Translations under genes and position numbers: made by a program | The notes under the pieces: model-generated | What the model saw: the letters and a program-made list of their open reading frames with translations, nothing else | What the model was told of the DNA's origin: nothing | Database searches by the model: none | Assembly (NCBI GenBank): GCA_040437565.1 | Contig: JBDOQK010000038.1 | Span: 310,001 to 353,539 of the forward strand | Length of the DNA: 43,539 nucleotides | Source of the DNA: Albugo candida | Taxonomy: Eukaryota | Reading direction: 5' to 3' | Shown: piece by piece, positions 1 to 43,539 of the stretch | Layout: the number at the start of each line of letters is the position of its first letter | How positions within the stretch are numbered: position 1 is the first letter of the stretch

Positions 1-104
1 CGCTTGATACCGAGAAAATTGGACAGGATGGAATACTTAGTAGATTACAGTCTTTCATCAACGATATATCTTGGTCCGATCTTCCGACTTCACCGATAAG
101 TAAA

Positions 105-821
105 GTGGAGCTGAATGTGAATGTGAATGACACGACCAAACCGTCGGAATCGTTGTGTTTCAATGATTGGTATCAACCAATAGGATCCAATGAAGAGCCA
201 TCACGAATGAAGCGGAAACGGCCGCCTATGCACACACGACGACACTCCAACCCAGCAATTATGAATCAATTACAAGCGCTCCATCGATCAGTCAGTGTAA
301 AGTATACCCCTCCAGCTCCAAGTATACCCTTCCCTGTCTCGAACACAAATGCCGCTTGTGTTCGCGAAAATGCAGTTTTAAAAGCTTCCATACATTCGGG
401 TCACATGCGTCAATCTTCTTTACCCGAAAGCGACTTTCAAACGCATCTTCAGCAGTGCCGACCAAAAGCTGGAGTTCCTCATCGAGTCCGAAAAAGCAAA
501 GTGCGGTCCACAGGTCTCTCGATGGATTTGTCTCACATGAAATTGGATTTCCTTCCAACATCTGATGCCATGTATCCTGTTTCTTCTTTCTTGGAGGAAG
601 ACGCAACCAGTATACACGGTAACCGTAAGCTATACAAGTGTGGACGGTGTGGACAACCTAAAGTCGGGCATGTGTGCACGATGCCCGATCACCGAAACAA
701 TTGGACGCAAATCGATTTGGATGTTACAAAAGGTTGTAACAAAGTGACACGCACAAGCTGCGCATCATTAACGGTTAAAACACTCTGGATTCCACAACAC
801 CCGGATCATGGTCTATTTTGA
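105..821 (+). CDS. Hypothetical protein with C-terminal YKCGRCGQPKVGHVC (CxxC..H.C) zinc-binding-like motif; start uncertain (first in-frame ATG at 207)
   Basis: 238-codon ORF; low-complexity N-terminal part; CxxCxxxxxxHxC motif of a kind common in stramenopile hypothetical proteins. Confidence 0.65.
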   Translation: MELNVNVNDTTKPSESLCFNDWYQPIGSNEEPSRMKRKRPPMHTRRHSNPAIMNQLQALHRSVSVKYTPPAPSIPFPVSNTNAACVRENAVLKASIHSGHMRQSSLPESDFQTHLQQCRPKAGVPHRVRKSKVRSTGLSMDLSHMKLDFLPTSDAMYPVSSFLEEDATSIHGNRKLYKCGRCGQPKVGHVCTMPDHRNNWTQIDLDVTKGCNKVTRTSCASLTVKTLWIPQHPDHGLF

Positions 822-989
822 ATACGAACTTTTGACGTTTTGGCTAAGCGAGCTTTTGAACTTTAGAGGTACTGAGGCTTTTGATTGGCTCATAAGCAAT
901 ACCAATTCATGCAATCAAACAATGTCGTTCGTTTTTTGCCTTTTCTCACAGGCGACTGTCCATAAAAAAACTTGAATTGACCTTCTCCC

Positions 990-2222
990 ATGCATCCGTG
1001 CTCTTTGCTACTCGCTCTATGTTTGTTGCTGCACACGCGTTTTGTATTCACACGACGAGAATCTGATTCCGACGATGGATTGAAGAGGAGTTCGCAAGCG
1101 GATCTACCGCGGCTTTCTATTCGTTCGATTGATTCCCCACACATCCGACAAGGTTCAAAGTCGCCATTTACGCGCTCATGGTCTGTTGACGCCCCCGCGA
1201 GTTCTCATCTGAAGCTCGAACAATTGGTTTTGAGTCTTCCTGGTCGTGTGTATGTGAATCAGACAAAATCTTTAGAATCGGCTAAATTACAAAAGCAGTC
1301 GCTCGCACATATTATCATCCAATCCGATTCAGATATTTTATCTCAGATCGATCTTGAAACCCTACATCACCATCACAGTGGACTTCGTCTTGAATGTGAC
1401 CTGCTTTATAATCAGAATATCACAACGACCATTCTACTGCATGATCCGTCTCAATTGGTCAAACTAGCTCTGCTTGCACCAAACGAGTTTGCTGTTATTG
1501 GTCAAAACGTGTTACGAAATAATGACTCTATCGCGCTCGTGACGAATGGTGGTGGCAATCTGATTCTCGATATTCCAACCACACAACTATCCGCTCAGTC
1601 TGTCACACTCACCAGCATCGGTCGTGGTAACCTGAATGTGCGCGCAGCTTCCATTCAGACCAAACGGATAACACTTCTCACCACCGGAAATGGAAATATT
1701 ACATTTCTAACCCATTCCTTCGTGTGCGAGCAATTATATGCCAGTAGCGCCGCCAATGGCTCCACGCAGGTAAAAACTGGTAAATTATCGATATCAAACA
1801 TTGAGATTCAAAGTTCCGGCGCTGGAAATATCAATTTGTGGGCAAAATGGTCGCAAAAGTGTCAATATGAAAGCCTTAGTATCACTTCTTCAAGCACAAT
1901 CGATACAGCCAGCGTCTCGTGTCAGGAAGGGAATGTGATTGTGAGCGGCGACGGTGTCGCTATGATCAATGTAGTGGACAACTTACGCGCAAGGATACTT
2001 AACGGAGGGAAGATTTTGTATGTAAAGCGACCGAAACAAATGGAAGGAGAGGCAACACAACTTCAAAAGTATGAAGTCAACACTTTGCTTGGATGGAATT
2101 TGAACGAATCAGTGCCGAGGAGAACGTTTAGAGGTGAATGGATGGCTGTTTGTTTGATTGGAGTTGTGGTTGTGATGGTGCGTTATCGAAAGCGATTTAT
2201 CTATGAACGGATTCAAAATTAA
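990..2222 (+). CDS. Type I membrane protein with putative auto-transporter adhesin head (GIN/DUF2807-like beta-helix) domain
   Basis: Hydrophobic N-terminus (LLLALCLLL); repeated G-x-G-x-I turns (GRGNLNV, GNGNITF, GAGNINL, GDGVAMI, NGGKILY); C-terminal TM segment (WMAVCLIGVVVVMV) followed by RYRKR. Confidence 0.75.
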   Translation: MHPCSLLLALCLLLHTRFVFTRRESDSDDGLKRSSQADLPRLSIRSIDSPHIRQGSKSPFTRSWSVDAPASSHLKLEQLVLSLPGRVYVNQTKSLESAKLQKQSLAHIIIQSDSDILSQIDLETLHHHHSGLRLECDLLYNQNITTTILLHDPSQLVKLALLAPNEFAVIGQNVLRNNDSIALVTNGGGNLILDIPTTQLSAQSVTLTSIGRGNLNVRAASIQTKRITLLTTGNGNITFLTHSFVCEQLYASSAANGSTQVKTGKLSISNIEIQSSGAGNINLWAKWSQKCQYESLSITSSSTIDTASVSCQEGNVIVSGDGVAMINVVDNLRARILNGGKILYVKRPKQMEGEATQLQKYEVNTLLGWNLNESVPRRTFRGEWMAVCLIGVVVVMVRYRKRFIYERIQN

Positions 2223-2462
2223 TCGACGCCCATTCGAAATGTAATTGTGCAATTGACGAATGGATAACACGATGCTTGGGATGGAGTTAAATTGCTGCAA
2301 TCGACATTCTAGTTGAGACACTAATGAAATGCGTTGTTAATAATATTGCCTTGTTAGTACTTTGTATGATTGGTCAATACGCGCGACCGAATTGATGCAA
2401 TTCAATATAAAGATATCCAAAAGTGTATACTGGTCAAGCAATCCAAGACTGGTTTAGTCAAT

Positions 2463-4202
2463 TCAAAAGCTTGTTCCGTGTTCCAAAAACTGTTCTCGTG
2501 TAACTTTGCTACACGTTTCATACTGATCTGCAGTCAGAACGCATCCCTCCCAAGCGGCCAAAATTGGACTAACGACTACATAAGTAATTGTAAGAATCGA
2601 AAGAATTGCACGTACTCGCGAATCGAACAAAAATGAATTGGGTAGTGTGTCGGAACAATTGGACGCAATTCGGCGAGCAAACGATCTTTAAAATTCGGGA
2701 ATTTCGAATTCCCTCCAACAAGTAATATTTGCTGATATAATAAAGGCTGAATGTCGGCAGGACACAAATCAATTGACTGCACAATGACCGAAGCGATACC
2801 TGCTTGATCAATACCGATATCAGATGGATAGAAGAGAATTTCTGGAACTCGGATCAGCTCCAAGCCTAATGAAATGTACTGTGTAGATGATGTTAATTGC
2901 GCTGGGTCGACTTCTTTGCCGTTAAAATTTGATATAAAGTCTGGAAGTAGCCAATTTTTGTTTTTGTCCAATGATGTCGAAGTTCGAAATTGCTCCATTT
3001 CCGTTTGGAAGGAAGTGGCGCAATAACACTGAGCTTCTTTGAGTTGCTCCATAAGATTATATTCTTGTGATACATTATATTGACGAGTGGTGATCAATTC
3101 TTTGAGGTAGTTGGTGAGTAGTTTANNNNNNNNNNNNNNNNNNNNNNNNNNNNNNNNNNNNNNNNNNNNNNNNNNNNNNNNNNNNNNNNNNNNNNNNNNN
3201 NNNNNNNNNNNNNNNNNNNNNNNNNGTGGTGATCAATTCTTTGAGGTAGTTGGTGAGTAGTTTACCTCCGACACTTAATCGCTTCACACCCGGATAGTAA
3301 ACCTGACCATTTATCACGGGTATTACATGTGTGAAGGAAAACCCTGTATCCACCACTAAATATCCTTGAGAGCGATTCTTGGACATATGCGCTTGTGTAT
3401 TGACACACATCAACGCACTTGACACACGACAAAACGAATCGAATCCAAACTCCTCAAATACAACTTGATCCATTGTCTCTCCAATCTTCTTTAGGCCAAG
3501 AGGAGGCGCAGTGCATACACAACCAATCTCAGTTCCTGGTGCGATTTCAACATTCAGCANNNNNNNNNNNNNNNNNNNNNNNNNNNNNNNNNNNNNNNNN
3601 NNNNNNNNNNNNNNNNNNNNNNNNNNNNNNNNNNNNNNNNNNNNNNNNNNNNNNNNNNNACTTGACACACGACAAAACGAATCGAATCCAAACTCCTCAA
3701 ATACAACTTGATCCATTGTCTCTCCGATCTTCTTTAGGCCAAGAGGAGGCGCAGTGCATACACAACCAATCTCAGTTCCTGGTGCGATTTCAACATTCAG
3801 CATCTACGTGAAACTATGCTCTTTGAAAGGATATCATTAGTACAAGGTTATGAGGAAAACCTGAGAACTGAATAGGTGACTCCAAATTTCCGACTCAATA
3901 TTCCAATTCACGCAATATCCGCTGCAGGTTATCTATTACATTACGCAGAGAATCAAGTGTGAAAATCATCATTCGTACCGTTCGATTGGTCGTAAATACG
4001 TCATTTTCTCGCGCTGGTGCTCTTTTGTGAGTAACTGTTCTCCAATCCAGAGTTTGCTTCCATCTGAGCTTGAGGCCGCACAGTTCCTGAGCAAATGCGG
4101 ATGATACGTTTTAACCACAGGCGACTCTTGGCCGATTTCCCCGGTGAGGACGACAGAAGCTTTGATTGTGTGGCCGCCATTATCAATAGCCACGACCTTC
4201 AT
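2463..4202 (-). CDS. ARP6: Actin-related protein 6 (SWR1 complex); spliced and crossed by two gaps with duplicated flanks
   Basis: Actin-fold motifs AIDNGGHTIKA, VFEEFGF, VVDTGFSFTHVIP, RLSVGGKLLTNYLKELIT, WLLPDF, VPEILFYPSDIGIDQAGI, GGNSKFPNFKDRL. GT..AG introns near 3978-3924, 3860-3804 and 2616-2570; last exon PILAAWEG...EQFLEHGTSF*. Confidence 0.88.
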
Positions 4203-4309
4203 GTCACAATTTGAAGTATACGGTACAATTGGTTGATTGTGCACATTCATACGACCGTCCCCTGTATTCTGCAACGTTCTTCGCCACCAACGCGCAACAA
4301 TTTCTCAGT

Positions 4310-5063
4310 ATGACGTCTTCTTTGGACGATTTGTACGTGACTCTCATCAAACCGATTCCATTTGTTGCTGACTTTATGTGCAATCAGTGCATCCTCTTGG
4401 CTCAAATTGCTGGAATTACATCAAAACATTCGTTGTGTCATTTCGAACACTTCTGTAAAGCCTACAAAAGCTCGTCCTATTTGTGAAAGATTACAGCAAG
4501 ATTCCTCTACATATGTAATTTACGATCGCTCTCATATTGACCAAGTCCAACAGCAATTTACTCAGTTAGATCAACTGGTTCATATCATTGAAACAAATCT
4601 TGTCAAAGCTCTTCGGAACGCCCGAGAACAAGCGAACGTATTAACCGAACCAAATGTAATGGAAACCGAACTATCCATCGTACCGTCTTCGACCTCCAGC
4701 TTCAAGGATCATTTGTCAGCGGATTCGTATCCACACGAATACTCACTACGGAGACGGACGCAGCAATCGTATAAACAAAATAGTGAAAGCGAATTTGAAA
4801 GCAACGAAGCAGAAAGTGACTATCTGGAATCAGAAGCAGACAGTGAAAACAGCTTAGATGCTGGTTGGGCAGTGGAAAAAGTCGTAGATCATCGAATCAA
4901 ACATGAAACGAAGCAGTATTTGGTCAAGTGGAGCGGATACTTTCCCTTTGAGAATACATGGGAGGATGTAGACGCCGTTGAAGAGCATGCGCCAGAAACC
5001 GTCCGCGAATATGAAGCGATTTTGCGGAAGCGGCAAGGAACTATGGGAATGCAGATCTGTTGA
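4310..5063 (+). CDS. Chromodomain-containing protein (one 5' intron)
   Basis: ATG at 4310, GTACGT..CAG intron, coiled/acidic region, then chromodomain WAVEKVVDHRIKHETKQYLVKWSGYFPFENTWED. Confidence 0.8.
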
Positions 5064-5135
5064 AAACTTAACAAAGCGTTATGATACATTGCAAAAATAG
5101 CCAGCAATGTTTACTAAAATACATAACTCATCATT

Positions 5136-7680
5136 TCAAGATAAAATAGAGCCAAAGTCCAGAGTCTCCTGCTCAAGCTCCTGCGCCAATTGATTAAAAA
5201 TTGCTTCGTCCTCGTCATCGATCGTTGTACTTGACAGATTTGCTTGTTCGACTTTGGGGCATTGTGTTGTTGCGCGATCGTTAGCGCTACATTCGGTGCT
5301 GTTGGTAGGTTGCGTGAAGGTGCAAAATTCTTGGTCGGTATTCGAGAAGCCTATCGATTGAGAAATCGGTGCAGTCTTTGCAGATTCCACAGAGACAGAA
5401 AGCATCGGATTGATCTTTTCACGTTCCTTGGGTAGTGTATCGTTCATTTTTGGTGTATCCACTCCAGACGAAACCAAAGGGATTAATGCAACGTACGGTG
5501 CCTCATACTGAGGAAGCGATGAATGTCCTTGGTAGATGTAAGGATCCAAGCTTGCGNNNNNNNNNNNNNNNNNNNNNNNNNNNNNNNNNNNNNNNNNNNN
5601 NNNNNNNNNNNNNNNNNNNNNNNNNNNNNNNNNNNNNNNNNNNNNNNNNNNNNNNNCACAGAGACAGAAAGCATCGGATTGATCTTTTCACGTTCCTTGG
5701 GTAGTGTATCGTTCATTTTTGGTGTATCCACTCCAGACGAAACCAAAGGGATTAATGCAACGTACGGTGCCTCATACTGAGGAAGCGATGAATGTCCTTG
5801 GTAGATGTAAGGATCCAAGCTTGCGCCTGGCCTGATAATGACGTCCCTTGGATTGGTTACCATGTCTTCCTGTCCATTGTTTCGCTCGTCAATGCTGTGT
5901 GGCGGTAGCGGCGGCTGTGAATGTTTGGCTCCACTATTCGTTTGAATCAGATCTGATCTGGATGGAGCTGATACTGAGACCGTGAAGTTTGGTCGAAATA
6001 CGTTTTGGAGCGGAGGTTCCGGTGCTATAATCGCCATTTTTTCCTGTTTGATTTGAGCAACCTGAGCATAAGACTGAATGGCCTTTTGCGGATTTTGCTG
6101 TAACGATTTAAATCGAATTTTGACAGAGTCTTCCGTTCGACCTGGAAGCATTTGCGCGATCTGAGACCATTTGTTACCCATCTGATACTGTGCATGCAGC
6201 AGTATTCGATCTTCTTCCTCCGTGTACGGTCCCTTATTGATCATTGGATTCAAATGATTCTTCCAGCGCTCACGGCATTGCTTTGGCGTTCGACCAGGAA
6301 TCTGCTCCGCAATCACAGTCCAATTGTTATAGCCTCTGTAAATTAATGCCTCTAGAATTTGATCTTCACCATAAGACCAATGACCTTTGACCAAGCCAGG
6401 CTTCAATACTTTGCGCCATCGTTGTAAGCATTGCGCGTGGTTCCGATTGGGTACTAATTCGGCGATAGCTTTCCAATTTCGCTCATTGTAAAGCTGCACG
6501 CTGTACCGGAGCGCATCGTCCTGTTGTGTTGTCCATTTAGCGGCTTTTGGTGCATCGGAGTCAAAGTATTCGGAGGTACCGGAAGTATCATCAACCGGTT
6601 CTGTGGACGGTACTGATGACGCGCTCGTTTTCGACGAATTTGACTTTGTGTACGTTGTTGACACCGATTTGAAGGTTCGATACGTCTTGACGGTTCTCGT
6701 GACGTTTCTCGTTTTTGACATTTCAAACATATTTGACGATTTATGGTGCGATGAAAAATGGATCGACTGTTGCGAATGGCTTTTCTGACTTTGCTGCATT
6801 CGGAACCCTTGACGGAATTTCTGGAATCGTTTTCTTTCATCCGGAGCTTTTGCATTGTCGTGCTGCTGTTCCTTATTCTCTGAATCCGGTGTCATGGATT
6901 GTAGTACCGTATCCTTCTCTAATTCACGCAACCTCTTTTCGGGGTCCTCTAATGTGGTGGAGTGAAGCATCTGATTCATTTGCACCAGATCGGCTGGCGT
7001 GACAATCCGCGTGACTGAAGACGATGACTGCGAGCGAGTTACGGATTTATTATCCTTTGATGCACGTCGCATCTCGTCATACCATTTCTTCGTTTGTTTC
7101 TGTTCGCTGAGCTGCGCCGCATCTCCATTTTTAGCCGGATCGCTACAGAGGATGTCCGATTACTGCAATATATAAAATCAAAGCGGTTTTATTACCTGTA
7201 GTTTGGAAATATCGCGTTAAAAGAGTGAAAATTCTTATTCCCATGATTCATGATTTTGACGCGCGATGCCGCTTTCTCGACCTGATTCTGTTTCATACGA
7301 AATACCATCTCGTCATGATGCCCACGATCGCTTTCAGCGATACGATTCTCTTGACAGGCTCTTTGATGAATCGATACTTTATCACCCAATGATTTCAAAA
7401 ACTTTTGTTTTCCTTCCAATTGCGAATTGGCCATTGCTGTAATTACACGAAACTGTTTTTGTGGTTTTAATACGTGTAAATATTCGCATAATTCCTGCGA
7501 CTCATTCGAACTGAGTCCACGCAACGATTTTAGAAGCTCCAAGGAAGCTTCTTTGGGCAGTGAATGAAGCAAATTTGCTAATAAATCACCAAATGTCGAC
7601 GATTCACTCGAAGCTACCGAGTTGACTGAGGATGTGATAGTTGTTGAGGGAGAAGGAGGCGAGGATTGACAGGTTAGCAT
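5136..7680 (-). CDS. R1R2R3 (3R) Myb transcription factor
   Basis: Three Myb repeats (KWTTQQDDALR..., GHWSYGED..., GPYTEEEDRILL...). Intron ~7195-7143 joins the 7680 ORF to the 7072 ORF in frame; C-terminus continues past the gap via the duplicated 5388-5556/5657-5826 segment. Confidence 0.88.
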
Positions 7681-7836
7681 TTCGAAGCAGAATGTCGTGC
7701 TTTTGATGAAAGCGTAGAACCTGATATCGGGAATGTCCTAGAATATGCGTCCCAACTTAGGATATTTTACAGTAGTGCTATGTGAGGATGGAATCGATTA
7801 GGTGAAGTACAGGGAATGACAATTGTTGACAGTGAA

Positions 7837-9197
7837 TTATGATGCGTCTTTGAGACTCTTGTTTAACACGTGATTAATGAAATAATTGTTGTCGGTAATC
7901 GCCCAATACGGTTCCACACGAGATAAATAGTGTTTTTCCTTACACACTGAAAAAGGTACACAAGTGCCTGAATTGACGTCACGTACATCAATAATGTGTG
8001 CACTTTCGGTCTCAATATGATCGTCAAAAAAGCAGATATTATCCGCACAGTCTTCCTGAAGCAACAAGAGCTTTCCAAACTCGAAACGCTCCCCATGTGC
8101 GTGCCAGATATCCCAATAATCACGAAATGCGAACGTACACTGCGCGCTGGACGTAAATAAATGGCACAAACGCTCATAAATTCGACGAAAGCCGTAAACG
8201 GTGTCTCGGTTGCTTGAGCGATGCTGTTCCAGCAAAACGGCATCCAACGAACGTGCAGGGTCCATTGTCTGGGCGTTGTACTGCACTGTCTGAATGGTTC
8301 CGAATGTGAGTGCGGTCTCGTTTGAAGCGCTTCCTCTGCGAAAGAAAGTTCCAATCTGCTGGCTAGATTGCACCTCATCGTTGGGATTCGGAATCTGCAA
8401 GCGGAAACAATCGCTCAATACATGATGACAGTCTCCAACATAACACAATGGATGCTCTCCAACTGTCAATAAATCCAATTCTTTCGCAACATGCGGTAAA
8501 TCTTCTCCAAAAGTACGAAAAACTATCTTGATGTTGGAATCGCATTCTAATTGAAAGAGAAAAAGAATGAATGATGGTAAGAGGTAATATCGTCCTTGCT
8601 TCCATGCTTCTTTTAGTGGACCATCGGGGAATTCCATTGCAAGACGCTACAAAAAATGAGAGAATTGAGATACTGAATGAGTGAGGATGCGTACTTGAGC
8701 TTTATCACGTTGAGTTCCAGCTGGGAAATGCAGTCTCTCCATTAAATCATCGAACACGTCGCGAAGAATGTTTCCTGGACCAAGCGGATTGGTGAATGCA
8801 GATTCCAAAAGAGTTCGTTGTTTCTTGACGTTCCTACATATCGTTTGAGATGAAGACGTACAGCTGTACAGATACGGTACATGTTGAAATCGTAGGTGGA
8901 AGTCATTTTGAGTAGATCTTTTGATTGTTCTTCTTGTATTGAGGTTTGATACGGTAATTGACTCGCCACAAACTGCTTATATGTCATCGAGTTTGGAGAT
9001 GGAGGGACGACGGAAGGAGTTGTTGATGTGCATACCCATCGTGGCGTTGTTGAGGTTGGATCCACATATCCCCAAATACATTCCGATAAGAGATAATTGA
9101 CTGTATCTTCAATCGATCGAGATCCACTTGTGTCTGACATCAAAATAGTGCGATTCAGATCGAAATGTAAGATTGTTTGACGAAGATGTCGCGTCAT
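7837..9197 (-). CDS. Conserved hypothetical HAD-like protein (spliced)
   Basis: N-terminal LHFDLNRTILMSD (HAD motif-I-like DxNxT), IVFRTFGEDL, RDYWDIW, ICFFDDHI (motif-IV-like DD); ORF pieces separated by short GT-AG introns. Confidence 0.7.
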
Positions 9198-9504
9198 TCT
9201 GATGGTGATAGTGTACCGTGAGGAAATCTGAAAAGTACGAAAGGTGATATCAAATATATTGCCTTGAATTGTGTGTTGCAATTGACATATTCATCTATTC
9301 AGTGATCGTGTCACTGTAAACTGATCTCGAAGGTCGAGATGAACGCAGTTTAGTTGAGGGATCTGAGATCCGCTTGCAAAACGCGTTACGTAGTAGACGC
9401 AGTGTCGGTGCGTAGACGTCGTTGATGACTTTAGAGACATGAAGATTGGTGGGTTTGCGTTGAGCAGTAGCAGTATCTAAAGTTGAGATCGAGTGAGTGT
9501 TTCG

Positions 9505-10113
9505 CTATTTTAACTGATATAGCGTACCTGAGACATCCACAGCTTCGTGACAGATATTGGAGTGCCCACAGAAACATTCGAATGCCGCTTCCAGAGATTG
9601 TTGTGGTGGATAAGGTATTTTCCCGCGAGGGTGTCGATAGAAATCGCACCGTCCATCAGGACATTGATTGCATTTGCCTCGAAGAACGCCTGTTTGGTCT
9701 CTTCTGAATACGACGTGGTTCAGCAAATCTGCATAAGAAACATGTTGAGCAGTGATAAGATGAGTTTGACGTGAAGCTGTACCCGCTGGTAACGCGCTGA
9801 ATGGAGCCGATTTTTCCATGCTTCTGTAGTTTTTGCGAATGAAAGCTGCACATAAGTCAGCCAGAGACATTGGACAAAGTGCTCCTGCATGCATATCGTG
9901 AGAAATCGACAGTCGACACAAGCTGGAAAAAATACCAAGTTCAATGGAATAAAGATCGCGTAACCGGTATGTTCCATCGTAACCACCAAGCAGAAACATT
10001 TGATTCTCAACGAGAACGGCACGATGAAAGGTTCTGCTACATGGAAGGTTTCCAGTTGTACATACTTCCGACCATGAATTGGTGACTATATCAGCAAAAA
10101 GGTGGATCCGTCA
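9505..10113 (-). CDS. Kelch-repeat protein, C-terminal part (5' part in gap), with Cys/His-rich tail
   Basis: Kelch repeat WSEVCTTGNLPCSRTFHRAVLVENQMFLLGGYDGTYRLRDLY; SLADLCAAFI (BC-box-like); CNQCPDGRC..CFCGH tail. Confidence 0.7.
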
Positions 10114-10404
10114 NNNNNNNNNNNNNNNNNNNNNNNNNNNNNNNNNNNNNNNNNNNNNNNNNNNNNNNNNNNNNNNNNNNNNNNNNNNNNNNNNNNNNNN
10201 NNNNNNNNNNNNNATGGCTCTCACTGTATATGTATCAGTCATGCTTTCTATCAAATATCATTCGATACAGTCGCGCCTGTTTGATAGCCTGGAATTATAA
10301 CTTTTCTATGGTATACGTTCTTCCGCCAAATCGCTTAGAAATCTATTTCGCCAAACGACATACACTCTTGTAGTCGTACACAACGATCCGTATCAATTCC
10401 GTCA

Positions 10405-10986
10405 ATGCTTTCAAGAAATGTACAATCATTCATAGCAATCGCAAGTGCGGCGACATCGCTCTGTTTATGCATCCTTTCTGGCTTCGGATTCAAACGCCTC
10501 CAACATTCCTCCGACTCACTTGATAACAAGACCAATTTCGTATGTCTGTGCCTACAAGGATTTCTATTTGGTGGCACATTAGCACTCGCAGAACTGCAAT
10601 GGGAGCTCTTTTACATCTATTTCGGATTTCTACGTTTCCGTTTGGGTCGAGCAGTGTTATACTTGATCGCGGGAGGGATGACTTTGGTCATTGGAAAAAA
10701 TCTTCATCTTACACTTTTGGTCGTTGAAGGTGTCGCCTGTCTTGTAATCGCTACGATACAGATCACAGCTTCATTGTATTACGGTAATCGCGCTGGAAAT
10801 CAAAGTAAAAGCGTGGAGCCACCAAAAGAAAATGCGCCTATTTCGCGGCCGGTGGTGAGCAAACACGCACCAATACCGCTGGAGAAAGAAGTGTATTTGC
10901 CTCCAGTATTTACTCCTCCACCAACGACATCGGCGAACATTTCGCCCGTTTCTGAGTCAAATGTACCTTCCTGGATGCAGGCGTGA
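10405..10986 (+). CDS. COPI-associated (TVP15-like) multi-pass membrane protein
   Basis: Four hydrophobic helices, AELQW...YFGFLRFRLGRAVLYLIAG signature, Pro-rich tail. Confidence 0.72.
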   Translation: MLSRNVQSFIAIASAATSLCLCILSGFGFKRLQHSSDSLDNKTNFVCLCLQGFLFGGTLALAELQWELFYIYFGFLRFRLGRAVLYLIAGGMTLVIGKNLHLTLLVVEGVACLVIATIQITASLYYGNRAGNQSKSVEPPKENAPISRPVVSKHAPIPLEKEVYLPPVFTPPPTTSANISPVSESNVPSWMQA

Positions 10987-12199
10987 TGTCATTGAACGTG
11001 AGTTTTGTCACAGCAGATCAGATCTGAGTTTATGCAACAACACATCAGTTAGGTATTTGTGTGTTAGAGCAGTTATGAAAAAGAATGCGCATACTCTGCT
11101 TTATTGACTCTATATTTTACATGGTCATGCTCATGGAAATGAGCTAGCCATGAATCTACTTTAAGTCAGCAAAGAGTGATGACGTCGTGCTATGGCGCAC
11201 TATGAGTTACAAAAATTGGGATGAGTGTACAAGATTGAAAGCAGGTAACTGTTAGGCAGCGTTTGTTTAAGTTAACAGGATCCGNNNNNNNNNNNNNNNN
11301 NNNNNNNNNNNNNNNNNNNNNNNNNNNNNNNNNNNNNNNNNNNNNNNNNNNNNNNNNNNNNNNNNNNNNNNNNNNNNNNNNNNNATGCAACAACACATCA
11401 GTTAGGTATTTGTGTGTTAGAGCAGTTATGAAAAAGAACGCGCATACTTTGCTCTATTAACTTTATAATTTACATCGTCATGGTCATGGAAATGAACTAG
11501 CCATGAATCTACTTTAAGTCAGCAAAGAGTGATGACGTCGTACTATGGCGCACTATGAGGTTACAAAAATTGGGATAAGTGTACAAGATTGAAAGCAGGT
11601 AACTGTTAGGAAGTGTTTGTGTTTTAGTTAACAGGATCCGATAGTCTGGTCATACCGTCAGTGAAGCCGTTAGTTAGATGATACCCAATCCTCTTACCTG
11701 TCAGTAGTCAAGAGGAGAGTACAGCATGCACGTTCTATTCAGAACCATTATAGAAGATAGTGTATAACTACCATTGTCAACAACGAGAGTCAGTTATATA
11801 TTATAATACAGAGACTGAGCTTATAAGCTCATATCTAATGCGTGTGATAACCCTCACAATGGATTTGATCTCGCGTTCAATGTTTCAGTGATTTGAAAGA
11901 TTACCTGTTTGTAGAATACGCTGTCGATAGTGAGAAAGCGGAATCAGCAGAACATGTCAGAGTCATTATAAGAGCAATACAAGTAGAATGGATACATTTA
12001 TTAGACAAGGATCAATGCACGCTTTCCTAGTCTATTCGATAAGCGGTGAAGAATGCAATTTCGAATCACCTCGAGAACGTGATCTCTGATCCGGAGTGGA
12101 CAATGTTGTAGACTTCAAAGGATTGTTATCGAATGTTCCTTGGCAACATCTCACAGGTCGTACCTTCTTTGGGGAGTTCATAATTTCCATTCTTATTTC

Positions 12200-12213
12200 T
12201 CATTTCCAAACTT
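12200..12213 (+). promoter_or_regulatory. Oomycete Inr/FPR-like core promoter of secreted gene A
   Basis: TCATTTCCAAACTT ~30 nt upstream of ATG 12244, resembling the consensus TCAYTYBNNNWTTY. Confidence 0.5.
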
Positions 12214-12243
12214 ACCATCGACCGTACAACCGATTTCACCATT

Positions 12244-12873
12244 ATGAAGATATCTATCATCATTTACATGCTTCAACAAGCGATTGGTGTTTTTGGAAAT
12301 AACCCCGGATGTGAGTTTACTGGCAGGATGGAATGTAGCTGGAAAGAAATGGATGGTTATAAGCACAAGTTCATGATCAAATATATTGATTCTAAACGTG
12401 TTGTTTACTGTGATAAAGAACCAAACTCAAATAAGATAACAATTGATATTTGGCCTCTGAGCGGTTGTGATTACGCAGTTACTTTCAAGAAGGACTTTGT
12501 GTCTTTTAGTGATGAACGACAACAGGAGAACAAAGCCGAAGCCAGTACATTCAATTTAACTAATTACGCCACAATTGTGTCTCGCCTTGGTAAAGATTTC
12601 GGGCCTCACCAAATTAGTTTCGACTTGAACGAAAACGCAAATTTGGAGGTATCAAAAACTGTTTTTAATTATCTCGAAAAAAACCTACTACATCAACTTT
12701 GCATAAAAGTACATGAACGCAAGTTTTGTCCCAATTTGCAGGAAGAAATGGACATCGCGGTGTGCGTGGCAGAAGACGATTCATTCGTATTAAATATTGG
12801 AGCTATGATTCAATATAACGTACGCTTTGTGAACACACATGAAAATGGACTTTTGTTCCAATTTAGGCCTTAA
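12244..12873 (+). CDS. Secreted Cys-rich candidate effector, paralog A (209 aa)
   Basis: Intronless ORF, signal-peptide-like MKISIIIYMLQQAIGVFG, 7 Cys, intact paralog at 15627. Confidence 0.8.
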   Translation: MKISIIIYMLQQAIGVFGNNPGCEFTGRMECSWKEMDGYKHKFMIKYIDSKRVVYCDKEPNSNKITIDIWPLSGCDYAVTFKKDFVSFSDERQQENKAEASTFNLTNYATIVSRLGKDFGPHQISFDLNENANLEVSKTVFNYLEKNLLHQLCIKVHERKFCPNLQEEMDIAVCVAEDDSFVLNIGAMIQYNVRFVNTHENGLLFQFRP

Positions 12874-13354
12874 GCAGAGCAATAATAAGTTCGGGTTTCT
12901 ATTTGCGAGTTATTGACTTCTGCTCCTTTCAAGCAACAGTATCTTATTTCAGGTGGAAGTTTCTCCCCTACAAATTATGATGATTTGTCCTCTATTTGTT
13001 TTTTGGATATGTAGACCATGCTAGTTGAGACATGAACACAAAAACCGCTTCTTCTCAACTAAAGTCGTTGCGAGCACTCGACCAAGTTTAAATACCTGAT
13101 TACGAGTCTGAGTGGTAATGAGTCCTAGACTCATCAAACCGACTACATCTGATACAATACTTATCAAAACTTATTCATGAACCATGGTAATCAGATGTTC
13201 CATTGCATCATACGAAATGCTGCACGGAGTGGTAGGCGACCAAGTAGAAGATGCNNNNNNNNNNNNNNNNNNNNNNNNNNNNNNNNNNNNNNNNNNNNNN
13301 NNNNNNNNNNNNNNNNNNNNNNNNNNNNNNNNNNNNNNNNNNNNNNNNNNNNNN

Positions 13355-13515
13355 ACTCAACTGTCTTCAACCGCACCAAGTTCACTATTTGTGACTTTTC
13401 AAGCCACATCTGCATGTATTGCATGTTATTTATTGTAGTTTAGGCATTTAGAGAAGTCATTTACGTCTAATTCTAGTAATATAGACAACTTCAACTGAGC
13501 TGGGTACGGACCCCC
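13355..13515 (-). mobile_element. Short repeat 'A' abutting the SINE-head 21-mer GGGGTCCGTACCCAGCTCAGT (partial, gap-bounded)
   Basis: Reverse complement matches 16873-16944 over ~70 bp. Confidence 0.6.
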
Positions 13516-15311
13516 AATAGTACCAGTGGAATCGTCTGCTTCTATCGTTCCAGTAACAAATTCTGACACATTGAACCGTCCATCTAAAAGATATCGTATC
13601 GAATACTAACAAAAGAATGCGGCAATAGAATCTCCATCATCTTACCAAGATGCCCTGGATTCACCTCAATCGAAACTATGGTAACTGCAATCCAGGCGAT
13701 CTTCTAGCAAACTTGGACGGTCGAAACAAAGAAACCAGACATACAATAGGCGACCGGAACCAAATGGGTATTTACAAACAAACGAAATAAACATGGTTAG
13801 GTCGAGCGGTTTAAGGCAAGATTGGTGACACTCGGATATCGACAAACTTATGGTGCTGACTACACAGATACGTACTCTACAGTCGCGAATTTGAACTCAA
13901 TTAGTATTTTCCTGGCGATTTGCTGCCATCAAGTACTTACCATTCATCAGTATGATGCTGATACGGCCTTTCTTAACGGTTATCTGGAAGAAGATGTGTT
14001 CATCTATTCAACCCAAGTGTTAAAAGCAAGCCAAATCAGATTTTCAAGCTCAATCGAAGTCTATATGGACTTGAAGAAGCATCTGTGACTTGGTACAAGA
14101 CAATATCGAATGTATTCGCTCGGATGGGTTTTGCAAAGTGTCTATCAGCCTCATGTATGTTTGTACGCAAAGATTCCAAGTCATGGGTTATGCCACATTG
14201 TATGCCGATGACATGCTGATCGGAGCCAAAAACATTGACTCGATCAAGAAAGTTGCAAACGAACTTTCTAATCACTTCAGTCTAAAGATTCTAGGAAAGG
14301 TGCAATTTATCCTTGGCAATGAAGTGTAATACAAACAAGAGTTGCGACAAATGAAGATCAGTCAAGGAGCTTGCATACAAAGACTGGTCGAGAAGTCCAA
14401 CCAAGTCAACGCGAAACCAGTATATAATCCAAATGCTCCAGGGTTTTCTTAACGAATTCGAGAAAAAAAAGATTTGAGAATGGAAAAGCGCCCATATCGC
14501 TCACTTGTCGGCTCTCCTTCTGTACGTTGCAATGGTCACAAGGCCAGATATTGCTTTCGAGGTCGTCCAGATCAGTCGACACCTGGAACAACCAAGTGAA
14601 CAACACTGGAATGCAGCAATCCGTGTTTTGCGATACTTGAACTCAACCACAGCCAAAGGCATATGTTATGAGGCCAAGCCAGGAAATATCGAAGTCAGTG
14701 CTTACAGTGATGCGGATTGGGCAAGCGAGAAGGAGACAAGAACATCAACCTCCAGTATAATGGTGATGATAAACAACTCTCCAGTGATATTCAAATCAAA
14801 ACTGCAGCAGAGTGTGGCTCTCAGCACAGCCGAAGCTGAGTACACTGCTATCTCGTTATGCATACAGTAAGTCATGTGGGTCAAAAGTTTATTATCAGAA
14901 TTAAAGATGAGGATCGATGATTCAGTGGTTATCTAGCAAGCGTGCTTGTCAGCAAGCTACTCGCGATGCATCATCTGGCGCTGCTGCCAACTTATTCATG
15001 AAGACAACCGAAGTGCAATTGCAATTGCCAACAACGATGGATATCAAAGTCGAGCGAATTATATCGACATGCGGTACCATTTTGTCCGTGAACAAATAAA
15101 AGCCGAAAAGATCAAGCTCCAATACATTGACACCAAGTTTCAGCAAGCTGATTTTTTGACCAAGTCAGTGTCGACGAAGATATTTGAGCAGCTTCTGATT
15201 AAGTCCAACATCAAGAATTTATCGTCCAGGGGGGGTATTGACGCTGATGTCTCTCAACCAGTGTGGAACACATCAGTCTAATCAATCTGCAGCTATTGGA
15301 CAATAAAGTAG
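13516..15311 (+). mobile_element. Degenerate Ty1/Copia RT-RNase H with PPT and start of 3' LTR
   Basis: RFKARLVTLGYRQTYGADYTDTYS, QYDADTAFLNGYLEE, LYADDMLI, TRPDIAF, AYSDADWA, QQSVALSTAEAEY, IDMRYHFVRE, ADFLTK; PPT AGGGGGGG then TATTG at 15236; many stops and frameshifts. Confidence 0.93.
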
Positions 15312-15585
15312 TGGCTGTGAGCGTCTAGTACGAGAAGGCTTTGGCTAGCTAGTAAAGTGAACTAAGGACCTACTACATTTAATATATCTTACTTTCCAAA
15401 TTTTATCTTAAGTGCTCAAAACCATCCATTTGAGCACTTAAGATAAAATTTGGAGAGGAGTGCTCAAAACCAACCTTTTGAGCACTTCAGATAAAATTTG
15501 TAGAGGAAGTTAAATTAAATGTAGGAGGTCCTTAGTTCAATTTACTAGCTAGTCTGAGCCTTCTCGTACTAGACGCCCACAGCCA
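15312..15585. repeat. 274-bp imperfect foldback palindrome (MITE-like) with nested perfect 26-bp hairpin and internal ~48-bp duplication
   Basis: Ends TGGCTGTGAGCGTCTAGTACGAGAAGGCT... / ...AGCCTTCTCGTACTAGACGCCCACAGCCA; 15395-15420 is the exact reverse complement of 15429-15454. Confidence 0.9.
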
Positions 15586-15626
15586 TTTCCAAAGTTACCA
15601 TCGACCGTGCAACCGATTTCACCATT

Positions 15627-16268
15627 ATGAAGATATCTATCATCATTTACATGCTTCAACAAGCGATTGGTGTTTTTGGAAATAACCCCAGATGTGAGTT
15701 TACTGGCAGGATGAAATGTAGCTGGGAAGAAATTGATGGTTATAAGCATGAGTTCACGATCAAATATATTGATTCTAAACGTGTTGTTTACTGTGATAGA
15801 GAACCAAACTCAAAAGAGATGACAATTGGTTCATGGCCGTGGATCGGTTGTGAGTACGCAAATACTTTCAAGAAGGACTTTGTGTCTTTTAGTGATAAAC
15901 AACAAGAGGTGACCAAAGCCGAAGCCAGTACATGGGATTTAACTTACTTCGCCACAATTGTGTCTCGCCTTGGTGTAAATTTCGGGCCTCACGAAATTAG
16001 TTTCGACTTGAACGAAAACGCAGAATGCAAGGTATCAAGTAATGTTTTTAATTATCTCAAAGAAAACCTACTACATGATCTTTGCATAAAAGTACACGAA
16101 CGCGAGTTTTGTCCCATTTTTCAGGAAAAAATGGACATCAAGGTGTGCGTGGCAAAAGACGATTCATTTGTATTAAATATTGGAGCTATGATTCATTATA
16201 ACGCACGCTTTGTGAATACACGTGAAAGAGGTTTTCAGGTCCAATTTGGGCTTGAAGCAGAGCAATAA
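15627..16268 (+). CDS. Secreted Cys-rich candidate effector, paralog B (213 aa)
   Basis: Same signal peptide as paralog A; ~76% aa identity by manual alignment; all 7 Cys kept plus one extra. Confidence 0.8.
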   Translation: MKISIIIYMLQQAIGVFGNNPRCEFTGRMKCSWEEIDGYKHEFTIKYIDSKRVVYCDREPNSKEMTIGSWPWIGCEYANTFKKDFVSFSDKQQEVTKAEASTWDLTYFATIVSRLGVNFGPHEISFDLNENAECKVSSNVFNYLKENLLHDLCIKVHEREFCPIFQEKMDIKVCVAKDDSFVLNIGAMIHYNARFVNTRERGFQVQFGLEAEQ

Positions 16269-16851
16269 TAAGTTCGGGTTTATATTTGCGAGTTGTTGAC
16301 TTCTGCTCCTTTCAAGCACCAGTATCTCATTTCAGGGGGAAGTTTCTCTCCTACAAATTATGATGATTTGTCCTCTATTTGCTATTTGGATATGTAGACC
16401 ATGCTAGTTGAGACATGAACACAAAAACCGCTTTTTCTCAACTAAAGTCGTTGCGAGCACTCGAAAAAGTTCAAATACCTGATCACGAGTCTGTGTGGTA
16501 ATGAGTCCTAGACTCATCAAACCGACTACATCTGATACAATACTTATCAAAACTTATTCATGAACCATGGGAATCAGATGTTCCATTGCATCATACGAAA
16601 TGCTGCACGGAGTGGTAGGCGACCAAGTAGAAGATGCAATCTGAATTAGAAAAACATCATATGTTCTTTTGCAGCCTTCAAGGTTTCTACGCCCCTAGCA
16701 TGGTAATTTGTATAAGGCATATGTATACCCGGATTAAGGAGTCGATTCACTACTATCGCTGCCGTCCATAATGATGAAAGCCGTCAGTATTAATGCTTTC
16801 ATCGAGCTAACATTATGAAATAGAGCTTGATAGTGATCTAACTGAAGGACC

Positions 16852-16944
16852 AAAAAAAAAAAGAAAAAAAAAGGGGTCTCCGTACCCAGCTCAGTTGAAG
16901 GTGTCTATATTACTAGAATTAGACTAACTGACTTCTCTAGTTGC
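16852..16944 (+). mobile_element. Insertion: A-run + SINE-head 21-mer + repeat 'A' (partial, gap-bounded)
   Basis: Present after GGACCA in the 16572-16852 copy, absent from the second copy of the same flank (17045-17325). Confidence 0.6.
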
Positions 16945-18939
16945 NNNNNNNNNNNNNNNNNNNNNNNNNNNNNNNNNNNNNNNNNNNNNNNNNNNNNNNN
17001 NNNNNNNNNNNNNNNNNNNNNNNNNNNNNNNNNNNNNNNNNNNNAATCAGATGTTCCATTGCATCATACGAAATGCTGCACGGAGTGGTAGGCGACCAAG
17101 TAGAAGATGCAATCTGAATTAGAAAAACATCATATGTTCTTCTGCAGCCTTCAAGGTTTCTACGCCCCTAGCATGGTAATTTGTATAAGGCATATGTATA
17201 CCCGGATTAAGGAGTCGATTCACTACTATCGCTACCGTCCATAATGATGAATGCCGTCAGTATTAATGCTTTCATCGAGCTAACACTGTGAAATAGAGCT
17301 TGATAGTGATCTAACTCAAGGACCATGATAATGTGATCCCCATGTAATCCACCACTAAACAATTGAATTACCCTTGTATGCCCATCCTTCAGTATTGGCA
17401 CGAAGCCTCGAGACAAACATTTTCTTCGTCGTAACGCTACTTCATGAAAAGTATACACTCATTTCAGATCGCTCAATGGTAGCAATTAGACACATGAGAG
17501 CGATGAAACCTCTGTTGTGCCTAGAAAGGGTCCCAAAGTCAGTACATTCAGGCACTCCTTTAAACATAAACCGGGTATTCAGTATCATGGATAGCTGCGA
17601 AATTATACGTATGGGATGCAATTATGCTCGTCCTTGGCCTCGGACTAAGTCCAAAGGCGAAGCTTGTTTTTTTTGTATGCCGCGCAATCCTTCAAAGGCA
17701 CATAAGAGCAATCTTAGCTGCAGGAGGAAGCGGATCGAACGAAACAAAAGTAATTTATCGTGAAAACACCAAAGTACGCAATAATTACATGCATACTATC
17801 ACTACCATCTACTTGATCCTCAGGCGATCAGATCGCAGTTGGTAGCGCTGATGCGGCGATTGGAATCATTGATGTTTCGGATCCTGTGAAAGTGAATTAC
17901 ACATGATTCATTGACATATTATTGCGTTTCCAAGGCAATTTTGCGCTTCACGAAGGAGATTGAAATAACTTGTTGCGTCATTCGCCTGAAGTAGTTGGAA
18001 GATAGCTACTTCTTCGCCATTTTTCTTCGATTTTTCGACTACCGAATTCAATACGACATTTCACAAGCGGAATGGAAATACTTTGCGTTGCATGCGATAG
18101 AAATGATAGCCAATCAGTAGATTCAATGAGTCCATTGACATTGACATCAAACATACCAAACAGCGATCCAAAGTGATGACAACAACAGTCGATTTCCACG
18201 ATTTGTAAAGAGAACCGATAAAATGGGAGAGATAACGACAAATTAGCGTACCAGAGGGCTTTGAACCGGTGACGGGATGGACAGGGGAGCCTGAATCCAA
18301 TTGCATTTGAAGTGCCGCTGCGTCTCCTCAAACGATAACACCCGTGTCATAGAATCTAATGAATCACGATGACATACGCTTCGGGAAGTCCGTCAAATTG
18401 TTGCAGCAAATCTTTCGGATACACGCACTACCGTCCACAATGAGTTTAAAGTACTTCGTGGATTCCTGTGGAAGGCAGTCGTAACCCTGCAGCAGTCGTC
18501 TATTCTGAAATCGCCTGCATCGTTTGTACGGATCAATCCTCATGCAAGAAGGATCCTCTTTGAGTGACTCAATGGATCGAATTTGTGTAGTGACTCGAAG
18601 GCGTCCTGATAAGTTGTGAAAGGACTTGGAGAAGAGGGGCCTTCTGCTCGGGTTTGGAGGTTGAGCGTATCGAGCACGCTTGGATCGCTTCAACGAACAC
18701 TTTACCATAGTAAGGAGTTTGACACACATTGAACGACAATTCAATGAAAAAAGCAAAGAAGCATCATAAAAGCTTACCGTGTTCAAGCGCTTGAGCAGAA
18801 ATTGCCGTAACTGCTAAATTTGTCCATTTCCAAAACGTCATTTCCGCCTGAAAACGATCTCAATACGCGCAATTCAGCGCAAAGGGAGGTTTGAAATGCT
18901 TCACACGTTCTGGTTCCAGAACTACATCGTCAAATAATA

Positions 18940-19371
18940 ATGTTCAGACGCTTACACCCTTTCATCCTTCCTGTTTTGGTATTTTCGGTAGATCTTAAGC
19001 GAAGAATTGACGTGATGACAAGTTCAACGTTCAAGAATATCGAATATCATTTGGTGTTCAAGTTACCTCTCGAGTCTACAATCTGTTTTGGTGTAGTTCA
19101 GGGTTCTTTTGACAATGTAATAGCAGCGTATATGCCTGTAGACCCTACGGAGATTACCTGCAAATTGGTGAAGAATTATAAAGCGAAGCAGTTTGAGTAC
19201 CTTACACAGGATGGTCGATATGTCGCTCTGTTTGGTGTCGAGTCCACTGCTCCTTTTATTGGCAGTAGCGGAGCATGCATGAATTTATTTGATTGCGCTA
19301 GACCCAGTCTATGTATCAAAGGCAAGTGCTCCAATAACGCACCAGGCGTCGTCAGTGGATTCTTATCATAA
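18940..19371 (+). CDS. Putative secreted Cys-containing protein (possibly truncated or frameshifted)
   Basis: 143-codon ATG ORF with hydrophobic N-terminus (FILPVLVFS) and 6 Cys, in a gene-sparse context. Confidence 0.45.
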   Translation: MFRRLHPFILPVLVFSVDLKRRIDVMTSSTFKNIEYHLVFKLPLESTICFGVVQGSFDNVIAAYMPVDPTEITCKLVKNYKAKQFEYLTQDGRYVALFGVESTAPFIGSSGACMNLFDCARPSLCIKGKCSNNAPGVVSGFLS

Positions 19372-20959
19372 TTTTGAGATTGGAACTGTAGCTCGAAAAA
19401 GAAGAGTTGTTTACATTGTGCGCGGTCAAAACTACCAGCAAGAAATCGTGTTCTTTGACTGTCACTTTTCTTTGTTTCCTTTCTCTAGCATTCCGTGTTC
19501 GGCAGTAGCGGACGTGTGAACCGTGTCATCTGCAGCACTATGTACGACGAAGTGCTATCCGAAAAGACGCAACGTGAACATTGTATGAAGTCGCTGTTCG
19601 GATGATATTCAATGCTCATCCTCGCACGACCTATTTCGATATCGCTGTATATTAGAAGCGGTCGAACTCTTTTTATCTGTATTCTGACTCTTGTCTTGTG
19701 TTTATTTTATATTCAGAGGGCGGAAATCTCCACTTAAGTAACGTTTTGCGAAAGTTTCTCTGTTGGCATGTTAGTGGAATTCCAAAGTATGAATATCGGG
19801 TTGTTTGAACTTACTCTTGTTGCGCTGACTACTTACTAGGAAATAGACAATAGAGAATAGATACTGGAAAATGAAGAAAAACNNNNNNNNNNNNNNNNNN
19901 NNNNNNNNNNNNNNNNNNNNNNNNNNNNNNNNNNNNNNNNNNNNNNNNNNNNNNNNNNNNNNNNNNNNNNNNNNNNNNNNNNCTGGAAAATGAAGAAAAA
20001 CCTAAGGAATAAACACCAGACACTAAACACTGATATGAATGGAGACAAGATGAGCACGAACGAAATCGTACTGCTTGCCTATGAGTTATATTTGATATAT
20101 ACAACGACGCTGAAGTTCATGAATCATTCCACTATCCCCGCGTATTAAAGGACGCATTATTACGAGATCAAGCGAAATGTCTCAAGAACTGCTTAGCATG
20201 AAACGACTTCATTTTACGGAAGAATTGAAGTAGACAAGCAGTCTCACCGGCTATCCAGAGTAATCTAAAAATGACAATAATTTTGCTACTTTCTAAGAGA
20301 GGCGTTGGTATCTTGCGCTTTGAAGATTTCATGGCACCCCAATCCAATATGACAACTTGTAAGCTTTGAGAACGCGTTTCCTCCTAAAGCAATAGCGTGA
20401 TGGCCATCATATTGAAACGTCTGGATGGAAATCAAAGAATCATCAATGTTTTTCTTGTATCGTAGCAGGAAGTTGATGAAGCCCTTAGAATGCTCGATAT
20501 CGTTGTTTTACCGTCCGACAAGAAAAGTTAATTGGATCTCTTATTCGGCTTGCGGAATTTGCTATTGCCGGATTGGAGATAAAAGATGGAGCATAAGAGA
20601 CCAACTAATTCTAGTACGCCATTTGAAGCGTACGGATAATATTGCACGGTAATCAAAGATGAGAAGTCTTTAAAATGCCGAGATGCATTGCTCTAGTTTG
20701 ATTCTGTATAGGCTTTCACCATTAAAGCTTTTCGTTCACGCCAATGTAAATGACGGTATCACCATCTATACGTAAAGCATGTATCCGGTACATGAAATGC
20801 TTTTCAGAACAACACCAAATAATGCTCAAACTTTATCGAAATAAAATCCTTGGAGCTCGCGAGGAGCACTCGGCAACAGTTTGACCGATGATCGATATGG
20901 TTCATAAAATACCTACTGCTTAGTCGATCACGGGAAATCATGGGAACTTTTAGGTATGA

Positions 20960-22560
20960 ACAGATGACGTCACCAATCACAATGATCGGCGAATTTTAAC
21001 CGCATTACTTTCGTTACTGTGCTTATTTGTCTGTTTGCTTTGTGCGCAGGCCAAGTAGCTGATATGCCCAGTATTAGTCAGCTTGATATCAGCCTCAGAG
21101 TCATGTCCATCACCCTTCACGATTATAATAATCGCCTCATTTGGTGAACCAAGTCCACGAAACCCTTCAATCGAATTACCATCGTAAACTGAAGTGATCA
21201 AGACATCATTGATACGATCAACGTCCATGATGGATGCATCACCAGGTTGAAAGAACATAACACGCATTCCTTCACGGTATTCAAGAAAGCATCCCTTCTT
21301 TTTCATTATGTACGGAAAGAAATAATGTCACGCCGCCAATTAGATGCGTATTGAACATCGAGAAGTCGGATGGTCTGCGCAATATCAAGTGCCTTGACCT
21401 GGGTCATCACACTTCTTTTTTTTGTGGTCCTGAAAAGTCCCCCATAAGACGCTGCTGGTAAAAATTCGTTATGGCTGTCGCCTGCATCGTCCATCAGGCT
21501 TGATAATTGATAAAATGTCGTCCGAGCTACGGTTTGAAACCCAGTTGCTGGTTGACCGGATCGGTCTTCGCTAAATGTTAAAATGGAAGCTTCATCTTGT
21601 ATTTTCTTAGCTTTATTCGGGCAAACAGCCTTAAGTTGACCAGTTCTTTCAAAATGATATCATTATTTCGAGAATTGATCTTCAGAACATTTCTTGACCT
21701 TTTCAAACTTTCCTAGTTCGTTCGACGTCCACCGAAACGTGTGAATCGAATGGAGAGCTCTGTTCGATTGTGCAAATTGGACAAGCTCTTCCGCCTTTTG
21801 TACTAATGTAGATCTATTCCGGTCCAAACTGGACGATATCGTCGTGTATTCAAAAAAAGACTTTCCGTGCCTGCGCACTCATCACTCACAGATGTCAGAT
21901 ATAAAAAAGGTCCCTTGCGGCTACGCTACGATAACTTGGTCGCAATAAACAACATTAAGGTCTGGGCAGGTGTTATCTTGGTTTTGAAAGTCTGGAGCAA
22001 ACTGCAGCGCATGCTGCAATGTTTGACTCTCATATCACCACGTCTCTACCTGCCGACGATAATATTCATGGAAAAAACCTGCAAGGGGTTGACCTAGAAC
22101 ATCACCCTTGATGTCTACAAGCAACTCAAAAACGCAGAAACGCTCGGAGAAGGCAACTTGTCGCATATTATTTGCCCCATTTAATAAACCCACTATCAAG
22201 TACATGGTCTAGTTCTTTTACCTCGAAAGTTTGCAGTGTCAATACTTGTTGGCGACCATCCTTTACGCATTCGGGTGCCTGATTAGGTATGCGTATACCA
22301 AGTCCTGGTTGCTACCAACCTGGGCACATTCTTGCACATACACCCTGCCCATGAAGGCCAGGCTCAGTTCCCTGACCCATTCCATGGTTGCCATCGACCT
22401 TGGGCGATGGTTTAATTATATCAGCAGCATAAGCTGTTTTTGGGGCACCAAAGTAGGCAGCCGGAAAGACATGTGACGAACGTTTGTATGGTGGGAATGC
22501 TCAAAATTCTGGAGCTTCATACCTACCCCTGATCCCAAATCCGAACTAAGAGCGCTTGAA
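20960..22560 (-). mobile_element. Degenerate Ty1/Copia gag-protease-GAG-pre-integrase
   Basis: Across frameshifts: DSGFIKWGK, DIKGDVLGQPLAG..YYRRQVETW*YESQTLQHA, LLQTFKTKITPAQ, FLYLTSVSDEC, QKAEELVQFAQS (oomycete Copia gag); GQLKAVCP (knuckle remnant); TIRLLDVQYA..KKGCFLEY; GHISYLACAQSKQT. Confidence 0.8.
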
Positions 22561-25550
22561 TGTGCACAGTCCTTGCGATTTTTGTTGACTTATCCGGCAT
22601 TCGAGAATTCAATCCTACACATCCACTCCGACAGCTCTCCAAGCATGGCGAGCATCTTTTCCAGTTCGGCCGCGGGCAACGCCGACGTTTCCTCCCATTG
22701 CTTTCGATGTTCAGGACACGACCAACGACCATCACAGTGGTTCTATCTTGTTGATCTGCGCCATCAACACGTTCCTTTGCTCTCACAACCGGTTGGAGGT
22801 ATTTGATATGCACTTGTTTCAATAGAGGTAGAAGTAGAAGTAAAAGTAAAATATTTTTAGCATGAATCTTGTTTGTCAACGCTACAAGTTGCTTGTGCAA
22901 CGGCAATACAAAATTGACTTGTCACATTATGTTCGTGTGGCCTAAGTGGTGATTGACTCTCCTCGTTCCATCTGTCATGTTATCACCAAGCAGCCATTCA
23001 GGTGAGGTCAGACTTTACCTGTAATGCGTCCAGCACTCGATACTCAAAACCTATTACGACCTATCCGAAATGTTCACTTCTGATACATTTTCCCTTCAAC
23101 TTATTCCATTAGAAAACCATAACTTAATTTGCTCGGAAAGTATTCATGTCATGAATGCTCCACGAATGTTATGAACGTTGTTCAGACATCAGACATATCA
23201 CTCCCTTCTAATCGAAAACTTGGTTGATTTGGTCTTTGTCTGCTCCAGCATAGCCAGTTGCGTACTTATACTTCACCATTCAGTGAAATCTATGTCAATT
23301 TTCGATTAGCTCAGCTCCACAATTCCAATACGATTGCTTGATGATAAGCCTTTATTTGTGATTCTGTCGCTTTCTGATGAAAAGTGACAAAGTAAAATTT
23401 CTACGAAAACCGGACACGTAACATCACATCAGCGTCGCGATATATTTGATGCCGATCGAGTAACGTGCTTGGTTAGTTATGCGTTCAAACGTTTTCTCAC
23501 CTCTACGAGAATCCATCCACGTATCCTCGTTCCTATTTTCCTAATATCCAGAAAAGATGAAAGCTATCGGTATACAGCGTCGTACATCTATCAGCTACGC
23601 ATGTATCGAGCAGAACTATGAAACTCTAGCAAAAACGACCCTTTGTCACATATGTCACTTCTGGATAGACCCCTTTCGTTCAAGATTGAACAAAGTGGCG
23701 TAGAGAAGTGCAAATCGTTTTGCTCTGGCTAGAATTACGCACCTACTGCAACAACGTTGTAAAGCAGCTTTGAGTGCGATTCATGGTTGCAACGACATTT
23801 TATTCTTGAAGACGAGTCGATTTATGAGGTACTTCATCGGAGCACTACAAAACACAACCGATGCAGAAGAATCCTATCAAAAGCCTTGTACAATCTTCCG
23901 TACCAATCATGAGGGAAAAAAAACTGATCGATGGGAACGAAAAGGATCAACCGTCATGTTTGAAAAATTGGAAGTTTTGCGATTCTCGCACGAATAGAGC
24001 GATCCATTTAAGATACAGTAGTTCTTGCATTGTCCAACTTTGATGTAGTAACTTTACGATTGATCAACAACCAACTATCCCGGTAGTGCAGATACTGTGT
24101 TCATTGGTTACTAATGTTAATTACTACATAAAGAAACAGCGCCGTTGTTTTCATATCTACGACATCTATGTCGAAGCTGTCCTGATTCGAATTTTCTAAC
24201 AAGCTAAAAAAAATAATCGATTGCTATAGGAATAGCCATCAGGATGTCTACTTCGTGAGCTTTGCCCGTCAGTCCGATACGCGAACACCGATGCGGTTCC
24301 CACCTTAGCCGCACAATGACGATTTAAACGGGTATAAATCAATGACAAATTTAATGGATGCTGACCTCGATAGGCAAGCTTAATGATGTGGTCGACTAAT
24401 CCTGCTTGATCCTTAATTTTAATTTCTTTCCAGTCAAGATGGGTTGATCCGACATACTCTTCTTCAAATTTGTCTATTGCCTCGTTTTTTTATACATGAT
24501 CACGTATAATGAGCAAACTAAATATATTCTTGTCCACCAGAAAAATCTCACCAATTATCATTCATTCGAAAATTAGATCTACTCTTACCACCAAGTCGGC
24601 TTTAGGTGAGCGCAACTGTCTCGAATACAATGGTTATGACCAGTAGGATGTTTTGCGAGGGAAGAGGCATCTGCCAGTACAACTGTCTTACCGGGATCAC
24701 CGGTCACCGCTTTCATGAGTGTGCTGACTAATGCTGCGCGTACAATGCTGCCTCAACGCAGAGTAAACGATTGGAACGCTCGTTTCGTAAAAGCAGCTGG
24801 TTGTGCGTGGGGAGAGATAAAAAAGAAGAAGACGAAGACATGCCTTTTGGAAAAGGTTTCCACTTTAAAGAGAACGACACCTTACTAAGCTCGGACCGCC
24901 AAAATAGCCATGTATAAGAGGTGGCCCTACATCTTGAAATGTAAGGTTTAGGTTAGCGCTTGTTGGTTCATCAGATAAAAACTGCAAATTGCCGCAAAAG
25001 TTCCCATATGATAGGTTGTAAAACAAGTCGAAGTGTCGGCGCTGACTGTGGCTACGACGCTGTAGGTCTTGTTTCTAGGGCTTAAGCTTATCGATCTTAG
25101 AAAATCGCATAACGACTGAGGAATCTGAAATAATTTACGCATCGGCATCGAAACTCCCGTCGAATGGATACTATCGCACATATTGGGAGCATTGTGTCGA
25201 TGTTAAAATTCTCCATTGGCATTTGAAATGTTGTCGTAACTCCGAACAGTAAAAAGTTGGATCATCGACAAACTAGTGGGCCGTAGTGCCAAAACGAGAA
25301 ACTGGACCGAAAGCATTCGCCGCGCTTTGTAGTAGGCGCTGTTGTTTCAGAGAAAATTGTTGAAAGAGTGAAAGTTTGGAAGAATACTGTTTGACTCGAT
25401 GAACAAACGAAGAAGTTGATAATTTCAGCTAGTGATACAGAGCATCAAGTGTGGGGCTCACAACTGAATGATATGAGGAGATAATTGATAGCGTTAAAGT
25501 ATGGAGCATACGTGAACTTTTATTGTGGAAAAGTACTATTTCCATGTTCT

Positions 25551-25754
25551 GGTGTCCGTACTCAGCTCAGTCGGACAGGCACTTGAGCGCACGGACCCCC
25601 TGCAGGAGGTCGTTATTTTTGATCCCCGGCATATCTACCTCCCTAGGTTTGAAGTCAGACTTAAGTGATATTCACACGGTCAGGGACTCATGATAGGATA
25701 AGGAAGGTAGTTTAAGAACCAGATAAACAGTGTAATGAAATCCTTGACAAAGTA
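25551..25754 (+). mobile_element. tRNA-derived SINE family 'C', internally deleted copy
   Basis: Matches 36981-37229 and 42043-42290; head AGCTCAGTCGG; ends CCTTGACAAAGTA. Confidence 0.8.
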
Positions 25755-26939
25755 TGATCGTGTGCTACTGTTTGGTATGGACTGCATAGACACAATGAAT
25801 CGTTTCTGCCGTCTGGAAGGAGACGCAATAGAGAAGACTAGAGAATGAAAAAGTACTCATATTGAGAATACTTGAGTCTGCGAGGTTCTATACGATATTA
25901 GTACGCAATAAAATTCGTATCATTTAATGCGACACAATCTGAAATTCCTTTCGTGGTAGAGCGCGGAATAAGATTCGTTTTTGTGCCTTGTGCTTGGATG
26001 AGAATTTCCGTAATGACTGCTGTATTTCTGCACATCGAATCGTACAGCTTTACAGTTTGCGGGCTAAAATAACCGCAGGCGGTATATGTTATGATGTGGG
26101 ATTCGTTGGATATCGCAAGTAAGTCACCAAAGTGTTGGCAGTGCTGCCACAATCGGTGTGTGATAAGATTATTGTCAGGAACGGTATCACTCATCTTATT
26201 GGTTGCAAAAGCTATATTAGATACTTTATTCTCCAATGCCGCGAAATGAGTAAGTGCAATAAGCTGGGCGCACTTCGAACAGGTAGGCATTTGTCGATAA
26301 TCAATAATCGTTGATGTAGCAAAATATTAAGAGAAATGTTGTTGCATACTGCATATTTTCTGTTCATTCCTGTTTCTCACACATACGTTTTCCTTTTTTT
26401 CCTTCTACAACTTCAGTCCTGCGTCTTCAATCTTCCGGCGAGTTTGGTTCCCTCTTCTACAAAATATTGTAGTAATTCAGCCAATAAAAGCTAGTGTCTC
26501 CCCCTAAATGTCGTCCTGCAAATAGCGTTACACCTTAGGAACGTACCGTCTTATAAACAGGCTTCGTTGTGTAGAACTATATTATAATTTATTAAGAAAC
26601 TTTCTATCAGCCAAAGACATTCGCTTACGCTGATTCAGATGCACTACACTAGTACATGACCTTCAGCATTAATCGTAGCCTTTACTACAAATGGCCGTAA
26701 ACTTTTAGAAGAAAAAGAACACGTGAAGAGAGAGAACAGCCTCTTAGTGTGACATCAAGAAATGACTCACAACGCCTATACCCGTCCGATTGTGTCCGGC
26801 ACAAGCTTGTAACACATTACTGCATTACATCAGGTCAGTAAACCAGAATCTCTCTCATAGAGCTCTCACTTACCAATGGGAGTGATGATACGGCCGAGGG
26901 TGTGCGGCATGGAGCTCAAAATGAGATCTTACTATTGGC

Positions 26940-27400
26940 TTCAACGAAATGGAGACATTGTTTTTCGCAAACTTAGAAGGCGAACTAAATTTTCATGAAA
27001 ATAAACCAGTGCGCCCAACGACGTTTGATATAACCGGGTTGGATCCGGGAAGTGAAGTTGAGACCTGTCATTGTATTCAACAATTGACAATTCTTATCCC
27101 ATGTGAAACGAGTGAGCTACTTAGAGTGTGGTACCCCGCAGTGTTGATGACATTCATTTTAATTGTTCTTCAGATTTGGAGCGCCAAGTATTTTTTATGA
27201 ACCCGACGAGGGAATTTCTGAACATTCTTCATACTGGGGCGTCGCCAAGTGCAGAAACACATTGTCCATGGCCACAACACACCCAGAAGCATGTGGGCGT
27301 AAGCGGTCAGGAACGAGATTTACCTTTAAAACGCCTGCTTGATTGTATGTAACCTCTTTGGGGACTCAGGTAAAGCTCATGAGTGTGGAAAAACAAATAA
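26940..27400 (+). mobile_element. Highly decayed Copia RT fragment
   Basis: NEMETLFFANLEGEL (cf. DVETAFLN.LEEE) followed by SVDDI (cf. YVDDI). Confidence 0.35.
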
Positions 27401-28117
27401 AGTCAATAGTATCGCTATTCAACTATGCATTCCCATCCAAAATGCTAATTCGAATGAGGCTCTCAAGGCAAGTGTGTGTGGTGTGAATCTGGGTAGGCCG
27501 CGTGCGCGTCAACTGAAATGTCACTGAATGTATGTTGACTAAGGGTGATTACAAGTATTGCACGTTTGTTAACTTGTGAATCATCAGAATGTTTTTGTTC
27601 ACAATGAAATGAACAAAGAAGATTGAAGTATTCGATGAAGAGCGCAATTTAGGTATCAACTTGGCGAGGAACAAACTTCACAAAGCATTCTTGTGGATAA
27701 TTCATATTGTTTGTTTAGAGGGATGAAAAACTTGAAATCAATCGATCCATAGCATTATTATGGAACTGAGTGTGTGTAACCAGGATCAGATGGTTGCGTG
27801 GTTTTTCGTAGAAATACGATGTGAATGGTGCAAATTGTTCTTATGCAATCATGCTGAAAACCAGTTTGAAGTTAGGCGTGAGATATCTCAATTTCGCAGA
27901 AATTGTCTGGAAGGATACTCTCTTTACGTGTCGTACTCATAAATACGAGAGTCGTCCATGTCTACGATTAAAATATAAACGATGCCCGTTCCGTGTCTGG
28001 GTGTGCGCATAAATATATGGTCGTATGCAAAGGTAAGGCTAGCATACGTGAGGATTTACTTCATTTGTATAGTCATGGGGAGATACTTCTACGAGCAACT
28101 TGTATCTTATTTGTAAA

Positions 28118-28735
28118 TGTCAATGCTAAAGTTGAAGAAAAGCTCACATTAGCACTTGATCGTAAAATGCAAAGTTTATTCATTAAGGCACTTACCTTGT
28201 CCAATCGGCGACTGCCACGTCAACGTTAACCGGTACCTACTGGCATGTCTGCTGGCCGAGGCGCGGCATCGACAATTCCCACTCGACTTGGCAGGGCTTG
28301 TTTTCCTTGATTCCCAACTTGCTGCGAAGATGGTCGAACTGCACAGCGGGAGTCGACTTCGTCATGAGGTTGCGAGCATCTCTTGCGTCGGATAGTATTC
28401 CAGCAGCACTTGACCATCATCGACCTTCTCGCGCACAAAGTAGTAGCGGACGTCGATTTACTTGGTGCGTTTGTGGAACTTGGGGTTATTGGCCAACGTG
28501 GTCGCCCCCTGGCTGTCTTCAGACACCTTCAAGGGTTCATCGCCTGCATCTTCAGCGAGTTCTCGCATGAACCCCTTGCGCCACACTACCTCTCGTATTG
28601 CTTTCCGATAGCGCCAAGTATTCTGCTTTGGTTGATGATAGAGCCACTAGGCGCTGTTTCTTTCTTCTACAGCTGGTGCAACTACTGTTGAGAACAAACA
28701 CGTAGCCTCTTGTGCTCCTTCGTGTTTCGATGCCG
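28118..28735 (-). mobile_element. Ty1/Copia RNase H + PPT + 157-bp 3' LTR (28118-28274)
   Basis: KKQRLVALSSTKAEY, EDSQGATTLANNPKFHKRTK*IDVRYYFVREKV; PPT GAGTGGGAA; LTR TGTCGA...TTGACA containing AATAAA. Confidence 0.85.
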
Positions 28736-30913
28736 CCAGCGCAGGCCTAACTATAACCTTTCCCATGTAACGACCCTGTCATCTTTAATCACTGCCTTTA
28801 TCCGTGTGGCTTATGACAAGGATGAGCAGTTTTATTATGTTGCTACGTGCGCTTGTTGGGTAGAGTCCCCGTATCGTTGTCCTTCATGATGCGGAGTTTA
28901 TGAATCGAATCCTCTATGAGGTACAGGATACTGCGTTGGGTGGTCATCTCGGTCGTGAGAAGACCTATAGCTCAGTGAGCCAGCACTATTGGTGGCCCGA
29001 AATCTATAAATTGGTAAGCACATACGTCTGTACGTGTAAAACGGAAAAACGGGTCAAACCCTCCGTGCATGCGGCTGCACCGCTAGCTAGGTTAGCCGTA
29101 TCCAAGGAGTGCTGGGAGTTCATTAGTATGGATTTTGTGTGTGCCCTATCACAAGATTCGGTGGAAATGGAGGGGGGGCTTTTGCTGATGACTGTGCCGG
29201 ACTCCACGATGGTGAAGTTACAGCTACGGTGTTTATCTATCGAGTGTTCCGCCAACACGGTTTGCCTATGGCAATTTCACGGATAGAGATCTTTGCTTCG
29301 GTGGGAGCTTTTGGAAGTCCATTTACAAGGTGCATGGCACCCGATTGGACATGTCCAATGTTCATCATCCGTAGACCGATGGTCAAACTGAGCGACTTTA
29401 TCAAGGTACCGGTCACATCTTACGCAGCGTTTGCGTTGATACACGTAAGCGTTGGAGCTCTATGCTCCCTGTTGTTGCTTTTTGGTTAAACAACTCTATT
29501 CATGCCTCTACCGACCATACTCCGTCCTACATGAATGGGCTCACTCATCCTCGCGTTACATTAAAGCTATTGCTGCGTGGTTCAGGGCTTGTTGGGGAAG
29601 AGATTGCCGGTTATTTGCTGATGTCAGCTCTACTACACTTGAGGAACAGGTTAAATGTCTCACGACATGATTCAATGGCTGAAAGCCAAGAAATACAGTA
29701 GGAACAAGCTGATGCTAAAAACAGAAATTTTATTGAAAGTTATGAGGTCGGAGAACAGGTATTCCTCAGTAATAAAAACTTACATACAAATGTAGTGTCC
29801 GCTGTCTCCAAGGTAAAGTTTCGATCGCGCTTCATTAGACCATTCGCGGTCATGACTAAGAAGGGCCTTGCTTACACGCTTAACGTTCCGCGCAAATTGC
29901 ACACACACAGTGTTTCACGTCGACCAACTCAAGCCGTATCGGGATACGCCCGACGCTGACTTTGAGGTAATTGCGCCGCGTTTCTTGGACTTGCCAAAAG
30001 CTGGTGCATCCGAACAAGGATGTCAAGCTGAGCTGCAGCCAGATTTGGACATGCTCAAACGCCTGAAGAAGGGTTTTTACCGCGTCAAGCGTACGCTGAG
30101 CCTGCTCAAAGTCTCGACGAGGAACGTCACTTCATGAACCAATTTTTTTTTGTAGTCCTCCACCGATACACCGACCGTCACCGTCGCTGCCTATCAAGCA
30201 AGGGAACTTACAGTTCCGAGTTAAGAAGATCCTCGCTCGACGTCGTCCTCATGTTTAAAAACAATATCTTGTGAAGTGGCGAAGGTATCGTAGTAATGAA
30301 CATCGTAGCCACGATCATCTTGAGACCAAAGGCGCTTCCCATAAGTAGTGGTATGGGCAATCAGATTGCAGGACAAAGCTTGGCCTGAACTCGAGACTAC
30401 AGGTATAGGCGTAACGCGGGCGAGAATGGTACGCAACTGGCCTTTGGCCACAAGCTTGGCATACTCATACCGAAGCTTTCGTTCGAGACGAAAGTCGGAC
30501 ACGTTGACGCTTGCTCTTAGCGCCATCATTCTGTGGATTGTGAAGAATTTCATTACACTGTTATTCTGCTTCTTTAACTACCTTCTTGATCCTATCATGA
30601 GTCCCGGACCGTGTGAAGATCACTTAGACTTAGGGAGGCAGGTATGTATCAATCTTATTGCTTAGTTGGGCTCAAACCGCTGCCTACAATGCTGTTGAGC
30701 AGACTGAAGACCTCCCGCAGCGAACGGCGTGCTCANNNNNNNNNNNNNNNNNNNNNNNNNNNNNNNNNNNNNNNNNNNNNNNNNNNNNNNNNNNNNNNNN
30801 NNNNNNNNNNNNNNNNNNNNNNNNNNNNNNNNNNNTTTTTTTTTGTAGTCCTCCACCGATACACCGACCGTCACCGTCGCTGCCTATCAAGCAAGGGAAC
30901 TTACAGTTCCGAG

Positions 30914-32072
30914 TTAAGAAGATCCTCGCTCGACGTCGTCCTCATGTTTAAAAACAATATCTTGTGAAGTGGCGAAGGTATCGTAGTAATGAACATCGTA
31001 GCCACGATCATCTTGAGACCAAAGGCGCTTCCCATAAGTAGTGGTATGGGCAATCAGATTGCAGGACAAAGCTTGGCCTGAACTCGAGACTACAGGTATA
31101 GGCGTAACGCGGGCGAGAATGGTACGCAACTGGCCTTTGGCCACAAGCTTGGCATACTCATACCGAAGCTTTCGTTCGAGACGAAAGTCGGACACGTTGA
31201 CGCTTGCTCTTAGCGCCATCATTCTGTGGATTGTGAAGAATTTCATTACACTGTTATTCTGCTTCTTTAACTACCTTCTTGATCCTATCATGAGTCCCGG
31301 ACCGTGTGAAGATCACTTAGACTTAGGGAGGCAGGTATGTATCAATCTTATTGCTTAGTTGGGCTCAAACCGCTGCCTACAATGCTGTTGAGCAGACTGA
31401 AGACCTCCCGCAGCGAACGGCGTGCTCAACTGTATGAGCAGGGGCGGTCCCGAACCATCATGCTGTGGAATCGTCGGACTCGATGAACCCAGCGAACGAA
31501 GCTGTTGTCTTCCTCCTCCCTTGATTTTCCTAGAAAAAGAGTATCGGCACGCTCTGAATCGACTGAACTGTTGCACTAGGTACTTGCCCTTCAAGGTGTG
31601 TCCTCTATTCGCTTTCGGAATCAAGTAAGGCTCCGGGTACTTTTCGCGAAGTACCATCCCGGATGCCAAGTTCGTGGACGAAGGAGCTTCCGGTCCGACG
31701 TCCACCTCTACAACGTATAGTCCACCGTTCGACGGATACACTCTTCCACCTCGGGTGGTGTAAAAACATAGTCCCAATGACTATTCAGCACCGAGGAGGT
31801 CTGTTACCGGCGCATAGCGGTCTCATCTTGCCAAGGAATCAGCTGTTGTTGCTCATCGAGCGGGTTGATGATGTCGCCGATGATGCGTTGACAGCGCAAC
31901 GTTCGACGAATGGATTTGGTGGAAGACGAAGCTCTGTCTCTAAAATGGTTTTGCCGGGAACTTCCCATTCTTCTTTATTGAGACTGGTATCGCTACCACA
32001 GTCCACCTCCTCATCGAGCTCTAGGTTACAGGAACGGACCTGAGGGTCGTTTCGTGGCGATGCCATGGTCAT
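30914..32072 (-). pseudogene. Antisense ORF of the Gypsy element, interrupted by a SINE and frameshifts
   Basis: Removing the SINE and one TSD restores EEDNSFVRWVHRVRRFHSMMALRASVNVSDFRLERKLRYEYAKLVAKGQLR; 5' part MASPRNDPQ... lies just inside the PPT. Confidence 0.6.
31231..31454 (-). mobile_element. Diverged SINE 'C' copy with 15-bp TSD (partly duplicated at ~30538-30735 by assembly)
   Basis: Body matches the SINE C copies; TSD CCATCATTCTGTGGA (31216-31230) / CCATCATGCTGTGGA (31455-31469). Confidence 0.8.
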
Positions 32073-32175
32073 TGATGCATTGTACAGCAGTGAGGTTAAG
32101 CGTACGCATCACGACCTCTTCGAGGAAAATAGTTTGATTGACGTTTTGCGGTAATGTTAGTCTGGTGGGGGAGAG

Positions 32176-32660
32176 TGTAGGGGTATACACATCGTGTGAG
32201 AACCTTTATGACAGTGTGGTACACATTTGAGCGCTTTCCAAGGGATATAGAAATCGGAATACTTTTTCATTTGTCGGGGCTGACGATTGTCAGCCACCGA
32301 GAAAGAGGACTTAAAAAGGTACTAATTTGGGACATTACTGCTTAGATTAGGTACGGTTTGAGCAAGGTAATGTGTTTATATTAACTAAATAAAGGAGATT
32401 CCCGCTTTTGACCTATTAGAGAAAGTGCCTTGTTGAGGTGTCCAAGATCTTGTAAGAGTCAATCAAGCCTTGGGTTGGTGTAGACTCTTGAGCTCTTTGT
32501 GTTGTCGATTCTCTAAATTGGTTGGTCCCTTGAATAAGGACCTTAGGCTCTTGCGCTTGTTGATTCGTGATTGTGTTCCTTTAGAGAACTGAATTGCTCG
32601 TCTCCAGATAGCCTTCCTCTCGCAAAGAGCTATAGTAGCTCCACTGTAGAGGGGGTGACA
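32176..32660 (+). repeat. Gypsy 3' LTR
   Basis: Starts TGTAGGGG directly after the PPT; contains AATAAA; candidate end GGGGGTGACA (right boundary inferred). Confidence 0.6.
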
Positions 32661-33049
32661 AAGAGATTGAAATTAGCGTATTCAGCACTAGAGGTCTTAC
32701 GCAAGACGTGAGTTCGGCAATCAAATCGCGCCTGGAAATAAACAAAGACAGCTGGAAATGGTTTTGCCGCTTTGTTTTTGGCGTCAAGAAAATTTGAAAT
32801 TCGAGAATAAAGTCCACTAGTTCGGTCAATAGGAGGAGCGTTTGCCCCAGTATTTTTATGGGATTCTCGGTTTTTGCTCTGCTTGCCTTGTGTGCATTTC
32901 GAGAAATAGTTACGTGTTCGTTCGGTCATTATGATTACCAAAGCTGTAGTACGAGCCAATCCCTTCACCACATTGTGTTAAGGTGGCCGAAAAGACGACG
33001 AAAACTATACAACGTATCCGTTGTGGTTCGAGGGGAGTAAATTAGTTAA

Positions 33050-34750
33050 CCTCGGTGCTGTCCGCAACTTCCGCAAAAAGTACGTTTTGAGATGCTGCGA
33101 TGCACCAAGCACTTTGAGCTTAACCATTAGCACACTTTTGTATGAGTCCACGTCCAAGACCACACTTTTTCCATCGCACGGTTCGGGAACACGCTATGCG
33201 CCGAACACGTACCCTTAGCATCTAATTTTCCACACTATAACAACTTGTGAACAAGTCCGACCGCAGAATATACTTCGGTTACTTTCACAGTCTGAAGCTC
33301 GCCATTCCATAGAAACCTGCATTTTTACGTTTCCCACTTTCTTGCTCGTCAGCTCGTCTGCGTTTGGCTGCATACACACACACCATTGGCCTCTTAAACA
33401 TATTCTAATCAGGACTCATCGCTGCATACGTGACGACTTGATCCGCTGTCGATTTTCTAGCATATGATTTCACCAATTACACGTGCTGGGATCTCCAGCG
33501 TAAAGTTAGCGTCACGTTTTGAGACTTGGAAGCTTCTATAAGAACACATCTCTCTTACAGGATAAGTCGTACTAAATTCGTGATAGCCTGGAGTCTCTTC
33601 AAATTCTGCCTCTCGGGGAACTTTCGCCACATCTCTGGTAGTTGTTTCTTCATTATGGTCTCGCAAACTTGACAAAACGCGCGAATTCTCGCAGCTTCCT
33701 TGCAATAATCTCCTGTGTGAGCATCAATATTCGCCATCAGTACGACTCTCATGTCTTCTGACGCATGTTGAGCGATGTTGCGGATCAGTTATTCCACGGC
33801 CTCTTCTGGCAATTCCGCCACTGCCACAACGTAGAGACAATTTTCAGTCCATTTTATTGGGATTCAACGCCGCATGAATAATCGCATCGACTGAGCCGGA
33901 GTGATACGGTTTCAAAAGCCTCAAGCACCCTTTTAATCGCATAATGGAAAGTCGGCATTTCGTTCCACCGGGTTTCCAGTTGCTCAAGGAAGTGCCTTTG
34001 AGCCATACTTTGAAAGTCACTTCAACGTCTTTCGACCATTGAAATCCACCTACTGACTGGGCCATACTTTCCTGTCTTTCGAAACAAATGCCCCTACTCT
34101 TAAAAGTCAGAGCCAAGTCCATCGTACCATTCCGCTCCATCAAACATAGAAATTGAAAGCGTTTTGCCTTGCGCCGGTGTACTGCATAGCCCGCTCCATT
34201 TGTTGAAGCAGTCTTCGATCATCAATACCTTTTTCATCATATATTTATGGATCGTTCATTGCTGTGCCGTATAGACGCCGCAAATGTGACTGCGGTAAAT
34301 CATGACCAGGTTGCCGTTGTCTATTATAACTCGGTGGATCGGCTAGCCGTTATATCTTGACCGAAAAATGCTACCTACCTAACGGAGCGATATGGATTCC
34401 TGGTCCAAGCCTTTGACCCAAAGCAGAGTAAACTTCCGCAGGTGGCATCTGAGCATCTCTCACAATCTTTTCCACCCGGTCCACTCCAGAAAGATGTTTT
34501 TTCATTTTGTTTTTGAACTCTTCTGAGCGCTCCAATCGTCCCATCAACTCCCGCATGAGTTGTATCTTTTCATTTTCGTCAGCTTGTCCTTCTTTGACTC
34601 CCTCCAAAAAATCATCTCCGTTGCCCGCAGCATCGTATGCGATTTTTTCTTCATGTTCTACTACCAGACCAATTCGTTCGCACCTCCGCGCAGCACTTGG
34701 TGACGAAACTTGACCTCTAATGGCAGTGTCGCCATTGTTCGAGGTTATCA
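33050..34750 (-). mobile_element. Degenerate Ty1/Copia gag-protease
   Basis: GFQWSKDVEV, NCLYVVAVAE..NIAQHASEDMRVVLMANID..DYCKEA (gag); IDSGSSRHVCSDES, QTVKVTEVYSAVGLVHKLL*CGKLDAKG (protease). Confidence 0.78.

Positions 34751-43539: not shown

Follow-up and report, generated by a model that had tools for sequence, protein, structure and literature searches.

The long palindrome that stands directly upstream of gene B is best filed as part of the LTR of a Copia retrotransposon, lying beside a member of an Albugo-only gene family that was probably retrocopied and is probably mis-scaffolded. The apparent fusion of a hairpin to a promoter thus comes down, most likely, to the end of an ordinary retrotransposon, and the locus is an ordinary case of a transposable element (TE) beside an effector candidate, with a retrocopy twist. 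To the reading as a whole, in which the palindrome belongs to the LTR, B derives from cDNA, the two arrived in one capture and the order of A and B in the assembly is probably wrong, we assign a probability of about one half. The features on which this reading draws are collected in Table 1, numbered from the first base of the window, i.e., the whole stretch of 43,539 nt that was analysed. The window is a scaffold with twelve gaps of 100 N each, and three of its contigs are considered here: X (11385-13254), with gene A, Y (13355-16944), with the Copia piece, the hairpin and gene B, and Z, which follows Y.

Table 1. Coordinates of the features around genes A and B, in window numbering.
Feature	Position	Strand	Basis or remark
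Gene A Inr-like motif (TCATTTC), 38-44 nt upstream of the ATG	12200-12206	+	pattern YCAYTYY
Gene A, intact 209-aa ORF	12244-12873	+	contig X (11385-13254)
100-N gap, contig X to contig Y	13255-13354	.	no X-Y overlap
Repeat R, left copy (terminus ~13498), plus ~17 nt common to the right copy	13355-13516	+	loose contig ends
Ty1/Copia interior, dead, 5'-truncated (RT and RNase H part)	13517-15238	+	frames, stops, RVT_2
Polypurine-tract-like G-run where the Copia reading frame ends	15229-15235	+	sequence
Putative 3' LTR, 347 bp, TG...CA	15239-15585	+	contig counts, termini
AATAAA, 4 nt 5' of the palindrome	15302-15307	+	only one in 15200-15700
Palindrome, 274 bp	15312-15585	+	arms 15312-15438 / 15459-15585
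Inr-like motif CCATTTC of gene B; first three letters are the palindrome end	15583-15589	+	pattern YCAYTYY
Block in common with the A locus, made up of the 5' leader, the ORF of B and 583 nt past its stop	15586-16851	+	corresponds to 12203-13254 plus 17111-17324
Gene B, intact 213-aa ORF, Albugo-only family, hydrophobic N-terminus	15627-16268	+	contig Y
A11GA9 run, read as a poly(A) tail	16852-16872	+	directly after the last base common to the A locus
Repeat R, right inverted copy with the same ~17-nt extension, to the contig end	16873-16944	-	alignment
100-N gap, contig Y to contig Z	16945-17044	.	last 92 nt of Y absent from Z
Start of contig Z, continuation of the gene A 3' flank	17045-17324	+	up to the stop of homology with the B block

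The palindrome and its repeat unit

The 274-bp hairpin is present where the first-pass annotation had placed it, as confirmed by inverted-repeat search, self-BLAST and folding. A repeat search resolves it into two arms of 127 nt each, 86% complementary and separated by a 20-nt spacer, and in self-BLAST it returns a reverse-complement match of 274 nt at 81.8%. Pairing is near-perfect over the outermost ~72 nt, the centre is asymmetric and contains two small inner hairpins (15392-15420/15429-15457 and 15446-15469/15476-15499), and the 3' terminus reads ...CAGCCA, with its last base at 15585. As RNA, the palindrome folds with an MFE of -175 kcal/mol, compared with -59.8 +/- 4.8 kcal/mol for 200 dinucleotide shuffles, none of which was as good (0/200; z = -24.1). 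The longest open frames inside it measure 26-27 aa, and a comparison of 10000-19000 with the window gave no similarity of the hairpin to A or B, only its own reverse-complement match. Metagenome scans with the conserved hairpin terminus returned 0 loci. With an E limit of 1, an Rfam search of contig Y gave 11 matches, which fall far short of the gathering scores; these are look-alikes of miRNA precursors and leaders that fall on the inner hairpin (~15377-15492) and reflect a generic hairpin shape and no family.

Parts of contig Y occur in 20 sequencing runs, none of them recorded as RNA, with a best share of 0.62. Four runs from four studies were compared with 11385-19882 at 80% likeness, the DNA runs among them being X1, X2 and X6. 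The counts given below are numbers of contigs showing a variant, the contig sequences themselves being unseen, and the right half of the LTR is covered by the bin mean only; contig counts were preferred, with summed depth, which is not a copy number, serving as a rough guide. In X1, X2 and X6, respectively, the number of contigs rises from 5, 3 and 7 at 15234 to 11, 10 and 14 at 15242, and stands at 12, 11 and 15 at 15287, at 13, 10 and 13 at 15308, at 15, 11 and 15 at 15320, and at 14, 8 and 14 at 15342. Depth in the hairpin bin amounts to 1048, 550 and 740, against 53-78 for the single contigs listed for these runs. At 15320, the letter of the right arm is found in all contigs of X1 and X2, and the letter of the window accounts for 28 of 1440 depth units in X6. 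The palindrome is a dispersed, multi-copy repeat of this Albugo genome and is not private to B.

The interval from 15239 to 15585 reads best as the 3' LTR of a dead Ty1/Copia element, because the contig counts climb at ~15239 and do not fall at the left edge of the hairpin; since the hairpin and its left flank are found on similar contig numbers elsewhere, the two are probably one repeat unit, namely the LTR itself. RVT_2 matches in three of the five stop-free pieces of the interior (E 7.7e-17 to 2.4e-7, 13801-14326) bear out the earlier proposal of a Copia remnant upstream of B and on the same strand. The reading frames of this interior are broken, gag, protease and integrase are missing, and the RNase H-like C-terminal frame extends to 15278. 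The putative LTR has TG at 15239-15240 and CA at 15584-15585, with three letters between the G-run and the TG and an uncertainty of about 3 nt in its start, and the palindrome forms its last 274 bp (~79%), no LTR being left to the right of the hairpin. Its boundaries rest on contig counts and termini, neither a 5' LTR nor a second LTR copy being readable, and self-comparison found no other copy within the window. The likeness to a Ty1/Copia 3' LTR beside a gene comprises the RVT_2 interior, the polypurine run, the TG...CA unit, the common orientation with the downstream gene, and a repeat unit that appears commoner than the interior, judged from the contigs of other runs that show a variant; Copia, LTR, B and the A-run all point the same way. 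The case differs in that most of the LTR is a single long palindrome, and in that the element is 5'-truncated near 13517. To our knowledge, LTRs built mostly of one long palindrome are not usual.

Variants of this reading were also considered. The hairpin as an LTR of its own, starting at 15312 and likewise bounded by TG...CA, was rejected, the contig counts climbing at ~15239 and not at 15312. A nested element that entered the LTR long ago and was multiplied along with it may be an alternative to a single LTR. Contig and depth figures fall from the left part of the LTR into the hairpin in X2 and X6, as would likewise be expected if part of the LTR copies lacked the hairpin. In X1 and X2, the distances to the contig end at 15308, 15320 and 15342 (65, 77 and 81) agree with a single contig that covers ~15243-15423, and it counts against the LTR reading that this crossing contig could be the same locus of another isolate.

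The hairpin had initially, and with reserve, been interpreted as a PIF/Harbinger-group MITE nested in the LTR. It shares with foldback and MITE elements, including PIF/Harbinger-derived ones, a short, non-coding sequence, long inverted arms and many copies, but differs from them in the absence of a target-site duplication and in its ends: on the right, hairpin and LTR-like unit stop together, and on the left the hairpin passes into LTR-like sequence in other contigs. The flanking letters AGT and ATT are no duplication, the test for a TWA target-site duplication failed, and no adjacent direct repeats of 2-12 nt were found around the hairpin. AAAGT repeats, offset by 2 and 5 nt, were rejected as a 5-bp duplication, the right copy lying within DNA common to gene A. 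Elsewhere, the hairpin is found on many contigs with counts that are continuous with its LTR-like left flank, individual flanks being unread, and the similar contig numbers of flank and hairpin speak for one repeat unit and against a nested MITE.

A stem-loop with a function in an LTR is described for HTLV, where the Rex-responsive element brings the poly(A) signal near a distant poly(A) site (excerpt of PMC6714889, citing Bar-Shira 1991). In the present LTR, an AATAAA lies 4 nt before a stable 274-nt hairpin, so that the 3' base of the hairpin would come near this putative signal in folded RNA. By analogy, the element could use the hairpin in forming the 3' end of its RNA; the likeness is positional only, AATAAA occurring 23 times on the + strand of the window.

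Ends of the block shared by A and B

The similarity between A and B begins exactly where the palindrome ends. In blastn, 15584-16637 corresponds to 12201-13254 at 91.6% over 1054 nt, a match that begins 43 nt before the ATG of B, or 41 nt if the shared CA is left out, and no similarity was detected between A and B upstream of 15584; the 41 bp of leader homology described earlier are thereby confirmed. It also holds that the last CA of the palindrome completes the Inr-like motif of B, CCATTTC at 15583. The oomycete INR follows the pattern YCAYTYY, and initiation usually takes place at the A (excerpt of PMC3599244). The shared block starts on an INR match conserved in A and B, the start site being predicted from the pattern only, and on reading of the sequence the downstream FPR pattern MWTTTNC is unmatched in both genes. 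A random breakpoint would lie within 2 nt of an INR match in about 0.7% of cases. Of the proposal that B lost the upstream DNA of A and gained an LTR with a separate hairpin nested in it, the first part stands, given the lack of upstream similarity and the Copia remnant, and the separate nested element finds no support.

At the other end, the homology of the B contig with the A locus stops at 16851 (equivalent to 17324 in Z) and is followed by the A-run and then by the inverted repeat R. The A11GA9 run is the only run of A or T of at least 10 nt in the window, and it would lie this close (+/-2 nt) to a given breakpoint by chance with a probability of about 1e-4. This poly(A)-like end of the homology block had been missed by the first-pass annotation. 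Since the block reaches from the predicted start to the A-run in a common orientation, B would most simply be an RNA- or cDNA-derived copy of an A-type gene, and the ends of the block suggest an RNA-mediated origin.

In several respects, B resembles known products of this kind. As in processed retrocopies and break-captured cDNA, the similarity to the parent is confined to the block from the predicted start to the A-run, and the shared block closes with a poly(A)-like tail on its 3' side. As in break-captured cDNA, a truncated, cDNA-like piece of a retroelement is joined to it at the natural LTR end, and a target-site duplication is absent around the insert, none being found at 13517/16872 or 15586/16872. 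Break-capture events can occur without target-site duplications, and precedents for cDNA capture include Ty1 cDNA capture and retrosequences in yeast, L1-type retroposition and template jumping. Processed retrocopies differ from the present case in that the ends of the parent transcript are here predicted only. A and B align without gaps over 1054 nt and the ORF of A is continuous, so that there was no intron to lose. A 3' UTR of ~590 nt, which would be long for a compact genome, counts against a retrocopy, as do the absence of a target-site duplication and that of an AATAAA-like hexamer, none being found in the 583 nt after the B stop. In a literature search, retrogenes and oomycetes occurred together in no title or abstract found.

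The LTR and B are enclosed by inverted copies of the repeat R, which flank 13517-16872 and reach the segment on both sides. The left copy aligns with the reverse complement of 16873-16944 with 65 of 73 columns identical, and loose contig ends mark it in the other runs, with 22-23 at 13465 in X1 and X2 and 14 in X6, and with 7-13 in each of the three DNA runs at 13496-13501. Without the segment, the R flanks would be a loop-free palindrome. A tRNA scan found 0 tRNA genes in the window, and there is no sign of a tRNA-derived R. It can be envisaged that a 3.36-kb piece (truncated Copia, LTR, B and A-run) came to be centred in an inverted repeat of this very abundant element when cDNA was captured or inserted, in a single event, where the R palindrome had broken. 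A partial Copia cDNA ending at the LTR terminus would have been joined to the complete, tailed cDNA of an A-type mRNA, and all three boundaries (the terminus of the LTR, the 5' end of the mRNA and its poly(A) tail) would be natural ends of molecules. The hairpin would then touch B because the transcription unit of B starts at the very end of the LTR.

A history of DNA events only, in which B is a DNA-duplicated paralog whose promoter was later entered by Copia 41 nt before the ATG, and in which A-run and R copies arose later and independently, appears rather unlikely. Plain integration would account for the Copia interior and for termini of the TG...CA type, promoters are frequent landing sites of LTR elements in other organisms, and there is neither a target-site duplication nor a poly(A)-signal hexamer to back a retrocopy. 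However, such a history leaves to coincidence that the single long A-run of the window stands exactly at the end of the homology (~1e-4), that the breakpoint falls on the INR (~0.7% for a random site), and that the ~17 extra nt common to the inverted R copies extend up to the segment.

Order and relationship of the A and B contigs

Consecutive contigs of the scaffold overlap end to start at 6 of the 12 gaps, over 39-652 nt, five of these overlaps being 99.3-100% identical and one 93.4%. The last 66 nt of X are identical, end to start, to the first 66 nt of Z, which begins one base past the last mismatch between X and Y (13188/16571). Contig Y matches Z at 97.9% (16572-16852 to 17045-17325) and then continues for 92 nt. 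Judged from these contig ends, the locus of gene A continues from X into Z, whereas Y belongs to a path of its own that is similar to the X-Z junction and has R on both sides. As Y is a repeat-bounded island between two contigs that overlap each other, the A-B order is probably wrong and the tandem arrangement probably a scaffolding artefact; it counts against this that the scaffolder may have used read-pair evidence. The pair of tandem paralogs assumed at the outset is not supported, given the 66 identical nt common to the contig of A and the contig after that of B. An apparent tandem pair of effector-like genes can come from misplacing a homologous, repeat-bounded contig, which calls for caution with effector clusters taken from draft oomycete assemblies.

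The same arrangement could be explained if A and B were diverged alleles (haplotigs) that were scaffolded consecutively, the hairpin and LTR then being an allelic insertion polymorphism, which we consider improbable. Y covers exactly the region of the X-Z junction, and the overlap at the preceding gap is identical at only 93.4% (11032-11284 vs 11385-11640), as expected for mixed haplotypes. Yet an allele would not run out in a poly(A) stretch with unrelated repeat DNA behind it, and X1 and X2 each contain a B contig and a second contig of a family member (depths 65 and 78, and 64 and 64, which are like those of other single contigs of X1 and X2 here, depth being a weak guide). The poly(A) boundary argues for A and B as paralogs at different sites.

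The proteins of A and B are 76% identical, and the closest named relative of B is an uncharacterised Albugo candida protein with 67% identity. A hydrophobic N-terminus is common to A, B and this relative, on the basis of which A and B may be secreted and are considered candidate effectors only. No Pfam family was found for either gene, and a protein atlas named no family, with best feature scores of at most 0.87 and TM of at most 0.32 on a poor model (pLDDT 0.34). Between A and B, 72 of 630 nt differ in the CDS and 23 of 639 nt in the non-coding parts of the shared block. Nonsynonymous change, at 60 of 502 sites, amounts to 3.3 times the divergence of these flanks (23/639; p = 7e-8), and the dN/dS of 1.56 is alone not significant (Fisher p = 0.20). 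This pattern of divergence, together with the intact ORFs, fits a fast-diversifying family. If B is indeed a retrocopy, RNA-mediated duplication would be feeding a fast-evolving, Albugo-only family of putatively secreted proteins, and the new copy would depend on LTR sequence for its expression.

The contigs of other isolates point to different degrees of constancy at the two genes. That the three DNA runs contain the organism is seen from near-identical contigs: B is covered over 15660-16367 by 708-nt contigs of X1 and X2 with 1 other letter, and over 15867-16367 by a contig of X6 with 0 other letters; contig Z is matched by a 2315-nt piece with 43 other letters. In X1 and in X2, one contig follows B to 15828 and then A from 12460, and the 14 other letters between these points, read in frame, give five residues found at that place in P0002, an A. 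candida relative. The mixed contigs of X1 and X2 indicate that these isolates carry a near-unchanged B and a different, P0002-type member; in them, B is conserved and the A-type member is variable. The region 17514-18854 is covered by two contigs in X1 and in X2 and is therefore duplicated or highly heterozygous in these isolates, which complicates the simple picture. Cover is little over part of the gene A CDS (12521-12804) in X1 and X2 and over the tail of Y (16497-17064) in X1 and X6, and nothing was drawn from it.

Expression of gene B and a possible role of hairpin RNA

In the first-pass annotation, read-through from the LTR into a nested foldback MITE was thought to yield hairpin RNA that silences or rewires B, providing a switch between two tandem paralogs. 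A long and very stable inverted repeat does stand directly 5' of B, in the same orientation as Copia, and B is without the upstream DNA of A. In Phytophthora infestans, silencing and heterochromatin spread over ~300 bp and are detectable to 600 bp, and the fusion with a TE silenced an effector gene (Whisson et al. 2012; excerpts of PMC3429519). The present locus is comparable to these cases of TE-proximal effector silencing in that a gene for a candidate secreted protein lies 0-41 nt from a TE, within the 300-600 bp, and differs in the species and in that the TE piece is here an inverted repeat able to form dsRNA alone.

Nevertheless, such a switch is clearly unlikely. The flanks AGT and ATT lack the target-site duplication of a MITE, the tandem arrangement is doubtful, and the hairpin, being continuous with the left part of the LTR and dispersed like it, would give RNA that is not locus-specific. 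The hairpin contains no A or B sequence and is without identity to its supposed target, and post-transcriptional silencing of B is not expected unless its transcripts start upstream. Because the hairpin is dispersed and resembles neither gene, any small RNAs would correspond to the LTR family, leaving the mRNA of B unmatched. A hairpin switch specific to this gene is not supported.

Under the cDNA capture that we prefer, the expression of B can be outlined as follows. Lacking the upstream DNA of A, B would have to rely on the rebuilt Inr and on whatever the LTR provides. For transcripts from the rebuilt Inr, the hairpin would lie outside the mRNA, and small RNAs of the LTR could reach B only by chromatin spreading; like other genes with a TE only a few hundred bases away, B could be dampened by silencing of the LTR family. 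For transcripts from inside or upstream of the LTR, a leader hairpin of -175 kcal/mol should hinder scanning and could feed Dicer. A bolder version, very unlikely in its entirety, would make B a working retrogene under a palindromic Copia LTR only, with an HTLV-like hairpin for 3'-end formation, the LTR as both promoter donor and source of dsRNA, epigenetic on/off states between isolates, and an A-type locus that diversifies by recombination. In run X20, which was guessed to be RNA, a few short contigs are found, also on intergenic DNA (e.g., 11816-12016), and no reading of expression was taken from it.

Finally, it is extremely unlikely that the palindrome is a foldback artefact of assembly or library, the condition under which the earlier interpretation would have been void: the draft scaffold does have many unmerged overlaps, but the arms of artefactual foldbacks are identical, whereas here they differ at 14-18% of positions and enclose asymmetric inner hairpins, and 8-15 contigs per run carry similar sequence in three other DNA runs.

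Mosaic member of the A/B family

The related genes A and B belong to a family confined to Albugo. Isolates other than this one, represented by the DNA runs X1 and X2, carry a third member of the family, which is B-like upstream and A-like downstream of a joint between positions 15828 (in B) and 12460 (in A). The B-matching and A-matching parts are separated by a 14-nt replaced stretch, and the counterpart of this member among A. candida proteins is P0002. Such a mosaic points tentatively to recombination or gene conversion among the family's members.

Repetitive elements around gene B and in the right half

The contig that carries gene B, the palindrome and a dead, 5'-truncated Copia copy is bounded at both ends by a repeat, here called R, in inverted orientation (13355-13516 and 16873-16944). 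This repeat is very abundant: 22-23 loose contig ends fall at 13465 in X1 and X2 and 14 in X6, further loose ends lie at 13496-13501 (7-13 each in the three DNA runs), and in X1 its bin depth is about 20,800 vs about 75 for single contigs, a summed depth that does not give copy number. Read inward from the terminus, R begins with CAGTTGAAG, which we take to be Tc1/mariner-like. For A. laibachii, a legend of PMC3130010 names mariner and copia as the most abundant elements.

Within the Copia copy, 64 nt (14930-14993) are skipped by contigs in all four runs, with a joint from 14929 to 14994 (one contig each in X1, X2 and X20, two in X6), and this segment looks like an insertion private to the copy in the window. 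In the gene-poor right half, a repeat of about 100-200 nt is dispersed over several sites in both orientations; the copies probably represent LTRs, or else pieces, of a Gypsy-type element.

Apparent host genes and scaffold joins

The chromodomain ORF and the three-repeat Myb protein look like ordinary host genes of a gene-dense left part of the window, and the actin-domain ORFs probably represent a single actin-related gene broken by an unmerged overlap. The window has 12 gaps of 100 N, and at six of them the contigs on either side overlap by 39-652 nt; these are unmerged overlaps, a source of false direct repeats in the scaffold. Identity is 99.3-100% at five of them, unlike the gap at 11285, where 11032-11284 and 11385-11640 share 93.4% with indels; this overlap may be a join of two diverged haplotypes shortly upstream of gene A.

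Features located in the window (window positions)
Feature	Position	Strand	Remark
Actin-domain ORFs	2576-3803	-	split by scaffold gap 3126-3225
Chromodomain ORF	4659-5063	+	
Three-repeat Myb protein	5483-7072	-	
Integrase_H2C2 ORF	28900-29286		near dispersed-repeat copies
Dispersed repeat, ~100-200 nt	25553-25755, 30538-30735, 31231-31432, 37012-37230, 42089-42291	both	
Overlapping-contig gaps	3126, 3560, 5557, 11285, 30736, 36002		end-vs-start contig comparison
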